In this document: positions 1 to 64,000 of the stretch, piece by piece | Position numbering within the stretch: the first letter of the stretch is position 1 | Layout of the letters: every line of letters starts with the position of its first letter | From: Candidatus Minusculum obligatum | GTDB lineage: Bacteria; Patescibacteriota; Minisyncoccia; Phycocordibacterales; Phycocordibacteraceae | DNA length: 64,000 nt | Assembly: GCA_045401155.1 (NCBI GenBank) | Contig: CP174360.1 | Span: forward strand, 419,079-483,078 | Reading direction: 5' to 3' | The notes under the pieces: model-generated | Seen by the model: only the letters and a program-made list of their open reading frames with translations | Databases searched by the model: none | What the model was told of the DNA's origin: nothing | Program-made: the position numbers and the translations under genes

Positions 1-92
1 TTCCCCAGGAAGGGAAGCTTGCATACATAAATGAAGGACGAGACACCATTCTTATACACCCCTACAAGCAGGGAGTTGCCTGTCTTAACATA

Positions 93-401
93 ATGTATTT
101 CCCCCCAGGAGTTATACAAGAGGAGCATACGCACCCATCATTCAGAGTAGGAATTGTCGTAGATGGAGAAGGTTTATGTGTTGTGCGGGGCAAAAAAATA
201 CCAATAATGAAGGACTCTATTATTTATATGGACAAAGAAACTCCTCATAACTTTTACTCAAAAACAAACTTGACTGTTATTACATACCATCCTGACAGTA
301 ATTTTGGACCAACGGACCATATCCATCCTATGATAAATAAAACTATTGTTCAAAATAAACCTGTACTTGAGTCAAAGCCTGAAATACATACAAAAAATTA
401 G
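93..401 (+). CDS. cupin-fold domain protein (possibly 5' partial)
   Basis: The cupin motif G(x)5HxH(x)n E...G is present (PGVIQEEHTHPSFRVGIVVDGEG), with a second motif around PHNF. The ORF lies near the window edge and may extend upstream. Confidence 0.45.
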   Translation: MYFPPGVIQEEHTHPSFRVGIVVDGEGLCVVRGKKIPIMKDSIIYMDKETPHNFYSKTNLTVITYHPDSNFGPTDHIHPMINKTIVQNKPVLESKPEIHTKN

Positions 402-853
402 GTGTCTAGTTTTTTTAGAAAAGTTTTAAAATTTTTCTCATAACGCAGCTCTTTTTCCTTTCTTGAAAGAGTTTCGTATGGCTGGTCTGGATTTACTTGA
501 GCCCTCATGTTTTCAAGACAATTTAAATTCGAACAAAGATACATTCCGTACTTCTTGTTCTTTTGTGCTGTTTGTACTGAAAATAGAGAAACATTCCTTC
601 CTCTGCCCGTTGTGCGGCACCAAGAACAAGACTTAGCAATATTGGTATCTACTAGAGTTCTATCAAAAATCAAACCAATTAATGAGCCTTTGGATTCAGT
701 TAGAAGGTACCCCATATGACCCGAGGGATGAATCCATGAAAAAAAGGGCTTTGTCTCAAAGCCCTCAAACAATATTTGAGGGACTCTTAGATTCTTTCTA
801 CTCTTCTTGGGGAAAAGCTCTGCGACTTCATTTTTTGACTTAAATTTGTGCAT
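398..853 (-). CDS. small zinc-finger protein (CxxC...Cx4C, treble-clef/zinc-ribbon-like); paralog of 1504..1971
   Basis: CSWC...CSNLNC motif with a conserved C-terminal helix (ETLSRKEKELRYE..FLKKL). It aligns collinearly with the 1504..1971 product (GYLLE, CxxC, SLFSV/SILTF, Cx4C, ET(L/M)S..EK..R(Y/F)E). Any resemblance to the FusB-type EF-G-binding C-terminal zinc finger is tentative only. Confidence 0.45.
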   Translation of the reverse strand: MHKFKSKNEVAELFPKKSRKNLRVPQILFEGFETKPFFSWIHPSGHMGYLLTESKGSLIGLIFDRTLVDTNIAKSCSWCRTTGRGRNVSLFSVQTAQKNKKYGMYLCSNLNCLENMRAQVNPDQPYETLSRKEKELRYEKNFKTFLKKLDT

Positions 854-880
854 ATGTACTAAAAAGAATAAACTTAGACT

Positions 881-1456
881 ATGTCTAAATCAAATACTTT
901 TATTTTCTTGAGGCACGCAGAAACAAAAAAAGATCCCTCTGTGCCAGCAATAGATTGGGAACTTACAAAAGATGGAAAAGTTAAAGTTTTGGAACTTCTT
1001 GATGATCCATCCTTCAAGATAATTGATGGTGTATATTCATCAACAGAACTAAAAGCAAAAAAAACAGCCCGACCATTTGTTGAGAAATACGAGGTTCCCT
1101 TTTTAGAAGTTGATGCACTTAAGGAAGTTAAACGAGGAGAAGCTTACCTAACCGACGAAGAGTTTCAAAAACTTAAGCGAGAAAAGCTTGAGCAACGTGA
1201 CTCGGCAAAAGATGGTGGAGAGACAGCAAATAGTGCTTTGATTCGCTTTTCAAAAGCCATGCAAGAAATTGACTCTAATCACTCTGGGGAAACAATCCTT
1301 GTTGTTTCTCACGGCACAATACTGGCGTTGTATTTTTCTAATCTCAAAAAAGATTTTGAAAACATATACTCTTACTGGAAAAATATGAAGTTTTGTGCTT
1401 TTGGAATAATAAAAGATGGAAAGGTCCAGAAGGATATTTCTAGTATTGACAGTTAA
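881..1456 (+). CDS. histidine phosphatase superfamily protein (phosphoglycerate mutase-like)
   Basis: N-terminal RHG-type motif FIFLRHAET and a downstream catalytic His region (VVSHGTILAL); about 190 aa, typical of the family. Confidence 0.75.
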   Translation: MSKSNTFIFLRHAETKKDPSVPAIDWELTKDGKVKVLELLDDPSFKIIDGVYSSTELKAKKTARPFVEKYEVPFLEVDALKEVKRGEAYLTDEEFQKLKREKLEQRDSAKDGGETANSALIRFSKAMQEIDSNHSGETILVVSHGTILALYFSNLKKDFENIYSYWKNMKFCAFGIIKDGKVQKDISSIDS

Positions 1457-1503
1457 TACAAAAATGTGTCAAAATAAGCATCTTCCTGAGGTGGGAGGCT
1501 TAA

Positions 1504-1971
1504 ATGGAATTGCCCTGGGAAAACTTGCGAAGCCAATTGCCTCGCAAAGAAAAGAAGTTCTTTGAAAGACCTCCGAACTGGAGATCTCCGGAAATGTTAT
1601 CAAGCGGTTACGTTATGTGGCGCACCAAAAACGCCAGACGCGGCTATCTGCTTGAAACTATAACTTCTGACGAAGCTTCGCTTTGGGCTTTTGAACTTGA
1701 GAGAGTTCGTAACACAAGTTCAGGCGCAATCATGTGTGATTTGTGCAAGTACGTCCACAGTGAAGCTGATGTTGGAACAAGCATCTTAACTTTCCGGCCA
1801 ACCAAAACGATTTCACGCAACTTTATTGTCTGCGCTGATCTGCAGTGCTCTAGTCGATACAAAGACATCGGTGTTAACTCGATGAGAGAAACCATGTCAC
1901 CTGCAGAAAAGCTGGAACGGTTTGAGGTCGAACTGGTAAACTTTCTCGAAAAAATTAGAGAAGCGCCGTAA
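1504..1971 (+). CDS. small zinc-finger protein (CxxC...Cx4C); paralog of 398..853
   Basis: CDLC...CADLQC motif. It shares the GYLLE block and the C-terminal ETMSPAEKLERFE..FLEKI helix with the 398..853 product. Confidence 0.45.
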   Translation: MELPWENLRSQLPRKEKKFFERPPNWRSPEMLSSGYVMWRTKNARRGYLLETITSDEASLWAFELERVRNTSSGAIMCDLCKYVHSEADVGTSILTFRPTKTISRNFIVCADLQCSSRYKDIGVNSMRETMSPAEKLERFEVELVNFLEKIREAP

Positions 1972-1990
1972 TGCCATACGGCGTTTTTTC

Positions 1991-3754
1991 TTACTCTTCC
2001 TTAAGAAATCCCCCAGCCTGGTGCTCCCACAAAGATGCGTACACGCCTCCTTTTCCTACCAACTCTTCATGTGACCCATCTTCAACGATATTTCCATCAT
2101 CAAATACAAGAATACGATCCATTTCTCGTAGCGTAGAAAGACGATGTGCAATCGCAAGCACCGTTTTCCCCTCCATTAGATTTGAAAGTGCCTTTTGCAC
2201 TGCCACTTCACTCTCACTATCAAGCGCACTTGTCGCTTCATCAAGAATAAGAATTGGCGCATCTTTTAGAAATGCTCTAGCAATCGCAATACGCTGTCGC
2301 TGACCAACAGAAAGCTTTACCCCTCGCTCTCCCACCATTGATCCATATTTCTCTTTTAGCGCGTCAATAAAGTCATGTGCTTGTGCTCTTTTTGCAACCT
2401 CAATCATTTGCTCCTCTGAAGCATTAATATCTCCGTAAAGAATATTTTCTTTAATTGAACGATGGAAAAGAATTGGCTCTTGCGGAACGATTGCGATATG
2501 TGAGCGAAGACTTTCAAGTGTTACATCTTTTACATTCTGACCATCTAGTGAAATGGATCCGCTTGTAAGGTCATACTGACGAAGCAGAAGCTTCATAAGT
2601 GTTGTCTTCCCTGCTCCTGAACGACCCACAATTCCAACCTTTTGATTTGCAGGAATCACAAGATTCACATCATCAAAAATCTTATCTTTTGCGTCCTTAT
2701 ATTCAAACGAAACATCAGAAAATACAATTTCTCCTTCAGATGCAGATAACTCCTTTGCATCTGGCGCATCAACAACATCATGTGGCACGATAATCTCCTT
2801 CAAACCATCACGCATCTCTCCGTATGACTCCATGATGTTATTTAGCCACTGTCCCACAAATGTAAATGACCACATCAAGTGTCCCAAAATACCAACAACC
2901 AGAATAAATGAACCAAGTGTAATTAACTCTTGCGACCAAAGATTAAATGACCAAAGTGCTGCAGCAATTCCAATACTTGCAGCAATAATATTATTTATAA
3001 GAAGTACAGTTTCTGTATAGTAGTCACTCTTTATCTCTGCATCTCTGTGCTCAAAGATATATTTATCCAACCTCTTAAGCTCGTGATCTCTTCGTGCAAA
3101 TTGCTGTATTGGAATAATGTTTGAAACAGCATCGATAAGCTCTCCACGAAGCTTGGCTCCTGTCTCTACCATTTTCTCTGAAAGATTGATCTGCTTCCTT
3201 GTTAGGAAAAAATTAATTGGAATCAATACAAACAAAGATCCAATCATGAAAAGTCCCAACTTTAGATTTACACTTACAATCAAAGCGAGGTTAATAACAA
3301 TAGTTGAGAAGTTTGAAACAATCATCCAAAGGAATTGCCCCAAAAGCCTCATGCTGCTTTGTGAAATAGTATTTACTCGACTTCCAAGTGACCCTGCGAA
3401 ACGATCACTAAAATACCCGAGGCTATGATCTGATAGATATCCAAAAAGAAACCGGCTAATGTCTGTTCGCGCGTGCACCGTAAGGTAATGCATTATGTAA
3501 TTAGAAACACGAATAAGTAGTGCGTAGAACAAACGCGCAATCGGGATCACCATCAGCCAGAAGAACACAGTGCTTAGAGGCACTTTATCTTCTACGTATA
3601 GATTTGCGCTATCGATAAGACGCTGCAGACCAATAGTTGCAATTCCTCCAAGAATCTCGATTAAGATTACAAATGCCGTTGCAGCAATAAAAAGCCACAA
3701 ATACTTGCGGACTGCAAAAAGCATGAATTTTATTGGATTACTGGAGACTTTCAT
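1991..3754 (-). CDS. ABC transporter, fused permease/ATP-binding subunit (MsbA-like exporter)
   Basis: Six-TM N-terminal domain; Walker A GRSGAGKTT, ABC signature LSVGQRQRIAIARA and Walker B ILILDEATSALD. Confidence 0.9.
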   Translation of the reverse strand: MKVSSNPIKFMLFAVRKYLWLFIAATAFVILIEILGGIATIGLQRLIDSANLYVEDKVPLSTVFFWLMVIPIARLFYALLIRVSNYIMHYLTVHARTDISRFLFGYLSDHSLGYFSDRFAGSLGSRVNTISQSSMRLLGQFLWMIVSNFSTIVINLALIVSVNLKLGLFMIGSLFVLIPINFFLTRKQINLSEKMVETGAKLRGELIDAVSNIIPIQQFARRDHELKRLDKYIFEHRDAEIKSDYYTETVLLINNIIAASIGIAAALWSFNLWSQELITLGSFILVVGILGHLMWSFTFVGQWLNNIMESYGEMRDGLKEIIVPHDVVDAPDAKELSASEGEIVFSDVSFEYKDAKDKIFDDVNLVIPANQKVGIVGRSGAGKTTLMKLLLRQYDLTSGSISLDGQNVKDVTLESLRSHIAIVPQEPILFHRSIKENILYGDINASEEQMIEVAKRAQAHDFIDALKEKYGSMVGERGVKLSVGQRQRIAIARAFLKDAPILILDEATSALDSESEVAVQKALSNLMEGKTVLAIAHRLSTLREMDRILVFDDGNIVEDGSHEELVGKGGVYASLWEHQAGGFLKEE

Positions 3755-3794
3755 TTCACAAAATAGTACCTCGTATCTCCTCAGTACTCAAATA

Positions 3795-5396
3795 TTACGT
3801 ATTTTTAACCGGCAACTCGATAATAAATCGAGACCCCTTCCCTTTTCCTTCTGACTCTACCCACACCCTTCCCTTATGCGCCTCCACCATTTGCTTTGCA
3901 ACATACAGTCCAAGACCTGTTCCTGAGGTATTAATCTTATTTGCTCCACGCGCACGAATAAACTTATTAAATAGATTATCAATATCCTCTTTTGCAATTC
4001 CGATACCAGTATCTGCAACAGTCACTCGTGCCTTTCCTTCAAACATTGTCGCTTTAACCGTCACGCTTCCTTGTGGTGTGTATTTAATAGAGTTATCGAC
4101 AAGGTTTGCGATCACCTGCTTTATCTTTCCAATATCAGCAGTAACTGTGATCTTCTCTGATCCGCTAAATAATAGATTTAGATTTTTATTCTCTGCGACT
4201 GGTAGATATTCATCTACAACCGTCTTTGCAAGATCTCGTAGATTAAAATCACTCATCTCATACTTCATTCGCCCCTGCTCAATACGTGAGATGTTTAGAT
4301 AGTCCTCAACTGACTTAATCATAAGCCGAGAAGACTCATAAATCTTCTGTAGTGGATCTTCAAGCACCTTTGGATATTCTCCAAACTCTTTTTCAAGGAT
4401 AAGAGAAATATATCCGCGAATAGCAGTAATAGGACTTCTAAGCTGGTGTGATGCGATAGATACAAACTCTGACTTCTGTCGATCAAGCTCTTTAAGCCGA
4501 GCATTTGCAACACGTAAATCTTCTGCAAGCTTTTCAATTCTCTCTCGCTGCTTTACCTCCTTATATACACTTTGGATCAAAAGGAATGCTGCAATACTCA
4601 CCAACACTAGTGTTGCGGTGGTAATAATGAGTGCAAGGAATGTCTGCGTAATAAAGAGCTGCGCAAGCAGGATAAGAATAATAAACCCTGCAAAAAGCTC
4701 AGTAACAATAATTTTCACGTCAAAGAGTTTAAAGCGTGCCATCGCCATAAACATCATACTTACCATCACAAGTGTAAATACTGGACCAAGCCACGTGAAC
4801 TGAAAAATACCTAGATATGGAAATAGAAGATTTGAAACAAGTGCGAGCGTTGGGGAAATAATTGCCCCAAGGAATACATAGCGCACCTGCCCCTTCTCAA
4901 GCTCCGTACGTGCAAGCGTGTATTGTCTAAACAAAAGAAAATATCCTAGGAAAAAAGATCCCGTCACAAGAGCCGAGTACCATGAGTACAGTGGACCAAG
5001 GCCATAAGAAATACCTGTTGAAGCACCAATTACTAAATCAGTAGTAAAGATTAGATATAAGAACACTCCTGCAAGTGCAATTACAGGCAACAAAAGACGT
5101 TTTCTCTTTGCAAGAATGTTTTGTGGGAAGAGTGTCGTAAAGATAAGGAAGAACAAAGAGCTTAATAGTGCAAAACTATGCGTATACTCAATCCATTGCA
5201 AAGAAAGATCTTCAAAGAGTGAAAAATAAAACCCTGCTACTGCCCCAGCCCAAAGTGCAGTAGAAAGAGAGAAAAGTGCAAAAAGAATATTCTTAAGCAC
5301 GCGTACACCGCGGGAAAATACGATAAAAGGAAAAATAATATTGATAGTCGCTGTTAGAAACAAGACTATTTGAATAACCGCGTTCGATACACTCAC
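3795..5396 (-). CDS. sensor histidine kinase, polytopic membrane N-terminus
   Basis: About 7-8 predicted TM helices, H-box SHQLRSPITAIRGY, and N/G1/G2 boxes (NLVDNSIKYT, DTGIGI, GTGLGL). No cognate response regulator is adjacent. Confidence 0.85.
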   Translation of the reverse strand: MSVSNAVIQIVLFLTATINIIFPFIVFSRGVRVLKNILFALFSLSTALWAGAVAGFYFSLFEDLSLQWIEYTHSFALLSSLFFLIFTTLFPQNILAKRKRLLLPVIALAGVFLYLIFTTDLVIGASTGISYGLGPLYSWYSALVTGSFFLGYFLLFRQYTLARTELEKGQVRYVFLGAIISPTLALVSNLLFPYLGIFQFTWLGPVFTLVMVSMMFMAMARFKLFDVKIIVTELFAGFIILILLAQLFITQTFLALIITTATLVLVSIAAFLLIQSVYKEVKQRERIEKLAEDLRVANARLKELDRQKSEFVSIASHQLRSPITAIRGYISLILEKEFGEYPKVLEDPLQKIYESSRLMIKSVEDYLNISRIEQGRMKYEMSDFNLRDLAKTVVDEYLPVAENKNLNLLFSGSEKITVTADIGKIKQVIANLVDNSIKYTPQGSVTVKATMFEGKARVTVADTGIGIAKEDIDNLFNKFIRARGANKINTSGTGLGLYVAKQMVEAHKGRVWVESEGKGKGSRFIIELPVKNT

Positions 5397-5420
5397 ACGC
5401 CTAGTATACCTGAGGTTCGC

Positions 5421-6173
5421 TTAGATAATCCGTGCAGCCTTCAGAAAATTTGTGTACAAATTATTTTTTAACTTGTATTCCGTGTCGCTTATACGATCAA
5501 AGAGGAATCGTCCGTGTACTGTTTTATCTAAAAACTTTTGCCCGTCAGTAATAGATACATATGCCGGAATCGCAGGGTCTTCTTCATTATAAAAATATGG
5601 AGCCATAGGACCATCTTCAATATATAGAAGTTTAGAATCTTCTATAAGCGTGTATGGGAAATTTAGTTTATCCAGCTTCTTAAGGAGTCTAGATTTGATA
5701 AATGAATATGAATATACAAGCCCATTCTCTTTTGCGTAATCAAGAAGACAGCTCATCATAAACAACAGCACTACATTTCTTGGAAAGTATGCAGTGTCAC
5801 TATATTTATCAATTACAAGCCGTCCAAGCTCGCACAAATGTTCCTTTGGAATATCAGCAAGTTCTTCTGGTACTTCAAAAGAATAATTATTAAATACAGG
5901 AAGTGTATGATGTTCGGCTTTAATAAGGCGAACAAATCCAATAAGACGATCTCCTACCATTGCACCAAAATATATTGTCCCTTCTTGCTCATCGTATAGG
6001 TCAGATTCTTTTTCCTCCGTATACTGCGTAGTATCAAGATAATTATATTTTGTATAAATCTTATATCGAAGCGCTTCTGCTTTTTCTACCTCCTCTTTAC
6101 TTACAAGCTCTCCAAATGAGATTACTTCATCAATATCCTTTGTTTGTACGTGGAGTGTCTTGTAAGCCTTCAT
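5421..6173 (-). CDS. GNAT-fold N-acyltransferase, N-acyl amino acid synthase-like (OlsB/FeeM/LuxI-like family)
   Basis: About 250 aa with a YFGAMVGDRLIGFVRL...ELGRLVID pattern reminiscent of FeeM/OlsB/autoinducer-synthase type acyl-ACP-dependent N-acyltransferases. Last gene of a tight 3-gene operon. Confidence 0.4.
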   Translation of the reverse strand: MKAYKTLHVQTKDIDEVISFGELVSKEEVEKAEALRYKIYTKYNYLDTTQYTEEKESDLYDEQEGTIYFGAMVGDRLIGFVRLIKAEHHTLPVFNNYSFEVPEELADIPKEHLCELGRLVIDKYSDTAYFPRNVVLLFMMSCLLDYAKENGLVYSYSFIKSRLLKKLDKLNFPYTLIEDSKLLYIEDGPMAPYFYNEEDPAIPAYVSITDGQKFLDKTVHGRFLFDRISDTEYKLKNNLYTNFLKAARII

Positions 6174-6174
6174 A

Positions 6175-6882
6175 CTACTTTGTTGCTTTATGCATCACAG
6201 CTTGATCTCCATAGTGCCGACCGTGAAATTCAACATTCTTGAATCCACCTGATTTTAGAAACGCTTCCTGACTATCTTCATCTAAGAATGCATATGCCCC
6301 ATCTTTATTTTCCATTTTAATACGTGCGTTAAACCAAAAGATTTGAAGCGTAGGGATTACAAACTTAAGGATCTTTGCACACGTACCAAAGAAGCCACTT
6401 TTATCCATTTCCTCCTTTAAGTGTGCGTTGTAAATCTTCATTGGACTGAATCCTGGAGAAATATTTGAAACAGCCACTACCCCACCTGGCTTTAGCACTC
6501 TATAAAACTCTTTAGCCACAGACTCTCGATCTTTTTCAGGAAGCGTATAGATAACATTATTTGAAACAACCTTATCAAACGTCTCATCTTCAAATGGAAG
6601 CTTATCTGTAAGACTTCCAATGTAAGCTTCTGCATCAGGAATCTTCTCAAGAAGTAGTCGTGTACCCGCATCTGAAATATCAAGCGTAACAAGATTAACT
6701 TTTGCGACAGCACAAATCTTTTTAGAAACATTTCCTGTTCCAGACCCAGCATCAAGCACTTTTTCTCCCTCTTTTGGGTCAAGTACTTTTACAAGTGCAC
6801 CCGTTAGATGTTGATATGGGTAGAGCTCATTTAGAACGTCGTACACCTCAAAATATTTATTCCAAAATTTATCTGAAAGCAT
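6175..6882 (-). CDS. class I SAM-dependent methyltransferase
   Basis: Motif I VLDAGSGTGNVS, post-I acidic residue, motif LKPGGVVAV. Lies 1-2 nt from both flanking genes. Confidence 0.8.
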   Translation of the reverse strand: MLSDKFWNKYFEVYDVLNELYPYQHLTGALVKVLDPKEGEKVLDAGSGTGNVSKKICAVAKVNLVTLDISDAGTRLLLEKIPDAEAYIGSLTDKLPFEDETFDKVVSNNVIYTLPEKDRESVAKEFYRVLKPGGVVAVSNISPGFSPMKIYNAHLKEEMDKSGFFGTCAKILKFVIPTLQIFWFNARIKMENKDGAYAFLDEDSQEAFLKSGGFKNVEFHGRHYGDQAVMHKATK

Positions 6883-6884
6883 GT

Positions 6885-7556
6885 TTATACACTATATACT
6901 ACGTCCATCACCTTCGCGGCAACTTCTTTATAATTCTCTTCATCTTTTGAAACGTATATTGGAGGGTGGAAATATACATCAACACGTGTCTTTTTAAAGA
7001 ACACTTTAAACGCATTCATTCCTCGAGTTCCATGAATGGTTGTGGGCACAATAGGTGTACCTGTTTTTGCAGCAAGATATGCTACACCACCGTGTGCTGG
7101 CACATTACGAAGCTCTTCTACAGTCAACTTATCTTTAACCCCCATTGTTCCTTGTGGGAAAATTCCTACAGAGTTTCCATCCTTCAAAATATTTAAATGG
7201 TGCCGAAGAGATTTTCCGTAGTCTTTATGTCCACGATACGCAGGCCATCCACCTCCCGCCTTAAAAAACCAGTCGGAGTATACGAGCTTTCTCCAACCTT
7301 TCCAATGATATTCGTCTTGCTTTCGCGTAACCCAAAATAGAGGTGTGTGCTTCGAGACAATAGGAAGCATTACTCGCTGCGCTACTGGATCAAGTTCATT
7401 TTGATGATTTGAAGCAAAGATCACGTTTTGATCTTTTAATGCTTCCATGTTTTCTTTTCCATGTATTACAAATGTTCCATTCAACTTAAAAAGTGAATGC
7501 AGGAGCGGAAGTGCCAGCCATTGAAGCATTTGCGCTGTAAATACGTAGAATTTCAT
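6885..7556 (-). CDS. lysophospholipid acyltransferase (PlsC/OlsA family)
   Basis: H(x)4D acyltransferase motif NHQNELD and a downstream FPQGT block. Confidence 0.75.
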   Translation of the reverse strand: MKFYVFTAQMLQWLALPLLHSLFKLNGTFVIHGKENMEALKDQNVIFASNHQNELDPVAQRVMLPIVSKHTPLFWVTRKQDEYHWKGWRKLVYSDWFFKAGGGWPAYRGHKDYGKSLRHHLNILKDGNSVGIFPQGTMGVKDKLTVEELRNVPAHGGVAYLAAKTGTPIVPTTIHGTRGMNAFKVFFKKTRVDVYFHPPIYVSKDEENYKEVAAKVMDVVYSV

Positions 7557-7591
7557 GGCTTTTTTATATAATTAAAATGCTTGTTTGTCAA

Positions 7592-8125
7592 TTATTTGGC
7601 CAAGGCAAATAATGCGGCTAACGGGGATATAAACCACCAGAAGAAGAACTCTTTAGGCCCAAACAGTGCATCAAGTGCTGGCGTAAATGCATAAAACTCT
7701 CGTATCGGTACCAGATGATATGCGGCAGAAAGAAGAAGTGCCGTGAGCAAAAATGAAATAATTAAAAGGAAGATAATTCCCGATCTTCCTAAGAAGTCTG
7801 TCACCACCACCCTGTTTAATACGATGTACGGAGGAATCGTAAAGCTTCCAAACATCAAAAGCATCAGTGAGAGTGTCACAAGCGGCTGCCCTTGCCCTGC
7901 CTGCAGTACAACATCTTTAAATGGAAAGAGCGTGTACAGACAAACACCAACATACATCGCCATAGTAAGAGATACTACTCCCCGCCTCCCACTTCTAAAC
8001 ATGAAGAAGGCCATGAGTCCCACAAGGATAATAATGATTAGGAAGTCACTAATAAACGTCCCTGCGGATGCGGTCGTATTTTGGAATATCTCGTTTGCTG
8101 CAGTGAAATCTAGACTAGAGCCCAT
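7592..8125 (-). CDS. hypothetical integral membrane protein
   Basis: About 5 hydrophobic helices; no recognisable catalytic motif. Confidence 0.4.
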
Positions 8126-9170
8126 GCTCCTTTAATTCTCCCACGAGTTTCTTCTGTGTAGAAGACAGCTTCTGTGGAAGCGTTACGGTGATCTTAAGTA
8201 GAATATCTCCCCGATCAGATCCTTGTGGCACTCCATAGCCACGTACACGAAGGATTTCCTCTGCCTTTTTCATGGGAGATATCTTTACTTCAAGCTTCTT
8301 CCCCTCTAGTGTTGTGAGGTTGTGAGTGGTCCCCAGAAGCGCGTCAGTAAGTGTTAGAGGCACTTCTGCTACCAGATTAGCTCCTGAGCGTGTAAATATC
8401 TCATGAGGCGTTACGTGGACTTTGATATACAAATCTCCTGCTTGCCCATTCTTAATAGCTTCTCCATGCCCTGTCATGCGGATCATCTCCCCATTATTAA
8501 TTCCAGCGGGAATAGTGATGGAGATCTCCTCTTCCTGCTTTCTGATTCCTTCTCCCTGACAGTGCGTACATCGCTCTTTTGGAACCTTTCCAGATCCAGC
8601 ACATGCAGAACACTCAGCAACCGTAGAGAACTGTCCAAATACTGAGTTGCGTGTCTCATGCACCTTCCCCTGCCCATTACATGTAGAGCAAGTCTCCATA
8701 TCTGTTCCCTTCTTTGCTCCAGTTCCTTCACACTCATCACACTTAGAAACTTTTGCGATAAGAATCTTTTTTGTAGTTCCAAATACAGATTCTTTAAAAG
8801 AAATCTCTGTGTCCATTGAGATGTCTCGTCCACGACGAGTTCGCGCTCTTCGTCCTCCGAAGATATCTCCAAATCCTCCAAGAATGTCATCTAGATCAAT
8901 GTCAGCTCCCTGGAATCCTGAGAAATCAAATCCGCCTCCATTAAATCCTCCCTGACCTCCTGCAAAGGTACGCCCGTATGAATCGTACTCCTTTCGCTTC
9001 TGCTCATTACCAAGCACGCTATACGCCTCTGACACCTCCTTAAACTTAGCCTCATCTCCCGTCTTCTTGTCTGGATGATACTTTTGAGCTAGCTTACGGA
9101 ATGCTTTTTTAATGTCGTCTTGACTGGCGCTTTTTTCTACCTCAAGAATTTGGTAGTAGTCTTTGTTCAT
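8115..9170 (-). CDS. dnaJ: molecular chaperone DnaJ
   Basis: J-domain with HPD (YHPDK), G/F-rich linker, four CxxCxGxG zinc-finger repeats, C-terminal substrate-binding domain. Confidence 0.95.
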
Positions 9171-9299
9171 GTTGCGAACACTATACAGAATTTGAGTGCG
9201 CTTGTATAGAATCGACCATGTCGCCCTCCATGACTATTTGACCTATTATAAGGCCTCTGAGTAATTCGAAATTTTTTTTATGCTTGGTATATTTATTCT

Positions 9300-9554
9300 A
9301 TGTCTGTAGAAAAGAACTGGTTTTCCAAAAAAGATGGCGTCTTTGGAGACACTTACCTTCTTGAGTATGAGGAACTTCTATCTCGAAGAGTAGAAAGGGA
9401 AGTAAATTTTATCGAAGGAACACTAGATCTAGATCGTGGCGCTAAAATTCTTGATGTCCCATGTGGATATGGGAGGCACAGTGTAGAACTTTCTCGGCGC
9501 GGATATGCAGTCACAGGCGTTGAACTCAATGCAGCGTTCCTCTTAACTGAATAG
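9300..9554 (+). pseudogene. class I SAM methyltransferase, N-terminal fragment only (truncated)
   Basis: ILDVPCGYGRHSVELSRRGYAVTGVELN is a typical motif I/II region, but the ORF stops after 84 aa. It overlaps the 3' end of a convergent truncated decarboxylase fragment. Confidence 0.45.
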
Positions 9555-10075
9555 TGGCCAATTCCTTGAGGCACAATAACCTTGAACAGCTCTGGGTCAC
9601 GAACACCATTTTCAATAGTTCCTGGAGCCTTGCGCTCTCTGGCAAGCATCATGCCAACAGCATTACTTAGTGTCCCTCCAAGAGTAACGATTCCTCCAAC
9701 ATCCCAAACGCTCTGAATCTTTTTTTTATTTTTATACCCAACAGCCTCTCTTAGCCACTGTAAAACCGCAATCTCTACAAACGTAGCAGAAGGTGCACAA
9801 AAAGATTGGTTAATGAGATTCTGCTGTAAAAAATCAGAAATAAGAGCTCCTCCTATACCTGCAACTGAATTGCCTGAATCTGGAAACCCCATAAAACGTT
9901 CAGTTCCAAAATTCCCACAACTTGGAAGAACATCTTCTAGGAACTCTCTTTCTATATCTTTTAGTGAGATGCCCTCGGCAGGAAGATCTTTAACGATTTT
10001 TTCCTTAAGTGTTTCCGAATCTACCTGCTTTTCCCTAAAGTCTATTCCTGTTTTTAACTCAACTCCAGCCTCCAC
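9530..10075 (-). pseudogene. PLP-dependent group II (amino-acid) decarboxylase, N-terminal ~180-aa fragment
   Basis: FMGFPDSGNSVAGIGGALISDF...SPSATFVEIAVLQWLREAV...GGTLSNAVGMMLARE...HYSVKRNAALS match the conserved N-terminal half of GAD/AADC-type decarboxylases. The PLP-Lys region and C-terminal two-thirds are absent, and the reading frame then runs antisense through the methyltransferase fragment. The 3' boundary is approximate. Confidence 0.5.
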
Positions 10076-10147
10076 AAGAGAATTAAAAAACTCTTTCGCA
10101 AGCTCTTTGTTTTTATTAGGTAAGAATTATTTTGTTTTCTTTATCCA

Positions 10148-11827
10148 TTATTTTGATAATTTTTTTAATTGAGCCTCAATTTCTTCATCTTCAACCTTCT
10201 TAAACAACCCTTCTGCGCCAGAAACTTTATAAGTTTTTTGTGGTCGCCTATACTCCCAAGAAATAGAGTCTTTGTTCCCCAACATACCAAATATCTTTTC
10301 AGATGAACTTGGCACAAACGGATAAAAGAGAACTGCCAAGTTTTCAATAATATGAGCCAGTGAAGCTAGGTCTCCTGGAACATCATCACTATCATCTGTC
10401 TTTACCTTCTTCCAAGGGGCTTTACTATCGAGGTATCGATTACTCTCCTCAGCAATAGATAAGGCCTCTCTGAAAGCTTGTCGGAATTTTCCTGCTTCTA
10501 GCAACTCTCCAACAGCACTACAGCCCTCCTGAAGCTTTGAAACAAGGTTGGCGTCTCCACTTTGATATGCAACACCATCAGGATAATTGCGCTCAATAAA
10601 AGTCAGCACTCTGTTCACCAAATTTCCATATGTACCAATAAGCTCTCCATTTACGCGGTTTTGAAATTCTTTCCATGAGAAGTCAGTATCTCCACTTTCA
10701 GGACCATTAGCAATGAGGAAGTAGCGTAACAGTTCTCCATCAAACACCTCAAGAAATTCAGGAAGCCATACTGCCCATCCTCGGCTCTTTGAAAATTGCT
10801 TACCTTCCAGTGTTAGATACTCTGAAGATACGATTTGATTTGGCAAATGAAGTGATCCCTCAGCCTCCAAGATGCCTGGCCAGATAATCGTATGAAATGG
10901 AATGTTATCTTTTCCATGCACATAATAGTGTTTTGCTGTATCATTCTGCCACCAATCCGCAACACGGAGACCACGCTCTCTCGCCCAAATAACCGAGGCA
11001 GAGTAATATCCACACACAGCTTCAAACCACACATAGATCCTTTTATTCTCGTACCCCTCAAGCGGGATTGGCACTCCCCAGTCCGTATCACGGGTAACCG
11101 CACGATCTTGAAGACCTTGCTTTAGAAACGCTTTAGCAAAAGAGCTTGCATTTAGTCTCCACGAATCACTAGTCTCGGAGACCCACTTTGTAAGTTCCTC
11201 CTGAAGACCAGACAACTTTAGAAAAAAATGTTCTGTCTCACGTTCTTCTAACTTTAAGTCTTCTGGGGATACTCCTTCTTTTTGTGGAAGTATTTTTGTA
11301 TTAACACGTGGACCAATGAGTTCAAGAGGATCAAGAAGTTTTCCGCAGTCATCACACTGATCTCCGCGAGCTCCATCATATCCACAATGAGGACACTTTC
11401 CTTCAACAAACCTGTCAGGAAGGAAGCGATTTAAAAATGGAGAAAAAAGCGCCTTCTCTATTTTGGTGTATAGAAATCCTTTCTTATATAACTTCAGAAA
11501 TAATTCCTGCACTACCTCCGCGTGCCCCTTATCAGTTGTTGCGCCATATCTATCATATGAAAAATTAAGACCTTTTATCAAGGTGTTTTTAAACTCTTCA
11601 TGGTACTTTTCTGCAATCTCTTTGGGAGCAACGTTCTTATTTAAAGCTTCTACAGCAATAGGAGTACCATAACAATCACTTCCAGAAACAAAGAGTACAT
11701 CATCCCCCTTAACGCGATGATATCGAGCAAGCACATCTGCGCCAACAAATGCAGCTGCATGCCCAAGGTGAAGAGAGCCATTTGCATACGGCCATGCCAA
11801 CCCAATAAGTATGTTTTTCTTGCTCAT
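10148..11827 (-). CDS. metG: methionine--tRNA ligase
   Basis: HIGH-type motif (NGSLHLGHAAA), CxxC/CxxC zinc knuckles, KMSKS variant KFSKS. Confidence 0.95.
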   Translation of the reverse strand: MSKKNILIGLAWPYANGSLHLGHAAAFVGADVLARYHRVKGDDVLFVSGSDCYGTPIAVEALNKNVAPKEIAEKYHEEFKNTLIKGLNFSYDRYGATTDKGHAEVVQELFLKLYKKGFLYTKIEKALFSPFLNRFLPDRFVEGKCPHCGYDGARGDQCDDCGKLLDPLELIGPRVNTKILPQKEGVSPEDLKLEERETEHFFLKLSGLQEELTKWVSETSDSWRLNASSFAKAFLKQGLQDRAVTRDTDWGVPIPLEGYENKRIYVWFEAVCGYYSASVIWARERGLRVADWWQNDTAKHYYVHGKDNIPFHTIIWPGILEAEGSLHLPNQIVSSEYLTLEGKQFSKSRGWAVWLPEFLEVFDGELLRYFLIANGPESGDTDFSWKEFQNRVNGELIGTYGNLVNRVLTFIERNYPDGVAYQSGDANLVSKLQEGCSAVGELLEAGKFRQAFREALSIAEESNRYLDSKAPWKKVKTDDSDDVPGDLASLAHIIENLAVLFYPFVPSSSEKIFGMLGNKDSISWEYRRPQKTYKVSGAEGLFKKVEDEEIEAQLKKLSK

Positions 11828-11873
11828 ATAAAGCCATTTAACAACACTTGATAAGATAGGGCAAGATTATTTT

Positions 11874-11900
11874 AAAAGTGCCCCACCTGGGGCACTTTTT
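11874..11900. terminator. bidirectional intrinsic terminator downstream of dnaK
   Basis: AAAAGTGCCCC-ACCT-GGGGCACTTTTT: a perfect 11-bp stem flanked by A- and T-runs. Confidence 0.6.
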
Positions 11901-11901
11901 G

Positions 11902-13791
11902 TTACTTTTCTTCTTCTTTATTTTCTTCCTCCTTCACCTCAGCATCCTTTACTTCTTCTCCCTCTGAAGCTTTTTGCTCAGCCTCTGCTGCCTGCTTTTG
12001 AAGAATCTCTCCAATTTTTTGCATGCTTGTTGAAAGCTCTTCATTTGCTTTCTTAATAGCCTCAAGATCATCCTTATCTTTCACTTCATTAAGTGCAGTG
12101 ATCTTTCCTTCAATCTCAGCCTTTACATCAGCAGGAACCTTATCTCCCGCATCCTTTAGAGACTTCTCTGCCATATGGATCATCTGATCTCCCATATTTT
12201 TCGCTTCTACAAGCTCTTTCTTCTTCTTGTCTTCATCTGCATGCGCTTCAGCGTCCGCCTTCATCTTCTCAATATCTTCCTCTGAGAGTCCTGTTGCAGC
12301 TTCAATACGGATAGACTGTTCCTTATTAGTTGCCTTATCAAGTGCTTTTACATTTAGGATTCCGTTTGTATCCACATCAAAGGTAACTTCAATTTGTGGC
12401 ACTCCACGAGGAGCAGGCGCAATTCCATCTAGCACAAACCGTCCAAGAGACTTATTGTCTGCTGCCATGGCTCGCTCTCCCTGTGTAATGTGAATCTCTA
12501 CAGATGGCTGGTTATCTGCTGCAGTAGAAAATACCTGAGATTTTTGGGTTGGAATTGTTGTATTTCGCTCGATAAGCTTTGTTGCAACATTTCCCATGGT
12601 CTCAATTCCAAGAGAAAGAGGAATCACATCCACAAGAAGAATGTCCTTCACATCTCCCTGCATAATTCCTCCTTGGATACCCGCACCAAGAGCCACCACC
12701 TCATCTGGGTTAATTGATCGGTTTGGCTCTTTTCCAAAGAGTGCCTTTACTTCTTCTTGAATCTTAGGCATTCGTGTCTGCCCTCCTACAAGAATCACTT
12801 CATCAATATCAGATCCCTGCATTCCAGCAGCTTCAAGGGCACGCTTTGTAATATCAATTGAGCGTGTCACATACTCATCCGCAAGCTCCTCAAGCTTTCC
12901 TCGAGTAATAGTTAGCAGCAAGTGCTTTGGACCATCAGCATCTGAGGTAATAAATGGAATATTGATCTCAGTCTCTCCATTATTTGAAAGCTCGTGCTTT
13001 GCCTTCTCAGCAGCCTCATCTAGTCGCTGTAGCGCAAGTGGATCTTTACTTACATCAATACCACTTTCTTTCTTAAACTCCTCAGCAATGTGCTTTACAA
13101 GAGCCTGATCGATATCGCGTCCTCCCATGTGTGCATCTCCATCTGTCGCACGTACCTCAATCACATCATCTCCTACCTCTAGAATAGATACGTCAAAAGT
13201 ACCTCCTCCGAAGTCAAATACGGCAATCTTCTCATCCTTCTTTCGGTTAAATCCATATGCCAAAGCAGCTGCAGTTGGCTCATTGATGATTCGCTTTACC
13301 TCAAGACCTGCAATCTTTCCTGCAGCTTTTGTAGCGTTTCGCTGCGCATCGTCAAAGTATGCAGGTACTGTAATGATTGCCTCTGTGATCTTCTCTCCAG
13401 TTTTTGCCTCAGCATCCGCTTTCATCTTAGATAGAATCATTGCTGATACCTCCTCTGGCCGATAATCCTTATCTCCGAGAGTCACAAGCACACCATCATC
13501 TGATCCTTTCTTTAGCTCGTATGCCACGAACTCCTTATCTCGCTGCACAGACTTATCTTCAAAGCGATGCCCCATGAATCGCTTAATTCCATAGATGGTA
13601 TTCTTTGGATTTGTTACCGCTTGTCGCTTTGCGACTGTTCCTACCAAACGCTCTCCATTTTTAGCGATAGCCACTACAGAAGGTGTAGTTCGATTTCCAT
13701 CACTGTTTTCAATGATTGTTGGCTCTCCACCCTCAACAATAGCCATTGCTGAGTTTGTTGTTCCTAGGTCGATTCCGAGAATTTTACTCAT
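11902..13791 (-). CDS. dnaK: molecular chaperone DnaK (Hsp70)
   Basis: [18 protein letters not shown] and [11 protein letters not shown] signatures; acidic C-terminal tail. Confidence 0.97.
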
Positions 13792-13792
13792 A

Positions 13793-14308
13793 TTACTTTT
13801 CGTTAAAGGTTGCTACTTGTACTTTTGCTGGTCTTATAATCTCCTCTCCCTTCTTATATCCCTTTTGTAAAACTTGGGTGATCGTATCGTCTTCTTCTTT
13901 GTTATCAGTTTCTACGGTTCCCATTGGCTCGTGTAGATTTGGATTAAATGGTTCGCCAATTGGATTTACCTCCTCGATACCCATTCCTTCTAGAAGCTGT
14001 CTTTTGATAAGCTTCACTCCTTCATTTTCTTCATGAGCGAGTGCACTTTCAAGAGAGTCTAGTGCGGGAAGAATTTGTTCAATACATGAACGAAATCCAT
14101 ACTCAAATTTCTTCCCACCTTCCTCTTCAAGACGTTTCTTCGTATTGATGAAGTCCGCTTTTGCGCGCTGCCAACCGTCTAGATATTCCTGTCGTTCAGC
14201 CTTACATTTCTTTAGTTCCTCTCCTATCTTCTTGGCATCTTTTGCCTTTAATGAAGAGGTATTTTCCTGCTCTTCTACGAATTCAATGTCTTCGTGTGAA
14301 TCACTCAT
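13793..14308 (-). CDS. grpE: nucleotide exchange factor GrpE
   Basis: Coiled-coil N-terminus and GrpE beta-domain; immediately upstream of dnaK. Confidence 0.88.
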
Positions 14309-14355
14309 GTGTCCCCTAGTATGGGAATTTTTTTGTCTGTGTCAAGGTAATCTCC

Positions 14356-14910
14356 TTGCTGTTTTATTCACAAAGTAATAACATTCAAAATATGGAATGT
14401 AGTAATTGCAAAACTCACATTGAACCGTCAGATAATTTTTGCACGAACTGCGGTACAGAAACTCCTCAGGTTTATTTTTATGGAAAAAATTGGAGAAAAC
14501 AACACTCAATTGTTTTAGTAAAAAGTAACAATTATGACATTTTTATATCTGATAAATCTTTATACATAATAAAATTTAAGGCTGTTATTGGGGCAGGAAT
14601 AGGTTTTCTCTTCGGGCTTATTATTCTATCAATCCTTGGTGCTTTTATTGGAGGTTTAATTGGAAATCGTTTTGATGAAAGAAAAATAAAAAGAACACGC
14701 TCTACTTGGATCACAGATAGCAATCGATTAATTTCTAAAAAATATAAAGAGTTTGTTTATATTCAAATTCCTTTTGAGGAAATTTCTCGTTCTTTAGAAA
14801 TTAAAGATAAGAAAATTCACATTTATACAAATAACAAGAAGTATACATTTTTAAAAAATAAAGAAGAGATTGCCCTTTTAAAGAAAAAGCTAAAAAAATA
14901 TGTTTTGTAA
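14356..14910 (+). CDS. zinc-ribbon (CxxC-x11-CxxC) single-pass membrane protein, hypothetical
   Basis: N-terminal CSNCKTHIEPSDNFCTNCG, one TM helix (GIGFLFGLIILSILGAFIGGLIG). Strongly AT-rich, Lys/Ile/Asn-rich gene. Confidence 0.4.
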   Translation: MLFYSQSNNIQNMECSNCKTHIEPSDNFCTNCGTETPQVYFYGKNWRKQHSIVLVKSNNYDIFISDKSLYIIKFKAVIGAGIGFLFGLIILSILGAFIGGLIGNRFDERKIKRTRSTWITDSNRLISKKYKEFVYIQIPFEEISRSLEIKDKKIHIYTNNKKYTFLKNKEEIALLKKKLKKYVL

Positions 14911-15457
14911 AAAATGCGGAAAGGAAATTTTAGAAAGTAATGTAAACAAAACCTGTCTTTCTTGTGAAAAAAATATACTTGAAGATAAGAAAAAGGATTT
15001 AAGAGAAAAATGGGGCCTTGGAAAATGGACTTTTATTGTAATAGTTATTCTTATTCTTTTGTGCATTAGTATATTTTTTTCAATAATAAGAAGTGAAATT
15101 GAATATCAGAATGAAGTTGACTCTAGTTTTTCATCACAACTTTTTATGGAAAATTTGGCGAAAGATATTCAAAGCGGTTATGGAAAACTCCCCGTAGAAA
15201 TTAATGACTTTACAACACTGGATAAAATTACAGGAGAATCTCAAAAAATTATATATTCATATACTCTTTTTGGTGTTTCCCATATAAACAACGATGAGGC
15301 TTTGGAGATTAAAAAAGAATTGACCCAAAATCTTTGTTCTCTAGAAGATGTTCAGATTTTTATAGATGGAGAAGTTGTTTTTGAATACAATTACTACAAT
15401 GATTCATCTTTTTTATTAAAAACAATATCAGTAAATTTTAAAGATGACTGCACTTAA
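14900..15457 (+). CDS. zinc-ribbon single-pass membrane protein, hypothetical
   Basis: N-terminal CKKCGKEILESNVNKTCLSCEKN, one TM helix. The start overlaps the stop of the upstream gene (coupled). AT-rich. Confidence 0.4.
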   Translation: MFCKKCGKEILESNVNKTCLSCEKNILEDKKKDLREKWGLGKWTFIVIVILILLCISIFFSIIRSEIEYQNEVDSSFSSQLFMENLAKDIQSGYGKLPVEINDFTTLDKITGESQKIIYSYTLFGVSHINNDEALEIKKELTQNLCSLEDVQIFIDGEVVFEYNYYNDSSFLLKTISVNFKDDCT

Positions 15458-15471
15458 CCTCGAGCGATACC

Positions 15472-15499
15472 AAAAAACCGCCTCCCGGCGGTTCTTCTC
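15472..15499. terminator. bidirectional intrinsic terminator between the zinc-ribbon pair and rpsI
   Basis: AAAAAACCGCC-TCCC-GGCGGTT followed by a T-rich run; A-run on the other side. Confidence 0.6.
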
Positions 15500-15500
15500 T

Positions 15501-15899
15501 TTATCGCTTGCTCCACTGTGGAGACTTTCGAGCCTTTCGAAGACCTGGCTTCTTTCGCTCCTTGATTCGAGCATCTCGTGTAAGAAGTCCGTCTGCCTTT
15601 AGAGGACCTCGAAGCTTCTCATCAAGCTTCACAAGAGCACGTGCGATTCCGTGTCGTACGGCGTCCGCCTGTGCGCGCTGTCCTCCTCCTACTACTTTTG
15701 CTGATACGGCAAAATCTTGTGTTACGTCATCATGCTTTAGAGCCTCCTCGATGATCGCAACGTACTCAGGTGAGCTGAAGTAGTCAGCTGCCTTCTTGTC
15801 ATTTACGATAACCTCAACCTTATCTGCAGGAGTAATACGCACCCGTGCATTTGCGGTCTTTCGTCGTCCAATTCCCTCTGTGTATCGTGTATCAGCCAT
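15501..15899 (-). CDS. rpsI: 30S ribosomal protein S9
   Basis: C-terminal RDARIKERKKPGLRKARK...SKR signature. Confidence 0.95.
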   Translation of the reverse strand: MADTRYTEGIGRRKTANARVRITPADKVEVIVNDKKAADYFSSPEYVAIIEEALKHDDVTQDFAVSAKVVGGGQRAQADAVRHGIARALVKLDEKLRGPLKADGLLTRDARIKERKKPGLRKARKSPQWSKR

Positions 15900-15900
15900 A

Positions 15901-16263
15901 TTACTTACTAAATGTTAGTCGCTTCATCATGCGTGGTCGAAGCTTATTACCTGGAAGCATTCCGTAAATTGCTTTACGCATAACCTCTTCGTATCCCTTC
16001 TTATCAATCAGATCCTGAAGTGAAGAAATTCTAAGTCCTCCTGGGTATCCAGTATATTTCTGGTACTCCTTCTGTCCTCGCTTCTTCTCTGAGATCTTTA
16101 GCTTCTCTACGTTCTCGATAGTTACAGAAACAGGCGCAACCTCATGCTTAGTGAAGTCGGGCATATTCTTTCCCATTAGATACGTAGCCGCTTCAGTCGC
16201 TACGCGACCAATCGGACGATCTGTTGCATCAATTGTGTATTCTCGTACCTCCATATTAAACAA
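15901..16263 (-). CDS. rplM: 50S ribosomal protein L13
   Basis: Conserved L13 N-terminus (IDATDRPIGRVAT) and L13-S9 gene order. Confidence 0.93.
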   Translation of the reverse strand: MFNMEVREYTIDATDRPIGRVATEAATYLMGKNMPDFTKHEVAPVSVTIENVEKLKISEKKRGQKEYQKYTGYPGGLRISSLQDLIDKKGYEEVMRKAIYGMLPGNKLRPRMMKRLTFSK

Positions 16264-16609
16264 AGCTAATGTACGCTACCTTGCGACCATCTTCAAGTAC
16301 GCGTGGACTCTTAACAATACGTGTGTACCCTCCTGCCTGATCCTTGTACTTAGGACCAAGAACAGCAAAGAGCTTGTCTGTAGTCTCCTTGTCATTTCCA
16401 AGGCGTGCCATTATTAGGCGACGATTCGCTACAGTATCCTCTTTAGCACGGGTCACGAGCTTCTCTACATATGGGCGAAGGCTCTTTGCCTTTGCCTCTG
16501 TAGTCTCGATAGCTTCCTCAAGCACCAAGGCACGTGCAAGGCTACGCATAAGCCCTGTGCGCACTTTCCGTACTCGTCCAAATGTTCGTCCTGATGCTTG
16601 CTTTTTCAT
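16256..16609 (-). CDS. rplQ: 50S ribosomal protein L17
   Basis: RxxGR basic N-terminus, ETTEAKAKSLRPYVEKLVT, C-terminal GGYTRI. Confidence 0.93.
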   Translation of the reverse strand: MKKQASGRTFGRVRKVRTGLMRSLARALVLEEAIETTEAKAKSLRPYVEKLVTRAKEDTVANRRLIMARLGNDKETTDKLFAVLGPKYKDQAGGYTRIVKSPRVLEDGRKVAYISFV

Positions 16610-16610
16610 A

Positions 16611-17564
16611 TTACTCTTCTTCCTTTAGGGCTACTCCCAATTTCTTAAGAGCTGCCTCGATTTCCTCTACCCCTTTAGCTCCAAGTCCCTCAAGTTCAGT
16701 AAGATCCTTAGCGCTCTTCTTCACAAGTCCTCCAACTGTTCGGATACTTGCTTCATCAAGAGCGTTTGCTACACGTGCTCCAAGATCAAGTGTCTCAACA
16801 CGAGTCTTGTTCACGTCCTCAGGAGCATCTGTAGCTTCCTCTTTTGCAGGAGCCTCCTCCTCTACTGTAGGAACCTCAATCTCCTCCTCCTGGAATCCGA
16901 TCACCGCCTTAAGCTGGTGGATCATGATCTCGATTGCTCGCTCAAGTGCCTCCTTTGCTGAGATCGTACCATTTGTCTCAATAAACATTCGCACACGATT
17001 AAAGTCAGTTCGATCTCCAACTCGCATATTCTCTACCTCGTAGTTTACGCGTCGAATTGGGGTAAATGTTGCATCAAGTGCAATCACTCCAATATCAACC
17101 TTCTCCTTCATAAGAGCCTCCTTTGGAATATATCCAAGTCCCTTCTCAAGTGTTAGCTCAAGCTCAAGCTTCTTCTTTCCAGTTGAAGCAATGTGCTGAT
17201 CTGGATTTACGATAGTTACCTGTCCAGGAACCTTAAGGTCCTTAGCAGTTAGATCTCCTGATCCTGAAAGAGTCACAACTTGTGGCTCATCTGTTGCAAG
17301 ATCAAAGTGCACCTTCTTAAGGTTAAGAAGAATTCCTAGAACATCTTCCTTTACTCCCTCAATAGTTGCAAACTCGTGTGCTACACCATCAATCTTTACT
17401 GAAGTGATAGCTGCTCCTGGTAGAGATGAAAGGATAATTCGTCGAAGAGAGTTTCCAAGAGTGTGTCCGTATCCAGGATACAGATTATCAATCTCGAATA
17501 CTCCAGAGTGTCCTTCCTCTTTAACGATACGTGGCTTACTTGGTAGTGTGATTTGGTACTCCAT
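16611..17564 (-). CDS. rpoA: DNA-directed RNA polymerase subunit alpha
   Basis: N-terminal domain GYGHTLGNSLRRILLSS, C-terminal helix-hairpin-helix (RVANAL...TVGGL). Confidence 0.95.
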   Translation of the reverse strand: MEYQITLPSKPRIVKEEGHSGVFEIDNLYPGYGHTLGNSLRRIILSSLPGAAITSVKIDGVAHEFATIEGVKEDVLGILLNLKKVHFDLATDEPQVVTLSGSGDLTAKDLKVPGQVTIVNPDQHIASTGKKKLELELTLEKGLGYIPKEALMKEKVDIGVIALDATFTPIRRVNYEVENMRVGDRTDFNRVRMFIETNGTISAKEALERAIEIMIHQLKAVIGFQEEEIEVPTVEEEAPAKEEATDAPEDVNKTRVETLDLGARVANALDEASIRTVGGLVKKSAKDLTELEGLGAKGVEEIEAALKKLGVALKEEE

Positions 17565-17576
17565 ATGCGAGGCTTA

Positions 17577-18191
17577 TTAACGACTATAAAATGAAATAAC
17601 TGAGGTTAGATCTCCAGCTGCTTCGGTTTCAACGAAGGTTGGAAGATCAGCTACTTCTACTGAAAGTTCTTTTGGATTTGGCTTTAGCCAACCAACAATA
17701 GTTCCGTTTGTCATTCGCTCAGAAGTATTTGCAAATACGGTTGCATTCTTACTTCCGTCACGAACAGCAACAACATCTCCTACGCGTACCACATGGCTAG
17801 GTACGGTAATCTTCTTTCCGTTCACTGTAATGTGACCGTGAGAAACAATCTGTCGAGCGTGACGACGAGTTGTCGCAAGAAGTGCTCGTGCTACTACGTT
17901 ATCTAGACGACGCTCAAGAGCCTTGTGTAGCTCCTCTGCAGGGTTTGCACCGTGTAGTGCCATAACTGCATTAACATAGTTGCGGAACTGCTTCTCAGTC
18001 ACACCATATGTAATTCGAACCTTTTGCTTCTCTAGAAGCTGCTTACCAAAGTCAGAAACGTTTCCAGGACGTCGTCCTCGTCGCTGCTTACTCTTTCGAG
18101 CTTCAGATAGAGCAAACTTCTGTGTCTGAGTCTTCTCAAATACAGATGCTCCTAGTCGCTTTGCGATTTTATATTTTGGTCCAATTTTCAT
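17577..18191 (-). CDS. rpsD: 30S ribosomal protein S4
   Basis: S4 RNA-binding domain (LDNVVARALLATTRRHARQIVSHGHITVNGKK). Confidence 0.95.
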   Translation of the reverse strand: MKIGPKYKIAKRLGASVFEKTQTQKFALSEARKSKQRRGRRPGNVSDFGKQLLEKQKVRITYGVTEKQFRNYVNAVMALHGANPAEELHKALERRLDNVVARALLATTRRHARQIVSHGHITVNGKKITVPSHVVRVGDVVAVRDGSKNATVFANTSERMTNGTIVGWLKPNPKELSVEVADLPTFVETEAAGDLTSVISFYSR

Positions 18192-18194
18192 AGG

Positions 18195-18629
18195 CTATAC
18201 TCGTCGTGGCTTAGGTGGACGTGGTCCGTTGTGTGGTACCGGAGTCTTATCCTTAATATTCACCACGTTGATTCCCTTTGAAGCGAATCCTCGAAGTGCT
18301 GACTCTCGTCCTGCTCCAACACCGCGAATAACTACAGATGCTTCTTTCATTCCCATCATCTGTGCTTTCTCTCCAAGAAGCTCTCCTACCTTAGCGGCAG
18401 CATATGGAGTACTCTTTCGAGCTCCTCCAAATCCAAGTGCTCCTGAAGTTGACCACATTACAGTGTTTCCCTCAGCATCTGAAAGCGTTAGCTTTGTGTT
18501 ATTGAATGTAGCCTCAATATTAAGTACACCGTTCTCTAGACGCTTACGTGGAACTTTAGAAAGTGATCGGTTCTTGCGACCCTGATCCACTCCTCTTCCA
18601 GACTTCTTTGCAATTCGTTTCTTTCCCAT
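18195..18629 (-). CDS. rpsK: 30S ribosomal protein S11
   Basis: NNTKLTLSDAEGNT...GFGGARKSTPYAAA core. Confidence 0.95.
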   Translation of the reverse strand: MGKKRIAKKSGRGVDQGRKNRSLSKVPRKRLENGVLNIEATFNNTKLTLSDAEGNTVMWSTSGALGFGGARKSTPYAAAKVGELLGEKAQMMGMKEASVVIRGVGAGRESALRGFASKGINVVNIKDKTPVPHNGPRPPKPRRV

Positions 18630-18635
18630 AGTGTA

Positions 18636-19016
18636 TTAAGTCTTCTCTACCTTACGGCGTCCACTTCCCATAGTCTTTCGTACGTTTCCACGTACAGTTC
18701 GTGAATTGGTCTTTGTTCGCTGTCCGCGTGTTGGAAGACGTCGCTCATGTCGAACTCCTCGATATGCGCGAATATCCTTTAGGCGCTTAATGTTTTGTGA
18801 GACTTCTCGACGAAGATCTCCCTCAATAGTATCTCCCTCAATCTTAGCTCGAAGCTTTTGCTCTTCTTCTTGTGTAAGTTCAGTTGGTTTTTTTGTATGT
18901 GGAATACCAAACTCATCAAGAATAGCTTCAGCCTTTTTACGTCCAACACCATACACTTCAGTAAGTGCAATGCTTAGATGTTTGTTATCCGGAATGGTAA
19001 TACCTGAGATTCGCAT
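18636..19016 (-). CDS. rpsM: 30S ribosomal protein S13
   Basis: MRISGITIPDNKH...LTEVYGVGRKKA N-terminus and basic C-terminus. Confidence 0.95.
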   Translation of the reverse strand: MRISGITIPDNKHLSIALTEVYGVGRKKAEAILDEFGIPHTKKPTELTQEEEQKLRAKIEGDTIEGDLRREVSQNIKRLKDIRAYRGVRHERRLPTRGQRTKTNSRTVRGNVRKTMGSGRRKVEKT

Positions 19017-19019
19017 ATA

Positions 19020-19136
19020 CTAACCTTGTCGTGCTTTCCGTCGTGGATTCTGCTTATTAATACGGTAAATTTTCCCTCGTCGTCGTACGAGTTTATCTCC
19101 TGGCTGTTGCTTTTTAATTGATGCTCGAACTTTCAT
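19020..19136 (-). CDS. rpmJ: 50S ribosomal protein L36 (non-zinc-binding variant)
   Basis: A 38-aa ORF not in the supplied track: [38 protein letters not shown], in the canonical position between rpsM and infA. It lacks the C-x2-C-x12-C-x4-H ligands. Confidence 0.8.
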
Positions 19137-19139
19137 ACT

Positions 19140-19352
19140 CTAGCCTCGACGCACAATACGCGCCTTTCCTCCGTAGGGGTCTTTTACAACCTCTACCTCA
19201 TCTCCAACTAACACGCGAATTCGATGAAGTCGCATTTTTCCCGCAAGATACGCAAGGCCCTCCTCGCCATCTTCATAACGGATGCGGAACAGGAGGTTAG
19301 GCAATGCCTCCTCCACTGTCCCGCGGATGGTTTCTTCTTCTTTTTTCGCCAT
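19140..19352 (-). CDS. infA: translation initiation factor IF-1
   Basis: S1-like OB fold GTVEEALPN..FRIRYEDG..LAYLAGKMR...RIRVLVGDEVEV. Confidence 0.95.
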   Translation of the reverse strand: MAKKEEETIRGTVEEALPNLLFRIRYEDGEEGLAYLAGKMRLHRIRVLVGDEVEVVKDPYGGKARIVRRG

Positions 19353-19422
19353 GTGAAGCAGGCCCCATCCTAACAGGCAATGTGTTTTGCGTCAACACCC
19401 TTATACCGCATAGATACTGGGA

Positions 19423-20649
19423 TTATGAGGCATTCACAGAAACAGTGATTTTCTCAGTATCTGTTGGGAAATTACTGCGCCAAAATGGTCGCAAAATAAG
19501 CTCTGCAGTATCAATTCCTGGGATATTGCTTAGCACGGTCTCAGCCGCATCACGGCTTTTTCCTGCAATCTCAGTCTTGATTTGATCTGCTGATACCTTC
19601 CAAACAATGTTTACACTTCCTTCAACACTTACAGTTAACTCATCCGCACTTACAAGCTCTCCTGCAGATGGAAGGTTGCTGACCATAAGTGTATTGGTAG
19701 ATCCAATAGTCACATTATCGTCGTCATAGCTTGCGATTGTCTTCTCTGCAATTGCTTTAGCAAGAAGGTCTGTTGGGAATACAAGGGCTACAGCGGTAGC
19801 CTTCTCTCGAAGTACTGCAGTACTTCCCTCACCTTCTCCATTTGATAGAGACTCTGGAATAAATGCTACAGAGTCACCAAGAAGTGTGAATCCACTTGGG
19901 ATCTGATCTGCAATCGTATCCATAAGATCATCCTTTAGCGCAGCTTGCATAGAGATACGTGTATTTGCTGCCTTTTCTTCACTTACCACTGGTCGATTTC
20001 CAATAAATCCTCCAGACATTGGTGTTTTTGCCTTTGCGTACAAACTTTCAAACTGTGGGGATCCTGCAAGACCTGGGATAGTGAAGTCTACAAGCCCTAC
20101 ATTGTAGTCAGCTCCTGCTTCATCAGCGTAGATAGTTACTTCTACAGTTCCTGGCTTTCCATCCTTCATTCCAGGAATCTCAACTGGCTCTTTTACACGG
20201 AAGATCTTTCCATCTGGAGATTCAAAGCGTGTATTAGTTACCCATCGCTGCGGTGTACTTGAGAACTCGTTGTATACAATCACGGTTCCGCTCGCTCGCT
20301 CGCTCACATTCTCGCTTCCATCTGCTGGTACCGACTGTGTTGCCACCTTTTCAATACGAACAATTTCAAATGGAAGAGGATCAGTTTCTGTACTTGTTGC
20401 AAACAAGTCAGTATTTACTGGCACCTCTCGCTCAAGTGGGTGTACTACAACCTTTGCACCTGCAAACATTGCCGCTACACCAACTCCCACGATAAGAGCT
20501 GCTACGATTATTAAAATTAGAGTGAGTAATGGTCGTCCTTTCTTACCATTATTAGACGGCTCATAGGTATTTACCGCAGGAACCGCTTCATCCTCTACCA
20601 TCCGACGACGTGATGGTGGAATGATATCTTCTACACGTTTTGCGCCCAT
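19423..20649 (-). CDS. hypothetical membrane-anchored protein (cytoplasmic N-tail, 1 TM, large extracytoplasmic domain)
   Basis: TM segment LLTLILIIVAALIVGVGVAAMFAGA; no known motif. Contains a (CGCT)4 tetranucleotide repeat at 20289..20304. Confidence 0.5.
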   Translation of the reverse strand: MGAKRVEDIIPPSRRRMVEDEAVPAVNTYEPSNNGKKGRPLLTLILIIVAALIVGVGVAAMFAGAKVVVHPLEREVPVNTDLFATSTETDPLPFEIVRIEKVATQSVPADGSENVSERASGTVIVYNEFSSTPQRWVTNTRFESPDGKIFRVKEPVEIPGMKDGKPGTVEVTIYADEAGADYNVGLVDFTIPGLAGSPQFESLYAKAKTPMSGGFIGNRPVVSEEKAANTRISMQAALKDDLMDTIADQIPSGFTLLGDSVAFIPESLSNGEGEGSTAVLREKATAVALVFPTDLLAKAIAEKTIASYDDDNVTIGSTNTLMVSNLPSAGELVSADELTVSVEGSVNIVWKVSADQIKTEIAGKSRDAAETVLSNIPGIDTAELILRPFWRSNFPTDTEKITVSVNAS

Positions 20650-20673
20650 ATGGCATGTAGTATATCACGGGTT

Positions 20674-21069
20674 TTATGAAGCAAGACTTTGGTCTAGGAA
20701 ATCCTTAAGAGCTTTTAGATTCCTTGTCTCTTTATCATAGTGATATGTTGGGATTCCTATAGATTTCGCACTTTCCACCGCTTCAGCATTATGCTCAAAA
20801 TACACAACATCGTCTTTTGAAAGATTGAGATAATCTAACATACGAACAAAGTATTCGGGATCAGCTTTTGTTGGGTTTTGATCTAGACTAAATACTTCAT
20901 ACGGCATATTTACTATCCCGAGACTTTCTCTTTGTTCAGGATTTGCATTTGTAAGAATAATTTTTTGATTTTGATATGTTTCGAGTAAGTCATAAAGAGG
21001 TTTGTAAACTCCTTCACCTTTTATAAAAAATGTGTGGACTGCATCTACTAAAATTGTCTTCATACGCAC
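20674..21069 (-). CDS. HAD-like fold protein (degenerate motif I; possibly non-catalytic)
   Basis: ILVDAVHT in place of DxDxT, a downstream ILTNA and acidic motif IV-like region; 131 aa. Confidence 0.35.
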   Translation of the reverse strand: MRMKTILVDAVHTFFIKGEGVYKPLYDLLETYQNQKIILTNANPEQRESLGIVNMPYEVFSLDQNPTKADPEYFVRMLDYLNLSKDDVVYFEHNAEAVESAKSIGIPTYHYDKETRNLKALKDFLDQSLAS

Positions 21070-22232
21070 TTAATCAATATTCTTACTATAGAACAATGCG
21101 AGAAGCCCATGGAACAGGTCTTTTTCACTCTCTCCCGTATACACCACATGGTCTGTAAGGTGTTGAGGTTTAAGGGTAATTACCGTAAATGGCTGATCCC
21201 CAAGTCTAAGCGAGTGCACGTCCTGTCGTTTAAGAATTTCAGCAAAAATATCTCGACATGAGAAGTCTGCAAGAATAAAGAATGTCTGCGGAAGCGCATA
21301 CTTTCTTGAAAGGTCCGCCAGCGCTGAAACGATAGATCTAGCCCAATCATCTTTTGCAGTACGTTCTGCACTTTTTACTTCTTCAACAGTCTTTGGATGT
21401 AGTGCTCCTGCACTTACTAAATCATTAATCTCTTCTGCAGGTACCGAAGAGCATGCCCTACCAATTGCCCTTGTTACTGAGTGCACACCCTCTAGTGCAG
21501 TTGCAACTCCCGTGAGCACCCCTTTCTTCACCAAAAGCAGATCTGTTGCCTCTCCAGTTACTACACCCGCCAAGAAATCTGGCTCATGTGGGAATAAATC
21601 GCGAAGCACTACATAATTTAATGCAGGAGAGCTCCACACCTTCATTGATTTCTTATTAAATGTCTTTCCAAGATGTGTTGTTATCTTGTCATATACAGAA
21701 ATAGGCACTGCACTTCCAAGACCGAGCACACTCATACGCTGCGCGCGCTTCCCAATTGGACTTTGTGTCTGATATCCATTAATAAGCACCTCAATAATAG
21801 AATGGTCTACAAGTACGGTGGTTGCAGGATCAATACCAAGCGCTCCCTCTATTTTCTTTTGTGCCTCTTCAAGATCTCCTTGGGTAATACGCTTACCTTT
21901 TTCAAATTTCTGCGTATGAGAGCGCAAGATAGTGCGCTGCCATGGAGAACCAATAGAAACCACCACATCATCTACATGACGGACACCACAAGATCTTGCA
22001 AGTGCTGCGGATCCCTCTGATTCAAATTTAGCGGTTAGCTCTTGAAGTCCTTTGTCTAAAAGACGAAGAAGTGTCTTGGGAGAGGCGTCCTCATGCACCG
22101 GAATTGGAATGCGGGTACTGTAGCAAATATACGGCGCTCTCTTTTTTGAAATACCGCATACGCTCCTCCAATTGAGTAACTCCCGACATCAATAAGAGCT
22201 ACGGTTGTGATATTACTTCGGCCAAATGGCAT
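21070..22232 (-). pseudogene. actin-like (ASKHA) ATPase, FtsA/PilM-like, disrupted by a 1-nt frameshift in an A6/T6 tract
   Basis: The main frame (21070..22098) has the phosphate-2/adenosine motif VVTGEATDLLLV plus STRIPIP..ASPKTLLRLLDKGLQEL. The phosphate-1 motif (MPFGRSNITTVALIDVGSYSIGGAYAVFQK) lies upstream in another frame, 22232..22059. The two frames join across the homopolymer at 22142..22147. Confidence 0.5.
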
Positions 22233-22259
22233 GATGTCTCTATTGTAGTATAGGTTCGC

Positions 22260-24098
22260 CTATTCTAGAACCGCTTTTATACGACGAATACCTGCAGAAC
22301 TTGCCTCTTCTTTTTTAATACGAAAATGTCCAAGCTCACTTGTATTTTCTACGTGTGGTCCACCACAAAATTCTAGAGAATAATCTCCAACTGAATATAC
22401 GCGCACCACATCCCCATACTTTTCTTCAAATAGACCGATAGCTCCACGCTTCTTAGCATCCTCAAGAGAAATATCTTCGTGTGTTACGGGCAGATTCTTA
22501 GCAATTTGCTCATTTACAATCTTTTCCACTTCAGCTTTTTCCTCATCCGTCATCTTCCGATCAAATGAGAAATCAAAACGAAGTCGCTCAGGAGTAATGT
22601 TACTTCCCTTTTGCATCACATCTTCTCCAAGTACGTCTTTGAGCGCTCGATGCAGCAGGTGTGTAGCAGTATGATACTTCACACTCATCTCACTGTTATC
22701 TGCCAGTCCTCCCTTAAATTTCTTCTCAGCTCCTTCACGAGACTTTGCCTGATGCTCTTCAAAGGCTTTTTTATATCCTTCTACATCCACATTCTTTCCT
22801 TCCTCTTGCGCAAGCTCAAGCGTAAGCTCAAGTGGGAACCCGTATGATGTAAAGAGTACAAATGCATCCTCTCCAGATATATCTCCCTCAATCTTAGAGA
22901 ACTGCTTCATTCCACCCTTAAGTGTCTTCCTAAACTTCTCTTCCTCTTCTTTAATTGCATTTAAAATTACATCCTCTTTATCCCCAAGGTTTGTGTAGTG
23001 ATCTTTATATACATCGATATATGGCTTAGCTAGCTCATGTAGGCTCCCTTCTGTAATAGAGAGTTTGTCTGCGTGTCGCACCGCTCGACGAATAAGACGT
23101 CGAAGAATATATCCCGCTTCTGTATTACTTGGCATCACGCCATCTCCGATCATAAATGTAGCTCCACGAAGATGATCCATAATCACACGATACGAAACCT
23201 CATTTCCTTCATAGGAAGTGCCTGAAAGCTCAGCAATCTTCTCCCGAGTTGGTGTAAATACATCAATCTTAAATACGTCAGGATCCCCAAGCGTTGCAGC
23301 AGTAATACGCTCAAGTCCTCCTCCAAAATCTACGTTCTTGCGAGGAAGTTTTCCAAAACCACCCTCTTCCTTAATGAATTCCATAAATACAGAGTTTCCA
23401 ATCTCAATGAAGCGACCTGAGTCACTATTTGGATGCTCCTCCATATCTTTATATGCAGGATCTGCAAACTCTTCTCCAAAATCATAAAACACCTCTGAAT
23501 CTGGCCCTCCCGGCTCGCCAACAGGCATGTTGTTTGGTGCTCCTGAACGACTCCACCAATTCTTCTTTGCATCGTAATAGAAGATACGTCCTCCCTGCAT
23601 GCCTTTTTTATATCCATCTTCCTCAGATCCAATATGGATATCTTTTGCTTCAATTCCTTTTGATGCAAAAAGCTCTTTCCAAATAGCTACAGACTCCTCA
23701 TCTTTATCAATACCATCTCCTCCCTCATATACCGTTACGTAAATACGATTTGGATCAAGTCCAAGCTCATCAGTCAAAAATGCAAAAAACCATGGCAGCT
23801 GCTCTTTCTTGAAGTAACTACCTAGAGACCAATTTCCAAGCATTTCAAAGAATGTGGTGTGTCGATTATCTCCAACCTCTTCGATATCATCCGCACGAAA
23901 ACACTTCTGCGAATCAGTTAGACGGTCCCCTTGTGGATGCTCTTTCCCAAGCAGATATGGCACAAGCGGCTGCATACCAGAACTTGTGAAGAGTGTTGTT
24001 GGATCATTTTCTGGAGTAATAGAAGCAGATGGAATAACCACATGATCTCTCTCACGTAAAAATTGTAGGTATTTTTCTCGTACTTCTTTTACTGTCAT
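22260..24098 (-). CDS. alaS: alanine--tRNA ligase, short form (catalytic + tRNA-recognition + editing domains, no C-Ala domain)
   Basis: Class II core (FTSSGMQP, GNWSLGSYFK), editing-domain HxxxH (HTATHLLH) and CGGPHV; 612 aa versus about 870 for canonical AlaRS. Confidence 0.93.
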   Translation of the reverse strand: MTVKEVREKYLQFLRERDHVVIPSASITPENDPTTLFTSSGMQPLVPYLLGKEHPQGDRLTDSQKCFRADDIEEVGDNRHTTFFEMLGNWSLGSYFKKEQLPWFFAFLTDELGLDPNRIYVTVYEGGDGIDKDEESVAIWKELFASKGIEAKDIHIGSEEDGYKKGMQGGRIFYYDAKKNWWSRSGAPNNMPVGEPGGPDSEVFYDFGEEFADPAYKDMEEHPNSDSGRFIEIGNSVFMEFIKEEGGFGKLPRKNVDFGGGLERITAATLGDPDVFKIDVFTPTREKIAELSGTSYEGNEVSYRVIMDHLRGATFMIGDGVMPSNTEAGYILRRLIRRAVRHADKLSITEGSLHELAKPYIDVYKDHYTNLGDKEDVILNAIKEEEEKFRKTLKGGMKQFSKIEGDISGEDAFVLFTSYGFPLELTLELAQEEGKNVDVEGYKKAFEEHQAKSREGAEKKFKGGLADNSEMSVKYHTATHLLHRALKDVLGEDVMQKGSNITPERLRFDFSFDRKMTDEEKAEVEKIVNEQIAKNLPVTHEDISLEDAKKRGAIGLFEEKYGDVVRVYSVGDYSLEFCGGPHVENTSELGHFRIKKEEASSAGIRRIKAVLE

Positions 24099-24099
24099 A

Positions 24100-24363
24100 T
24101 TAGAAAATAAGTAGTTCTAGTGCCCAAACCTCTAGAATATAGCCTATGATAATGAGCGCAAGTCCAAGGAAAATAACATATTTCTCTCGTCCGTACTCTT
24201 TAACCACTACAGAGTCAATTTGCTTCTCTTGAATCATTTTACTGTGCATCAAGAGTCCAGCAACAATCACAACAACCTTTCCAAGAAGTGAGAGTGTCAT
24301 TCCGATAAAAAGCAGTGAGGCCATTAGTGCCATTATGCACTGGTTGTCTGTTTCTTCAACCAC
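24100..24363 (-). CDS. small hypothetical membrane protein (2 TM)
   Basis: Two hydrophobic helices. The 5' end overlaps the pepF 3' end by 31 nt, so the true start may be an internal Met. Confidence 0.3.
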
Positions 24364-26153
24364 TTTGCATACTTTTGCGCCATGTCCTCAAATGATTTTT
24401 TATTTGTTGCGATAGTTTCCTTGCCGTGCACTAGCTTGATTGAGGCATTAAGTTTTACAGGTCCCGCATGCTTTTTCACTTTCTCTAGTGTTTCTATGCG
24501 CTTCTTTGCTCGACGAATAACAGCAGGGGTTGTCATGGTAGAACCTTTAATAAAAGCTTTCGGTGAAAGTTTCTTTCCTGTTGCCATTTTTACAAATTCT
24601 GGGAATGTCTTTGATGCACCGAACTTCCAAACCTCAGCCATTTCTTTTCCAACATTTGGATTGTCTACAATATATCCATACTTTTTATAGAAATACTCTC
24701 GCCATTGCGTGAGCGCTAACTCAGCAAGCCCATATCCATGATACGCGCAGGCTGATTCAAATGAGTATATATGAGGAACGTTTAGCAAATGAAGTATCCC
24801 TCGATCTCGAGCTGAATAGTCTTTGGAAACATCTTTTGCAATTTTCTTTACCTTTGCTTCAGTTAGTTTTTTTGCTTCATACACTCTTTTTTCAAAAGTC
24901 ATTACAGATGAAATTCCCATCATGCCGAGAGGACGAAGCGGACTGAGCTTCTTCACAATACGCTCAAAGAGTTCTAGAGGATATGTTTCCCCTTTTTCAT
25001 TTTTTGCATATCGGGCGCTCCATTCAATAGAACTAAACATACTATCTAAAAACATACTCTGCGTTTCTGCCCAAGCAGTTGATTGTGGTGGGTACTCATG
25101 ATTTACACCCGCCTCAGTAATTTCACTATTTAATAGGTGCGCAGCATGCCCTCCTTCATGGAAAAGAGTGTTCATTCCTTCAGATCCGGCACCAATAGTT
25201 CCAGGAACTACATTACATGTAAAATTTGCAGTTCCATTTTTACGAACTCCGTTTTTATACCAAACAAGATCTGGCCAGTGGCAAAAACCATTACTATACT
25301 TACCTTTCCGATCTACAAGATCAAGCGTGAGCTTCCCCTTTTTATAATCAATACCAAGTGCCGCAAACGATTTACCCCACCATGTAAGCGCGTTTTCAAA
25401 CTGGTAGTACGGGTCTTCTTCTTTTGTGAAATCTCCAGAAAGTAAATAGCCTGTATTCCAAGGCTTCAAAAGGCCTGGAATGTCCTTTTCCATTTTTCGC
25501 AAATCTTCAAAAGCAAACTTAGTCTTTTCATATATTTCATCAAAAATGGCAAAGAGCTCTTCTTTTGTCATACCCTCTTCAGACATCACTTTGTATGCAT
25601 AAAAATCCTCATATCCTAACTTTTGCGCATACTGATTACGCAAATCAACAAGCTTCACATAATCTTCAAGTACTGACTCCGCCAGTTTTTCTTTTGCTTC
25701 AAAACAGGCTTTTCGTATGCTCTCCTCTGGACTTGTATGTATTAAATGACCCAACTTTGAAATTGATGCTTGAATAAACTTATTTGTTTTTGGGTCTATA
25801 TACCCCTCTTTTCTTGTTGCAAGTTTTTTATGGATTTTTGCCTCAAGTGCATCTATTCTCTTCTTTATAGAAAGAACCTCTTTAGGAGTTTGATACTTTT
25901 CAAAAAACCGAACCCAAAGCTTAAGGCGTTCTTTTTCAGACACATCTGCAACCTCTATCATTTCTTTTATTTTCTCAAGATGTTCTGGGTTTGAACGAAA
26001 AGCATCACGAACCTCAAGTGCTTTCTGCATCTTTTTGTTCACAGAATGATCACCCATATATGAGATCCAGAAGAGATCTTCATATTCTTTATGTAGCTTT
26101 GCGTATGTTTCGTTTAGATTATCTAGAAACGCTGTAATCTCCTTTGTATTCAT
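24333..26153 (-). CDS. pepF: M3 family oligoendopeptidase (PepF-like)
   Basis: Zinc site HEGGH ([10 protein letters not shown]); about 600 aa, helical M3B architecture. Confidence 0.85.
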
Positions 26154-26158
26154 GATTT

Positions 26159-26722
26159 CTATGATTGTAATAGTTCTTTCTCTTTTTTGAAAGTTTCTTC
26201 GTACAGCGCTATAAGCGCAGTATCTTCAAGCTTTCTTTTAAGAATATCTAGAACTTCCCCGTGATACCACAAATACTTCTCATGTAATAATCCAAGCTTT
26301 TCTACAAAGTCTCTTCCGTGTGTCTGATAAATACGATACTTAGACTGCATGTTGTGCACCTTGTCACAGGCTGCTATTAAAAGACCATACTGAGTGCCTT
26401 CTTCAAGCCTCTGCAAGTACGCATCTTTACGTCCTTTCCATGAAAAAATACTTTTTGGCTCACTTACATTCTCTACAAGAGTGCGCACATTCTCTCCAAA
26501 TAAATCCTCAAGCTCTTCATACGTCATATTTGTATCTTCTACGGTATCGTGCAAAAGAGCAGCAATAATGACATCTTCATCATCAATAAAATTAGAAACG
26601 AGGGCTGCAACAGAAAACACATGAGACACGTATGGAAGCCGATCGTGTTCCTTTCTGCGCTGTCCATCATGGTATTGCGATGCAATGCGAATTGCATTTT
26701 CTAAACGTAATGAATATGTCAT
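26159..26722 (-). CDS. HD-domain (p)ppGpp hydrolase, small alarmone hydrolase-like
   Basis: RelA/SpoT-type HD motifs: [13 protein letters not shown] and [13 protein letters not shown]. Confidence 0.7.
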
Positions 26723-27321
26723 ATAAACTGTTTTAGGACTTTGAAATCTTGTTTTAGCGTCTTTATAAGTTTCTGATTATAAATGGATGCAGCTGGATGG
26801 TATAGCGCCACTATGTTTATTTCATAATTTCCTGTATTTGCGACATGAACAGTGCCATGCAGATTAGATATTCCTTTTATATCTGTCTGTACACCATATC
26901 GTTTAAATAAATACTCCATTGCAAACCTGCCGAGTGTCACGATTACTTTTGGCTCTATTATCTCTATCTGACGATCTAAATACGGCGCATACCACGCAAT
27001 TTCTTCAGGAGTTGGGTCTCGGTTCTCTTGCGGACGATCTTTTACGATATTTGTAATGTATACAGACTCTCTTCTAAGAGAGATACCCCCTAGTAACTCA
27101 TCTAAAATCTTGCCTGCTCTACCGCAAAATGGACGCCCTGTTTCTGCCTCATTTTTCCCAGGAGCCTCCCCAACAATTACAATATCTGCATCTACGTCCC
27201 CCTCTCCAATAACAGGCACATATTCATTTTCTGTTCGATACTGATACAGCGGCGCATCTTGTGCACACAGGAGCTCATCTCGAATATTTTTTATCTTTCG
27301 TGTTTTTTCTTCGAGCGTCAT
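26719..27321 (-). CDS. udg: uracil-DNA glycosylase, family 4
   Basis: GEGDVDADIVIVGEAPGKNEAETGRPFCGRAGKILD is the family-4 signature. The start is placed at the MTLEEK Met, because the longer track ORF (to 27552) overlaps the upstream gene. Confidence 0.85.
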   Translation of the reverse strand: MTLEEKTRKIKNIRDELLCAQDAPLYQYRTENEYVPVIGEGDVDADIVIVGEAPGKNEAETGRPFCGRAGKILDELLGGISLRRESVYITNIVKDRPQENRDPTPEEIAWYAPYLDRQIEIIEPKVIVTLGRFAMEYLFKRYGVQTDIKGISNLHGTVHVANTGNYEINIVALYHPAASIYNQKLIKTLKQDFKVLKQFI

Positions 27322-27377
27322 GCATCTGAGTATACCAAAGAGAAAAGCTCTCCGAAGAGAGCTCTCAGTTCCAGCAA

Positions 27378-27869
27378 TTACGCTGGTGAAGGCACTTTTT
27401 TCTTGAACGTTGGTGGATTGTTTCTGCAGACAAGGAAGCCGTAGAGGGCCCAGACCGAGATGAAGCCAATTGGATCCATAAAGTCCGAAACACTTCTGTC
27501 TGAAGATATAAAAATTCTTATTGTCTCCAGCAAAATAAACACGGGATAGCAAAGACGTACGAAACGATCTATCTCGCTTGCTCTACTCTTCGGCGCAAAA
27601 CCTCCCTTTTCTTCTCTTTCAGATCTGCTCACTATGTGATTGATGAGGTTTGGTCCCCATATCACAAAAAGTGCACACACAATAAAAGAAACAATTGGGA
27701 TGCCTCCTTCTCGCAAAATGAGATATGTGTGGAACATTAACCCTGCGCCAAGAAGGCAGAAGGAAGCGACCAAGAAAAAAGTCTTGGTCACATCCATATA
27801 CTTATTTCCCCAGTCAACGATGCGCTGGAAAAAGTTGTCGATGATCCAATGATCAATTTTTTCAAACAT
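27378..27869 (-). CDS. hypothetical integral membrane protein (4 TM)
   Basis: Hydrophobic helices; no known motif. Confidence 0.4.
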   Translation of the reverse strand: MFEKIDHWIIDNFFQRIVDWGNKYMDVTKTFFLVASFCLLGAGLMFHTYLILREGGIPIVSFIVCALFVIWGPNLINHIVSRSEREEKGGFAPKSRASEIDRFVRLCYPVFILLETIRIFISSDRSVSDFMDPIGFISVWALYGFLVCRNNPPTFKKKVPSPA

Positions 27870-27921
27870 TTACTTCTCCAGTTCTGTTCTAGGAAAAACA
27901 TGCCTGAGAAAATACCTAATG

Positions 27922-28188
27922 TCAAATCGCACCCTCTTCTTCTAAAAGCTTTCGTTTCATTTCAGGACCTCCTCTGTTATATGCACCAATTTTCCCACCT
28001 GCATTAATTACTCGATGACAAGGAATAGTGGGATCATAATTATTTTTCATAATAGTCCCTACTGCTCGAGCTGCTCCTGGAGACCCTGCAACTTTTGCCA
28101 CCTCACCATATGAAAGTGTCTTTCCCTTTTTAATATTACGCACTACGTCTTGTACACGTTTCGTAAAATTACTTTTTGATTTTTCCAT
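27922..28188 (-). CDS. ogt: methylated-DNA--protein-cysteine methyltransferase (C-terminal DNA-binding/active-site domain only)
   Basis: Active-site PCHRVI and YGEVA helix-turn-helix region. The start is placed at the MEKSKSN Met; the longer track ORF overlaps the upstream nuclease gene. Confidence 0.8.
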   Translation of the reverse strand: MEKSKSNFTKRVQDVVRNIKKGKTLSYGEVAKVAGSPGAARAVGTIMKNNYDPTIPCHRVINAGGKIGAYNRGGPEMKRKLLEEEGAI

Positions 28189-28945
28189 CTTTATGTTTTT
28201 GAAGAAGTAATTTCCCTGCCTCCTCTCGATATGGGCAGTACTCACATAAAGGTCCTGGCTTTGGCACCTCATCACTATCTAATGTCTCTTTGATGTCCAG
28301 AAGCCTTTGCTCAATCCAATCTGTATTTCCTTCATACGTGATGATATCTACATCAAACTCAAGCTTTGCATCAAATGCCTCAAGATCTTTTTTTCCATTT
28401 ACATATACGAAGTATCCTGTATCTGAAACCTTGTGGCCATTTTGTCGAAGCAACCATTGGTATACGTCCATCTGTCGCTGGTACTGCTCACCCCACCGCC
28501 CCTCAAGCGTGGGCTTCTCTGCCTTTGAGGTAGCCTTGTAATCGACCACATGGAGCTCTCCGTCTTTGTTTACCCAAATATCATCAACTGCACCAAAAAT
28601 CTCAAATCCAGTTGGTTCATGGAAGTGCGTTACTCCGGTAAAATTCTCCCGCCAAACCTCCATGTCTTTATGTTGAAACGGAACCGCATCAATCCCGTAC
28701 TCCTTCATGAGCGGGTGTGTGGTCTCTTTTGCACGATGTAGATCAAACTCCTTCTTTAAAAGCGCATCGACAGCGATATTAAGCGTAAACCCTGGCATAG
28801 AAGGACGCGCTATCCCGTGGCGCTGATCTATATAAAAACAACGAGGGCATTCTCCGAAAAAATCTATCTTTGATCGAGAGATTCGATGTGTCTTTTTCTG
28901 CCCTGGAGTGTAGTTCCAATTCTTATGTCGTACTTTATATGCCAT
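28169..28945 (-). CDS. PD-(D/E)xK nuclease, Cas4/RecB-like, with CxxC...CxxC metal cluster
   Basis: RecB motifs I (FGAVDDIWV), II (HVVDYKAT) and III (QMDVYQWL), flanked by CPRC (N-terminal) and CEYC (C-terminal). Confidence 0.7.
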   Translation of the reverse strand: MAYKVRHKNWNYTPGQKKTHRISRSKIDFFGECPRCFYIDQRHGIARPSMPGFTLNIAVDALLKKEFDLHRAKETTHPLMKEYGIDAVPFQHKDMEVWRENFTGVTHFHEPTGFEIFGAVDDIWVNKDGELHVVDYKATSKAEKPTLEGRWGEQYQRQMDVYQWLLRQNGHKVSDTGYFVYVNGKKDLEAFDAKLEFDVDIITYEGNTDWIEQRLLDIKETLDSDEVPKPGPLCEYCPYREEAGKLLLQKHKDGKIKK

Positions 28946-28947
28946 AT

Positions 28948-29787
28948 CTATATAGGCATAGTACTAAGACCTTTCGCTTCCTGCAAAATTTCACTTACAT
29001 GATCCCTTGAAAGCCCTAAATCTATAAGTGCCTCCTTATTCCTCTCAAGTTCTTCACAGAGAATGATTCCTTTTGTAATAAGAGATTGTTTTTGAGACCG
29101 AGAAAGTGTTGTAAGTGCTGTGATTGGATAGACATCATACTCTGTAATTAGATCCAGCAGTGAGTCTTTTTCTGGGTATCGCCATCCGAGCATATCAAGC
29201 CCCACACACGAAGCATATTCAACCGCATTTTTTGTAAATTTTGTATTTGTAAGAAGAAGAGGCCTGTTTACTGGGCAAGACTTTGGGTCTTCATCCCGCT
29301 TTGCAAAAATATCTTCCATACGCGCCTGCACATACAGTGCCGTACGTACATTTGTCTTAAATCCTGGAGAGTTATGGAACTTAACCTCAATTGCCACACA
29401 TTCACCATCTTTTGTAGCAACAACATCAAGCTCATGATTTATACACTTACCTGGCACCACCTGACGAAGTCGCACTTTGTACCCCATTTTCTTAAAGAGT
29501 GCTGCAACAAAATCTTCAAACGGAAATCCTGTAGGACCCAAATCAAAAAGAGCCCTCCGCAAAGAATACCTTGCAGCAGTAGGACGATGCTCTCGACGAA
29601 GCTCTCTAAATGCAGTTTTGTAAATCTCACTTGTAGAGACACCAGAGACAGCGGTTTCAATCACATCAGTGGTAATTTGCTCTGCGATTTCCCTCTTAGC
29701 TCCTGCCCGAACAAGAGAATCTATAAGTTTTTCCTCACGAAAGATTTCGCTTGTACCATCAGCTTTTGTTACGTAGAAATTTTGCAT
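28948..29787 (-). CDS. ATP-cone domain fused to an Mrr-like restriction endonuclease (PD-(D/E)xK) domain
   Basis: N-terminal ATP-cone (VTKADGTSEIFREEKLIDSL...), central ELDVVATKDGECVAIEVK catalytic core, C-terminal helical domain. Confidence 0.7.
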   Translation of the reverse strand: MQNFYVTKADGTSEIFREEKLIDSLVRAGAKREIAEQITTDVIETAVSGVSTSEIYKTAFRELRREHRPTAARYSLRRALFDLGPTGFPFEDFVAALFKKMGYKVRLRQVVPGKCINHELDVVATKDGECVAIEVKFHNSPGFKTNVRTALYVQARMEDIFAKRDEDPKSCPVNRPLLLTNTKFTKNAVEYASCVGLDMLGWRYPEKDSLLDLITEYDVYPITALTTLSRSQKQSLITKGIILCEELERNKEALIDLGLSRDHVSEILQEAKGLSTMPI

Positions 29788-29792
29788 GCCTG

Positions 29793-30209
29793 CTATTCAA
29801 CAGCAAGAGCAGGTACAAGAACCTTTGTGTCATTTATAGAAAGAGAGAACGTAGCTTTTTCATCCACCTCCACATCAATACTGAATTCTCTTGGATCTAT
29901 AACTTGAATACAAATACCTCCCGTATCAACAGTAGTTAGTGTAATAGAAACTTGTTCTGGGAAACTCTCTGCAACCACAACATCCTCACGTAATTCATGA
30001 CATGGAGTTGGAAGCTGCACAATTCCAGAAATAGTATGCACCCCATCCTCAAATGTGTGCTCAAGTGCAAACTCTTCTTCTATAACTTCTGTACCATCAA
30101 CTTTTACAAGTTGATTTTCTTCCATGTTTTTCCCGGTCGGCCAAAACAGATATGCTGCCAATACAATAACGGCAATTACTACAATCACTATTGCTGCTCG
30201 TGTGTTCAT
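29793..30209 (-). CDS. hypothetical secreted/membrane-anchored protein
   Basis: N-terminal TM/signal (AAIVIVVIAVIVLAAYLF), acidic beta-rich body. Sits 6 nt upstream of the nuclease gene. Confidence 0.4.
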   Translation of the reverse strand: MNTRAAIVIVVIAVIVLAAYLFWPTGKNMEENQLVKVDGTEVIEEEFALEHTFEDGVHTISGIVQLPTPCHELREDVVVAESFPEQVSITLTTVDTGGICIQVIDPREFSIDVEVDEKATFSLSINDTKVLVPALAVE

Positions 30210-30215
30210 ACCTAC

Positions 30216-31256
30216 TTAGTATACGATAGTTCCACCACCAAGACATTCTTCTCCCCTATAAAATACAAGCGCTTGGCCCTCTGCAGGTATTTCAGGAAGC
30301 GCCTCTTTAAAGACAACCACTCCGCTCTCATCAATAGAGACAACATCTACCTCAGGACCATGGTATCTATATTGTGCAGTGATACCTGAACCTTCTGGAA
30401 ATGCATGTGTCCACGTCTGATTTGCAATCTTTACTTCTTTTGGAGCTTTTTCTTGCTGCTCCTTTTTAGAACCAACTGTGATGGTGTTTTTTTCAACATC
30501 TTTTGCAATCACATACATAGGCTCATCTGTATTTGCACTAAACCCATGACGCTGCCCGAGCGTATACAGTATTGCACCCTCATGCGTTCCGATCATATCT
30601 CCAGACTCATTTAATACATCTCCCTCTTGTGTACTTACATACCGCCCAAGGAACTCCTCCATGTCTACATGCCCAATAAAACAAAGACCTTGACTGTCTC
30701 TCTTTTGTGCAACTGGAAGATTGTACTCTTTTGCCTTTTTACGTGTCTGCGCTTTTTCTTTTACTCCTCCAATTGGGAAAAGAATATACGGCAACTCATT
30801 TTGTGTAAGTGTGTATAGGAAATAGCTTTGATCTTTCTTTAGATCAACACCTCGCAAGAGTTTAAATACTCCAGTCTCTTCCTTCACCTGCGCATAATGC
30901 CCTGTCGCAACCTTATCTACCCCTTTTGTCTTTGCCCAAGATAAAAAAGCGCCAAATTTAATATCTCTGTTACAAAGCACATCTGGATTTGGAGTTCTTC
31001 CTGCTTTGTACTCAGAAATCAAATAATCAATTACAGACTCTTTATACTCTTTTGTAAGATCAAGTGTTGTAAACGGAATAGAAAGATGCGCCGCAACACG
31101 CATTGCATCTTGCCGATCTTCTTTCCAAGCACATGGAATTCCCTCTGGGTACCAACCACGCAAGAAAACTCCGGCGACATCATGTCCCTGTTTTTTAAGC
31201 TCTGCCGCGGTTACAGAAGAATCTACTCCTCCACTTAATCCCACAAATACTTTCAT
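30216..31256 (-). CDS. mnmA: tRNA-specific 2-thiouridylase
   Basis: PP-loop SGGVDSS plus catalytic cysteines. Confidence 0.95.
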   Translation of the reverse strand: MKVFVGLSGGVDSSVTAAELKKQGHDVAGVFLRGWYPEGIPCAWKEDRQDAMRVAAHLSIPFTTLDLTKEYKESVIDYLISEYKAGRTPNPDVLCNRDIKFGAFLSWAKTKGVDKVATGHYAQVKEETGVFKLLRGVDLKKDQSYFLYTLTQNELPYILFPIGGVKEKAQTRKKAKEYNLPVAQKRDSQGLCFIGHVDMEEFLGRYVSTQEGDVLNESGDMIGTHEGAILYTLGQRHGFSANTDEPMYVIAKDVEKNTITVGSKKEQQEKAPKEVKIANQTWTHAFPEGSGITAQYRYHGPEVDVVSIDESGVVVFKEALPEIPAEGQALVFYRGEECLGGGTIVY

Positions 31257-31276
31257 GGGATGAAAATAGCATATAT

Positions 31277-32251
31277 TTAATCTAAATACAGGGCCCTATT
31301 CCTCCTGTGCCCATCAAATGTCTCGGCATAGTACATGTTTCCATCTCTTCCTGTTAGATAAAACAAGTACGGAGTCTTAATTGGATCTGCCGCTGCACGT
31401 ATGGATTCAATACCAGGATTGCTAATAGCTCCTGGCGGCAATCCTCTATTCTTATACGTGTTGTACGGAGAATCTATCTCCAAATCCTCAAGAGATGGAT
31501 GGAATGTGTCTGTGTCATATATGTATCCAAATACCGCATCTACCTGAAGCGCCATTCCTATTTCTATACGATCCCAAAGAATACCTGCCACCCTTTGTTT
31601 TGTTTCAAACTGTCGCGCCTCTTTCTCAAGAATAGACGCCATGATAATCACATCTGAAAGTGGTCGATCAATACGAATCTCTTGCTCGAGAAGATCAATC
31701 TGATCTGTGAACTCTTGATACATCGTCTGCACAATTCTTTTTGCAGAAATGTTTGGCTCAAAGTAGTACGTCTCTGGGAATAAATATCCCTCAAGACCAT
31801 CTGCTTCTTTTTTAAATTCCTCTTCTGAAATATGTGGGAACCTCTCATGCACACGTGCTGCAATCTCACGAATGGTTATACCCTCTGGGAAAACTATACT
31901 TACCGGCTCTACGCCATAGACTCCATTTGCAATACGGTACGCAACAATAAGTGGCCCAACTTCCTTTCCAAAATAATAATCGCCAGCTTTTACATTTGCT
32001 GAGTTAAAGAACAATCGAGTAAGTAATATATATGTGCTCTTTGATTCAATTACACGCTCCTCAAGCAAAATATCCGCAATTTCATTTGCATTTACACCTT
32101 GTGGAATTGTAATTGTGTCATCTACAGGAAAATATTTAGGTCCGTTAAAAAACAGTCCCCACATAAATACAAGCACCGTAATAGCTGATAAGCCAACGAT
32201 GATGTACACGCGCTTAATGCGTAGCAGGTACTCAATTATATTTTGGATCAT
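31277..32251 (-). CDS. mltG: endolytic murein transglycosylase MltG (YceG family)
   Basis: N-terminal TM, YceG-like domain with YNTYKNRGLPPGAISNPG and a C-terminal YLFY motif. Confidence 0.85.
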   Translation of the reverse strand: MIQNIIEYLLRIKRVYIIVGLSAITVLVFMWGLFFNGPKYFPVDDTITIPQGVNANEIADILLEERVIESKSTYILLTRLFFNSANVKAGDYYFGKEVGPLIVAYRIANGVYGVEPVSIVFPEGITIREIAARVHERFPHISEEEFKKEADGLEGYLFPETYYFEPNISAKRIVQTMYQEFTDQIDLLEQEIRIDRPLSDVIIMASILEKEARQFETKQRVAGILWDRIEIGMALQVDAVFGYIYDTDTFHPSLEDLEIDSPYNTYKNRGLPPGAISNPGIESIRAAADPIKTPYLFYLTGRDGNMYYAETFDGHRRNRALYLD

Positions 32252-33522
32252 GTTGGAAGATTTGAAGGAGGTGCACTTGTTGCAGATTGAATACGTGGAA
32301 GCGTAGGAACTTCAACAACCTTTGAAGGAAGTCTGTAAATTGAAGCGAGCTCCTCGGTAGAAAGAGAAAATGTATGATCTTCATCTGGTGCCCTAAAGAA
32401 ACCACGACGCTTATACTTGGCGAGAAGATTCTTTCGAACCTCGTCTTTCATGCGATTACTCTCCCAAGGGTAGTCGTCAAACTGGGTCATTCCCCCTTTA
32501 GGCTTAAATCCATTTAGACTCTCTGAACTAAACTGCTTAAAGATTGCAATAAGACCAGGGATCATTGTTCCGTTAAATTTATCTTCTTCGGCAATATAAA
32601 TACCTCGGATACCAACATCAAACGCCTGCTTACTTGTATTGCGATCAATTGCATCAATCTGACGCTTTTGCTCCTCTGAAAGCGGCGGCACTGGCTGACC
32701 TTCTCCCGCTTCTTTTTTATTTTCCTCTTTAATCTTTTTAATTTCAGCCAAACCATCCTTACGCCAATCTTTTGAAGTCACCTGCACCACCATCTGAATC
32801 CACATCTGCTGCCCCTTTCCAACAGAACCTAAAAATTCAATAACGTTTGCAAACGGGTCTACCTTGTATTCCTCCTTTGGATCTCTCTCAAGACCATAAT
32901 CTATGTATGTCTTAATTGGATATACATCATCTTTAGTGAGTGCAAACTGCATACCCCACACTCCATACTTATCTAAATCAATAGGAAATCGGAGCGCATA
33001 ATCATCTACTTCTACAATCTGAATTTCAGGAAACTGTCCATAGAAACTTGTTTCAAGTGCATTTTTCATTCCCTTTCGAAGCCATACAAAAAATCGAACC
33101 TGTCCCTCAAATGAAACCATCTCTAGAGAAAAAGATGGTCTAAACTTTCCTAAAATACTCCGATCCCAAAAAGTTCCTTCCCCGCTCTTTCGGTGCATAC
33201 CAGAGAGCACTGCCTCCATCGCAAGTGGAGACTTCTGAATTTCCCGAGGAATCCTGATTTCAAAAAGCGCTGTTTCTTGTCCTTGCCACCATTTGGCTTG
33301 CCGAAACTCCATCCACACGCCCCATGTAAGAATAGCTAATAGTGGTGGCACCCAAATAGGCCAAAGATGCCCTGCCAAAAGAAGTCCAACGTATGTACTG
33401 TCTGGGAAAAATACCCAAAATACTGCAATGAACATAAGCACCAAAAGCGGTGCGTAATACATTGGCACGGGTACTCCAACAATAGTTGTTACTGGTTCTT
33501 TGAATGAAGCAAAAACACTCAC
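32248..33522 (-). CDS. hypothetical membrane protein (2-3 N-terminal TM, large soluble domain)
   Basis: No recognisable catalytic motif; conserved-looking W/F-rich core. The start overlaps the mltG stop. Confidence 0.45.
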   Translation of the reverse strand: MSVFASFKEPVTTIVGVPVPMYYAPLLVLMFIAVFWVFFPDSTYVGLLLAGHLWPIWVPPLLAILTWGVWMEFRQAKWWQGQETALFEIRIPREIQKSPLAMEAVLSGMHRKSGEGTFWDRSILGKFRPSFSLEMVSFEGQVRFFVWLRKGMKNALETSFYGQFPEIQIVEVDDYALRFPIDLDKYGVWGMQFALTKDDVYPIKTYIDYGLERDPKEEYKVDPFANVIEFLGSVGKGQQMWIQMVVQVTSKDWRKDGLAEIKKIKEENKKEAGEGQPVPPLSEEQKRQIDAIDRNTSKQAFDVGIRGIYIAEEDKFNGTMIPGLIAIFKQFSSESLNGFKPKGGMTQFDDYPWESNRMKDEVRKNLLAKYKRRGFFRAPDEDHTFSLSTEELASIYRLPSKVVEVPTLPRIQSATSAPPSNLPT

Positions 33523-33571
33523 GTTGGCTCTATGATAGCACCAACGTGAGTGTTTTTGTTAAGAGAAATTA

Positions 33572-34609
33572 TTAAACTAGTGAATAGGTATTGTCACTAT
33601 TTCGCTTGAATACCTTTCGGTCATTTAGATTTACAAGAATTGTATTGTCTTTTACGTATCGCTCCTTCTTTACGCGATCAATAATTTCTTCTCGAGTAAG
33701 AGGGCCCTCTTTCTCAATAAGCTCCTTAATCACATCCCGTACAACTCCTGTCTTGTATCCCCACTCCTTAAGCGCATATAGTCCACGTCCAACAAGTACA
33801 AATCGCTTATCCTTAATAAGTTCGTTGTGACATGTTGCAACGTGCGCTCGCTTTCCAAATAGCTCAGCGATAGAATCCGCAACCTCGCTAAAGTGCATAG
33901 GTGATCCATGTCGTTTCATTGCAAGGTATGCAAAGTCTCGAATTCCCTTAGCACGAATAGATGAAGAACTCACACGTCCCCACTCTCCAAGAGGATTTCG
34001 ATCTAGGTTCTTAAACATAGAAAGCCATCGTCGAAGCATTTCCTCCTTCTTGTACTCCTCATTTAGATCCTGAAGATTCTCCAAGAACCGATCAATAAGA
34101 TCTGCTTCAGAAAGAATCTCCTCATCTGGAATTGCTTTATACAGAGTCTTAAGCGCTCCTTCAATAGTTCCTGCAACATTTTCATCTACAGACCATCGAG
34201 CTTTAAACTCTGGAGTTTCTTTTGACTGTACAAAAAACTCTCCAAGTACAAGTAGAAAATGTACATGGTTTTGGATACTTGCTGTTGATCCTACAGCATC
34301 TAGGAGATCATTCTCAGACACGATGCATCCCATATCTCGGATAACACCCTCAAGCTCAGTAAATACTGCTTCCTGTTTCTTAATCTCTTCTCCCTTTCGG
34401 ATTGCATCAAGACTATGGTTCTCAATCTGACGTACACGTTCTCGTGTAATCCCATACTCTTGTCCAATAGCCTCAAGCGTCGCTTGCTTAGTGCTCTTTC
34501 CTAATCCAAAACGAAGCGTCAAAACTTCTTTTGAGCGCTCTGGAAGCCCAGACAGAAGTTGGCGAACCACCTTCTTTGGGTCGTGTGCAAGCTGTACCTT
34601 ACTTGTCAT
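33572..34609 (-). CDS. sigma-70 region-4 (HTH) domain protein with C-terminal winged-helix; transcription factor-like
   Basis: LSGLPERSKEVLTLRFGL...TLEAIGQEYGITRERVRQIENHSL is a sigma-70 region 4.2 signature at the N-terminus. No region 2 is present. Confidence 0.55.
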   Translation of the reverse strand: MTSKVQLAHDPKKVVRQLLSGLPERSKEVLTLRFGLGKSTKQATLEAIGQEYGITRERVRQIENHSLDAIRKGEEIKKQEAVFTELEGVIRDMGCIVSENDLLDAVGSTASIQNHVHFLLVLGEFFVQSKETPEFKARWSVDENVAGTIEGALKTLYKAIPDEEILSEADLIDRFLENLQDLNEEYKKEEMLRRWLSMFKNLDRNPLGEWGRVSSSSIRAKGIRDFAYLAMKRHGSPMHFSEVADSIAELFGKRAHVATCHNELIKDKRFVLVGRGLYALKEWGYKTGVVRDVIKELIEKEGPLTREEIIDRVKKERYVKDNTILVNLNDRKVFKRNSDNTYSLV

Positions 34610-34643
34610 AATGAACTATTTGTACAGGATACTTGACGTTCTG

Positions 34644-37022
34644 TCAAGTAATCAGGATGTTCATAACACGATCTGGTACGAAAATTACCTTTGAAATAGC
34701 AGAATCTCCCAAATGAGCGGCTATTTTTTCATCTTCCTTAGCGAGAGTAAGAACTTCTTCTTCACTTGCTCCTTGCGCAACCTCGAGCACGCCTCGAGCC
34801 TTCCCATTTACTTGAATGGCCACTTTAATGGTTGCTGAACTTAATATATCTTCATCTGCAACAGGCCAAGAAACGGAATGGATGAATCCTTCTTCCCCAA
34901 GAATTTCCCAAATCTCTTGTGTCATGTGCGGAGCAAATGGCGCAAGCAGCAATACAAATGTTTTATACACTTCCCTGTCTACTACTCCTTCTTTTTCTAG
35001 AGCATTAAGCAGACTCATAAGTGCGGCAAGAGATGTGTGGAACTTTGCCTCTGGAAGATCTGTACTTACTTTTTTAATTGTCTTGTGTAGTTCAAGTGTA
35101 ATGTCTTTATTATCACTTTCTCCAAGTTTCTTTTGTAGCAGGAACACTCGCTCCAAGAATCTGCGAATTCCAGCAATTGAATCCATGCTCCACGGATAAA
35201 ACCCAGTCTCGTTATACGGCCCAATAAATGCCAAGTAGCTCTTTACTGTATCTGCGCCATACTTTTCTACAAATTCATCTGGATTAATTACATTACCCTT
35301 ACTCTTGCTCATCTTATTGCCATCCGGACCAAGAATAAGTCCACGATTCATACGCACCTTAAACGGCTCATCTGTGGGGACGATCTTTAGTGAGTGAAGC
35401 GCTTTATTAATAAAACGAGAATACAGCACGTGAAGTGTCGTGTGCTCACTTCCTCCAGAGTACCGATCAATTGGCATCCAGTTTTTTAGAACATCTTTAT
35501 CTGCAAAGACGTTTTCATTCTTCGGATCAAGATATCGATAGAAATACCAAGAAGAATCCATAAATGTATCGAGTGTCTCAACTTCTGGAGTCCACCCTTC
35601 TCCAAAAATCTTTTCTGTTCGCTCTTTAAGCTCCTTGCTTGTTGCAAGCGGCGGCTCACCAGTTGGTGTGAAATCTACATCTGTTGGAAGCTCCCATGGC
35701 AAATGCTCCTCTGGAATAGCGTGAGCCACTCCTTCAGGATCATATACAACAGGAATAGGACACCCCCAGTATCGCTGTCGTCCAATAGACCAATCTCGTA
35801 GACGATACGTAATCTTTTTCTCTCCTCCTGCCGCTTTTGTTATTTTTTCTTTTGCTTCTTCTACAGAAAGTCCATCAAATTCTCCAGAATTAATAAGCTC
35901 GGCACCATTACTAAATGGAAGCCCTTCATCTCCTTTTAGAACCTGAGTAATAGGAAGATTATATTTTGTCGCAAATTCAAAATCTCGCTCATCGTGCGCC
36001 GGCACCCCCATCACAAATCCAGTTCCATATCCACCAAGCACGTAATCTGCTACGTACACGGGAATTTCTTCTTTTGTAATAGGATGTATTGCTTTTACCC
36101 CCGTATCTACACCAGTTTTTTCTTTACTTGCCTCACGATCTCGAGCAAGCTTCCGAAGACTTTTTGCCTCATACTCTTCTACCTCTTCACTAAAACTAAA
36201 TCCTTCTTTTCTAAGTAGATCTATTTTCTCTGGAGCGACACTTAGAAATGTCACACCCATCAGCGTATCTGGGCGTGTCGTGAACACACTTGTATCAAAA
36301 CTCTTCCCATCTTTAGTAAGCGTAAATGGAATTTCAGATCCGTATGATCGCCCAATCCAGTTTCGCTGCGCATCTTTAATTTCTTCCGGCCACTCAAGAT
36401 CGTCTAAATCATCAATAAGCTCATCTGCAAACTCAGTAATCTTAAAGAACCACTGATTCATAAGCTTCTGTTCCACAAGTGCTCCTGAGCGCTCTGCAGT
36501 TCCATCTGGAAGCACCTGCTCATTCGCAAGCACGGTCTTATCCACTGGATCCCAGTTAACCGTTGCTTCTTTTTTATATGCAAGATTTGCTTCAAGAAGC
36601 TTTGTGAAAATCCATTGCGTCCACTTGTAGTACTCAGGTGTTGCTGTAATTACTTCCCGATCCCAATCAAAACTATTTCCCATTGAACGAAGCTGCGTAC
36701 GCATCCTCTCAATATTTTCAAAAGTCCAGTCTTTTGGATCTACATTGTGTTTAATTGCTGCATTTTCTGCAGGTAGCCCAAAGGCGTCAAATCCAATAGG
36801 AAAGAGAACGTTTTTCCCTTGCATGCGTAGATACCGGGCATAGATATCAGGTACCGCAAACGCAAACCAGTGGCCAATATGTAGATCTCCTGAAGGATAT
36901 GGAAACTCTACAAGAAGATATGACTTATCTTTACTCTCATCTGTATCTACAGCATAGACACCAGCTTCTTCCCAAGCTTTCTGCCACTTCTTTTCTACTC
37001 CTGTATGGTTGTAGCGCTCCAT
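34644..37022 (-). CDS. leuS: leucine--tRNA ligase
   Basis: HIGH (PYPSGDLHIGHW), CP1 editing domain, KMSKS. Confidence 0.97.
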   Translation of the reverse strand: MERYNHTGVEKKWQKAWEEAGVYAVDTDESKDKSYLLVEFPYPSGDLHIGHWFAFAVPDIYARYLRMQGKNVLFPIGFDAFGLPAENAAIKHNVDPKDWTFENIERMRTQLRSMGNSFDWDREVITATPEYYKWTQWIFTKLLEANLAYKKEATVNWDPVDKTVLANEQVLPDGTAERSGALVEQKLMNQWFFKITEFADELIDDLDDLEWPEEIKDAQRNWIGRSYGSEIPFTLTKDGKSFDTSVFTTRPDTLMGVTFLSVAPEKIDLLRKEGFSFSEEVEEYEAKSLRKLARDREASKEKTGVDTGVKAIHPITKEEIPVYVADYVLGGYGTGFVMGVPAHDERDFEFATKYNLPITQVLKGDEGLPFSNGAELINSGEFDGLSVEEAKEKITKAAGGEKKITYRLRDWSIGRQRYWGCPIPVVYDPEGVAHAIPEEHLPWELPTDVDFTPTGEPPLATSKELKERTEKIFGEGWTPEVETLDTFMDSSWYFYRYLDPKNENVFADKDVLKNWMPIDRYSGGSEHTTLHVLYSRFINKALHSLKIVPTDEPFKVRMNRGLILGPDGNKMSKSKGNVINPDEFVEKYGADTVKSYLAFIGPYNETGFYPWSMDSIAGIRRFLERVFLLQKKLGESDNKDITLELHKTIKKVSTDLPEAKFHTSLAALMSLLNALEKEGVVDREVYKTFVLLLAPFAPHMTQEIWEILGEEGFIHSVSWPVADEDILSSATIKVAIQVNGKARGVLEVAQGASEEEVLTLAKEDEKIAAHLGDSAISKVIFVPDRVMNILIT

Positions 37023-37618
37023 TAGTCCTTAAACTTTCGATATGCAATAGCAAGCACCAAGATAAGTGCTGCACCTACCGCAAGAATTTGTACAAGCTGA
37101 TCAAGATCTCCAAGGTACCGTGTACCAGAAGCAATAAGCAGAACCACACCACCATATGAAAGTCCTGCTGCAACAATACTTGATCCCTTTAGGAACATTC
37201 CAAGAATAATAGCTACTGCACCTGCCACAAGAAGAGATAGAAACGCGGTTTGCGAGTTGTTTACACGCGCATCATCATACGCCATAGAACACTCATAGTT
37301 TAGATCGCAATATCCAGAAGGAGCATCATCTGCTTTAGGAACTCCTTGATATGCATTCCATTTTCCATCATTTGTCACACACTGTTCCTCTGTCTCAATT
37401 ACACCCACATTTCTTTGCTCACAAAAATCTGAATACTCAGGTGCTGGAAGTACGTATGAGACGCTAATAAATGAGAATACGTTGATAAGCACTACGATAC
37501 CAATAAGCACTGCCCATCGAACAAATTTTGGTGGTTGATTTTCCATATATTTATATAGTACCTGCTCTCTATAAAATGAAAAGGCCCGGTACGTTTCTAC
37601 GTCCGGCCTTTCGTCCAC
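37022..37618 (-). CDS. hypothetical membrane protein with Cys-rich extracytoplasmic loop
   Basis: TM helices at both ends; central segment carries 5 Cys. Confidence 0.4.
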   Translation of the reverse strand: MDERPDVETYRAFSFYREQVLYKYMENQPPKFVRWAVLIGIVVLINVFSFISVSYVLPAPEYSDFCEQRNVGVIETEEQCVTNDGKWNAYQGVPKADDAPSGYCDLNYECSMAYDDARVNNSQTAFLSLLVAGAVAIILGMFLKGSSIVAAGLSYGGVVLLIASGTRYLGDLDQLVQILAVGAALILVLAIAYRKFKD

Positions 37619-37647
37619 AAATTTCTTTTGTGGCAGTATTTTTATAG

Positions 37648-38124
37648 TTAAAGTTGCCTCAGCGCACTGAGGTACGCTCCCCGATCATTACTAAGTTCGA
37701 TCATGATTGAAGGTTCGCCCAAAGCGCACTCTACGGTGCTGCTTTTGTCGTACTCCACGGAATCATCGAAGAGGATCCGTGCACGAATATACGAACTTCC
37801 TCGCACACTGCATTCGTGATTGGTTTCGCGCCTGTAAAAAAGAGTGGCAACATACGTTGCACGACCTCTTTCATGAACAATTTCATATCCAGCTGCTTGC
37901 AGCACCTCGATATAAAACCGGTTCACAGCAGGATTGTCGCTTTCTACGACATATACCCGCTGAGGCGGCTGAAGACTGAATGAGTCCGGAAAAAGCGTGC
38001 ATCCAGCCAAAGTCACTAGAATCAACGCTGCAAGAGCGCGATTTAGCCAAACACTGACCGTATCCACGAAATTATGGACCCCACTTACAACTCTACTAAC
38101 AAAGGACATTGCCTCTCTCCCCAA
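37648..38124 (-). CDS. hypothetical lipoprotein-like protein
   Basis: Signal/lipobox-like LAALILVTLAGC near the N-terminus. Confidence 0.4.
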   Translation of the reverse strand: MGREAMSFVSRVVSGVHNFVDTVSVWLNRALAALILVTLAGCTLFPDSFSLQPPQRVYVVESDNPAVNRFYIEVLQAAGYEIVHERGRATYVATLFYRRETNHECSVRGSSYIRARILFDDSVEYDKSSTVECALGEPSIMIELSNDRGAYLSALRQL

Positions 38125-38169
38125 GGCTTTACTACACTAAAAACTATTATACAACCATTACAAAATGCG

Positions 38170-39270
38170 TCAAGAATGGAGAAATACCATTACATCTCCA
38201 TCCTGAACAATATATTCCTTACCTTCCGTACGAACTTTTCCTAGCTCTCGAGCCTTTCCGTAGCTTCCTGCCTCAAGTAAATCCTGCGTGTTAATAACCT
38301 CAGCACGAATAAACTTATCTTTAAAATCCGTATGAATTGCAGATCCTGCAACAGGTGCCGTACTATTCTTTTTAATAGTCCATGCTCGTGTCTCTTTATC
38401 TCCTGTTGTAAAAAATGTAATAAGACCAAGAATCTGATAACTCTTTTGAATAAGTTCAGCTAATCCATCTCCCTGAGCACCAAGCTCTTGCCTAAATGAC
38501 TCTTTATCTTCTTCTGCAACATCATTTAAATCACGCTCAGTCTGTGCGTCCATAATAATGTACTCTCCTCCCTGTTCCTTTATATAATCAAACGCAGCAT
38601 CAGCCCGACCATCATTCAATTCATGTAGATTATGCCCTCCTGTCTTTGTATTAAGCGCATAAAGCATTGGCTTGTATGTAAGAAAGGCCATTTGCTTTAC
38701 AAATGGAAGCTCCTCTTCCTTAAACTCAAGTGCGCGCACCGGAATACTCTCTCGAAGTGCATGCAGCACTTTACGCAATACCTCATCTTCTAGCTTTGCC
38801 TCTTTATCTCCACGCTTCACATCTCGCTCAAGCTTTTGTAACCGCTGATTAACACGCTCAAGATCTGAAAGCATTAATTCAAGATTGATAACCTCCATAT
38901 CCTTAATTGGTTCAATCTCTCCTGATACGTGCGTAATATCTGAGTCATCAAAGAAACGCACTGTATGCAAGATCGCATCTACTTCACGAATATTAGAAAG
39001 GAACTGATTTCCAAGCCCCTCTCCCTCTGAAGCTCCTTTTACAAGTCCTGCAATATCTACAAACTCTACTACTGCTGGAATCTTCTTCTCTGATTTTGAA
39101 AACGAAGCAAGTGCATCAATACGAGGATCCGGAACAGGAACTACACCGACTGATGGATCAATAGTACAAAATGGGTAATTCTCTACCGCAACCTCGTGTT
39201 TTGTGAGTGCACAAAAGAGCGTGGACTTCCCCACGTTCGGCAGACCTACAATTCCCATCTTTAGCGACAT
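38170..39270 (-). CDS. ychF: redox-regulated ribosome-binding ATPase YchF
   Basis: G1 GLPNVGKST, Obg-family architecture with C-terminal TGS domain. Confidence 0.95.
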   Translation of the reverse strand: MSLKMGIVGLPNVGKSTLFCALTKHEVAVENYPFCTIDPSVGVVPVPDPRIDALASFSKSEKKIPAVVEFVDIAGLVKGASEGEGLGNQFLSNIREVDAILHTVRFFDDSDITHVSGEIEPIKDMEVINLELMLSDLERVNQRLQKLERDVKRGDKEAKLEDEVLRKVLHALRESIPVRALEFKEEELPFVKQMAFLTYKPMLYALNTKTGGHNLHELNDGRADAAFDYIKEQGGEYIIMDAQTERDLNDVAEEDKESFRQELGAQGDGLAELIQKSYQILGLITFFTTGDKETRAWTIKKNSTAPVAGSAIHTDFKDKFIRAEVINTQDLLEAGSYGKARELGKVRTEGKEYIVQDGDVMVFLHS

Positions 39271-39271
39271 A

Positions 39272-39499
39272 CTATTTCATTAGCTCTTGAAGCTCTGCTT
39301 GATATTTCTTCATCACTTCAATACTTGCCTTCATTTGATCTTCTCCACCCTTTTTTACTCGGTGATCGATCTCTTCTCCAATTTTTTTAAACAAATCAGG
39401 ATTTTTTTCGATCATTGCGATCATTTTCTCCTGCTGATCTTGTGGCACATTCTTCATTTGGTGTTTTAGAAGCTGCCGTGTGAAAAAATTCTTTAACAT
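39272..39499 (-). CDS. small hypothetical protein
   Basis: 75-aa charged helical ORF, 1 nt downstream of ychF; no motif. Confidence 0.3.
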   Translation of the reverse strand: MLKNFFTRQLLKHQMKNVPQDQQEKMIAMIEKNPDLFKKIGEEIDHRVKKGGEDQMKASIEVMKKYQAELQELMK

Positions 39500-39587
39500 G
39501 CGCGGAGTATAGCATGAAGCGCATACTCTTAAATTATTGACCTTAAATAATAAATATTGTATTATTTTCAGGTTATTTTAAGGAATT

Positions 39588-41177
39588 TTGAGCTCAAAAA
39601 TGAAAATTGTATCAAAAGCGCTTGCGCTACTTACAAAGCCAGTTACTTGGTTTAAAAACTTACGAAAGCGAATGAAATTGCTTGTGCTTGCAGTGCTTGC
39701 GTTCCTTTTCATTGGAATTATTGCGAGTGTGCTTTTTGGACCAAAGACTACAGATGAAGATCTACAAGATACATCATCGGTAGTTGAACTTAAGTCTCCG
39801 CGAGAGATTGCAACAACACTAGATCCCCTACCTCTTGTAGGTAACGTACGATCTGCAACAGAGGCAACAATTTTAACTGAAGCATCAGGGCGAGTTACTC
39901 GTGTATACCGATCTCTTGGAGATTATGTAAGCGCTGGATCTGTTATCGCAGAAATCGAGAACAGCTCTGAGTATGCTGCTGTACTACAAGCAGAAGCAAA
40001 CCTTGCACGTGTTGAAGACTCTTCAGAAGATGAGCAGCTAAGTTCTGCAATAACCGGACTACAAACAGCAAAAGAGTCTTCTCTTGCGACAATCTTAAGC
40101 GCATACGCAACAGTACAAGATGCAATTCGTCAAAAAGCAGATGCAACATTTTCAAACCCAACAACCGCAAGTGCCGAGTATGAAATAAGCACAAGTGATT
40201 CTGCACTTGAAAATCAAATTGAAAGTAGGCGTGTAAGTATGCAACGCATTCTTTCTCGACAACAGGCAACCGGCGCAATTCTTACTACAGAAAGCAATCT
40301 TGATGTTGAGCTAAAGACTGCACTAGATGAATTAAAAGAGGTTCGCACATATCTAGATCTTGTTGTTGAGTCTCTAAACAAAGCTATTCCAAATAATGAT
40401 TTCTCTACAAGTGACATCTCAAGCTTTAGCACGAGTGTAAGTACTGGCCGAACCGCAGTTACTACGTCTATCTCATCTATTGCTGCAAGCATTGAAAACC
40501 TTGCTGCAAAACGTGCAGCAAAAGAGATTGCTGAAAACTCTCTTGAAAATAGCACCACAGGCGTAAAGCGACAGGATGTATTACAAGCAGAAGCATCTCT
40601 TGCTGCCGCACGTGCTGCATTTGAAAAGAAAGTTATTCGTGCACCATTCTCCGGAACGGTAAACGCTCTAAATATTGAGCTTGGACAGTTTGTGAGCGCA
40701 TTTGAACCTGCTGCAACGATTGCAAACAATGGGATTCTTGAAATTCGTGCATATATCACGGAGCGTGATAAAGAGTACGTATTCCCCGGACTTTCCGTTT
40801 CATCTCTTGATGGAATTAAAGGAACTATTACAGAGGTGGCGCCCGCACTTGATCCAATTACAAAGCGTATTGAAGTGCGCATTGCCCTAAGTGATACAGG
40901 ATCTATTACAAACGGACAGTCTATTCGACTTCTTGTGGAACGCACAAAAGAAAATGTAGAAGTAGTAACTCCTATTGTGCCCCTAACTGCAATTACCTTT
41001 AAAGGAAACGATCCTTTTGTCTTCACTGTAGATCAAGAAAATACTCTTGTTGCAGTACCCGTAACGCTTGGTGTGATCCTTGGAGATCGAATTGAGATCG
41101 AAGGAATTGATGTGGATACACAAGTGGTAGTTGATGCACGAGGATTTCTAGAAGGTGAAGTAGTAACAACCAACTAA
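39588..41177 (+). CDS. efflux RND transporter periplasmic adaptor subunit (membrane fusion protein)
   Basis: N-terminal TM anchor, biotinyl/lipoyl-like half-motifs (VRSATEATILTEASGRVTRV...SVIAEIEN), unusually long Ala/Ser-rich coiled-coil, beta-barrel C-terminus. Confidence 0.8.
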   Translation: MSSKMKIVSKALALLTKPVTWFKNLRKRMKLLVLAVLAFLFIGIIASVLFGPKTTDEDLQDTSSVVELKSPREIATTLDPLPLVGNVRSATEATILTEASGRVTRVYRSLGDYVSAGSVIAEIENSSEYAAVLQAEANLARVEDSSEDEQLSSAITGLQTAKESSLATILSAYATVQDAIRQKADATFSNPTTASAEYEISTSDSALENQIESRRVSMQRILSRQQATGAILTTESNLDVELKTALDELKEVRTYLDLVVESLNKAIPNNDFSTSDISSFSTSVSTGRTAVTTSISSIAASIENLAAKRAAKEIAENSLENSTTGVKRQDVLQAEASLAAARAAFEKKVIRAPFSGTVNALNIELGQFVSAFEPAATIANNGILEIRAYITERDKEYVFPGLSVSSLDGIKGTITEVAPALDPITKRIEVRIALSDTGSITNGQSIRLLVERTKENVEVVTPIVPLTAITFKGNDPFVFTVDQENTLVAVPVTLGVILGDRIEIEGIDVDTQVVVDARGFLEGEVVTTN

Positions 41178-41178
41178 T

Positions 41179-44100
41179 ATGTTTCATTTCTGGAATTTCT
41201 TTCTATCTAAACGACCTTTTAGCTATCTGCTAATTGGAGCGTTCATTTTCTTTGGGCTTGTTTCAATTATTGCAATTCCTAAAGAATCAGCACCCGAGGT
41301 GAAGGTGCCTATTGGTGTTGTCTCATCTGGGCTTCCAAATGCTTCAGCTGAAGATATTGAGACCCTTATCACAAATAAACTTGAGCAGGAGTTTAAATCT
41401 TCTCTTGAGGGTGTAAAAAATATCACTTCTACAACACGAGAAGGATCTGTTGGAGTGGTTGTAGAGTTTGAAGCCTCTGCTGATCTTGAGGACTCTATCC
41501 GCAAACTACGTGACGCTGCAGATAATGCACGAAGCGAACTTCCTGATGATGCATTTGATCCAGTTGTATCTGAAATCAACTTTGCAGATCAGCCAATCAT
41601 GACCATTTCTGTGCTTGGTCCAGTTGCAATTGAAGAGCTCACAAGTATCGCAAACTTTGTAGAGGAAGAGCTTGAGAAAGTTTCTGGTGTATCAAAAGTA
41701 GATACTGGAGGAGTTCGAGATAAGGAGGTGCAAGTAATTGTCTCTCAAGAGTCTCTAAAAACATATGGGATTAACTTAAGTGATGTTGTGGGAGCACTGT
41801 CTCGTACAAACGCGTCACTTCCTGCCGGAGATATCACTATTGGAAATGCAAAGTACGCGATTAAATTTGAAGGAGACATCGATACACCTGAGGAAGTTGC
41901 GGATCTTGCAATTTTAAGTGTTGGTGGCCAGCCTGTTTATGTACGAGACATTGCCGATGTACGCGTGGGACTTGAAGAGACACGAACCATCTCTCGCGTA
42001 TCACTTGAAGGAGCAAATCCACAAAACGCTATTTCATTTTCTGTATATAAGCGAAGTGGTGGAGACATTACTCGCATCGCTCGATCAGTACACGAAAAGC
42101 TTGATGAGCTACGCAGCACAGATCAACTACAAGGACTACAAACACTTGTAACGTATGACATGGGTGAAGAAGTTGAGAAAGATCTCGTAAACCTTACGCG
42201 CACAGGACTGCAGACCGTATTCCTTGTAACTATCATTCTCTTTATTGCACTTGGATGGCGCGAAGCGCTTATTGCGGGTCTTGCAATACCTCTTTCATTT
42301 ATTATTGGGTTCATTGGCCTGTATAACTCAGGCAATACCCTTAACTTCGTATCACTCTTCTCTCTTATTCTTGCGGTTGGAATTCTTGTGGACTCAGCAA
42401 TTGTGATTGTTGAAGGAATCCATACACGAATGAAAAACTGGGAGGGCAAGTTACAAAGTGCTCGAGAAGCAATTAAGGAGTACAACTACCCTATTACTGC
42501 TGGTACGTTTACTACCATTGCAGTATTTGCGCCCTTATTCCTTGTATCAGGAGTGACCGGAGAGTTTATTGCATCTATTCCATTTACGATTATCTTCGTG
42601 TTGCTTGCATCACTATTTGTGGCGCTTGGTCTTATTCCTCTTATTGCGTCTTCATTTATGAAGCGACGAAGCACTTCTAAGATGGAAGAGATTCAGGAAA
42701 AGTACACTCATAAACTACAAGACTGGTACAAAGAAAAAGTACAGATCATTCTTGGAAAGAAGCGTCGAGAAACATTCTTTATTTGGGGAATTATTGGACT
42801 ATTTATTCTTTCATTTTTCCTTCCTGCACTTGGACTTGTAAAAGTTACATTCTTTGAACAAGGAGACGTGGAAAACTTGTTTGTAGACATTGAGCTACCG
42901 CAAGGAACAACACTTGCCCGATCTAACCTAGAAGCACAAAAGATTGAAGAGATTCTTTTACAAGATAGTCGCATCGCTGACTTCACCACCACTATTGGAC
43001 AAGCAAGTCCATTTAATGGAGAAGGAACTACAGACTCTAAATTTGCAAACATGCAAATTACCCTTGTTGAGGATCGAAAGGAAACAAGTACTGAAATTCT
43101 AAAAGATCTTCGAAAGAAGGTGGCACACATCACCACATCAGATATTCGTATCGATGAGCCAAGCGATGGACCTCCTACAGGAGATGCTATTTCTGTAGAA
43201 CTTCTTGGAAATAACCAGGATGAGCTTCTAATTGCTGGAGCGCAGGTAAAAGCACTCTTTGAAGATATTGAGGGTACCGCCAATATCCAGACAAGCGCTC
43301 GGGACAATGCTGCACAGTTTGTACTTTCTATCGACCGAGCTAAGGCTGTGGAGCTTGGACTCTCTCCTCTTGATGTAGCGCAGGTACTACGTACCTCAAT
43401 CTCAGGAGTAGATGCAACTTCAATCCCTCAGTCTGATACGGACGTAGATATTGTTGTAAAAACAAATCTTGCAACTGAGTATTCTGACCCACACGAGACA
43501 AATCGAGCGACACTTGATGAAGTACGGCAGCTAACCATCAACGGGCCACAAGGACCAGTGCTGCTCGGGTCTCTTATTACAGAGAGTTACGAGGTATCAA
43601 ATGCAGTAATCCGCCACAAGGATGGGAAACGTGTACTTACTGTTTCTGGAGATAAAACACCTGAAGCAAATACCTTCGCTATTGTTGCTGAGTTTATGCA
43701 GCGACAAGGTGAGCTTGACCTCCCATCTAGTGTAACTCTAAGCATTGGCGGAGAGTCTGATGAATCAAACCAGGCATTTGCTGAGATGCTTCTCTCACTT
43801 ATTGTAGGACTTCTCGCAATGCTCGCAATTCTTGTACTGCAGTTTAACTCATTTAGATATGCAGGATACGTGCTCTCAATCGTACCGTTCTCACTTATTG
43901 GAATCTTTGCAGGACTTGCGGTCTCAGGACAGCCACTATCGTTCCCTTCTGTGATGGGATTCATCGCCCTTACAGGAATTGTGGTGAATAACTCAATTAT
44001 TCTTATTGATGTGATGAACAATATTCGTCGCGAGAATCCAGATAAGAGTATTGAAGATGTGGTGCTTGAAGGAACAACAAGCCGTCTACGGCCAATCCTC

Positions 44101-44316
44101 CTTACAACACTTACAACTGTGATTGGAGTTATGCCACTTCTATTCTCTTCAGCACTATGGGCACCACTTGCCTGGGCAATCATCTTTGGACTTACATTTT
44201 CAGTAGTCCTTACACTTATCCTCATTCCTATCATCTACCGACGATGGCCAGGAGTTCTTCCTGAAGAAAAAGAAAAGCTAAAACTACAAGCTGAAGAAGC
44301 TGTAGCAAAACAATAA
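41179..44316 (+). CDS. RND efflux transporter permease (AcrB/HAE family)
   Basis: 1045 aa with 12 TM and two large periplasmic loops; start is 2 nt after the adaptor stop. Confidence 0.95.
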   Translation: MFHFWNFFLSKRPFSYLLIGAFIFFGLVSIIAIPKESAPEVKVPIGVVSSGLPNASAEDIETLITNKLEQEFKSSLEGVKNITSTTREGSVGVVVEFEASADLEDSIRKLRDAADNARSELPDDAFDPVVSEINFADQPIMTISVLGPVAIEELTSIANFVEEELEKVSGVSKVDTGGVRDKEVQVIVSQESLKTYGINLSDVVGALSRTNASLPAGDITIGNAKYAIKFEGDIDTPEEVADLAILSVGGQPVYVRDIADVRVGLEETRTISRVSLEGANPQNAISFSVYKRSGGDITRIARSVHEKLDELRSTDQLQGLQTLVTYDMGEEVEKDLVNLTRTGLQTVFLVTIILFIALGWREALIAGLAIPLSFIIGFIGLYNSGNTLNFVSLFSLILAVGILVDSAIVIVEGIHTRMKNWEGKLQSAREAIKEYNYPITAGTFTTIAVFAPLFLVSGVTGEFIASIPFTIIFVLLASLFVALGLIPLIASSFMKRRSTSKMEEIQEKYTHKLQDWYKEKVQIILGKKRRETFFIWGIIGLFILSFFLPALGLVKVTFFEQGDVENLFVDIELPQGTTLARSNLEAQKIEEILLQDSRIADFTTTIGQASPFNGEGTTDSKFANMQITLVEDRKETSTEILKDLRKKVAHITTSDIRIDEPSDGPPTGDAISVELLGNNQDELLIAGAQVKALFEDIEGTANIQTSARDNAAQFVLSIDRAKAVELGLSPLDVAQVLRTSISGVDATSIPQSDTDVDIVVKTNLATEYSDPHETNRATLDEVRQLTINGPQGPVLLGSLITESYEVSNAVIRHKDGKRVLTVSGDKTPEANTFAIVAEFMQRQGELDLPSSVTLSIGGESDESNQAFAEMLLSLIVGLLAMLAILVLQFNSFRYAGYVLSIVPFSLIGIFAGLAVSGQPLSFPSVMGFIALTGIVVNNSIILIDVMNNIRRENPDKSIEDVVLEGTTSRLRPILLTTLTTVIGVMPLLFSSALWAPLAWAIIFGLTFSVVLTLILIPIIYRRWPGVLPEEKEKLKLQAEEAVAKQ

Positions 44317-44321
44317 AGAAA

Positions 44322-44355
44322 GGCCCCGGATTATTAGTCCGGGGTTTTTCCTTTT
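44322..44355 (+). terminator. intrinsic terminator after the RND operon
   Basis: GGCCCCGGA-TTATTAG-TCCGGGGTTTTTCCTTTT. Confidence 0.5.
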
Positions 44356-44840
44356 CCTTCTATGTACGCAAAGAGCAGATTTCCGAGCATGTCTCCTAGA
44401 ACATGCCGCAGAGGACGCATGCGATCAATGCGAGTTCGAATCTTTTTCGTATTCGCTTGAATCATGCGACTAAATCGATTCATGCTCGCATGACAATCTC
44501 GATTTTCATTTGAGCTTCTGCTTAATCGGCGGGTAAACTCCTCTTCTTCTCGGTATTTAACAATGAAGCGCTTTCGATCGTCAACGAGATCAATAAAATC
44601 TCTGAGAACAGGATACCTATCCTCCATTTGCTGAAGGATTTTATAATCGATACCGAGAAGCACAGGTGCTTCCCAGCGCTTTTTTTGATTCTCAATCCTC
44701 CGAAAGATTTGATTCCCGTAAAGCGCGGCGCATGCATGGCATGCATCGAAAAGATCTCCGTCGTTCCAAAGCGGAACTTCCGAAGAAAGTTTCTCCAGAA
44801 ACCCAAGAGTATCTGAAGAAAGTCTATGCATCTTTCCCAT
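44334..44840 (-). CDS. hypothetical protein
   Basis: 168-aa ORF with coding-like composition; no motif. Confidence 0.35.
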   Translation of the reverse strand: MGKMHRLSSDTLGFLEKLSSEVPLWNDGDLFDACHACAALYGNQIFRRIENQKKRWEAPVLLGIDYKILQQMEDRYPVLRDFIDLVDDRKRFIVKYREEEEFTRRLSRSSNENRDCHASMNRFSRMIQANTKKIRTRIDRMRPLRHVLGDMLGNLLFAYIEGKGKTPD

Positions 44841-44898
44841 TAGATCCTCCCAAGTTGTGATCTGCAGACAAGATACGTTAAACCTTTGCCAAAATCAA

Positions 44899-45144
44899 TT
44901 AGAGAATAACCGTCGCCTGATTGTTAGAAACCTCAAGCACTCCAGCATCTCCTATTTCAATATCATGTCGATGCTCTTTTTCATCGTAGATAATTGCCTT
45001 ACACGGCACTACAGGAGCCACGTACGGCTCATGGTCCGCAAGAATAGTCACTTCTCCATCTCCACATGTGATGGTAAGGGAGTGAGCCTCTCTTTCATAG
45101 AGACTCTCTCCAACCTTTGCCAATGTAAGATGAAAAGTTTTCAT
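44899..45144 (-). CDS. atpC: F0F1 ATP synthase subunit epsilon (short, beta-sandwich only)
   Basis: Operon position after atpD; beta-sandwich-like 81 aa without the C-terminal helical hairpin. Confidence 0.8.
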   Translation of the reverse strand: MKTFHLTLAKVGESLYEREAHSLTITCGDGEVTILADHEPYVAPVVPCKAIIYDEKEHRHDIEIGDAGVLEVSNNQATVIL

Positions 45145-45145
45145 A

Positions 45146-47433
<2,288 letters not shown>

Positions 47434-47434
47434 G

Positions 47435-48979
47435 TTATGAACGTGACTTAAATGCCTCTACAAGCTTGTCTAGCTTTTCTTTACTCTCATCGCTTACTTC
47501 CTTTGAATTCTTGATTGCCTCAAGTACGACAGCACCTTCTCGGGCCAAGAAGCTTCGGAAATCTTTTTCAAGATTTCGTACTGCTGCAGGATCAACATTG
47601 TCTAGAAGACCAGCTCCTGCTGCATATAGCACGGCAGCAATCTCCTCAAATGCCATAGGTGCCCCCTTGTCCTGATTCATAAGCTCTGTCATACGACGTC
47701 CTGAATCAATACGTGCCTTTGTGTCTTTATCAAGATCAGATGCAAACTGCGCAAAGGCCTCAAGCTCTCTAAACTGTGCAAGCTCAAGTCGTACTGTTCC
47801 TGACACCTTTTTAACGGCCTTTGTCTGCGCAGCAGATCCCACACGAGACACTGAAAGTCCTACGTTGATCGCTGGACGAAGTCCCTTGTTAAAGAGATCT
47901 GACTCAAGATAAATCTGTCCATCTGTAATAGAAATTACGTTTGTTGGAATGTATGCAGATACATCGTTCTCTTGTGTCTCAATAATTGGAAGTGCGGTAA
48001 GAGATCCTCCTCCCTTATCTTTTGAAAGCTTTGCAGCTCGCTCAAGAAGTCGTGAGTGTAGGTAGAAAATATCTCCAGGATAGGCCTCTCGCCCAGGAGG
48101 ACGTCGAAGAAGCAGCGACATCTGTCGATACGCTACCGCCTGCTTTGAAAGGTCGTCATACACTACAAGTGCATCTTGCCCTCGATCCATAAAGTACTCT
48201 CCGATTGCAGCTCCTGCATATGGAGCAAGGTATTGAAGCGCTGCAGGCTGGGCTGCTGAAGCTGTAACTACAATGGTGTAGTCCATTGCACCCTTCTCTG
48301 TAAGCTCAGCTACGATACGTGCAGTCTTAGACTCCTTCTGCCCAATCGCTACATAAATACAAATTGGACGATTCTTTGCTGGCTCATTCTTCTGATTAAG
48401 AATGGTGTCGATCGCAATTGTTGTCTTTCCTGTATATCGATCTCCAATAATAAGCTCTCGCTGTCCTCGTCCGATTGGAATCATGGCATCAACCGCCTTA
48501 ATCCCTGTGTGAAGTGGCGTATCAACTGGAGATCGCTCAATCACACCGTATGCATCTCGCTCAATTGGCACATATGTCTTTGCGTTTGTTTTTCCTTTTC
48601 CATCTACCGCTTCAGCAAGTGGGTTTAGTACTCGTCCGATAAGCTCATCTCCCACAGGGATAGACAGAAGTCGTCCTGTACGCCGTACAAGCATTCCCTC
48701 ATACACAGCATTAGCTTCTCCCAAAATAGCAGCCTTAATTCCTTCTTCTTCTAAGTTTAGAATGAGTCCGTATGTAAGTGAGTCATCTTTAAGTGCAGCT
48801 TCAAGTGAGCGGTCATGTGTGGTGTCGAAAATCACCATCTCCATCATCATGGCATCAGTTAGTCCTTCAATCTCAACAATACCGTCTCCAGTAGCGCGAA
48901 CATGACCAACTTCTTCCTGATGCTTCACGGGCGTGAAGGTTTCAATTTCTTTTTGAATTCTTTTGATTATTGCATCCAT
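47435..48979 (-). CDS. atpA: F0F1 ATP synthase subunit alpha
   Basis: Walker A GDRYTGKT and alpha-specific C-terminal domain. Confidence 0.98.
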
Positions 48980-48980
48980 A

Positions 48981-49337
48981 CTATTTCGTAATATTTCGAT
49001 AGAGCTCTACGAGCGACCGCTTATAACTTGTATCTGTTAAGATCCCATCTTTGTAGTGCTGCCACCCACCGATAAGATCTTTATTTATCACCGCACCTAC
49101 TTTTGTTCCTGCTTCTTTCCTTGCACGCGCAACATCCTTTCTTTTCCCTACCACAAGCAATTCTTTTCCTTTATTCCCATCTCCTTTCTCAAGTTGAGAG
49201 AGAATTGCAGGAAGCAGTTTCGCATGCCGCATTCTTTTAATACGACTTAGAAACTGCGCAAGCACTTTCTTTTGCTCTGCCGGAGTCTTATCCTGCAGCG
49301 CTTCTTTTAACGCCTTACTGTAATAGTGCGCGTGCAT
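48981..49337 (-). CDS. atpH: F0F1 ATP synthase subunit delta (short OSCP)
   Basis: Position between atpF and atpA; C-terminal OSCP-like block. Confidence 0.75.
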
Positions 49338-49338
49338 A

Positions 49339-49782
49339 TTATTTCTTCTCTAACACCTTTTCTGCTGCAAGAATTGCAAGGCGTGCCACATCCTTTTCTG
49401 CATCCTTCTTTGCTTTTTCTTTCACCTCTTTTGCGCGAAGTTTTGCATCTTCTTCAAGCTTTGCAGCTCGAAGATTTGCTTCGTCCACAATTTTCTTCTG
49501 CTCATCTTTTCCGTGTTGCTTTGCACCCTCTACAATGTCATGCGCTTCGTGCTCTGCACCTTTTAGAATCTCATCTTTTGATGACTCGATTTCTTCACGC
49601 GCCTTCTCTGCAGCTTGCGCATCCTCAACACCCTTTGCCACCATACTCTCTCGATCCTTCAGCATCTTTAGAACTGGCTTATATAGGAAAAACCATAGTG
49701 CTCCCACCAAAATTCCAAAGTTTATGATCTGGAATACAAGAAGTTTCCAATCAATTCCGAAAGCGTGAAAGAGTTCAGACAT
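49339..49782 (-). CDS. atpF: F0F1 ATP synthase subunit b
   Basis: Single N-terminal TM followed by a long charged Ala/Lys/Glu helix. Confidence 0.85.
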   Translation of the reverse strand: MSELFHAFGIDWKLLVFQIINFGILVGALWFFLYKPVLKMLKDRESMVAKGVEDAQAAEKAREEIESSKDEILKGAEHEAHDIVEGAKQHGKDEQKKIVDEANLRAAKLEEDAKLRAKEVKEKAKKDAEKDVARLAILAAEKVLEKK

Positions 49783-49784
49783 GG

Positions 49785-50030
<246 letters not shown>

Positions 50031-50094
50031 CTAATAATGGCTCATGTAAAGCCACGCATCGAACCACCTTAATGGGCCGATGCGTACCTTCACA

Positions 50095-50880
50095 CTAATG
50101 TGGCTCTGCCACGGCTATCTTTATGAAAAATAGCGTCAGCAATGCAAAGATTGCTGCCTGAATGAATCCCACAAAGAGCTCAAATCCCAGAAGTGGAACG
50201 GGAACCAAAAGTGGAATAAATGAAAATACCACCAAAATAAGTACCTTCCCTGCAAAAATGTTTCCGAATAGACGGAATGAGAAGGACACAAGTCGTGCTA
50301 ATTCACTAAAAAGTTCAATGATGCCGACCGCAAATGCTAGCGGCGACTTAAAATTAACAAATTTTCCAGCATATCTCAAAGCACCAAGGGTGATAATTCC
50401 TGCAATCTCAATTGCAAAAAGTGCAATTACAGAAAGTGCCAGCGTTACATTTAAATCTGTATTAACTGGATAGAAAAATGGCAGGAAGTGATCATGATCC
50501 ATAATTCCAATTGCACCAATGATTGGAAGGAGTCCAAACCAATTTGCGGTAAGTACAAAAAGAAAAATGGTCATCACTAGTGGAAAGACCCACTTAATCA
50601 ACTTTTCGTTGTACTCAAGTGTCTCTCGTACAAATGAATACGGAAACTCAATCATTGCCTCAACAGCAGCCTGCGTCTTGCCCGGGACAAGCTTTAGATT
50701 CCGCCCAAGAAAGTACGCTCCGATAATAAGAAGAAGACTAACCACCACGGTGGTGATCAATGTATTAGTGATCGGCAAACCAAAAAGGTGCGTGAGCACC
50801 GTTGGTTCAAGGTGAATACTAATTCCCTCTTTCATGTTGGTGGCAGTGTAGCATGTGAGAGGCATATGAGAAGTGGACAA
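50095..50880 (-). CDS. atpB: F0F1 ATP synthase subunit a
   Basis: Five TM helices with the conserved Arg in the penultimate helix (SFSFRLFGNIFAG). The annotated start abuts a terminator hairpin, so the true start may be an internal Met. Confidence 0.88.
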   Translation of the reverse strand: MSTSHMPLTCYTATNMKEGISIHLEPTVLTHLFGLPITNTLITTVVVSLLLIIGAYFLGRNLKLVPGKTQAAVEAMIEFPYSFVRETLEYNEKLIKWVFPLVMTIFLFVLTANWFGLLPIIGAIGIMDHDHFLPFFYPVNTDLNVTLALSVIALFAIEIAGIITLGALRYAGKFVNFKSPLAFAVGIIELFSELARLVSFSFRLFGNIFAGKVLILVVFSFIPLLVPVPLLGFELFVGFIQAAIFALLTLFFIKIAVAEPH

Positions 50881-50886
50881 AGTATG

Positions 50887-50915
50887 AAAAAACCTCGGTA
50901 ATTCCGAGGTTTTTT
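50887..50915. terminator. bidirectional intrinsic terminator between the small DUF378-like gene and atpB
   Basis: AAAAAACCTCGG-TAAT-TCCGAGGTTTTTT: perfect stem with A- and T-runs. Confidence 0.6.
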
Positions 50916-50937
50916 CTAGGAAATATAGTGAGAATCA

Positions 50938-51132
50938 CTACTTCTTCATAAACATATTGAAGAGCATATATAGTGCTGATATACCTACCAAAATGTAGAT
51001 AATATTTGCAATATTTCCTGCACCAAAGATAGCTTGTACTAAATCAAGCTGTGCAATACCAACCAGTCCCCAATTAATTCCTCCGACAAATACAAGGATA
51101 TATGCAATCCAATCAAGTGCATTCATTCGCAT
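50938..51132 (-). CDS. small two-TM membrane protein (DUF378-like)
   Basis: 64 aa, GINWGLVG...ILVGISALY pattern. Occupies the position often held by atpI/atpZ. Confidence 0.45.
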   Translation of the reverse strand: MRMNALDWIAYILVFVGGINWGLVGIAQLDLVQAIFGAGNIANIIYILVGISALYMLFNMFMKK

Positions 51133-51224
51133 AATGATTGTTCTGATTTGCTGGTAAAACGACCACTTTTATTTTACCACGCCACATATACCTCTTTTTT
51201 GTAAAGAAAAAAGAGGTGCATAAC

Positions 51225-51698
51225 TTAATTTAAGAAGAAAAAGCCAGTATTTAGGTACGTTGCAAATAGTGCCCAGAGTAGATACGGCACCAAAAGATAT
51301 GCTGTTGTCCTCGAAATCTTATAAAAGCGCAATATGACTACTACAATCAAGATATCAAGAAGTACGATGACCCCAAGTGCCATTGCTACATTCTGCTCCC
51401 CAAAGAAAATAAGTGACCAGGCAGTATTAACCACAAGGTGCGCAAGATAAATTCCCAAAGCACGAACGCGCCCCTTCTTTCCACTTTTGTACACAAGGTA
51501 CGAAGCAATACCCATAAGCGTGTACAGAAGTAGCCATACTGGACCAAAAATAAAATCTGGAGGCGTGAGTGGAGGACTCACAAGTGTCTTATACCAAGAA
51601 TCAACACTTGAGATCGTTCCTAGACTTCCAATTAATCCTGCAGACTGCGCAATTGCGACCGCAACAAGAATATAAAGAAATTCTTTTATTTTATTCAT
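51225..51698 (-). CDS. tspO: TspO/MBR family tryptophan-rich sensory protein
   Basis: Five TM helices, W/Y-rich; a PLTPPDFIFGPVWLLLY-type motif is typical of TspO. Confidence 0.85.
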   Translation of the reverse strand: MNKIKEFLYILVAVAIAQSAGLIGSLGTISSVDSWYKTLVSPPLTPPDFIFGPVWLLLYTLMGIASYLVYKSGKKGRVRALGIYLAHLVVNTAWSLIFFGEQNVAMALGVIVLLDILIVVVILRFYKISRTTAYLLVPYLLWALFATYLNTGFFFLN

Positions 51699-51702
51699 AT
51701 AT

Positions 51703-52293
51703 TTATTGTAAACCCTTTACCTCTTTGTATCGAAAACAATCTACAGCATGGTCATTTACCATTCCTGATGCCTGCATGTGCGCATACACCGTTGTTGGTC
51801 CCAAAAATTTAAATCCTCTCTTTTTTAAATCTTTTGCAAATGCTTCTGATTCTTTTGTCACTGCAGGATAGTCTTTACTTGTTTTAATTTTACTTTGCAT
51901 CGGCTTTCCACCAACAAAGCTCCACATATACACATCAAAAGACCCGAATTCTTTTTGAACCTCTAAAAATCTTTTTGCATTATTGATTGTGGCCTCTATT
52001 TTTTTTCTATTTCGAATAATAGACGAATCTTGAAGCATCTTTTTAATATCCACCTCTGTAAGCTTTGCAACCTTCTTTGGATCAAAATTTTTAAAGTTTT
52101 TTCTATACCCTTCTCGTTTTTTAAGGATCGTCTCCCAAGAAAGACCAGCCTGTGCACTTTCAAGTGTTAGAAACTCAAAAATCTTTTGATCATCATGCAT
52201 AGGCACACCCCACTCTTCATCGTGATACCTAATGTAGAAATCTTTATCTTCTGGAACCCATGGGCAGCGTGTTTTATTTTTCATCTTTTTCAA
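51703..52293 (-). CDS. tag: DNA-3-methyladenine glycosylase I
   Basis: RCPWV..D..Y..YHD.EWG (Tag zinc-snap motif), TLESAQAGLSW. Confidence 0.9.
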   Translation of the reverse strand: MKKMKNKTRCPWVPEDKDFYIRYHDEEWGVPMHDDQKIFEFLTLESAQAGLSWETILKKREGYRKNFKNFDPKKVAKLTEVDIKKMLQDSSIIRNRKKIEATINNAKRFLEVQKEFGSFDVYMWSFVGGKPMQSKIKTSKDYPAVTKESEAFAKDLKKRGFKFLGPTTVYAHMQASGMVNDHAVDCFRYKEVKGLQ

Positions 52294-52639
52294 ACTCTAG
52301 ACACATAGAGTTTACACAATGCCGGACATTTTTATCTGTCATCCCCTCTCCTTTAAATACATGTCCTAAGTGAGCACCACAATTTGCACACACAATCTCT
52401 GTGCGAATACCATCTGTATCTAAAACTTCCTCCACCGCACCATCTATCGCATCATCAAAACTTGGCCAACCGGTTCCTGAATCAAACTTTGCACCTGAAT
52501 CAAAGAGCTTTGCACCACAGCGCTTACACGTATACATTCCCTCCTCCTTGTGATCTATAAACTCACCAGTAAAAGGCATTTCCGTACCTTTATCTTCGAT
52601 AATACGTTTTTCTTCTGGAGTTAGTTCTTTCATTACCAC
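52274..52639 (-). CDS. msrB: peptide-methionine (R)-S-oxide reductase
   Basis: Two CxxC zinc pairs, GTGWPSF, RTEIVCANCGAHLGHVF. Confidence 0.95.
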   Translation of the reverse strand: MVMKELTPEEKRIIEDKGTEMPFTGEFIDHKEEGMYTCKRCGAKLFDSGAKFDSGTGWPSFDDAIDGAVEEVLDTDGIRTEIVCANCGAHLGHVFKGEGMTDKNVRHCVNSMCLEFEKDEK

Positions 52640-52660
52640 AAGTATATCAAAGAAAAATAC

Positions 52661-53602
52661 TTAGAGAGTCATGAAAAGAGCACCTTTGCTTCCATCTAAA
52701 TTAATTTCATAAATATTAAATTGTTCTTTTGCTCCAGGCATGCCTGGAGAACCGCTTGGCATACCTGCCATGCCAATACCTTTTATAGGCGGCCTTTCCG
52801 CAAGAAGCTTTTGTACAGCCTCTTCAGGAACATGTCCTTCAACCACGTACCCTCCAATCGTCATAGTATGACAGCTTCCAAGTTCACTTGGAACACCAAA
52901 CTGCTCTTTTATAGCAATGAGCTCATCTGTATTTTCTGCAACCACATCGTATCCCTTACCTTGAAGGTGTGCGACATATCCTGAACAACATCCACATGTA
53001 GGTGACTTATATACGGTTGCGATAATATCTTTTGCTTCAATCATTGCGACTTCGCTAGAACTGATCTCTCGATAAATATCACGCATGAGATTTATTTCTT
53101 CTGACTGATTTACAATGATTGCATTAGCAAGAGCTGTTATTTCTTCATGCTCTGCAATTGGAAGCACTGTTTGAGCCATCATGATTGCACCCATGTGATG
53201 CATAGTCATATCATGAAGGAATACTCGATCAAGATTTTCTCCTGAAAGAGATTCGAGCTCCCTCATCATGGGCACGTACACGCCCTGATCTATGTACTCT
53301 TCTTCATACCACTTCTTATAATTTTCCTTCATTTGAGCGACTTCTTTTGTCTGTGTTGAGATAATGTTTTCTGAGAGAGAAACCATACGCTCTACTGTTC
53401 CGCCACGCCCAAGAACTTCTTGTGCTGTAGAAATAGCCTCTTCGTGGTGTGGAATCATGTGCTCTAAAAATTCACGCTCATTAGAGAAGTTTGGAACCAT
53501 CGCATGTTGTACCGGTTGCTTTTCCATAAATGAATTGTTTAAAAACAAAACTGCCACAGCAACCACAACCCCTCCCAAAAGAATTAATCCTGCATTTTTC
53601 AT
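52661..53602 (-). CDS. DUF305 (ferritin-like, HH-motif) fused to CopG/DUF411-like CxCC metal-binding domain; putative periplasmic copper-homeostasis protein
   Basis: Signal/TM N-terminus; twin HH motifs (MIPHHEEAI, MTMHHMGAIMMAQ); C-terminal TCGCCSG...SCHTM, a CopG-type CxCC motif. Confidence 0.65.
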   Translation of the reverse strand: MKNAGLILLGGVVVAVAVLFLNNSFMEKQPVQHAMVPNFSNEREFLEHMIPHHEEAISTAQEVLGRGGTVERMVSLSENIISTQTKEVAQMKENYKKWYEEEYIDQGVYVPMMRELESLSGENLDRVFLHDMTMHHMGAIMMAQTVLPIAEHEEITALANAIIVNQSEEINLMRDIYREISSSEVAMIEAKDIIATVYKSPTCGCCSGYVAHLQGKGYDVVAENTDELIAIKEQFGVPSELGSCHTMTIGGYVVEGHVPEEAVQKLLAERPPIKGIGMAGMPSGSPGMPGAKEQFNIYEINLDGSKGALFMTL

Positions 53603-53662
53603 AGTTTTCCAATTCTACACTAGTAAACAAAAGACGTTAAATTCATTTGCTACACTGTATGC

Positions 53663-54115
53663 ATGAACCACTATAAAAATCTTTTTCTTTCAATTGCAAC
53701 AAGCTTTTTAGTAATGTACGCGCTTACGTATATTGCTGTATACGCATGGGGTGACATCTATTTATTTAGCACCCGAAGTTTATACATGGCTATGATCATG
53801 ATTGCGCCAATGATCTTGATTATGCTCATTTTTATGGGAAACATGTATAAAAACAAAAAACTAAATACTGCATTGTACGTATTTAGTATTGGCTTATTTT
53901 TTCTCTCTTTCCTCTTTATACGAAAGCAAGTGTTTGTAGACGATACACAATTTTTACGCTCTATGATTCCCCACCACTCAAGCGCAATTACCATGTGTAA
54001 AGAAAGTTCCCTATCTGACTCAGAAGTTATTGAGCTTTGCGAGAACATCATTACTGCTCAACAAAAAGAAATAGACCAGATGAACTCTATTTTAGAACGA
54101 CTAAAAAATAACTAG
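53663..54115 (+). CDS. membrane-anchored DUF305-like protein (single HH repeat)
   Basis: Three TM helices, then MIPHHSSAITM...CENIITAQQKEIDQM. Paralogous to the N-terminal half of the divergent 52661..53602 product. Confidence 0.5.
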   Translation: MNHYKNLFLSIATSFLVMYALTYIAVYAWGDIYLFSTRSLYMAMIMIAPMILIMLIFMGNMYKNKKLNTALYVFSIGLFFLSFLFIRKQVFVDDTQFLRSMIPHHSSAITMCKESSLSDSEVIELCENIITAQQKEIDQMNSILERLKNN

Positions 54116-54131
54116 AGCTAAAGAAAGTTAA

Positions 54132-54189
54132 GTTAAAAAGAAAAACCAGCAGTCGCTGGAATTTCTTTTTTTGGATTTATCCAAAATTG
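54132..54189. repeat. 58-bp direct repeat copy 1 (bidirectional terminator hairpin + TTTGGAT-NN-ATCCAAA palindrome)
   Basis: gttaaaaagaaaaaCCAGCagtcGCTGGaatttctttttttGGATttATCCaaaattg. Identical to 55032..55089 except for 3 nt; the two copies are exactly 900 bp apart. Confidence 0.85.
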
Positions 54190-54219
54190 AAGCGATTAGG
54201 AGCTGGTTGGAATCTTTAC

Positions 54220-54819
54220 TTAACTAAGACTCTTAAGATCTTCAATAATCTCTGAAAACTCATTCTCATTGAAGTGTCCTCTGTCTTTAAATGCTCGTAT
54301 ACGAGCATTTGGTAACAACTCTTGATATCTTGATAAGTGAGAGAACGGAACAACCTGATCATCCTCGCTATGATACAGATAAATATCTGACACCTGTTCA
54401 CGAAGCAATGAAAGGTCATTCTCAATATTAAAGTCCACATATGGATCTTTTTCTATTGAATTAAATGGTGCAGCAACTAAAAACAGTGCTTTAATTTCTT
54501 TTTGATATTTTTCTTCAGAAAGATACTTTGCAAGAAATATTGCACCTAGAGAATGCCCAATACACACCACCTTCTCATCAAGAAGTGGAACTATCTTTTC
54601 AAACATTATCTTCCACTCAGAATATTTTGCATTATCTCTGCAAGGCATTGATGGCATGAGAATATCGTAACCATCTCCTAAAACAGATTGCAGATGCATC
54701 TTCCAACCACCGGGCCGTAATCTAGTCAGTGTTATTTCTTTCTCTTTGAGTGCTTGGAGGTATCCATCATGAGTTTCGTATGCACTTCCTCCACTAATAA
54801 CAACAATTTGTTTTTTCAT
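54220..54819 (-). CDS. alpha/beta hydrolase, YdeN/RBBP9-like serine hydrolase
   Basis: Nucleophile elbow GHSLGA with downstream Asp/His. The start is placed at MKKQIVVISGG, because the longer track ORF (to 54885) would read through a GC-rich terminator hairpin. Confidence 0.7.
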   Translation of the reverse strand: MKKQIVVISGGSAYETHDGYLQALKEKEITLTRLRPGGWKMHLQSVLGDGYDILMPSMPCRDNAKYSEWKIMFEKIVPLLDEKVVCIGHSLGAIFLAKYLSEEKYQKEIKALFLVAAPFNSIEKDPYVDFNIENDLSLLREQVSDIYLYHSEDDQVVPFSHLSRYQELLPNARIRAFKDRGHFNENEFSEIIEDLKSLS

Positions 54820-54832
54820 ATTAAAAGTATAA

Positions 54833-55005
54833 CAAAAAAGGAAAAGCCCCTCCTGAGCACCATGAAGGCGGGAGGGGCTGACCATAGCCAGACATTGTCT
54901 GACCGTATTTGCCCCTGGGTCTCTAGAGCTCTTGCTCTTTGTAGGCGTGCACTTACGCCTCGTTGTTCGGTCGAAGACCTACTCCCAGGGAAGAAAACTG
55001 ATCCA
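54833..55005 (-). ncRNA. candidate structured 5' leader (riboswitch/attenuator) or small RNA ending in an intrinsic terminator
   Basis: A roughly 170-nt GC-rich island in an AT-rich intergenic region. Predicted hairpins: GGUC-UUCG-GACC, GGCGU-AAGUGC-ACGCC, CAGAC-AAU-GUCUG, a CCCUGGG...CCCAGGG closing helix, then GCCCCUCC-N15-GGAGGGGC plus UUUUCCUUUUUU 13 nt before the hydrolase ATG. A perfect TATAAT lies just upstream at 55012..55017. Confidence 0.35.
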
Positions 55006-55031
55006 AAATAAATTATATTGAATAATAATTT

Positions 55032-55089
55032 TTTGTCAAAAAGAAAAACCAGCAGTCGCTGGAATTTCTTTTTTTGGATAAATCCAAAA
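55032..55089. repeat. 58-bp direct repeat copy 2 (terminator for tRNA-Ala)
   Basis: Same sequence as 54132..54189 with tt to aa in the palindrome loop and t to c at the 5' edge. Immediately 3' of tRNA-Ala. Confidence 0.85.
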
Positions 55090-55092
55090 TTG

Positions 55093-55166
55093 TGGACTCG
55101 AGAGGAATCGAACCCCCGACCTCCTCAGTGCAAATGAGGCGCTCTAGCCAACTGAGCTACGAGCCC
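55093..55166 (-). tRNA. tRNA-Ala (anticodon UGC)
   Basis: Manual fold: acceptor GGGCUCG/CGAGUCC with the G3:U70 Ala identity pair, D-arm GCUC-AGUUGGCUA-GAGC, anticodon stem CCUCA/UGAGG with loop UUUGCAC, T-loop GGUUCGAUUCC, discriminator A. CCA is not encoded. Confidence 0.9.
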
Positions 55167-55336
55167 ATAAATGCGCATACGCGCAAAATGAGCAGCGGGA
55201 GGCGGAGCAAGGACGAACGTCCTACCTGAACGCTCCGCCTCCCCGTTCGCTGGAGTACGGCTCATGAACGAACCAATGGGGACGGTGCCCACTGCCTGCT
55301 CGGAACTAAGCGAACGTAAGTAGGAGAATACAAGAC

Positions 55337-56260
55337 TTATCGCTTTAGCGCAAGGTCTTTTACATGTGCAATAAACTCTTCTGTATTTGAGCCAACTGCA
55401 GAAAGCGCCTTAGAAAATAGTGATCCCTCATGGAATTTTGGAAGTGCGTTTGCCTCAAGGAAGTACACCTTTCGTGGAGTCACCAAGAAATCCACCTTTG
55501 CATAATGCCGAAGATCAAGGGCTTTAAACACTTCCTTCGTAGACGCTTCAATAATCTCTTTTTGTTCTCTACTAAAACTTCCTGGGCACCGGTCTCTCCA
55601 CTCTCCATTTATCTTCTCAATCTCAACAGGAGGAATAAGATACAAGGGTGTATCTCTATACCCTTCAATAATGTAGACGCTTGCCTCCTTTCCTCGAATA
55701 AACTCCTCAAACACAATTGGACCGTGCTCAATTAGCTCATGAGATGCGTCATAGAGCTCCTCTGGTGTCGTTGCAATACGTACCCAATGACTTCCCTCGC
55801 CAAACACTGACTTAACTACAATCGGAAGACCTAAGTTACGAACTGCAAGCGCACCCCTTGCCTCTATATCTTCTGTCTTCTCACATAAAACATACCGTGG
55901 AATATCAATGCCTCGTTCTTTCACGGTCTCCTTTGAAAGCACTTTGTGTGAACAAATAAATGATGGGAGCGCTGTAGATCCTGTAAATGGAACCTTGTGT
56001 TGATTTAGAATCTTCTGCACTTTCCCGTCCTCTCCATATGGCCCATGTAGTGCATTAAACACAAGATCAACCATCGTCAAAACCTTGTGAGGATCCACTG
56101 GACGCCCTCTGTCATGCCATACGCCATCTTTATCTATAAAGACATCTCTATGCGTCCCCGGAGACGAATAGAGATGATCTAATACGAGCTGACCACTTTT
56201 AAGAGAAGCTTTGTGATCTAGAGAGGGCCCACCACGAAGTACAGCTACAACATTACTCAT
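55337..56260 (-). CDS. ddl: D-alanine--D-alanine ligase
   Basis: ATP-grasp fold; N-terminal VAVLRGGPSLDH and FNALHGPYGEDGKVQ, C-terminal LEANALP. Confidence 0.9.
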   Translation of the reverse strand: MSNVVAVLRGGPSLDHKASLKSGQLVLDHLYSSPGTHRDVFIDKDGVWHDRGRPVDPHKVLTMVDLVFNALHGPYGEDGKVQKILNQHKVPFTGSTALPSFICSHKVLSKETVKERGIDIPRYVLCEKTEDIEARGALAVRNLGLPIVVKSVFGEGSHWVRIATTPEELYDASHELIEHGPIVFEEFIRGKEASVYIIEGYRDTPLYLIPPVEIEKINGEWRDRCPGSFSREQKEIIEASTKEVFKALDLRHYAKVDFLVTPRKVYFLEANALPKFHEGSLFSKALSAVGSNTEEFIAHVKDLALKR

Positions 56261-56299
56261 AACGTTATTTTAGCACCTCTTTAAATATTCTTCTAAAAG

Positions 56300-57001
56300 T
56301 TAGTTTGGTTGCCCTCCATCCTCTGAGTTATCTTGCGCATTATCACAGTTGAAGTCCTGCAAATCAATTAGTCCGTCTCCATCATTATCGATTCCATCAC
56401 TACATTGCGGAGCAGCTGGACCTGCGTATAGTCCCGCAGACTGTGCTTGAGAGATTGTGTATGTTGCATTTGTACTTGGGATAAAGTTTCCGTCACATAC
56501 AAAGCGCCCTAGATAACACGCGGTTCCGTCAGTTGTACAATCATTTCTGTCTTCTGAACAAGAATCAGAACCTAACACAACCCACCCTTGTGCCTTTGCA
56601 CTTGCTGAGAGCCTGGTAGTGCAATAATCTTGATACCCTTCTTTGTTTGGACCATCTGTTGTTGCAGCAGGAAATACTCCTACACGCTCAAACGTACACA
56701 CTTCATTAAATCCTGGAACACTTACTGCAGGCCAGTCTGTAATGCAGTTGTTTGAACCCCCAAGACAAAAAGAATTTGAGGCAAGCACATTTACTCCCGC
56801 AAGTGCTCCTGCAACAAGGTCACCAGACTTTGATTGAGCGGAACTCCCAACATTTATTGGAGCTTCCACGTTTCCATTTGGAAAACTTTCACTTGGTTGC
56901 GTAAAATTAGCAGCATATACGATACCTCCCGCAAGCAAGAATACAAAAAGTGCTCCTGGAATTGCATGTACTATTTTTTTTGTCATAATCTCTTTTTTCA
57001 T
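56300..57001 (-). CDS. secreted cysteine-rich hypothetical protein (paralog A)
   Basis: Signal peptide (...GGIVYA/ANF), 12 Cys, C-terminal D/G/N-rich tail. Collinear homology with the 57017..57628 product. Confidence 0.5.
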   Translation of the reverse strand: MKKEIMTKKIVHAIPGALFVFLLAGGIVYAANFTQPSESFPNGNVEAPINVGSSAQSKSGDLVAGALAGVNVLASNSFCLGGSNNCITDWPAVSVPGFNEVCTFERVGVFPAATTDGPNKEGYQDYCTTRLSASAKAQGWVVLGSDSCSEDRNDCTTDGTACYLGRFVCDGNFIPSTNATYTISQAQSAGLYAGPAAPQCSDGIDNDGDGLIDLQDFNCDNAQDNSEDGGQPN

Positions 57002-57016
57002 AAAACGAATAATATC

Positions 57017-57628
57017 TTATCTTTCTTCTGAATTATTATCTCCGCCCCCACTTCCACCTCCATACAACGCCTCAAACACAGCTTGACCTTGGTCAATTTT
57101 TCTAATACTTGTTGCTGCCGTCTGATCATCACATGAAAGACGAATGAACATACACGCGACACCATCTGTCGTACAGTTGCCACGATCTTCTGAACAAGCA
57201 TCTGAACTTACAGGTACCCAGCCATCTGCACGAGCAGCACTTGTAAGCTGCCCATTACAGTAATCTTGATACCCTTCCATGTTTGGACTATTTGTATTTG
57301 CTGGAGGGAACACACCAACACGTTCAAGCAAACAAACTTGTGCGTAATCAAGTGTACCGGACTCCCACCAATCACTAATACAGTTGTCAGCTCCTAGACA
57401 AAAAAGATTTGATGCGCTAACCGTTCCTGCACCAAGAGATGCCGCTGCAAGATTTCCTGATTTTTCCTGAGAAAAACTACTCTTATTTACTGGTGCAGCA
57501 ATATTCCCTCCTGTAGGATCTGTCGTTGGGTTTGTAAAAGATGCAACAGAAACAGCACCGATAAGAAGAACTCCCAAAAGCGCTCCTGCCCGCAGATACT
57601 TAGACCAATACTGTAGTGTGTTTTTCAT
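57017..57628 (-). CDS. secreted cysteine-rich hypothetical protein (paralog B)
   Basis: Signal peptide; shares FT(N/Q)P..P.GN(I/V)(E/A)AP(I/V)N..S..Q.KSG(D/N)L.A..LGAG.V.ASN.FCLG..NCI(S/T)DW and later ERVGVFP..T..PN.EGYQDYC with paralog A. Confidence 0.5.
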   Translation of the reverse strand: MKNTLQYWSKYLRAGALLGVLLIGAVSVASFTNPTTDPTGGNIAAPVNKSSFSQEKSGNLAAASLGAGTVSASNLFCLGADNCISDWWESGTLDYAQVCLLERVGVFPPANTNSPNMEGYQDYCNGQLTSAARADGWVPVSSDACSEDRGNCTTDGVACMFIRLSCDDQTAATSIRKIDQGQAVFEALYGGGSGGGDNNSEER

Positions 57629-57629
57629 A

Positions 57630-57926
57630 TTAATTACTCTCTATATTACCACCAGGAATCTGGTCTAGCATGTTAATAAGATCCTCTCCTGAGACTCTCT
57701 TTTCTTCTGGAGTATCAATCTTTTCCAATTCAGAAAAGATGCGTTCTTCCTGTGTTGGAAATAGATTCATAAACGCATTTCGTAGTGCCGGTACAAAATA
57801 TGCCGATACCCCAAGTAGAATTATGAATAATACTACTCCAATTAACATTGCTTTTTTATTATCTCCTCCATTATTTTGAGAAGACATTTGTGACTGCATT
57901 TCAGGCTGTGTGTTTTGTGTTTCCAT
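57630..57926 (-). CDS. small single-TM protein, hypothetical
   Basis: 98 aa; central TM AMLIGVVLFIILLGVSAYFV. Confidence 0.4.
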   Translation of the reverse strand: METQNTQPEMQSQMSSQNNGGDNKKAMLIGVVLFIILLGVSAYFVPALRNAFMNLFPTQEERIFSELEKIDTPEEKRVSGEDLINMLDQIPGGNIESN

Positions 57927-57934
57927 ATGCTTTT

Positions 57935-59638
57935 TTAGAACTCCTCAAAGTCCGGAGGAATATTAACGGTTACTGATTCTGTGAATGTCTCAGATGAAGC
58001 ATCACATGTGATGGTGTACACGCTTCTGCTTGTAATAGTCACGTCTGCATCTCCATTAAGCGGATCATCTGTTGCATTATTTACAAGAATTCCTGGGCCA
58101 ACCACATCACAACTTGTAATGTCTTCAGCAGACCACTCAATGGTTACAACCTCTTGATTAGGCACACGTACAGAACCGCTCTCTCCATCTGCAGTAATGC
58201 TTATGTTTGGAAGCAGCACTTCTACACTCGCATTGTCACTTGCAGATCCACACTGTACCTGGTAGATGGCATCACTTGTTGGTGTAACAACAGCAGTTCC
58301 GCTTGTTGCGTTGCCGGTATTAAATCCAACACCAGTACATGAGCTTGCATTTGTTGAAGACCATGTAAGCGTAGCGCTTTCTCCAAGAAGAATTTCATTT
58401 GGTGATGCTGAAAGCGCTGCAGTTGCAGGGTCTCCACCTCCACCTCCTTGGGTAATACTTACTGTACATGTATCGCTAACCGTTCCATTTTCTGCTTCTA
58501 CAGTAATGGTTGCACTCTTTGTACCTTGAGAGTTGTATCGTTTAGAAACACTTGTTCCTGAACCTGAAAGACCTTGATCGCCACTCCAGGTATATGTAAC
58601 TTGACCAAAGGTATTATCTACATCAGCAGTCCAGTTAATAAGTGCTCCTGTACCGGCTGAGGTTGGGTCTGCTGAACAGGAAACAGCAAGCCCTAGGCGA
58701 TCTACCTGAATGGTACTTCGTGGACCACAGTTATTGTCCTCATTACTTTCTGCAATTTCGTTATTCTGATCAACACAGACACGCACATCGTGTGTTCCGC
58801 TTGGTGGGTTATTCCAAACGTATGATGCGGTCTTGAAGTTGCCTGCTGTTAGGTTAGTAATAGCATCATTTTCATCAAGATTTAGGTCAAACTCCTGGCT
58901 ATATGTTGAGTTGATAGCGATCTGCACCCTAATATCAATTCCTCCGGTAACATCATCGCCCCCATTGTTTGTAATTGGAACCTCAATAAGCATCTCGCTT
59001 CCATTATTTTGCGGAGTTGCAACAACGCTACCAGCAGTAAGATCAACACCATCGTTACCCGCACACGCTGCACCACTTCCTGTCACAGAATACCCAGGAC
59101 CTCCAAATGAAAGCCACCCAATTACTCCACTATTTGAATCTGCTCCACCACCCCATGCCTTTCCACTCCAAGTACAACCTGACACATTAACTCCAACACG
59201 AGGAGTTTGTCCTAAATAAATCCACCCGTCCCATCCTCCAGACTGTGCAGAACCTCCTGCGAGCGCCTTTGCCCAACCACTTACTTGGCCTGTAGCGTCA
59301 TTTAGTGTCGCCTGACATGAACCAAACGGACATCCGTTTGTATCTGAACCATTAAAACTAATCCATCCTATATTTGAAGACCATGCGTACCCTTCAATAT
59401 TTCCATTATTTTTTACACCAACCCAATAGTCAGAAGTAGCACATGTTCCTGTATTTTCACATGTAAGACTTACCCACCCGATAGTTGAAGACCATGCGTA
59501 ACCAGTTAGATTCTTAGGCACCGAAGAAGATGTTTGTGCGTGCGCAAACATCGGAAGCGCAAAGACAATGATGACTCCCGCAAGTAGTACATTTGTAAAA
59601 ATATTTTTCATAATAGGTATAGCTATACAAGCACGCAT
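57935..59638 (-). CDS. secreted cell-surface protein with N-terminal Trp-rich repeats, CARDB-like domain and Ig/PKD-like beta domains
   Basis: Signal peptide; repeated GYAWSS(T/N)IGW(V/I)S(L/F) motif (at least 2 clear and 2 degenerate copies); CARDB-like segment ending ...VDQNNEIAESNEDNNCG; Ser/Thr/Gly-rich beta repeats. Confidence 0.55.
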   Translation of the reverse strand: MRACIAIPIMKNIFTNVLLAGVIIVFALPMFAHAQTSSSVPKNLTGYAWSSTIGWVSLTCENTGTCATSDYWVGVKNNGNIEGYAWSSNIGWISFNGSDTNGCPFGSCQATLNDATGQVSGWAKALAGGSAQSGGWDGWIYLGQTPRVGVNVSGCTWSGKAWGGGADSNSGVIGWLSFGGPGYSVTGSGAACAGNDGVDLTAGSVVATPQNNGSEMLIEVPITNNGGDDVTGGIDIRVQIAINSTYSQEFDLNLDENDAITNLTAGNFKTASYVWNNPPSGTHDVRVCVDQNNEIAESNEDNNCGPRSTIQVDRLGLAVSCSADPTSAGTGALINWTADVDNTFGQVTYTWSGDQGLSGSGTSVSKRYNSQGTKSATITVEAENGTVSDTCTVSITQGGGGGDPATAALSASPNEILLGESATLTWSSTNASSCTGVGFNTGNATSGTAVVTPTSDAIYQVQCGSASDNASVEVLLPNISITADGESGSVRVPNQEVVTIEWSAEDITSCDVVGPGILVNNATDDPLNGDADVTITSRSVYTITCDASSETFTESVTVNIPPDFEEF

Positions 59639-59676
59639 TAAGAAATTCTTAATTTGCTCTATGTATAAAGTATAGC

Positions 59677-60888
59677 CTACCTTCTTAGGTTATCTCTTCG
59701 TGATCTGTGGAAAGATAGTGCGTACCTATGCGCTTCTGCATTTACTAAAATAATATCTGTCTCTGGAATAGAAATTTGTGGCATGGGAGATATTTTTTTA
59801 GGTCGATGATACTCATCTTTGGTAACCGCAACCACAGGAATTTGAAGTCCCATCATATCAAGAGTCTTGAGCGCTACATTTTTCTGTGCAATACCACCAT
59901 CTACCACAATCACCTTTGGGTACTCCCATTCAGAGTGTGAGAATCTTCGCTCAAGCAACTCCTTAAGTCCTGCAACATCATTATTCTCCTGACTCTTTAA
60001 AATAAATTTGCGGTACTCTTTTTTCTCAAGCTCACCATCTACCACCACTGTCATCACGCCCACAACCTCCCTCCCGCTTGTGTGCGCCACGTCATACCCC
60101 TCAATGCGCACTCCGTGCGTTCTACGCAAATCATCTTTAATAAGTGCCACATCTTGAATATGTGTAAGAGAAAATAACTGCCGTTTAATAGTCTCTGCAT
60201 CCTCAAACCGCTCCTCCTTTGCAGCGATTTTCATCTCCTTCTCAAGCTCTTTTAAAATCTGCTTTTTCTTACCAGAAAGAAAAAGTTGGATATGACGAAT
60301 ATTACGCAGATATTCATCATGCGAGATACCACGTGGATACCTTCCAATCTGACGATTAAACTCAAGGTTTGCTTTTAGATGTTTACTATCTTCAGTAACT
60401 TTTGCTTTCGTATCATAAAATGGAAAAATCTTTCGAATAATCTCAAGTGCTTTACGAAGTGAAGGACCGCTTGTAAACGGACCAAACTTATACTTAATTA
60501 AATCTGTATCAAAACTAACTCCCAAATCCTTCCCGCGCACAAAAAGCACTCGAGGCCACTCTTCATTTGTAATAACAGCATACAAATAACTCTTATCGTC
60601 TTTTTCTTTTACGTTATAAAGCGGTTGATGCTTTTTAATCTCGAGCGACTCAAGAATAAGTGCTTCAAGTACTGAGTCTGTTTCCTCAAAAGAAACGCTA
60701 TCTGATTTTGTGACCATATCTACAATACGCGGCCCACGAGAAGCAATAACATCATCATTAAAATAACTTCGTACACGATCACGAAGTGATGTTGCCTTCC
60801 CTATGTACAAGATGTTCTCCCCCTCTAAAAAACGATAGACACCTGGTGCATCAGGCAGCTTAAATTTATGTAGATCCTTTTTTTGCAT
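59677..60888 (-). CDS. uvrC: excinuclease ABC subunit C, short form (GIY-YIG + UVR + RNase H-like endonuclease; no C-terminal HhH)
   Basis: GIY-YIG (GVYRF...ILYIGKA), UVR motif (FEDAETIKRQL); 403 aa versus about 600 canonical. Overlaps uvrA by 23 nt. Confidence 0.88.
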   Translation of the reverse strand: MQKKDLHKFKLPDAPGVYRFLEGENILYIGKATSLRDRVRSYFNDDVIASRGPRIVDMVTKSDSVSFEETDSVLEALILESLEIKKHQPLYNVKEKDDKSYLYAVITNEEWPRVLFVRGKDLGVSFDTDLIKYKFGPFTSGPSLRKALEIIRKIFPFYDTKAKVTEDSKHLKANLEFNRQIGRYPRGISHDEYLRNIRHIQLFLSGKKKQILKELEKEMKIAAKEERFEDAETIKRQLFSLTHIQDVALIKDDLRRTHGVRIEGYDVAHTSGREVVGVMTVVVDGELEKKEYRKFILKSQENNDVAGLKELLERRFSHSEWEYPKVIVVDGGIAQKNVALKTLDMMGLQIPVVAVTKDEYHRPKKISPMPQISIPETDIILVNAEAHRYALSFHRSRRDNLRR

Positions 60889-63490
60889 GCTTTTTTAGCA
60901 TCTTAGCAAGATATGTGCCGGTATGTGACGCCTTTACCTTTGCAACTTCTTCTGGAGTTCCTTTAGCAACTACAGTTCCACCACCTTCTCCTCCCTCGGG
61001 TCCAAAATCAATCAAATAATCTGCTGACTTAACCACATCAAGATTGTGTTCAATAACAATCACTGAGTTACCACGATTTACAAGCTCCTGAAGAATCGTA
61101 ATAAGCTTTGCCACATCATCGTAGTGAAGCCCTACCGTTGGCTCATCTAGAAGGTATACCGTTTTTGTCTGAAGAGGCCGGAAGAGCTCTGAAGCAATCT
61201 TCACACGCTGTGCTTCTCCTCCTGAGAGTGTTGTTGCAGATTGTCCAAGCTCAAGGTACCCAAGGCCCACATCCATAAGTGCCTTAAGACGATCATAAAT
61301 TGCAGGGATATCCTTATAAAATTCAAACGCCTCTTCAACAGTCATGTGAAGTACCTCGTGAATATTCTTTCCACGGTACGTCACATCAAGTGTTTCCTTC
61401 ATAAACCGTGTCCCGTCACATACATCACACTTCACATATACTGTCGGCAAAAAGTGCATCTCAACGGCCACAACTCCATTTCCTTGGCACGCCTCACACC
61501 GTCCACCCTTTACGTTGAAAGAAAATCGTCCGGGCTTCCATCCGCGAGCACGCGCCTCACTTGTTGCAGCAAAAAGATCACGAATATGTGTGAACGCTCC
61601 TGTATATGTCGCCGGATTAGAGCGGGGCGTTCGCCCAATTGGAGACTGATCAATAAGCACGGCACGATTTACATACTCGCTTCCTAAGAATTTAGAACAG
61701 TTGTGACTTGCGGGCTGTTTTGTTTTTCGATCAAATCGAGATACAAGATTTCTGTGAACCACGTCATATAGGAAGGTGGACTTTCCAGATCCAGAAACAC
61801 CCGTAATACACACAAGACGACCAAGAGGGATATCTACATTCTGATTATCAATATTATGCTTCTTAGCACCAATTACCTGAAGCTTCCCCTTCTCACTTGT
61901 GCGACGATTCTCTGGTACAGAAATTTCTTCCTCCTCCCGAAGGTATGCGAGCGTACGAGACTTACTTGGATTTGTTTTTGCGGTCAAAAGATCGTCTAAA
62001 TATCCTGAAACTACGATCTCTCCACCGTGCACTCCTGCTCCTGGCCCCACATCAATCAAATAATCTGCAGCATAGATAGTGTCTTCATCATGCTCCACTA
62101 CAATAATAGTGTTCCCAAGATCACGAAGCTGCGTTAGCGTCTGAATCAAACGATCGTTATCTCGCTGATGCAGTCCAATGGTTGGCTCATCAAGCACATA
62201 AAGTGCCCCCACAAGACCTGATCCAAGCTGCGATGCCAGGCGGATGCGCTGTGCCTCTCCTCCTGAGAGTGTATTTGCCTTTCGATCAAGTGTTAGGTAC
62301 TCAAGACCAACATCAAGCAAGAACTGAAGTCGACTTCGAACCTCTCGCAAAATAGGGGCCGCAATCTCCTCTTGCTGCTTTGTAAGATTCAAATCATTAA
62401 AAAATGCTACCGCATCTGCAATAGACATATTTGCAGCCTCTACAATATTCTTTCCAAGATCTTTTCCCTTACCTCCTAGATATACGCGGAGCGCTTCGGG
62501 CCGAAGTCGCTTCCCTTCACATGTAGGACAAACATCATCTGCAAAGAATCCGATAGTTCCAAGACCATTACACTCAGGACACGCTCCATATGGAGAGTTA
62601 AATGAGAAAAGGCGAGGTTCAACCTCAGGAAATGATGCTCCATCTACAGGACAAATAAACTTAGCTGACAGTGTCTCAAAACTCTCATCTGCATGGCCAA
62701 TCTTTACAAGACCCTCTGCCTCTTTAAGTGCAATCTCAAGCGCTTCAGAAAGTCGCTCTTTAGCACCACTTGGATCTTTTTGAAACTCTGTTACAAAAAT
62801 TTCATCAACAAGTGCGTCAATATCGTGTCGTTTTGTTTTCGTAAGCGTAATTTTTTCTCGAAGAGACTGGATCTTTCCATCTACCATCACGCGCTCAAAT
62901 CCTTTTCCAAGAAGATCATACAGAAGCTGATAGTACTCGCCCTTTCTTCCAACCACCACAGGAGCAAAGATCTGAATCTTCTGCTTATTTAGTGCAACTC
63001 CCATTACCTCTTCTGCCTTTTCTGGATCTGGAACGATCTTCTTTGTAACCAAAGAAATCATTTCATCTTTTGAAAGTTTCTCGATCTTTACGTCATCATC
63101 AAGACAGTATGGCTGGCCCACGCGGGCATACAGTACTCGAAGATAGTCATAAATCTCTGTAATAGTTGCAACAGTAGAGCGTGGATTATTTGAACGACTC
63201 TTTTGATCAATTGAAATAGCAGGAGAAAGTCCTGTAATCTCATCGACCTCTGGCTTTTGCATCTGATGCAGAAACTGCCGCGCATATGCTGAGAGAGACT
63301 CAACATATCGTCTTTGCCCTTCTGCGAAGATCGTATCAAAGGCAAGCGAAGACTTCCCAGAACCAGAGAGTCCTGAGATCACGACCATTTTTCCTCGAGG
63401 CATTGAAACTGTTACGTTCTTAAGGTTGTGCGTTTTTGCGCCCTTAACAACAATCTCATCGCTCATTTCATGTTTTTTATGATTTGCCAT
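60866..63490 (-). CDS. uvrA: excinuclease ABC subunit A
   Basis: Two ABC ATPase modules ([18 protein letters not shown]), zinc-finger CxxC pairs, two LSGGE signatures. Confidence 0.97.
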
Positions 63491-63498
63491 GACATTTG

Positions 63499-63520
63499 CC
63501 CCACAACGTTATCTGTGGGG
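63499..63520. promoter_or_regulatory. inverted repeat CCCCACA-N8-TGTGGGG, 8 nt upstream of the uvrA start codon (operator-like or RBS-occluding hairpin)
   Basis: A perfect 7-bp inverted repeat with an 8-nt AT-containing spacer (GATAACGT on the uvrA strand) in the 5' UTR of a canonical DNA-damage-inducible gene. Confidence 0.25.
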
Positions 63521-63592
63521 TTGGTATAGGAGCACTATACACAAAAGTTCCCTTTTCGGGAACTTTGTTGTCAACAGTGTAAAGAGTGTTAA

Positions 63593-63976
63593 TTATCCTT
63601 GAAAAAATTGATCAATCTTTGAGGTAATCTCCTCAATTGCAACCTCAGCTTTCACCATATAGTCATTTGCACCAAGCTGCTTTGCTTTCTCTTGATCAGA
63701 CTCTTGAGATAGGTTTGATACCACAATCACCGGCACGTCTTTTAACTCATCTTCTCGTGCGCGAATCTGCTCAAGCACCTCAAACCCTCCCATCTCGGGA
63801 AGCATCAGATCCAAAAGGATGATGTCTGGCTTATATTCTTCTACATACTGTAGTGCTTCATTTCCTGTTCCTGCATACATTGCAGTGTAACGACCAGAAA
63901 AGGTATTTCCCAAAAGGTTTTTAAGAATTGGGTCATCCTCTACTACAAGCACCATCTTTTTATCTTCATCTGCCAT
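63593..63976 (-). CDS. stand-alone response regulator receiver (CheY-like)
   Basis: Acidic pocket (VVEDD), phospho-acceptor Asp in ILLDLMLP, conserved Lys region (GANDYMVK). No output domain. Confidence 0.85.
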   Translation of the reverse strand: MADEDKKMVLVVEDDPILKNLLGNTFSGRYTAMYAGTGNEALQYVEEYKPDIILLDLMLPEMGGFEVLEQIRAREDELKDVPVIVVSNLSQESDQEKAKQLGANDYMVKAEVAIEEITSKIDQFFQG

Positions 63977-64000
63977 AGTGAGTTTATCTTAGCACAGCTT

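Follow-up and report, generated by a model that had tools for sequence, protein, structure and literature searches.

Predicted stand-alone FusB-type C-terminal-domain proteins in a Patescibacteria genome, and the conserved histidine phosphatase cassette that contains one of them

Clinical resistance to fusidic acid is most commonly caused by FusB-type proteins. The Staphylococcus members of this group (FusB, FusC, FusD and FusF; PDB 4ADN, 2YB5, 9GHC-9GHH) are target-protection proteins that bind EF-G. FusB's C-terminal domain extends the domain IV beta-sheet of EF-G and its K99-K105 loop contacts h18/h34, and the protein also binds the decoding centre without EF-G (PMC12008383). The N-terminal domain is a wedge that, in the mechanism derived from cryo-EM, is required for EF-G release (PMC12008383). 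Listeria and Enterococcus carry chromosomal FusB homologues with both domains, labelled 'fibronectin-binding protein' homologues, which are presumed to have a housekeeping role, possibly in ribosome binding, and the 2025 cryo-EM paper explicitly leaves open the native, non-resistance role of FusB-type proteins and their homologues (PMC12008383).

Here we analysed a 64-kb stretch of Patescibacteria DNA (the window) that encodes two small proteins, A (398..853, minus strand; 151 aa; NCBI XKT75000.1) and B (1504..1971, plus strand; 155 aa; NCBI XKT75002.1), on either side of a histidine phosphatase (881..1456, plus strand; 191 aa). A 27-bp intergenic region (854..880) separates the start codon of A from that of the phosphatase. 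Protein A is transcribed in one direction from this gap and the phosphatase and B in the other, thus placing the phosphatase between the two paralogs, as the sequence-only reading had described.

Both proteins exceeded the curated gathering threshold (27.2 bits) of the Pfam family FBP_C (FusB C-terminal-domain-like; PF16571). A reached 71.2 bits, with model positions 11-154 of 155 covered, and B reached 39.2 bits (E=6.6e-10) over positions 11-155. In each protein the match begins at residues 14-16 with no other Pfam match, and there is no N-terminal four-helix bundle. Approximately 120 other representatives match PF16571 only and, like A and B, are about 150-160 aa long; within this set A and B are ordinary full-length members with no structural difference. 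Stand-alone FBP_C proteins occur in Patescibacteria, Chloroflexota, Proteobacteria and Flavobacteriales. Homologues were collected by an exhaustive search of representatives, and a 48-sequence alignment was used for conservation analysis and AF2 modelling; all 48 sequences match FBP_C and no other domain. In a word-indexed homologue search, A or B alone returned only the query and the alignment returned six proteins. The proteins already carry the NCBI label 'FBP domain-containing protein', so that the family is catalogued, albeit uncharacterised. Literature searches for stand-alone FBP proteins found no paper describing them, and none describing the phosphotransferase neighbourhood of their genes. 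What is new here is the division into A-type and B-type subfamilies, the linkage of B-type genes to His_Phos_1 genes and the wider phosphotransferase neighbourhood of stand-alone FBP_C.

A treble-clef or zinc-ribbon domain with a tentative likeness to the FusB-type C-terminal domain had been suggested for both proteins, and this assignment was upheld by Pfam, by profile comparison and by fold search. The profile of the 48 homologues matched the C-terminal domains of FusC (E=6.5e-10) and FusB (E=2.6e-9) in the PDB, aligning only from FusB/FusC residues 91-93 onward, and the N-terminal domain is present in 0/48 homologues. The family profile was needed to detect this relationship, as single-sequence phmmer searches of PDB sequences with A or B found neither FusB nor FusC. 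The alpha/beta fold of the FusB/FusC C-terminal domain was recovered by the same profile, by the fold search and, for A only, by an AF2 model from the 48-sequence alignment (pLDDT 93.2, pTM 0.85; pLDDT 42.6 in a single-sequence run). All 48 homologues share W40, C76, C79, C107 and C112 (A numbering), confirming that the cysteines are conserved. The predicted zinc ligands are these four cysteines in A and C78, C81, C110 and C115 in B. Taken together, profile and fold comparisons identify A and B as free-standing FusB/FusC C-terminal domains with a predicted four-Cys treble-clef zinc site.

Comparison with FusB revealed both retained and altered features. FusB W122 corresponds to the invariant tryptophan and Y131 to a conserved Tyr/Phe of the stand-alone family, and the basic loop K99-K105 is retained (PKKSRKNLR in A, PRKEKKFFER in B). 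Cysteines C157, C160 and C189 align with those of the family, as does C195 when one extra FusB residue is allowed. In contrast, neither protein retains both FusB F156 and Y187, the two residues at which mutation abolishes EF-G binding: the F156 equivalent is serine in A and methionine in B and in 39 of the 48 homologues, and the Y187 equivalent is tyrosine in A and in 22 of the 48, and isoleucine in B. The FusB hairpin loop K174-S177, which touches the small subunit, is deleted across the whole stand-alone family, the last cysteine pair is spaced Cx4C rather than Cx5C, and the four-helix-bundle wedge that dislodges EF-G is absent. Unlike FusB, the stand-alone proteins carry an extra, highly conserved C-terminal segment of 35 residues with a long helix (motif M.ET(L/M)S..EK..R...). 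Moreover, A and B differ from the Staphylococcus FusB group in being chromosomal, in belonging to Patescibacteria and in having one copy within a phosphatase cassette. The Listeria and Enterococcus homologues are also chromosomal but keep both domains, whereas A and B consist of the C-terminal domain only.

Protein A and protein B are homologous end to end, in agreement with their earlier description as paralogs. A single BLASTP comparison gave 25% identity over 147 aa (E=2e-8), and alignment of the A-type and B-type subfamily profiles covered 148 columns with 99.8% probability (hhalign, E=2e-28). Most of the blocks that had been listed as shared were present in both: CxxC (CSWC in A, CDLC in B), S(L/I)(F/L)(S/T)(V/F) (SLFSV, SILTF), Cx4C (CSNLNC, CADLQC) and the C-terminal helix (ETLSRKEKELRYEKNFKTFLKKL in A, ETMSPAEKLERFEVELVNFLEKI in B). 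The block given as GYLLE is only approximate, because the common GYLL continues as TE in A and as ET in B. Proteins from other organisms score far higher than this pair: A matched B with ~20 bits and P0012 with 87 bits, and B matched P0005, P0006 and P0008 with 91-96 bits (96 for P0005). A recent tandem or local duplication is excluded by these values. As judged from sequence similarity, A and B represent two old subfamilies, each closer to proteins of other organisms than to one another. The A-type subfamily is marked by WIHPSGH(L/M)GY and the rarer B-type by MCDLC.(F/Y)VH and GVNSMRE(T/S).

The identification of the middle gene as a histidine phosphatase of the phosphoglycerate mutase superfamily proved correct. 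The protein matched His_Phos_1 (PF00300) with 73.6 bits (cut-off 21.7; E=2e-20) and contains the catalytic motifs R11-H12 (RHAET) and H144 (SHGT), with H144 invariant in the five orthologues aligned. It scored far below the cut-off of every NCBIfam equivalog compared (CobC, PspA, dPGM, SixA-like), the best being TIGR03162 (CobC; 45.3 bits against a cut-off of 162.9), with PspA at 39 against 350. The best PDB relative was the uncharacterised protein Atu0299 (2qni). The RHxxT and SHG motifs and a similar length are common to PhoE (1EBB/1H2E), the phosphoserine phosphatase PspA (4IJ5), the alpha-ribazole phosphatase CobC and Atu0299 (2QNI). However, the window phosphatase differs from these proteins in that it falls into its own well-conserved orthologous group, which is tied to B-type FBP_C genes.

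This tie was evident from gene order. An orthologous His_Phos_1 gene lies directly upstream, on the same strand, in all five B-type loci with a readable upstream flank (L025, L026, L033, L034 and L035), which represent four lineages besides the window. These phosphatases are 53-62% identical to that of the window, and the accompanying FBP_C proteins only 31-33%. Because B-type genes always follow an orthologous His_Phos_1 gene in this manner, the segment 881..1971 is a conserved two-gene cassette, with a 47-nt spacer (1457..1503), a strong ribosome-binding site for B and a terminator-like element after B. That four other lineages repeat it with gene order and strand unchanged is hard to explain without selection for linkage. 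In contrast, the paralog-phosphatase-paralog arrangement did not recur in the sample, which includes few close Patescibacteria relatives: none of the 24 genomes with an A-type homologue had a second FBP_C gene or a phosphatase homologue within 6 kb, and L034 and L035 have an NTP-transferase-like gene rather than an FBP_C gene upstream of the phosphatase. A-type genes are usually solitary elsewhere and their contexts are mixed, which rules out a conserved neighbour for A-type genes generally. The idea of a duplicated family flanking the phosphatase as one unit was therefore not borne out, since A and B belong to old subfamilies and the conserved part is the phosphatase and B only; 'regulatory module' is an interpretive label for the locus.

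The local DNA features are as follows. A strong Shine-Dalgarno sequence, GGGAGG (1493-1498, plus strand), lies 5 nt before the start of B, and none was found before A or before the phosphatase. The terminator-like hairpin (1958..1989, plus strand; 13-pair stem with five GC pairs, then a T tract) overlaps the B stop codon and adjoins a convergent ABC-transporter gene ending at 1991. A promoter-like sequence, TTGACA-18-CAAAAT (1446-1475, plus strand), has 10/12 consensus matches; a consensus promoter was not found in the divergent gap. Since promoter-like sites were no more numerous in the region than in shuffled sequences, we infer operon structure from spacing and synteny only. The phosphatase ATG is the centre of an imperfect inverted repeat (860-879 and 883-902), which is possibly due to chance, given its 70% complementarity within AT-rich DNA. 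On the other side, a Cupin_2 gene (3..401, plus strand; Pfam E=5e-9), truncated by the left end of the window with its frame open back to position 3, is convergent with A and the two stop codons overlap. It shares 27-28% identity (E ~5e-7 in a small database) with the Cupin_2 protein heading the FBP_C cluster of L010, and may belong to the FBP_C neighbourhood, although its membership is uncertain.

These comparisons suggest that A and B are probably modules that bind the translation machinery or some other macromolecule and are coupled to phosphoryl chemistry. As a whole, the locus is best explained by EF-G/ribosome-type binding modules with B partnered to the phosphatase, a reading that we hold tentatively and at slightly less than an even chance. 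By analogy with the FusB C-terminal domain, A and B would be non-catalytic and would dock on a macromolecule through the edge of the beta-sheet and the basic N-terminal loop, with EF-G domain IV and/or decoding-centre rRNA as the most likely target. Lacking the N-terminal wedge, they presumably cannot dislodge EF-G from the ribosome in the manner of FusB, and would thus serve as adaptors or occluders rather than release factors. Protein B would work with the phosphatase, either bringing it to a phosphorylated or nucleotide-bearing target or, alternatively, having its own binding controlled by the phosphatase's substrate. Protein A could be an independent paralog that is adjacent by happenstance, or could share the divergent control region. 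Several observations count against this reading: there is no EF-G gene near A or B, the F156 and Y187 equivalents are only partly kept, the K174-S177 loop is deleted and the last cysteine pair has Cx4C spacing.

In other genomes the recurring neighbours of stand-alone FBP_C genes are a PPDK_N/PEP-utilizers phosphotransferase, an NTP-transferase-like protein, an NMT1-type ABC importer, and NUDIX, HIT and MazG proteins. Their resemblance to small-molecule and nucleotide chemistry counts against a translation role. Genes for PEP-utilizers (~470 aa), NTP-transferase-like (~240 aa) and FBP_C proteins co-occur in six lineages (L002, L010, L034, L035, L040 and L042) with GC contents from 28% to 69%, and in two related loci the phosphatase-B cassette sits inside this larger phosphotransferase neighbourhood. 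A single 972-aa protein unites the three enzymatic modules in L010, with NUDIX and FBP_C next in order, and the L042 FBP_C gene shares 4 bp with the ABC ATPase gene before it. Like rifampin phosphotransferase, PEP synthase and PigC-type enzymes (ATP-grasp PPDK_N, substrate domain and swivel His), the neighbours carry PPDK_N and PEP-utilizers domains; unlike them, they are split in two genes or fused to an NTP-transferase-like domain, and their substrate domain has no Pfam match. Such arrangements, together with the only partial conservation of EF-G-contact residues, speak for an explanation in which stand-alone FBP_C proteins are unrelated to translation and instead serve a small-molecule pathway as accessory, regulatory or carrier subunits stabilised by zinc. 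A compound X would be imported by the NMT1-type ABC system, phosphorylated by PPDK_N and swivel-His enzymes, nucleotidylated by the NTP-transferase-like enzyme and trimmed by His_Phos_1, NUDIX, HIT or MazG proteins, with the window phosphatase and B a remnant or part of this pathway. However, the 64-kb window contains no PEP-utilizers, PPDK_N or NTP-transferase-like genes, the majority of A-type loci (e.g. in marine Pseudomonadales) are without such neighbours, those relatives of the fold that have been characterised all bind EF-G and rRNA, and FBP_C has no evident catalytic or ligand-binding motif beyond its structural zinc site. We consider this pathway possible, though on the unlikely side.

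The binding-module reading may also be joined to this neighbourhood. Stand-alone FBP_C would then be the EF-G/ribosome-targeting part of a widespread, undescribed phosphoryl/nucleotidyl-transfer system, a proposal that we regard as decidedly unlikely. Its proposed components are a PPDK_N ATP-grasp enzyme, a swivel-His carrier, an NTP-transferase-like enzyme and an 'eraser' of the His_Phos_1, NUDIX, HIT or MazG type. The system would reversibly modify the translation machinery, or would both produce and break down a nucleotide-type signal for FBP_C to read on EF-G or the ribosome. In this view the Patescibacteria window would have a minimal version, with the phosphatase as eraser, a reader of the B-type and a paralog of the A-type.

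Could the three genes simply be functionally unrelated neighbours in a compact genome, with the similarity of A and B the sole real signal? The gene density of Patescibacteria genomes, the lack of a conserved partner for A-type genes and the GC content of B (0.453), which differs from that of A (0.368) and the phosphatase (0.358), are consistent with coincidence. However, the adjacency of phosphatase and B-type genes in four other lineages largely refutes it for that pair, leaving this explanation with only a slim chance overall.

A role in resistance, with A and/or B as minimal FusB-type proteins shielding EF-G or the ribosome against a natural product, fusidane-like or otherwise, that targets translation and the rifampin-phosphotransferase-like enzymes of related loci as drug-modifying partners, is very improbable: A and B share fold and family with FusB/FusC, neighbouring PPDK_N and swivel-His proteins match models and structures of rifamycin-inactivating phosphotransferases (far below cut-offs) and ABC exporter genes adjoin B in the window and occur in L040, but the wedge required for EF-G release (PMC12008383) is missing, the family is widespread in varied contexts across free-living marine and soil bacteria and a reduced Patescibacteria genome, and the genes show no association with mobile elements or plasmids (one plasmid match, no phage matches). 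A plasmid-borne resistance gene was rejected on the same ground, the one match being weak and on a Streptomyces megaplasmid. An anti-phage defence system (no PADLOC match among A, B, the phosphatase and the associated phosphotransferase genes) and a phage origin (no PHROG match for A or B and no viral relatives) were likewise rejected.

Of the forms that the FusB-type fold takes, the stand-alone C-terminal-domain proteins appear the more widespread. The subfamily split, the coupling to a dedicated histidine phosphatase and the neighbourhood of phosphotransferase, NTP-transferase-like and nucleotide-hydrolase genes provide testable handles on this domain outside resistance. If the link to translation is true, these proteins would point to a so far unrecognised control of EF-G or the ribosome; if false, the 'EF-G-binding' annotation of the domain is over-extended. 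Should the phosphoryl/nucleotidyl-transfer reading hold, it would reveal the long-sought native function ancestral to FusB-type resistance.

Three open reading frames occupy 398..1971, exactly as the sequence-only reading had placed them: the zinc-finger protein A (XKT75000.1; 398..853, minus strand, 151 aa), a phosphatase (881..1456, plus strand, 191 aa) and a second zinc-finger protein, B (XKT75002.1; 1504..1971, plus strand, 155 aa). The paralogy claimed for A and B was borne out in a single comparison (147-residue alignment, 25% identity, E=2e-8), and all of the shared blocks listed are present, with 'GYLLE' approximate only, since after GYLL the sequence continues TE in A but ET in B. The starts of A and the phosphatase lie on opposite strands, separated by a 27 bp gap in the window sequence. 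No Shine-Dalgarno sequence precedes either start (854..902 region), and therefore both transcripts may be leaderless. The phosphatase ATG lies at the centre of an imperfect 20-nt inverted repeat (860-879 / 883-902, 70% complementary), which could reflect chance, given the AT-rich DNA. The 47-nt spacer between the phosphatase and B holds a ribosome-binding site (GGGAGG, 1493-1498), and the B stop codon is overlapped by a hairpin and T-run. GC fraction is uneven across 398..1971 (B 0.453, A 0.368, phosphatase 0.358; window mean 0.417).

NCBI already names both A and B 'FBP domain-containing protein'. Against Pfam FBP_C (PF16571), the FusB/FusC C-terminal domain, A scored 71.2 bits and B 39.2 bits (threshold 27.2), each match spanning essentially the whole 155-position model; an NCBIfam search of the two gave no match. 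By profile score, A and B are members of FBP_C. An exhaustive HMMER search with an A+B profile recovered 124 representatives (E<=1e-3) with lengths of 120-180 aa in almost every case, and 48 of the 48 homologues aligned match FBP_C and no other domain. Within this alignment W40, C76, C79, C107 and C112 (A numbering) are invariant, while L110, E127 and R137 are nearly so. The likeness to FusB, an EF-G-binding fusidic-acid resistance protein, had been proposed tentatively and proved correct: the family profile matched FusC (2YB5, E=6.5e-10) and FusB/Far1 (4ADN, 9GHC; E=2.6e-9), with the match confined to residues 91/93 to 203/205, the C-terminal domain. Only profile positions 5-120 were used, and therefore the conserved C-terminal helix (M.ETLS..EK..RL..N...F) is a feature of the stand-alone family that has no FusB counterpart. 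As judged from these matches, A and B are domain-only proteins.

Scored against every representative, A reached 87 bits to the homologue P0012 and 60-80 bits to many others, its high-scoring relatives carrying the motif WIHPSGHLGY (A-type). B reached 91-96 bits to P0005, P0006 and P0008, which carry MCDLC.FVH and GVNSMRETLS (B-type). Between A and B themselves the score is only about 20 bits, yet hhalign aligns the A-type and B-type profiles as homologues over their full length (99.8%, E=2e-28). On these scores A and B are two old subfamilies. Local duplication was rejected as their origin, because each scores far higher to proteins of other organisms than to the other. The B-type is rare, with a handful among 1.8 billion representatives plus three short metagenome loci.

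Synteny of the A-type was assessed in 24 GTDB genomes with a homologue, including ones from Chloroflexota, Candidatus Paceibacter, many marine Pseudomonadales, other Gammaproteobacteria, Stellaceae, Sphingobium and Flavobacteriales. Each of the 24 encodes exactly one FBP_C gene, and in none does a homologue of the window's phosphatase lie within 6 kb of it. Neighbours are heterogeneous. At the closest A-type relatives a P-type ATPase gene adjoins (locus L036), PheRS/DnaJ/NDK genes precede (L037) or unrelated genes surround the FBP_C gene (L041). The proposed paralog-phosphatase-paralog module is therefore not conserved. The earlier observation is confirmed, and its interpretation as a whole is partly supported.

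The phosphatase belongs to His_Phos_1, and its RH(A)ET and SHGT motifs are intact; it reached no NCBIfam equivalog cut-off, and among PDB entries its best relative is Atu0299, an uncharacterised protein. It also matches PHROG 12933 (function unknown, E=7e-14), which indicates that relatives occur in phage genomes; no phage relatives were found for A or B. Wherever the DNA on the upstream side of a B-type homologue is readable, an orthologous His_Phos_1 gene lies directly upstream on the same strand: full-length in L033 (188 aa; phmmer E=1.7e-62), L034 (190 aa) and L035 (186 aa), and partial at the contig edge in L025 and L026. The full-length phosphatases share 53-56% identity with the window's and 61-63% with one another, and the partial ones about 60% with the window's over the aligned part, compared to only 31-33% between the B-type FBP_C proteins and B. 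This adjacency, together with the higher identity of the phosphatases, indicates selection for the linkage, and by this comparison the conserved unit of the window is 881..1971.

A further association was observed around related FBP_C genes. In L034 and L035 an NTP-transferase-like gene precedes the phosphatase-FBP_C pair, and the opposite strand carries genes for a PEP-utilizers (swivel-His) protein of ~470 aa and a PPDK_N (ATP-grasp) protein. The same swivel-His and NTP-transferase-like proteins flank FBP_C genes of other types. In the A-type locus L002 (FBP_C protein 34% identical to A) the order is NTP-transferase-like, PEP-utilizers, FBP_C, NMT1-type ABC importer and PPDK_N; in L042-L045, also A-type, PEP-utilizers, ABC importer and FBP_C follow with 4-bp gene overlaps; in the A-type L010 a Cupin_2 gene heads a 972-aa fusion of PEP-utilizers, PPDK_N and NTP_transferase, then NUDIX and FBP_C; and in the weakly B-type L040 the order is PEP-utilizers, FBP_C, NTP-transferase-like and HIT. 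A MazG gene immediately precedes FBP_C in L001. The six lineages with this neighbourhood span 28-69% GC, and the neighbourhood often also includes an NMT1-type ABC importer and a hydrolase of the NUDIX, HIT, MazG or His_Phos_1 kind. The NTP-transferase-like protein (about 240 aa) has no significant Pfam match, the likeness of the swivel-His protein to PEP synthase and rifampin phosphotransferase is limited to its C-terminal part, and no protein of the neighbourhood matched known defence systems. In L035 the minus-strand database gene call at 3789..4547 (249 aa) has no Pfam match and seems to have been assigned to the wrong strand; read on the plus strand, the frame 3798-4547 shares 49% identity with the L034 NTP-transferase-like protein. 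A separate recurrent arrangement is seen in L028-L032 (loci of P0041 and P0125), where ChrB_N, a PHO4 phosphate-transporter family gene and a stand-alone FBP_C gene follow in that order on one strand.

Phosphotransferase and NTP-transferase-like genes are absent from the 64-kb window, which starts only 880 bp left of the phosphatase. The first gene at the window's left edge, a Cupin_2 gene truncated by that edge (3..401, plus strand), is convergent with A, and the two stop codons overlap (399-401 and 398-400). With 27-28% identity to the Cupin_2 that heads the L010 cluster, it may be part of that neighbourhood. Elsewhere, a minus-strand run of four genes (3795..7556) encodes a 7TM-HisKA histidine kinase, a FeeM/autoinducer-synthase-like N-acyl amino acid synthase, a class I methyltransferase and an acyltransferase. 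They may form a cluster for a lipid-like signal or metabolite, something unusual in a reduced Patescibacteria genome. An HlyD-family membrane-fusion protein and, after it, a 1045-aa AcrB-type RND transporter are encoded at 39588..44316 (plus strand), and minus-strand ORFs of 408 aa (19423..20649) and 177 aa (7592..8125) without a Pfam match lie among housekeeping genes (ribosomal-protein-sized ORFs, DnaJ/DnaK, MetRS).

In FusB, the C-terminal domain lengthens the beta-sheet of EF-G domain IV, touches 16S rRNA through its K99-K105 and K174-S177 loops and can bind the decoding centre alone, while the N-terminal bundle acts as a wedge between EF-G domains I and V that releases EF-G (PMC3352095, PMC12008383). 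A and B retain the core Trp, Tyr and zinc site of FusB and its basic loop (PKKSRKNLR in A, PRKEKKFFER in B). However, they lack the K174-S177 loop, A has Tyr and B has Ile at the Y187 position, F156 is Ser in A and Met in B, and the last Cys pair is Cx4C rather than Cx5C. A and B would be non-catalytic binding modules for which docking on EF-G domain IV and/or rRNA is still plausible, though they could not serve as release wedges, and B would partner the phosphatase in a targeting or regulatory role. We consider this translation-linked reading quite possible, a little short of probable. The main rival, drawn from the gene neighbourhood in related loci, is that FBP_C serves as an accessory in a small-molecule uptake, phosphorylation and nucleotidylation pathway with no translation link, which we regard as unlikely though worth serious consideration. 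Mere coincidence of the neighbouring genes is improbable, with a His_Phos_1 gene upstream at each readable B-type locus. FusB-like drug resistance is more improbable still: A and B fall outside the FusB-type resistance family, as a check for the N-terminal domain showed it to be missing.

A and B themselves are already catalogued and are of a known kind. Our literature search found no paper describing stand-alone FBP domain proteins, nor the recurring FBP_C, swivel-His, NTP-transferase-like and PPDK_N neighbourhood. The division into A-type and B-type, the strict phosphatase-B linkage and the recurring phosphotransferase, NTP-transferase and hydrolase neighbourhood of FBP_C genes appear to be new, and all three are relevant to what FusB-family proteins do natively.

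Follow-up and report, generated by a model that had tools for sequence, protein, structure and literature searches.

A conserved methyltransferase, N-acyl synthase and 7TM sensor kinase cassette in Patescibacteria and its possible role in acyl-amine metabolism

Three tightly packed genes of Candidatus Minusculum obligatum, a member of the CPR/Patescibacteria, raise the question of whether a streamlined genome carries an aminolipid pathway. CPR bacteria are regarded as incapable of fatty acid and lipid synthesis (10.1101/465690). We analyzed a stretch of 64,000 nucleotides (contig CP174360.1, positions 419,079 to 483,078; hereafter the window), in which an initial annotation had read the three genes by the logic of ornithine-lipid synthesis, with an OlsB-like N-acylation, an OlsA-like O-acylation and an OlsG-type head-group N-methylation.

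All genes considered here lie on the minus strand. The first of the trio encodes AT, an LPLAT/PlsC-like acyltransferase of 223 aa (6885..7556), followed by MT, a class I SAM-dependent methyltransferase of 235 aa (6175..6882), and NAS, a 250-aa N-acyl synthase of the FeeM/LuxI fold in the GNAT superfamily (5421..6173). The open reading frames and junctions matched their description as compact genes 1-2 nt apart, with 2 nt between AT and MT (TAA-ac-ATG) and 1 nt between MT and NAS (TAG-t-ATG). A sensor histidine kinase with HisKA_7TM, HisKA and HATPase_c domains (3795..5396) begins with a GTG start codon 24 nt past the NAS stop codon, and an MsbA-like ABC exporter, in which a permease (ABC_membrane) is fused to an ATPase (ABC_tran), follows at 1991..3754; domain searches found both downstream genes to be as annotated. 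No terminator-like sites were detected in the minus-strand intergenic gaps from AT to the ABC gene. Reading the sequence upstream, we noted a promoter-like TTGACA-N17-TATAAA (7563..7591) that ends 6 nt before the AT start and lies within the 35-nt gap between AT and the preceding gene; it escaped a consensus scanner, since its -10 hexamer ends in A. That preceding gene (7592..8125), located between dnaJ and AT, encodes a small, 177-aa membrane protein that has four hydrophobic segments and matches nothing in Pfam or NCBIfam. Proteins weakly orthologous to it, at 28-32% identity, stand at this position in two related loci (L001 and L007) and another was detected in L052. Its membership in the cassette is uncertain.

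Our comparison covered 95 loci and included 42 informative metagenome loci and six independent NAS relatives. MT, NAS and the kinase were contiguous in all six independent relatives (L001, L002, L003, L004, L006 and L007), whose NAS proteins are 40-52% identical, and also in L009 and L011. Among the 42 informative loci, the 7TM kinase was found within 3 kb in 30 and NAS was adjacent in 22, while AT was adjacent or fused in only five. The conserved core is thus MT, NAS and the 7TM kinase, not the AT-MT-NAS trio. Of the trio, MT and NAS recur together in relatives, with the kinase as their constant partner, and AT is accessory. Because the arrangement recurs in relatives at 36-52% identity and also takes the form of gene fusions, it is far from what chance would produce.

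The fusions are informative about function as well. NAS and MT are fused in both orders (P0022, P0055 and P0120), with fused MT domains that are 41-48% identical to the MT of the window, and AT and MT form a single ORF in two contigs from different samples (L025 and L026). Since fusions thus join NAS to MT in both orders and AT to MT, gene architecture places the three enzymes in one pathway, and in this respect the original view of the trio stands. Other loci lack NAS and retain MT and the kinase. The gap is filled by a protein related to long-chain acyl-ACP reductases (PDB 6jzu, E 8e-15) and also to the N-terminal domain of PigE, and this replacement is usually accompanied by a class V PLP enzyme. 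In addition, one NAS carries a fused HisC-like aminotransferase. The reductase-like and PLP replacement and the HisC-like fusion suggest a lipid or an amine as the substrate.

MT matches Methyltransf_11 at 64 bits, in agreement with its assignment as a class I SAM methyltransferase, is UbiE-like along its full length and belongs to a discrete family of approximately 88 clusters. The best solved sequence relatives of this family are phosphoethanolamine N-methyltransferases: its profile matches AtPMT2 with an E-value of 1.8e-24 over positions 26-139 only, and PfPMT with an E-value of 1e-16 over positions 27-213 of 234. A phosphatidylethanolamine N-methyltransferase (8ys9) is also matched, at 3.4e-9, and CysG reaches 1e-10 in the same profile comparison. 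A sister clade of MT (P0241 and P0244) adjoins genes for a GH3 amido synthetase and/or a conserved alpha/beta-hydrolase (ABH), arranged as ABH and GH3-MT in L013 and L057 and as ABH-MT in L012, with hydrolases 54% identical between loci. These are the same three families as in olsH-olsG-olsI, a characterised ornithine-lipid operon (PMC12493201), a likeness by gene context that is limited to about two non-CPR lineages (L013/L057 and L012). The window MT has no GH3 or alpha/beta-hydrolase partner genes, and only the sister clade shows such a context. The proposed OlsG-type N-methylation gains indirect support from the PMT-like sequence relatives and from the olsHGI-like neighborhood of the sister clade. 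Taken on its sequence relatives, MT probably N-methylates a lipid amine.

Structure comparison points in another direction. The solved folds nearest to the MT model (AF2, pLDDT 94) are the carboxyl O-methyltransferases CysG and BelI (TM 0.70/0.76, E 3e-14), and the NCBIfam searches gave weak similarity to BioC and a fatty-acid O-methyltransferase. By this comparison of models, O-methylation by MT is possible, and we do not favor it. It would make MT an esterifying enzyme that acts on the carboxyl group of an N-acyl amino acid, yielding a neutral, membrane-permeant, AHL-like methyl ester sensed by the 7TM kinase. Such a signal would have a precedent in the phcBS operon of a methyltransferase and a membrane kinase (PMC8578825), would occupy a free niche, as no genes are known for the biosynthesis of N-acyl alanine methyl esters (PMC11580390), and would suit the combination of a constant MT and kinase with variable synthases, which resembles the co-evolution of signal and receptor. 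However, CysG and BelI are defined by a His-His-Asp metal-binding motif and an Arg22 carboxylate clamp (PMC11408123), and neither has a counterpart in the MT family alignment, where His is invariant or near-invariant at no position and the N-terminal helix lacks a conserved basic residue. The profile evidence given above also favors the N-methyltransferases over CysG, and the amine-generating variants (the reductase-like protein with its PLP enzyme, the HisC-like fusion and the GH3/OlsH-like context) suggest nitrogen as the common methyl acceptor. We consider a methyl ester signal unlikely.

The place of AT is a separate matter. AT matches PF01553 at 52 bits, and its translation contains the HX4D motif NHQNELD together with IFPQGT and PIVP, which bears out its assignment as an H(x)4D acyltransferase. 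It is not a canonical PlsC, scoring 40 bits against the TIGR00530 cut-off of 102.95 and matching T. maritima PlsC (5kym) at an E-value of 1.5e-4 only, and its orthologs form a discrete group of 12 clusters (E<=1e-25). One might nevertheless suppose that the trio has no shared pathway, and that AT is a housekeeping phospholipid acyltransferase of this lineage that inherited gene order has kept behind dnaJ, leaving MT, NAS and the kinase as the only unit. AT is scarce among the informative loci, and the cassettes of L002 and L006 have none; an ortholog follows GrpE-DnaK-DnaJ in L014 with NAS and MT not nearby, another stands beside an ABC exporter without NAS or MT in L015, and the order GrpE-DnaK-DnaJ-TM-AT is common to the window, L001, L007 and L052. 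On the other hand, AT lies immediately upstream of MT in eight loci (L001, L003, L007, L009, L045, L052, L076 and L081). In L009 it directly precedes a NAS-MT fusion with dnaJ not nearby, and the single AT-MT ORFs, the score far below the PlsC cut-off and the 2-nt spacing from MT in the window likewise argue against a mere housekeeping neighbor. We therefore give this explanation a small chance and regard AT as an accessory member of the cassette.

NAS was expected to be a GNAT-fold protein of LuxI/FeeM type, and both profiles and structure agree with this. The window protein scores 37 bits with the FeeM family PF21926 (gathering score 27), a marginal 24.8 bits with PF00765 (Autoind_synth; gathering score 24), and 20.4 bits with PF13444 (Acetyltransf_5), below the gathering score of 22.4. 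The NAS family comprises 122 clusters at 50% identity (E<=1e-30) and is mostly confined to CPR-type contigs; the FeeM model matches 110 of 113 members, PF13444 matches 85 of 113 at E<=1e-3 and PF00765 matches 80 of 113. The AF2 model (pLDDT 89) has LasI, BjaI and FeeM as its top Foldseek matches (FeeM 2g0b, E 5e-8), and a C-terminal extension of approximately 45 aa is specific to the family. The pattern G..R(L/I)...ELGRLVID noted previously is real: G79, R82, L83, E115 and R118 are invariant in close homologs, and D58, D61, R82 and E115 are invariant across the 113 members.

Within this superfamily, an OlsB-type N-acylation had to be abandoned. NAS scores 13.4 bits against a cut-off of 320 in the OlsB models (NF052555 and NF052554), with family outliers at 20-35 bits, and known aminolipid N-acyltransferases form a separate branch that uses 3-hydroxyacyl-ACP (PMC11631085). 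The nearest curated family is TIGR03694, associated with PEP-CTERM/exosortase systems, two members of which (P0153 and P0154) are matched by the CPR profile at an E-value of approximately 1e-20. NAS itself is not a member, since it scores 39.7 bits against a cut-off of 111.95, and it has no exosortase context. To our knowledge, no product of TIGR03694 has been defined experimentally. Judged by these profile matches, NAS sits in the FeeM/LuxI/TIGR03694 (exosortase-acyltransferase) branch. None of the outcomes named at the outset as refuting, namely an unrelated GNAT family, a canonical PlsC and a lack of conservation, has occurred.

A synthase of this branch beside a kinase has been reported before. 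Bernard et al. (2020) described 18 CPR LuxI homologs beside kinases and published the pairing as putative AHL quorum sensing; a CqsS sensory-domain HMM matches some of these kinases (PMC7567580). As in our cassette, synthase and kinase follow each other on one strand, PF00765 is matched at threshold and the LuxI invariant residues are conserved, and the published homologs very probably belong to the same family as NAS. The system is hence not wholly undescribed, as the initial annotation had suggested it might be. The published study does not mention the methyltransferase, a word missing throughout its supplements, and reports neither the fusions nor the alternative modules. What is already known is the NAS-kinase pairing; what is new here is MT, the fusions and the OlsG-like link.

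Could the cassette be genuine AHL quorum sensing, with NAS as a LuxI-type enzyme using SAM and acyl-CoA or acyl-ACP, the kinase as a LuxN/CqsS-like receptor, and MT and AT as bystanders? The NAS family profile matches seven solved AHL synthases (RpaI, BjaI and EsaI at approximately 4e-7) and does not detect the FeeM crystal protein by sequence. Judged by the LuxI-type residues R24, F28, W34, D45, D48, R68, E97 and R100, every LuxI invariant residue has an equivalent in NAS. Conservation is complete or reaches at least 90% at R36, Y40, Y45, D58, D61, R82, E115 and R118, which align with EsaI and BjaI, and the positions that correspond to R24, F28, D45, D48, R68, E97 and R100 vary little or not at all. 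However, the conserved N-terminal motif is common to the entire LuxI/FeeM/OlsB clan and so does not prove SAM to be the acyl acceptor. The FeeM model scores higher and covers more of the family than PF00765, the nearest curated family is TIGR03694 and not an AHL-synthase equivalog, and the TraI equivalog models, whose cut-offs are 250-292, give family outliers no more than 18-33 bits. Given that an AHL offers no obvious site for a tightly coupled, sometimes fused methyltransferase, and that some loci keep MT and the kinase with an acyl-ACP-reductase-like enzyme in the place of NAS, MT, the fusions and the alternative modules argue for a methylated acyl-amine as the product, and AHL quorum sensing appears the least probable explanation.

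The kinase had been described as an orphan neighbor, a view that its standing as the most constant partner contradicts; each of the six independent relatives has an ortholog next to NAS or MT. It scores 31.4 bits with HisKA_7TM (PF16927; gathering score 28.6), 52 with HisKA and 102 with HATPase_c. Its N-terminal membrane domain has 7-8 hydrophobic segments, eight being counted over residues 1-275. Between orthologs the sensor domain retains 33-50% identity, a level of conservation like that of the catalytic part. In L009 and L010, a stand-alone receiver directly follows the kinase. The window contains a single receiver domain, a 131-aa stand-alone protein (63596..63988; Response_reg, 84 bits) that is 39% identical to the receivers of these two loci. 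None adjoins the kinase in the window, and the distant protein is a candidate phosphoacceptor for it. The exporter scores 377 bits with MsbA_rel against a cut-off of 780. L019, L055 and L066 also have an ABC exporter close to the cassette, and in L015 one adjoins an AT ortholog; most loci have none. It is an occasional neighbor only and may be an exporter or flippase for the pathway product.

Our best reading, which we hold to have an even chance of being right, is that the cassette encodes a pathway, genetically coupled to its own membrane sensor kinase, for an N-methylated fatty-acyl amine or aminolipid. By family membership, AT, MT and NAS would act on one lipid-like metabolite. NAS would transfer a fatty acyl group from an acyl-thioester (acyl-CoA or acyl-ACP) to the amino group of an amino acid or another amine, with acyl chains that probably come from host-derived fatty acids. 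MT would then methylate the product, most likely at a free head-group nitrogen, as OlsG does on ornithine lipid and as phosphoethanolamine and phosphatidylethanolamine N-methyltransferases do. Where present, AT would add a second acyl chain to give a diacyl aminolipid-like molecule. From its adjacency, the 7TM kinase may sense the product in the membrane, as a self or partner signal or as a read-out of membrane composition, and pass the signal to a stand-alone receiver protein, and the MsbA-like exporter may sometimes be recruited. In this scheme we infer the substrates, N- over O-methylation, the head group and the identity of the kinase ligand with the product. Neither the window nor any of the 95 loci yielded an ACP gene, and since CPR bacteria are also regarded as lacking fatty acid synthesis, the acyl donor and the 3-hydroxyl needed for esterification by AT are left unexplained.

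The proposed pathway resembles the ornithine-lipid pathways (OlsB/OlsA with OlsG, and OlsH-OlsG-OlsI of Singulisphaera acidiphila) in its three-step logic of amide formation, addition of a second acyl chain and SAM-dependent head-group methylation. OlsA belongs to the same LPLAT superfamily as AT, the best solved sequence relatives of MT are head-group N-methyltransferases, and the sister clade of MT stands beside OlsH-type (GH3) and OlsI-type (alpha/beta-hydrolase) genes. Unlike these pathways, the cassette has a NAS that is not OlsB, OlsF or OlsH, shows no evident ACP or FAS II source of 3-hydroxyacyl chains at its loci and usually lacks AT, and it includes an integral 7TM histidine kinase where described Ols loci have none. 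With the FeeM-type synthases (NAS enzymes from soil eDNA; PF21926), NAS shares its best Pfam match, its fold and an invariant equivalent (E115) of the catalytic Glu. It differs from them in that its family profile lacks similarity to FeeM, in its extra C-terminal segment, in its obligatory pairing with a methyltransferase and a sensor kinase, and in its occurrence mostly on CPR-type contigs. By analogy, the arrangement may also be likened to PhcB/PhcS of Ralstonia and CqsA/CqsS of Vibrio, in which the synthase of a small-molecule lipid signal lies beside a multi-pass membrane histidine kinase, and PhcB is itself a methyltransferase that uses SAM to methylate a fatty-acid derivative (PMC8578825). 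In contrast to PhcS and CqsS, the cassette kinase is not a hybrid kinase.

A more far-reaching version of this reading, which we regard as rather doubtful, is that interchangeable synthases (FeeM-like, or acyl-ACP-reductase-like with a PLP enzyme) and an OlsG-like MT produce N-methylated, possibly quaternary-ammonium lipids from host-derived acyl chains, which would be exported and sensed by a co-evolving 7TM kinase as a self-contained CPR signalling circuit.

CPR/Patescibacteria make up a large share of bacterial diversity and are thought to depend on hosts for lipids. The cassette is widespread among them and is one of very few lipid-modifying gene sets that they retain. Little is known of how these bacteria sense or communicate with their hosts. 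If the N-methylated acyl-amine or aminolipid reading is true, the cassette would offer a testable route to a CPR-specific lipid, as a biomarker or membrane adaptation, or to a signal. It would also correct the published AHL quorum-sensing annotation, suggest a ligand for the HisKA_7TM sensor domain, which is uncharacterised, and extend the OlsG-type methyltransferase family beyond planctomycetes. If the signalling circuit proves true, its product would represent a new chemical class of cell-to-cell or symbiont-to-host signal, unlike AHLs, and the CPR LuxI homologs would be reinterpreted.

Three minus-strand open reading frames, only 1-2 nt apart, lie where the initial annotation had placed them, and profile searches bore out its family call for each. 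The first is a lysophospholipid-acyltransferase-like gene (AT; 7556..6885, 223 aa) with PF01553 at 52 bits and HX4D and FPQGT motifs, which scored only 40 bits against the PlsC model (cut-off 103). It is followed by a class I SAM methyltransferase gene (MT; 6882..6175, 235 aa; Methyltransf_11, 64 bits) and a FeeM/LuxI-fold N-acyl synthase gene (NAS; 6173..5421, 250 aa), the two junctions reading TAA-ac-ATG and TAG-t-ATG, respectively. A sensor histidine kinase gene with HisKA_7TM, HisKA and HATPase_c domains (5396..3795, minus strand) begins with GTG 24 nt past the NAS stop codon, and the MsbA-like ABC exporter gene that had been noted downstream (3754..1991, minus strand) starts 40 nt after the kinase. 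A TTGACA-N17-TATAAA sequence is located in the 35-nt gap upstream of AT, with 6 nt between its end and the ATG; in a consensus scan, promoter-like sites were not enriched (22 found against 27.7 expected from shuffled sequence). The consensus scanner detected no terminator-like sites on the minus strand in the intergenic gaps of the cassette. AT, MT, NAS, the kinase and the exporter look co-transcribed, perhaps together with the upstream gene for a 177-aa membrane protein.

Elsewhere in the window, positions 398-1971 carry a paralogous pair of FBP_C treble-clef zinc-finger genes (398..853, minus strand; 1504..1971, plus strand) with a histidine-phosphatase-family gene between them (881..1456), and a small cupin gene is found at 93..401. 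In the dnaJ-metG interval (9300-10075), ORFs on opposite strands overlap, one representing the initial 84 aa of a SAM methyltransferase and the other part of a PLP-dependent decarboxylase (positions 4-165 of 375 in the Pyridoxal_deC model); they have the appearance of gene remnants or of a disrupted locus. Two neighbouring plus-strand genes at 14356-15457, encoding zinc-ribbon proteins for which a membrane segment is predicted, form the main break in an almost wholly minus-strand window, whose cumulative GC skew is steadily negative.

The NAS product matched Pfam FeeM at 37 bits (gathering score 27) and Autoind_synth at 24.8 (gathering score 24), while Acetyltransf_5, at 20.4, fell below its gathering score of 22.4. 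Across 113 family members, these models matched 110, 80 and 85 proteins, respectively. The fold suggested by the initial annotation was recovered by an AlphaFold model (pLDDT 89, pTM 0.86), whose nearest solved folds were LasI, BjaI, FeeM, MesI, RpaI, EsaI and TofI, with generic GNATs ranking behind. D58, D61, R82 and E115 were invariant in the 113 members and R36, Y40, Y45 and R118 were at least 90% conserved; these residues align to R24, F28, W34, D45, D48, R68, E97 and R100 of the LuxI family. Searched against PDB sequences, the family profile retrieved seven AHL synthases (E 3e-7 to 3e-5) and did not match FeeM itself. A review of the field gives no residue-level criterion separating NAS from AHL synthases (PMC9654057). 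NAS is predicted to be an N-acyl synthase of the FeeM/LuxI clan and not an OlsB, because with curated OlsB models (cut-offs 320-350) the window protein reached 13 bits and family outliers no more than 35, the nearest curated family was TIGR03694 (exosortase-associated acyltransferases), and the aminolipid N-acyltransferases OlsB, GluB, GlsB and OlsF, which require 3-hydroxyacyl-ACP, branch apart from NAS and the AHL synthases (PMC11631085).

An exhaustive profile search yielded 1582 NAS representatives with E<=1e-3, of which 122 reached E<=1e-30, nearly all of 240-255 aa, and the MT and AT ortholog groups (about 88 and 12 clusters, respectively) were both discrete, with a sharp drop-off in score. 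The exact window NAS sequence had no record in a gene-context look-up, and a GTDB genome scan with the single NAS protein gave no matches; a tighter NAS alignment retrieved one locus there (L006; L numbers denote retrieved homologous loci). The NAS alignment gave no matches in a metagenome scan, and a metagenome scan seeded by the MT family recovered 80 loci. MT, NAS and the kinase were contiguous in 6/6 independent NAS relatives (36-52% identity), with AT directly upstream in L001, L003 and L007 but not in L002 or L006.

We counted partner genes in 42 loci that had at least 900 bp on either side of MT, annotated with family HMMs. A HisKA_7TM kinase was found within 3 kb of MT in 30 of them, NAS adjoined MT in 22 (in MT-NAS or NAS-MT order), AT was adjoining or fused to MT in 5, and a GH3 gene adjoined it in 2; NAS, kinase and GH3 were all missing from 9 loci. 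On these counts MT and the 7TM kinase are the constant pair, so the kinase, initially regarded as an orphan, is instead a core partner. To this pair NAS is usually added as a third member; AT is accessory, its orthologs also being found without NAS or MT. Only about 4 loci have an ABC exporter close to the cassette, and the exporter was rejected as a core part for that reason. On the Patescibacteria contig L002 (1-4068), the region upstream of MT-NAS-kinase encodes a very large protein with SpvB, RHS-repeat and VanY domains (2231 aa, truncated by the locus end) that looks like a toxin.

Rosetta-stone fusions provide the strongest support for placing AT, MT and NAS in one pathway. NAS is fused to MT in the family-member proteins P0022 and P0055, and MT to NAS in P0120, the fused MT domains being 41-48% identical to the window MT across the full length of the latter. 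In L025 and L026, which come from separate samples and share 84% DNA identity, a single ORF encodes an acyltransferase with HX4D/FPEGT motifs and, after it, a complete MT. The pathway logic first proposed for the three genes is largely right, but the N-acyltransferase is not of the OlsB type. In another protein, P0092, NAS is fused to a PLP aminotransferase; a CqsA/AONS-type fusion was rejected here because the PLP domain is HisC-like. The P0092 gene (L011:378-6579) is flanked by genes for a stand-alone 225-aa HisKA_7TM protein and a HisKA_7TM-GAF histidine kinase.

For the methyl acceptor of MT, fold and sequence evidence disagree between O- and N-methylation. The closest solved folds to the predicted model (pLDDT 94) are the carboxyl O-methyltransferases CysG and BelI (TM 0.70/0.76), whose hallmark is a His-His-Asp metal site with an Arg clamp (PMC11408123); the MT family alignment contained no conserved His. 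The best matches of the MT profile, in contrast, are phosphoethanolamine N-methyltransferases (AtPMT2, 1.8e-24; AtPMT1, 2.4e-23; PfPMT, 1e-16 over positions 27-213; and several further PMTs), and the profile also matched a phosphatidylethanolamine N-methyltransferase (3e-9); CysG scored 1.5e-10.

The sister clade to the MTs of Patescibacteria (CPR) consists of P0241 and P0244, the most divergent full-length members (35-37% identical), which are encoded on non-CPR contigs of 55-58% GC. P0241 directly follows a GH3 amido synthetase in L013, with a divergent alpha/beta-hydrolase alongside; L057 is a close relative, and P0244 directly follows an alpha/beta-hydrolase 54% identical to that of L013. 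Hydrolase, GH3 and MT-family genes occur together at L013:1624-5735 and L057:1086-3693, and hydrolase and MT-family genes at L012:3848-5702. The same three families make up the Singulisphaera acidiphila operon olsH (GH3)-olsG (N-methyltransferase)-olsI (alpha/beta-hydrolase O-acyltransferase) (PMC12493201), and OlsG is related to phospholipid N-methyltransferases (PMC12971839). By this likeness in gene context, the three loci are probably of the OlsHGI type, outside cultured planctomycetes. NCBIfam holds no models for OlsG, OlsH or OlsI, and a tblastn search of plasmids with P0241 gave matches confined to the SAM-binding half.

Alternative modules lack NAS. The gene order is MT, a 360-aa protein, a class V PLP enzyme and a 7TM kinase in L021, L043, L045 and L051, and MT, the 360-aa protein and the kinase in L066 and L067; L021:1338-6015 is an example of such a cassette. 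The 360-aa proteins make up one family with similarity to long-chain acyl-ACP reductases (6jzu, E 8e-15) as well as to the reductase-like N-terminal domain of PigE, and the PLP enzyme is putatively NifS-like, reaching 389 bits where the cut-off is 531. Enzymes of the acyl-ACP-reductase type convert acyl-thioesters to fatty aldehydes, and the NAS-less cassette suggests that the same MT and sensor are supplied by a route through a fatty aldehyde or a fatty amine. In all variants, the companions of MT are concerned with fatty-acyl handling or with generating or attaching an amine (NAS, the acyl-ACP-reductase-like protein with or without the PLP enzyme, the NAS-aminotransferase fusion, GH3), and a lipid amine is the simplest common denominator for the methyl acceptor. 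A locus without NAS or MT (L014:3890-10750) encodes GrpE-DnaK-DnaJ-AT, then TrmB, two proteins without assignment (172 and 315 aa), a HisKA_7TM kinase and a class I/II aminotransferase. This could be a further, third form of the cassette tied to a kinase, and is similar to the "CqsA homolog + kinase" pairs described from CPR genomes.

The kinase has about eight hydrophobic segments in residues 1-275 and matches HisKA_7TM above threshold; none of the papers searched assigns a ligand to this domain. Among orthologs, the sensor domain (33-50% identity) and the catalytic half (29-54%) are equally conserved. A stand-alone receiver directly follows the kinase in L009 and L010, and two HisKA_7TM kinase genes flank MT and NAS in L019, L021, L043, L044, L072 and L081, which suggests sensor duplication and divergence. 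A kinase beside variable biosynthetic enzymes follows the same pattern as the autoinducer synthase-receptor pairing of PhcB/PhcS (PMC8578825), and this adjacency would equally fit a kinase that senses membrane composition. The possibility that MT modifies the kinase in the manner of CheR, to which it has a weak match (E 0.002), was rejected, because MT is fused to NAS and AT and its sister clade is found in lipid operons that have no kinase.

LuxI homologs have been reported in CPR genomes, 18 of them adjoining putative sensory kinases, some of which match an HMM of the CqsS sensory domain; a homolog of "HdtS" (PlsC family) lies three genes away in Taylorbacteria, and AHL quorum sensing was proposed (Bernard et al. 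2020, PMC7567580). The pairing of NAS with a kinase was thus already known. The word "methyltransferase" is absent from the supplements of that study, and there appears to be no earlier description of MT, the fusions, the alternative modules or the OlsG-like context. CPR bacteria are considered unable to make membrane lipids (10.1101/465690), and no ACP gene was found in the window or in any of 95 loci; the acyl donor would probably be a scavenged fatty acid, activated elsewhere. The cassette is real, non-random and more than an operon of convenience. It probably belongs with aminolipid or N-acyl amino acid pathways, and earlier work had partly anticipated it while interpreting it differently.

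Follow-up and report, generated by a model that had tools for sequence, protein, structure and literature searches.

The question raised by this locus is whether two small genes lying between grpE and rpsI in Candidatus Minusculum obligatum belong to its native gene complement or were imported, and what their products could do in the membrane. The locus was analysed within a 64,000-nucleotide stretch of contig CP174360.1 (hereafter the window), and all positions are counted from its first letter. The initial annotation had suggested a horizontally acquired cassette of two translationally coupled genes for zinc-ribbon, single-pass membrane proteins. We read the pair as an accessory, horizontally acquired cassette in a lineage-wide variable spot, encoding a co-translated two-gene membrane module, with a probability of about 0.55.

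The upstream gene, orfA (14392..14910, + strand), encodes 172 aa with a zinc ribbon, a glycine-zipper hydrophobic segment and a very basic C-terminal domain. The downstream gene, orfB (14900..15457, + strand), encodes 185 aa with a zinc ribbon, a KWGLGKW juxtamembrane motif, one transmembrane (TM) helix and an acidic ectodomain. Both were defined from their open reading frames and their homologues, and the initial description of two overlapping zinc-ribbon membrane-protein genes with distinct C-terminal domains was correct. orfA most likely starts at the ATG at 14392, as in the NCBI annotation (where the identical protein is named 'zinc ribbon domain-containing protein'), and not at the TTG at 14356; the size of about 185 aa originally given for both products is right for orfB, and orfA is most likely 172 aa long. 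Both were considered real genes, because chance would hardly ever produce open frames longer than 170 codons in DNA of 27% GC (about 1e-7 each, our own base-composition estimate) and because both products have homologues, which share conserved cysteines, TM segments and domain motifs. The alternative that an AT-rich spacer happens to contain two spurious frames is scarcely credible, even though neither start is preceded by a Shine-Dalgarno sequence: such sequences are rare here, being present at 8 of the 72 genes of the window. Because of this rarity, the missing Shine-Dalgarno sequence is uninformative on foreignness and was rejected as a sign of it.

The cassette was delimited by DNA alignments and lowest GC as the variable AT-rich segment from the grpE promoter to the rpsI terminator (14348..15473, no strand), and is the AT-richest part of the window (27% GC vs 42%, z = -4.9). 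In windows of 1065 bp (mean GC 0.417, sd 0.029), the interval 14393-15457 had the lowest GC (0.274), and the second-lowest value in the 64 kb was 0.337. Among the long ORFs (n=72), orfA and orfB had the two lowest values of both GC (0.275 and 0.274; long ORFs 0.419 +/- 0.038) and GC3 (0.205 and 0.190; long ORFs 0.336 +/- 0.060). Amino-acid composition explains about 0.09 (about 60%) of their GC deficit, the residue-expected GC (0.33 for both) being lower than that of any other gene of the window, and synonymous codon choice explains about 0.055. Observed minus expected GC was -0.054 and -0.057 (other genes: sd 0.020, minimum -0.041), a codon-level shift of only about 2-3 sd. The compositional island noted at the outset was thus borne out by windowed GC and codon usage, with the lowest GC, GC3 and codon-level GC at this locus.

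The gene order rpoA-rplQ-rplM-rpsI, gap, grpE-dnaK is kept in 70 of 80 related species, with a gap of 34-4604 bp that holds unrelated cargo. Neither orfA nor orfB was found at the syntenic site of the 80 related loci, the three closest relatives included, and relatives with flanking proteins 80-89% identical still do not have the pair. In the closest relatives, the cargo consists of TIGR04255 with a protein of 180 aa, a protein with an LPD3 domain, or a membrane protein of 220 aa, and the genes at this site in relatives are sporadically distributed. In alignments with the DNA of the three closest relatives, similarity is lost at the -35 box of grpE on one side and at the rpsI terminator on the other. 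The promoter-like site of grpE (TTGACA-16-CATACT, 14318..14345, - strand, 10/12 match) is kept in loci L001-L003 and forms a native flank of the cassette. At the other end, between the convergent orfB and rpsI, the terminator scan gave a G+C-rich hairpin (AACCGCC-TCCC-GGCGGTT, 15476..15493, no strand), which is conserved together with its T-run in L001-L003; it is the native rpsI terminator and possibly serves both orfB and rpsI. Searches for flanking direct or inverted repeats at the cassette gave chance-level matches only, no recombinase or integrase gene was found adjoining it, and Rfam and tRNA scans gave nothing near it, the sole tRNA of the window being remote (55092-55166).

orfA homologues were found in three further contexts: L081 (a fragment, E 2e-14), L085 (E 1.9e-25) and L110-112, the last seen on three contigs (L110 product: 35% identity, E 6e-35, likewise 172 aa). 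Counting the present locus, there are at least four independent contexts of the pair. Here, orfA and orfB overlap by 11 nt (ATGTTTTGTAA, 14900..14910, + strand), so that the start of orfB lies inside the end of orfA (YVL-stop / MFCK), and each orfA homologue overlaps a downstream zinc-ribbon/TM gene by 11 nt as well, with the identical sequence in L081 and L085 and with ATGTATTGTAA in L110. The nucleotide identity of the junctions is largely due to the common MFCKxCG start. orfA and orfB form a conserved pair that is likely co-translated; the translational coupling originally claimed is made likely by the stop/start overlap in all four contexts. The outer domains of the partners differ, being PA3611/AspS-like, TPR or a 220-aa unclassified domain, and some orfB-family genes have no orfA partner. 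In a profile-profile comparison of orfA and orfB, 26 zinc-ribbon columns aligned and nothing more, the C-terminal domains being unrelated. A scan of viral contigs for the junction pattern returned 17 matches, which were rejected because all of them were gene starts of the MFCKxCG type with no orfA frame. A metagenome scan with a two-member alignment matched N-terminal modules only; L085 was among the matches, with the orfA homologue inside.

The homologous pairs occur at 29-35% GC in surroundings that are unrelated and resemble mobile elements, with neighbours of mobile or defence-island type that include Prim-Pol/PriCT_1, XRE, HigB, M78/ImmA, sce7726 with Beta_protein and an SLFN-g3 (Schlafen-type) helicase. 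Other orfB-family genes adjoin a serine recombinase and Rep, or Rep alone. The search for phage or plasmid contexts gave no support: tblastn with both proteins found no match among the 50,697 phage records and 72,556 plasmids searched, and scans of IMG/VR with both proteins and the orfA alignment found no relatives. Acquisition as a cassette, as first suggested, is supported by the absence of the pair from 80 loci, the sharp boundaries and the homologues in mobile contexts; uniform composition and syntenic orthologues were both looked for, and neither was found.

The orfA zinc ribbon (residues 1-23, 14392..14460, + strand) carries C3, C6, C17 and C20 in the spacing C3-x2-C6-x10-C17-x2-C20, and scores 33 bits against Pfam Zn_ribbon_3, above the gathering score of 27. 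The single hydrophobic segment (residues 64-91, AVIGAGIGFLFGLIILSILGAFIGGLIG, 14581..14664, + strand), recognised by hydropathy and flanking charges, is a glycine-zipper stretch rich in GxxxG, with a weak match to Gly-zipper_Omp, and is followed by a basic stretch. The topology is ambiguous, both flanks of the segment being basic, and the single-pass description initially applied to both proteins holds for orfB and is not established for orfA. The C-terminal domain (residues 93-172, 14668..14907, + strand; 23 K/R vs 10 D/E) is without family assignment and is kept in four homologues, with a (Y/N)VL-stop terminus. It had no significant match in Pfam, NCBIfam or PDB sequences, and the orfA-family profile gave nothing below E 0.6 against PDB sequences. 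Single-sequence AF2 models of the two proteins had pLDDT values of 51 and 59, and the orfA C-terminal domain was modelled at low confidence.

The orfB family is sparse: at a cut-off of E <= 1e-3, 66 representative homologues were found (best P0003, 36% identity, E 7e-26), and the family alignment A1 has 21 members. Word-indexed protein searches with orfA and orfB recovered the query alone, and the orfB-family profile recovered few members. The orfB zinc ribbon (residues 1-26, 14900..14977, + strand; C3-x2-C6-x12-C19-x2-C22) was defined from the family alignment, in which all four cysteines C3, C6, C19 and C22 are invariant (21/21) and 19/21 members match Zn_Ribbon_1; orfB by itself is below the Pfam zinc-ribbon cut-off. 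The KWGLGKW motif (15008-15028, + strand) stands before the TM helix (residues 43-63, 15026..15088, + strand, hydropathy maximum 3.43), and WGxGKW is common to orfB, P0003 and P0016, the latter two being partners of orfA homologues. The TM flanks of orfB contain 6 K/R on the N side and 1 K/R on the C side, and across the family the N flank is K/R-rich and the C flank K/R-poor. From these charges, the orientation of orfB reads as N-in/C-out, with a predicted extracytoplasmic ectodomain.

This ectodomain (residues 80-185, 15137..15454, + strand) is acidic (22 D/E vs 9 K/R) and appears remotely related to QSregVF (PDB 3NPD), PA3611 and AspS. PF13652 (QSregVF) is matched by 4/21 orfB-family members (best 1.8e-6) and PF16549 (T2SSS_2) by 2/21, orfB alone having no match to either profile at E <= 1. 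Against PDB, the A1 family profile gave 3NPD (PA3611) as the top match (E 3e-4, profile positions 80-170). In the single-sequence AF2 model, the ectodomain had a pLDDT of 34-57, and Foldseek with the orfB model against PDB found no match at E <= 0.001, an uninformative result; the single-sequence models of both proteins were poor. Two cysteines of the ectodomain, C146 (15335-15337, + strand) and C184 (15449-15451, + strand), are 38 residues apart and invariant in 21/21 family members; a C146-C184 disulfide is predicted by analogy.

The analogy is with the QSregVF proteins (PF13652; PA3611, PDB 3NPD) and the AspS/GspS-beta pilotins (PF16549; PDB 4FTF), which are similar in size (about 100 aa) to the orfB-family ectodomain. 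In AspS, the disulfide links C74 and C111, comparable with the separation of C146 and C184, and it is conserved in AspS and PA3611 (PMC3542185). AspS also has the predicted hydrophobic crevice of that fold, proposed to bind the secretin S-domain. orfB differs in being anchored by a zinc ribbon and a TM helix, whereas the QSregVF/AspS forms have a signal peptide or lipobox, and it occurs in a Patescibacteria genome, with no secretin-like partner identified. The YvbJ-like/COG4640-type bitopic proteins of Firmicutes and uncultured bacteria have the same architecture, in which an N-terminal MxCxxCG...FCxxCG ribbon and one TM helix precede an outer domain that varies, and IMG gives the name YvbJ to one member of the orfB family. 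The outer domain of YvbJ-like proteins differs from that of orfB, and we know of no conserved overlap with an orfA-type partner described for YvbJ-type genes. Genes of the YvbJ type occur in tandem arrays.

orfA and its homologues resemble the N-terminal TM domain of DjlA (NF006948; PF27507) in having a Gly-rich TM segment with a basic stretch behind it. In DjlA, the TM segment is a dimerisation domain and the C-terminal part is cytoplasmic. The matches of orfA and the L085 homologue to this region are weak (E 4.5e-4 and 4.4e-5, respectively), as is a precomputed PF27507 DjlA_TM match on the L110 homologue. Residues 65-110 of orfA align with positions 3-47 of the 267 and score 19.9 bits, where the family cut-off is 162; orfA lacks the J-domain and the central DjlA domain and adds a 63-residue zinc-ribbon N-terminus absent from DjlA. 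A DjlA co-chaperone identity was rejected for orfA, there being no DnaJ domain match and the alignment being partial and low-scoring.

A working model can be proposed as follows. orfA would be the constant subunit, in which a zinc ribbon and a glycine-zipper membrane segment are followed by a very basic C-terminal domain, probably on the cytoplasmic side. Its downstream partner would be the exchangeable subunit, with a cytoplasmic zinc ribbon, the WGxGKW motif, a TM helix and an outward domain varying between elements. The two proteins would come together in the membrane by way of their TM and juxtamembrane regions, and a ligand-binding ectodomain would face the cell surface, so that the pair may form an accessory envelope complex. 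As cargo of a mobile element, it would have an envelope or surface role, e.g. surface recognition or exclusion; the model excludes housekeeping and sigma-factor control.

With regard to origin, the alternative is that orfA and orfB are native, fast-evolving and lineage-specific membrane proteins, AT-rich through their Lys/Ile/Asn composition and weak selection, and that the rpsI-grpE junction undergoes rapid gene turnover without horizontal transfer. The largely amino-acid-driven GC deficit, the missing integrase, repeats and tRNA, the variability of the junction in many species and the abundance of zinc-ribbon/TM proteins in Patescibacteria and low-GC genomes are all compatible with this explanation. 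It is nevertheless unlikely, as the pair is missing at all 80 related loci, close relatives included, its homologues lie near Prim-Pol, Rep, recombinase and toxin-antitoxin genes, and GC3 and observed-minus-expected GC of the two genes are the lowest of 72.

With regard to function, an alternative is a membrane-acting defence, abortive-infection or toxin-like module, in which orfA oligomerises as a pore or disruptor and the partner is a sensor or inhibitor. The neighbours of the homologous pairs (HigB, M78/ImmA, sce7726 with Beta_protein, the SLFN-type helicase), the GxxxG-rich segment of orfA, the exchangeable partner domain and the sporadic genes at the same site in relatives point in this direction. 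However, this is guilt by association from three contexts, neither protein has an enzymatic or known effector domain, and PADLOC-DB v2 returned zero matches for both (E <= 1), so that no known abortive-infection or toxin module, the kind of role first suggested, was recovered and a defence function of this kind appears improbable. The initial annotation had also put forward a transmembrane signalling or anti-sigma-like pair controlling transcription. The layout of cytoplasmic zinc domain, TM helix and outer domain does resemble that of ZAS/zf-HC2 anti-sigma factors (RsiW, RslA), and the orfA homologue of L085 is preceded, at a distance of 5 nt, by an XRE-family HTH gene. The zinc motif is different, however (CxxC...CxxC and not HxxxCxxC), no zf-HC2 or anti-sigma domain was matched at E <= 1, and no sigma-factor gene adjoins the pair in the window (where grpE and rpsI flank it) or in the contexts L081, L085 and L110, which makes transcriptional control of this type very unlikely. 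An extended form of the envelope model would place orfA-type proteins, as the constant part, in a modular membrane system so far undescribed and carried by mobile elements in Patescibacteria and other uncultured bacteria of low GC, with interchangeable, translationally coupled zinc-ribbon/TM 'receptor' partners, in which an outside ligand would gate the glycine-zipper subunit and cause surface exclusion or abortive-infection-type permeabilisation; this form is speculative and rather improbable.

The value of the locus is mainly that of an annotation lead, and no long-standing question is answered by it. It presents a recurring, probably co-translated gene pair, in which one subunit is constant and the outer domain of the other is exchangeable, and a probable, remote relative of the PA3611/AspS fold that is tethered to the membrane, beyond the known signal-peptide and lipoprotein forms. 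The interval from the rpsI terminator to the grpE promoter is a well-defined cargo hotspot, which could serve for a phylum-wide catalogue of accessory genes. Because Patescibacteria have tiny genomes and rely on contact with host cells, imported surface-exposed membrane proteins such as these would be candidates for host interaction or phage protection.

The cassette region is flanked by two minus-strand genes, grpE (13793-14308) and rpsI (15501-15899). ORF scanning of the interval found two genes on the plus strand; nearly all the genes around them are on the minus strand. The first gene, orfA (14392-14910, plus), encodes 172 aa from its best start (ATG 14392, in agreement with NCBI); its sole database entry is an NCBI 'zinc ribbon domain-containing protein' from the organism 'Patescibacteria group bacterium UBA2103'. 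The second, orfB (14900-15457, plus), encodes 185 aa, is annotated as hypothetical protein ACJKSS_02510 and overlaps orfA by 11 nt (ATGTTTTGTAA). A gene for a 150-aa three-TM protein (53663-54115) is among the few other plus-strand genes of the window. A clear Shine-Dalgarno motif was present in only 8 of the 72 long ORFs, and many starts are preceded by TAAT-ATG, with a stop codon one base ahead of the start that follows; translational coupling may thus be widespread in this genome, or initiation may be independent of SD motifs.

The 1065-bp orfA/orfB stretch is the GC minimum of the whole 64 kb (27.4% versus 41.7 +/- 2.9% in windows of the same size; z = -4.9). Of all 72 long ORFs, the two genes rank lowest in GC (orfA 0.275, orfB 0.274; versus 0.419 +/- 0.038), in GC3 (0.205 and 0.190, versus 0.336 +/- 0.060) and in codon-level GC, in line with the compositional island of the initial annotation. 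The GC deficit was split by calculating the GC expected from the residues of each protein under the window's own codon usage. The amino-acid-driven share was about 0.09 (expected GC 0.33, lower for these two proteins than for any other of the window) and the synonymous share about 0.055 (observed minus expected: -0.054 for orfA, -0.057 for orfB; other window genes: sd 0.020, minimum -0.041). Since both components are low, the AT-rich island is real at both levels; the codon-level signal taken alone amounts to only about 2-3 sd. Milder low-GC spots were seen at 53571-54635 and 191-1255 (GC 0.337 and 0.352), and a 131-aa gene at 20674-21069 has a GC of 0.34 and a GC3 of 0.23.

For comparison of the junction, 80 species loci were fetched with grpE as probe. 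The arrangement of the window, with rpoA-rplQ-rplM-rpsI directly ahead of grpE-dnaK, recurs in 70 of the 80 Patescibacteria loci (L001-L080). Between rpsI and grpE (14309-15500 in the window) there are 34 to 4604 bp with unrelated gene content, which makes this spacer a phylum-wide cargo hotspot between the terminator and the heat-shock promoter. The three closest relatives (L001-L003), whose flanking proteins share 64-89% identity with the window's, carry at this site, respectively, a 220-aa membrane protein, a protein with an LPD3 (polyvalent-protein-associated) domain encoded on the other strand (L002:5543-5986), and a TIGR04255 'sporadically distributed' protein with a 180-aa protein (L003:4421-5907). 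In L003 the gap has a GC of 0.32, versus 0.41 for the locus. L003 (DCYT01000001.1, a GTDB representative) is also named 'Patescibacteria group bacterium UBA2103', so that, given the identity of its flanking proteins, this name covers more than one species-level lineage.

In DNA alignments, the window ceases to resemble these relatives at ~14347, the grpE -35 box, on one side and at ~15474, the T-run of the rpsI terminator hairpin, on the other. This delimits a variable segment of 14348-15473, with margins of 44 nt ahead of orfA and 16 nt beyond orfB. No match to orfA or orfB was obtained by tblastn in the 80 species loci. Because composition is not uniform and syntenic orthologues were not found, the earlier reading of the pair as horizontally acquired stands. 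Against it, no integrase, tRNA or flanking repeats marking an insertion were found in the window, and relatives of orfA or orfB were not found in phage, plasmid and IMG/VR collections.

The orfA protein begins with a zinc ribbon (C3, C6, C17, C20; Pfam Zn_ribbon_3, 33 bits versus a cut-off of 27), followed by about 40 residues for which a low-confidence model predicted a beta-hairpin, a hydrophobic segment of 28 residues with a glycine zipper (residues 64-91), a very basic stretch and an 80-residue C-terminal domain (23 K/R versus 10 D/E). The Gly-rich segment and basic stretch weakly resemble the N-terminal TM domain of DjlA (E 4.5e-4), as does the orfA homologue of contig L085 (E 4.4e-5); the homologue of contig L110 has a precomputed weak PF27507 match, which points to the same domain. 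Unlike DjlA, orfA has no J-domain. In orfB, a zinc ribbon (C3, C6, C19, C22) is followed by the juxtamembrane motif KWGLGKW, a single clear TM helix at residues 43-63 (mean hydropathy 3.43) and an acidic C-terminal domain (9 K/R versus 22 D/E). Only 26 zinc-ribbon columns are common to the orfA and orfB families (hhalign; BLASTP).

Both proteins had been described as single-pass. This description suits orfB, since in its family the TM helix has a K/R-rich N flank and a K/R-poor C flank, and an N-in/C-out orientation is predicted from these charges. In orfA, the charge pattern suggests a cytoplasmic C-terminal domain, and export of the charged, Cys-rich N-terminal part is unlikely; a single pass is thus not established, and the anchor may just as well be a hairpin or re-entrant.

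HMMER was run exhaustively against 1.84 billion cluster representatives and recovered 66 relatives of orfB at E <= 1e-3, many of them 175-199 aa long and aligned end to end; the best was P0003 (186 aa, 36% identity, E 7e-26). The four ribbon cysteines, P98, T105, Y119, Y121, C146, Y165 and C184 are invariant in a 21-member alignment. Pfam PF13652 (QSregVF) was matched by 4 of the 21 members (best E 1.8e-6) and PF16549 (T2SS pilotin S protein) by 2, and the top PDB match of the family profile was 3NPD, P. aeruginosa PA3611, a 'putative secreted protein' (E 3e-4, profile positions 80-170); the AspS structure 4FTF scored E 0.56. On its own, orfB had no match above any Pfam threshold, and modelling with fold search gave no confident model. 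AspS and PA3611 have a common fold (rmsd 2.1 A) and both keep the AspS disulfide C74-C111; a hydrophobic groove was seen on the surface of PA3611, and its AspS equivalent was proposed to bind the secretin S-domain (Dunstan et al., PMC3542185). This disulfide is matched by the invariant C146/C184 of the orfB family, 38 residues apart. We read the orfB ectodomain as a putative remote, membrane-tethered relative of the PA3611/AspS fold. Within the wider set, P0004 (279 aa) has two tandem copies of the PA3611-like domain with a Cys pair in each, and P0010 (1898 aa) has nine stretches matching the last 35 residues of orfB, so that it is perhaps a repeat protein assembled from a piece of the domain.

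The gene pair was found in three further contexts. The contig encoding P0003 (L081; 3 kb, 35% GC) starts inside an upstream gene, of which it retains the final 62 codons; these are 39% identical to the orfA C-terminus (E 2e-14), end in YVL-stop as in orfA and overlap the MFCK start by the same 11 nt. L085 (29% GC), from a metagenome scan, has a complete orfA homologue (194 aa, E 1.9e-25) with an 11-nt overlap into a 305-aa ZnR-TM-TPR gene (ZnR-TM: zinc ribbon plus transmembrane helix). The third context, that of P0016 (47% identity with orfB residues 1-63), is on three contigs (L110-L112, 32% GC): the gene of an orfA homologue of 172 aa (35% identical from end to end, E 6e-35) shares 11 nt (ATGTATTGTAA, NVL-stop / MYCK) with the downstream gene of a 287-aa ZnR-TM protein, which keeps a WGxGKW motif and has a different C-terminal domain. 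In all four contexts, orfA/orfB included, an orfA-type gene precedes an overlapping ZnR-TM gene whose outer domain varies. This pattern suggests coupled translation, and a physical partnership in which the conserved ribbon, juxtamembrane motif and TM helix would make the contact. Part of the nucleotide identity of the junction is due to the MFCKxCG start, which is very common: the 17 junction matches in viral contigs all lacked an orfA frame.

Genes of the orfB family also occur without orfA, often within tandem arrays of zinc-ribbon membrane genes. Recurring arrays of five to seven such genes (L085:447-3669, with an orfA homologue; L091:2229-6018, with an orfB-family gene) are alike in content (Zn_ribbon_15 protein, ZnR-TM-Trypsin_2 protease, short ZnR-TM proteins), suggesting a larger conserved 'zinc-ribbon array'. 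Neighbours of the homologous pairs and orfB-family genes include Prim-Pol/PriCT_1, a Rep gene alone, an SLFN-g3 helicase, XRE, HigB, M78/ImmA, and sce7726 with Beta_protein. The homologue-bearing contigs have 29-37% GC, except L087/L088 (50%). In L087 the orfB-family gene lies near a serine recombinase and Rep, directly after dnaJ; this islet (L087/L088:436-6738; Rep of the REP_ORF2-G2P type; contigs up to 698 kb) is another insertion beside a chaperone operon. Adjoining the L085 array is a conflict-system cluster (4355-7538; sce7726-family, Beta_protein (PF14350), HTH/M78 (ImmA/IrrE-like) and HigB toxin genes). The gene of the generic ZnR-TM protein P0037 (L116:1-3049) closely follows a type II-A CRISPR-Cas locus (Cas9, Cas1, Cas2, Csn2), and that of P0065 adjoins recombination genes (RecT/YqaJ), so that mobile and defence loci often have small zinc-ribbon membrane genes beside them.

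The suggestion of an anti-sigma-like pair found no support, as a zf-HC2 or anti-sigma domain is absent from both proteins and sigma-factor genes are absent from their neighbourhood; neither protein matches a catalogued defence system, which speaks against a known defence module. Our preferred reading is an accessory envelope module, in which two subunits made in fixed proportion would be assembled in the membrane: orfA would contribute the Gly-zipper membrane part and a basic cytoplasmic domain, and orfB would display a small, probably disulfide-bonded, binding domain outside. The recurrent association with mobile and conflict genes, seen in only three other contexts, favours a part in surface recognition, exclusion or defence over a housekeeping one. 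A possible rival to this envelope module, and the most interesting one, is abortive infection through membrane permeabilisation.

ZnR-TM proteins with variable outer domains are a common, uncharacterised class, and the QSregVF/AspS fold is already known. What appears to be new is the orfA family, with its conserved overlap and exchangeable partners, a putative TM-anchored relative of the PA3611/AspS fold, and the definition of the rpsI|grpE cargo hotspot. The function is a proposal only; the orfA/orfB observation itself is sound and useful as an annotation lead.

Follow-up and report, generated by a model that had tools for sequence, protein, structure and literature searches.

The public annotation of this locus gives a single 'hypothetical protein' of 342 aa (NCBI XKT75027.1, ACJKSS_02570), read on the minus strand from GTG 22098 (21070..22098). 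The phosphate-1 motif of an actin-like ATPase is encoded upstream of it, in another frame. The locus thus raises the question of whether the annotated ORF is a natural gene or the larger part of a broken one and, if it is broken, whether the break belongs to the organism, to the assembly, or to a recoding mechanism. We read the minus strand of 20900..22500 in the window (the whole 64-kb stretch of DNA analysed here) and translated all three frames. The gene is split between two of them.

One gene in two reading frames

The first frame opens at ATG 22232 and encodes MPFGRSNITTVALIDVGSYSIGGAYAVFQK, followed by out-of-frame residues up to a stop at 22056, for a total of 58 aa. Its first 30 codons (22143..22232, minus strand) hold beta1-beta2 of subdomain 1A and the phosphate-1 motif (ALIDVGSYSIGGAY, with Asp15), in agreement with the first-pass annotation, which had placed this motif in the frame of ATG 22232. 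The out-of-frame tail of the 58-aa ORF (22056..22142, minus strand; RERRIFATVPAFQFRCMRTPLPRHFFVF, then stop) is a by-product of the frameshift and not a conserved peptide, and the exact 58-aa sequence is absent from a collection of 15 billion proteins. The remainder of the protein had been assigned to a second frame, and translation identified this as the -1 frame, running down to the stop at 21070. There, codons 31-387 and the stop codon (21070..22142, minus strand; 357 codons) hold beta3, a predicted SHS2-type 1C subdomain, the phosphate-2 motif VVTGEATD, subdomains 2A/2B and the C-terminal helix. This main frame contains no stop codon between 22188 and the TAA at 21070..21072, and it overlaps the frame of ATG 22232 by 130 nt. 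Its first start codon is the GTG at 22098 used in the public annotation. No ATG, GTG or TTG was found in the main frame 5' of 22098, and inspection of the sequence 5' of this GTG revealed no purine-rich Shine-Dalgarno sequence. The annotated ORF lacks beta1-beta3 and the phosphate-1 loop.

The two frames meet at 22138..22148 (minus strand), where the coding strand reads C-AAAAAA-GAGA and has one base fewer than the orthologues. The A6 run of the coding strand (T6 on the plus strand) occupies 22142..22147, exactly where it had been placed at first pass. When one base is added at this run, a 387-aa protein results, as predicted, with the junction FQKKRAPYICYSTR where the closest orthologue has FQKNRAPFICYSTR, and the repaired protein matches its orthologues. 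Residue by residue, FQK-K-RAPYICYSTR aligns with FQK-N-RAPFICYSTR of the closest relative, and the invariant pair A33-P34 comes directly after the junction.

Using the repaired protein as a query, we retrieved 14 full-length close orthologues (387-389 aa, 51-89% identity, query coverage 96-100%). An alignment to orthologues had been proposed at first pass as a check, and all 14 proved intact and alignable through the junction; codons 1-30 share 97% identity with the closest of them. A family HMM of 65 members, from which the window sequence was left out, was searched against the 336 six-frame ORFs of the window. It matched the two fragments separately (E=2.6e-117 for the long ORF and E=2.5e-9 for the short upstream open segment) and detected no paralogue elsewhere among these ORFs. 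A profile search of 1.84 billion representative proteins yielded 2,216 clusters at E<=1e-3 and 1,618 at E<=1e-10. Among the best 150 family representatives, 147 begin within the first 14 profile positions, and the other three are short fragments. The idea that orthologues might start at the downstream GTG, which the first-pass annotation had named, together with reads uniformly supporting A6, as what would overturn its reading, found no support, since the N-terminal segment is kept in 14 of 14 close orthologues and in these 147 representatives. The source names of the family include Candidatus Wolfebacteria and Patescibacteria group bacteria (UBA2103, UBA3533). The locus is one predicted 387-aa gene of a large, unnamed Patescibacteria (Paceibacteria/Wolfebacteria) family.

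The position of the missing base was examined in the DNA of five orthologous loci (L001-L005). In the closest relative (L001, a Logan contig with 89% protein identity), the junction reads TTT CAA AAA AAC CGT (TTTCAAAAAAACCGT) with an A7 run in frame, while the window reads TTT CAA AAA AGA GAG. The corresponding sequence is GAA AAA AGT in L003 and AAT AAA GGT GAA in L002, L004 and L005, in frame in each case, so that orthologues other than L001 show either an A6 in frame or no A-run at this position. The simplest change is a shortening of A7 to A6, at the run that the first-pass annotation had taken as the site of the lesion. The orthologue alignment confines the lost base only to codons 30-32, that is, to the 3' end of the A-run or the next two or three bases, so that the run is the most likely site rather than a proven one. 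Among the sequences compared, the frameshift is specific to this assembly.

Origin of the frame break

We propose that the frame break reflects one base missing in the A-run (A7 to A6) or next to it, in the interval from codon 30 to codon 32, and that the cause would be a residual homopolymer miscall in the consensus of a single-contig 579-kb MAG. An assembly artefact, as opposed to a programmed event, is the probable origin of the break, although we hold this with restrained confidence. With a residual miscall as the most likely cause, the gene is probably intact in the organism itself. One contig of 578,798 bp carries the locus (protein accessions XKT75027.1 and XKT75025.1). From the XKT-type accessions and the one-contig genome, we take the source to be a closed long-read MAG, and the sequencing technology is likewise our presumption. 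Homopolymer indels are the main residual error of long-read MAGs. The case shares with long-read homopolymer indels and pseudogenes a one-base change in an A/T run of a conserved gene, with the run of the relative one base longer. It differs from unpolished nanopore assemblies, in which breaks are pervasive, in being an isolated case within the 64 kb.

Apart from the break, the gene shows every sign of being maintained. Compared with the closest relative, dN/dS is 0.07 for the whole gene, 0.03 for the first 30 codons and 0.10 for the gene of the membrane protein encoded downstream. These ratios show strong purifying selection on the gene, including its orphaned first 30 codons, and argue against an old pseudogene. 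No second lesion was found in the gene; given this and the low dN/dS, any inactivation is either extremely recent or not real. The family is wide and its gene order is kept in distant genomes, so that the gene looks core to this genome of about 579 kb, and fixation of a null allele is unlikely.

The main alternative is a genuine and very recent loss of function, in which a one-base deletion in an A7 tract became the majority allele of the sampled population. The gene would then be newly pseudogenised, or it would represent the 'off' state of a slipped-strand polymorphism that arose by accident. We consider this possible, though appreciably less probable than a miscall. The consensus of the window looks accurate: it contains 120 A/T runs of at least six bases, and a gene map, a staggered-ORF scan and domain checks revealed no other broken gene or frameshift in the 64 kb, where the map is dense and housekeeping genes are full length. 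In 17 long intact genes that we checked, all 37 A/T runs of at least six bases are undamaged. With homopolymers otherwise this clean, consensus error must be rare here, and a genuine mutation stays a live alternative. Deletions in A7 tracts are the commonest spontaneous indels, and a lineage-specific insertion (the HAD-like ORF described below) lies directly downstream, which indicates that the locus has changed recently. On the other side stand the wide conservation of the family, the preserved gene order, the dN/dS of 0.07 with the orphaned 30 codons included, the absence of a second lesion from the gene, and the small streamlined genome, which is unlikely to tolerate the loss of core genes. 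Among relatives the A-tract shows no conservation, which speaks against an evolved contingency locus. A second copy of the species was sought with exact-anchor DNA patterns separated by a variable gap, without a match in genome contigs or metagenome contigs, and among intact proteins in the protein collection none exceeds 89% identity.

If the break is genuine, two products are expected. The 58-aa product would consist of beta1-beta2 and 28 out-of-frame residues. Translation from GTG 22098, which no recognisable ribosome-binding site precedes, would yield a 342-aa product that begins beyond beta3. Complementation between these two halves of a split protein was considered and rejected: beta3 (residues 35-43) is encoded by neither, so that a functional protein is not expected and complementation is unlikely.

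A genuine A6 could also act as a switch, either by on/off slipped-strand variation or by low-level -1 slippage aided by the rare AGA codon, on a hitherto undescribed Patescibacteria-wide membrane module, in which the FtsA/PilM-like scaffold would grip the DIIPPSRR tail of the bitopic protein described below. We regard this as improbable. If true, the switch would tune functions of the cell surface or of division in a bacterium that is ultra-small and probably host-associated.

Slightly less probable still is a programmed or tolerated recoding of a genuine A6, by a -1 ribosomal slip or by transcriptional slippage, giving FQK-K-RAP. In the ribosomal route, tRNA-Lys would slip by -1 on A-AAA with the A site occupied by AGA, a rare Arg codon. 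The shift needed is indeed -1 on an A-run, where tRNA-Lys is prone to slip, and the next zero-frame codon, AGA, is rare (35 of 446 Arg codons in 17 long window genes), though this is a small point. A GGAGGAG stretch lies 15 nt 5' of the run, but it codes for the Gly-Gly conserved in the phosphate-1 loop and is further upstream than known stimulators. Neither a frameshift nor a conserved slippery heptamer is common to any orthologue (14 proteins; five loci, L001-L005). The zero-frame phase is CAA-AAA-AGA, whereas X-XXY-YYZ is required, and, when compared with shuffled sequence, the 111 nt of RNA downstream show no significant structure (z = -0.67). As for the transcriptional route, the runs at which slippage is known have about nine bases or more, and A6 is too short for it to be efficient. 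At the level of sequence, these results exclude a conserved, programmed frameshift. The site resembles dnaX-type -1 frameshifting (A-AAA-AAG) in the direction of the shift and in having an A-run decoded by tRNA-Lys. It differs from dnaX in the phase of the heptamer, which is wrong here, in the lack of a stem-loop downstream, and in that the site is conserved in none of the orthologues. Moreover, the dnaX slip gives an alternative product, whereas here the shift would be required for the only functional product.

Finally, that the annotated 342-aa ORF from GTG 22098 is the natural gene and the 58-aa upstream ORF is unrelated to it scarcely deserves credence: the NCBI annotation does give only the 342-aa protein, but this form lacks three core strands and the near-invariant Asp15, and the N-terminal segment of the orthologues and of the best representatives, together with the independent HMM match of the upstream segment, refutes a natural start at the downstream GTG.

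With an assembly artefact as the preferred origin, the frameshift matters chiefly for quality control, as the public 342-aa 'hypothetical protein' XKT75027.1 hides the break. As a frameshift, it is an ordinary lineage-specific one-base homopolymer indel. The wider interest lies in the family, with more than 2,200 clusters (50% identity) of FtsA/PilM-like proteins encoded beside the infA/alpha ribosomal operon and paired with a bitopic partner.

The FtsA/PilM-like family and its bitopic partner

The repaired protein gave no match to Pfam or NCBIfam, even at E<=10, and a PDB sequence search with a 15-sequence profile was also negative. When the 65-member family profile was compared with the PDB, T. 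maritima FtsA was reached at E=1.7e-5, as the only solved family at this level, and PilM at E=0.024. Pfam FtsA (PF14450) showed weak, sub-threshold matches in 18 of the 65 members (best 4.6e-7), and Pfam PilM_2 matched a single member (E=0.049). The first-pass description 'FtsA/PilM-like' is therefore appropriate for the fold and for the remote homology to FtsA, but not as membership of either curated family.

An AlphaFold2 model computed from a 15-sequence alignment (mean pLDDT 76) contains a strand-helix-strand-strand unit at residues 100-177, which we take to be an SHS2 module. The predicted SHS2-type 1C subdomain covers about residues 95-177 and is inserted in domain 1 instead of 1B. A 1C subdomain of this type sets FtsA and PilM apart from other actins. 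Actin/ASKHA ATPases have two RNase-H-like domains and carry phosphate-1 (DxGxxx), phosphate-2 (DxGGxTxD-like) and adenosine motifs. In our family, phosphate-1 reads [LIV]-D-I-G-S, with the Asp (Asp15) kept in 63/65 members. Phosphate-2 reads D-[VI]-x-G-E-x-T-D, and its G-E-x-T-D core is conserved in the 65-member alignment (Thr in 59 and Asp in 53 members). The conserved motifs have the form expected of the actin/ASKHA group and fit its nucleotide site, and ATP binding is putative. The family-invariant SPW (96-98) and NGY (152-154) and the well-conserved GK[RK]A (161-164) are located in or beside the 1C unit, and their positions are consistent with a conserved, putative binding surface.

The first Asp of phosphate-2 (position 224; about 21561..21563 in the window) is kept in 43 of the 65 members and is replaced by Ile or Val in the clade of the window sequence (FLAGVVTGEATD). 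Judging from this substitution, ATPase chemistry may be altered or lost in this sub-lineage.

FtsA (E. coli 7Q6D, T. maritima 1E4F) and the window protein share the actin/ASKHA fold, the SHS2-type 1C subdomain in place of 1B, which here is predicted, and the phosphate-1 and phosphate-2 motifs conserved in the family. They differ in that identity is only about 12% and the window protein has no match to FtsA in Pfam (PF14450, SHS2_FTSA PF02491) or NCBIfam. Also unlike ftsA, the window gene is outside a dcw cluster and not beside ftsZ/ftsQ; it sits between alaS and infA/ribosomal genes. Finally, the window protein ends five residues past its last helix, with no linker and amphipathic membrane-targeting helix evident. 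The helix that closes the protein is conserved and hydrophobic (D-x-F-L-x-x-L-A-L-F); it may belong to the core of the fold, as its final helix, and not serve in membrane targeting.

Like PilM (T. thermophilus 2YCH, M. xanthus 3JC8), the protein is predicted to be cytoplasmic and has no obvious membrane anchor. It differs from PilM in having no significant PilM_2 match, as noted above, and in its genomic surroundings, since no pilO, pilP, pilQ, pilB or pilC flanks the gene in the window or in L002, L006 and L007.

The gene belongs to a conserved order: alaS, the FtsA-like gene, a gene for a bitopic protein (405-434 aa), then infA-rpmJ-rpsM-rpsK-rpsD-rpoA-rplQ-rplM-rpsI. This order is kept in L002 (72% identical) and in the distant L006 and L007, where the neighbour protein is only 37-38% identical. 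The L006 and L007 genes 5' of the partner were assigned to the family by profile comparison, with probabilities of 99.7 and 99.9. In the window, the upstream flank of the module is alaS (22260..24098, minus strand; 612 aa), and the orthologous loci have tRNA-synt_2c + tRNA_SAD genes of 577-651 aa directly 5'. Only tRNA-synt_2c and tRNA_SAD were recorded in the 612-aa product of alaS, and the long C-terminal part that typical bacterial AlaRS possess appears to be missing from it.

Between the FtsA-like gene and the partner gene, the window has a HAD-like ORF (20674..21069, minus strand; 131 aa, probable start ATG 21063) with weak matches to HAD families in Pfam (E about 1e-3). This ORF is outside the conserved module: it is absent from L001, L002, L006 and L007, and corresponds to a clean insertion of about 395 nt beside conserved intergenic sequence. 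The GTG of the HAD-like ORF abuts the stop codon of the FtsA-like gene. In HAD motif I (VDAVHT), another residue appears to take the place of the usual second Asp.

The partner gene (19423..20649, minus strand; 408 aa) is conserved downstream of the FtsA-like gene. Its product is bitopic, with an invariant N-terminal DIIPPSRR (residues 8-15), a variable Pro-rich linker, a TM helix (residues 40-61) and an ectodomain. The ectodomain matches baseplate-J wedge proteins and the GlxA barrel, and not PilN or PilO. We detected 306 homologues of the partner, some of them labelled Pacebacteria/Paceibacterota. DIIPPSRR may resemble the N-terminal motif of PilN; a text search of the literature for the motif returned nothing. 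Literature searches on UBA2103, on baseplate J in Patescibacteria and on FtsA-like proteins in the Candidate Phyla Radiation likewise did not yield a description of the family.

In FtsA-FtsN and PilM-PilN, the short cytoplasmic tail of the bitopic protein binds the cleft between 1A and 1C (PMC7613929; PMC5805733). The locus shares with FtsA-FtsN the pairing of an FtsA-like protein with a bitopic membrane protein that bears a short cytoplasmic tail (PMC7613929), but FtsN has a SPOR domain, whereas the partner at this locus has a baseplate-J-like ectodomain. With PilM-PilN it shares the position of the gene directly 5' of that of a bitopic protein with an N-terminal cytoplasmic motif, a linker and a TM helix (PMC5805733, PMC7613929). 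PilN and PilO, however, have a ferredoxin-like domain, in contrast to the baseplate-J/GlxA-like, beta-rich ectodomain of the partner, a protein of about 408 aa.

Because this architecture matches the FtsA-FtsN/PilM-PilN pattern, we infer that the DIIPPSRR tail anchors the FtsA-like protein at the membrane. The intact protein would bind ATP and dock at the membrane, as PilM does with PilN or FtsA with FtsN, the invariant tail of the partner being held in the cleft between subdomains 1A and 1C. Docking of this kind would couple a cytoplasmic scaffold to the extracellular baseplate-J-like domain. The family and its partner are an undescribed variant of the theme of FtsA/PilM plus a bitopic partner and, if the pair works like PilM-PilN or FtsA-FtsN, would provide a third, lineage-specific case of the docking principle. 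The division and surface biology of these bacteria is poorly understood.

Other features of the window

Some places in the window resembled further frameshifts and were rejected. The ORF pair at 14356..14910 and 14900..15457 (plus strand; 184 and 185 aa), which overlap by 11 nt at an A7 run, was considered as a second homopolymer frameshift. The pair are tandem zinc-ribbon paralogues with a normal ATG/stop overlap; each begins with CxxC, and the zinc-ribbon was confirmed by Pfam for the first. No domain is split across frames at 27381-27961, 54819-55124 or 50822-51043.

The segment 27381..28007 places about 500 extra nt between the MGMT-like and UDG genes, which adjoin in L002. Its coding content is ambiguous, as it can be read as a 163-codon minus-strand open frame or as plus-strand ORFs of 70 aa and 52 aa; these ORFs gave no Pfam match. 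In the UDG ORF, the open frame extends about 80 codons 5' of the domain.

Across the 64-kb window, tRNA and Rfam searches gave a single match, a tRNA-Ala (TGC) at 55093..55166 (minus strand). A 55-aa ORF that overlaps it (55125..55292) is probably spurious.

Two further minus-strand genes encode unusual domain combinations. The product of 28948..29787 (279 aa) combines an ATP-cone, an Mrr-type restriction-endonuclease-like domain and an AF1548-like C-terminal domain, and that of 33572..34609 (345 aa) joins sigma-70 region 4 to a HARE-HTH domain.
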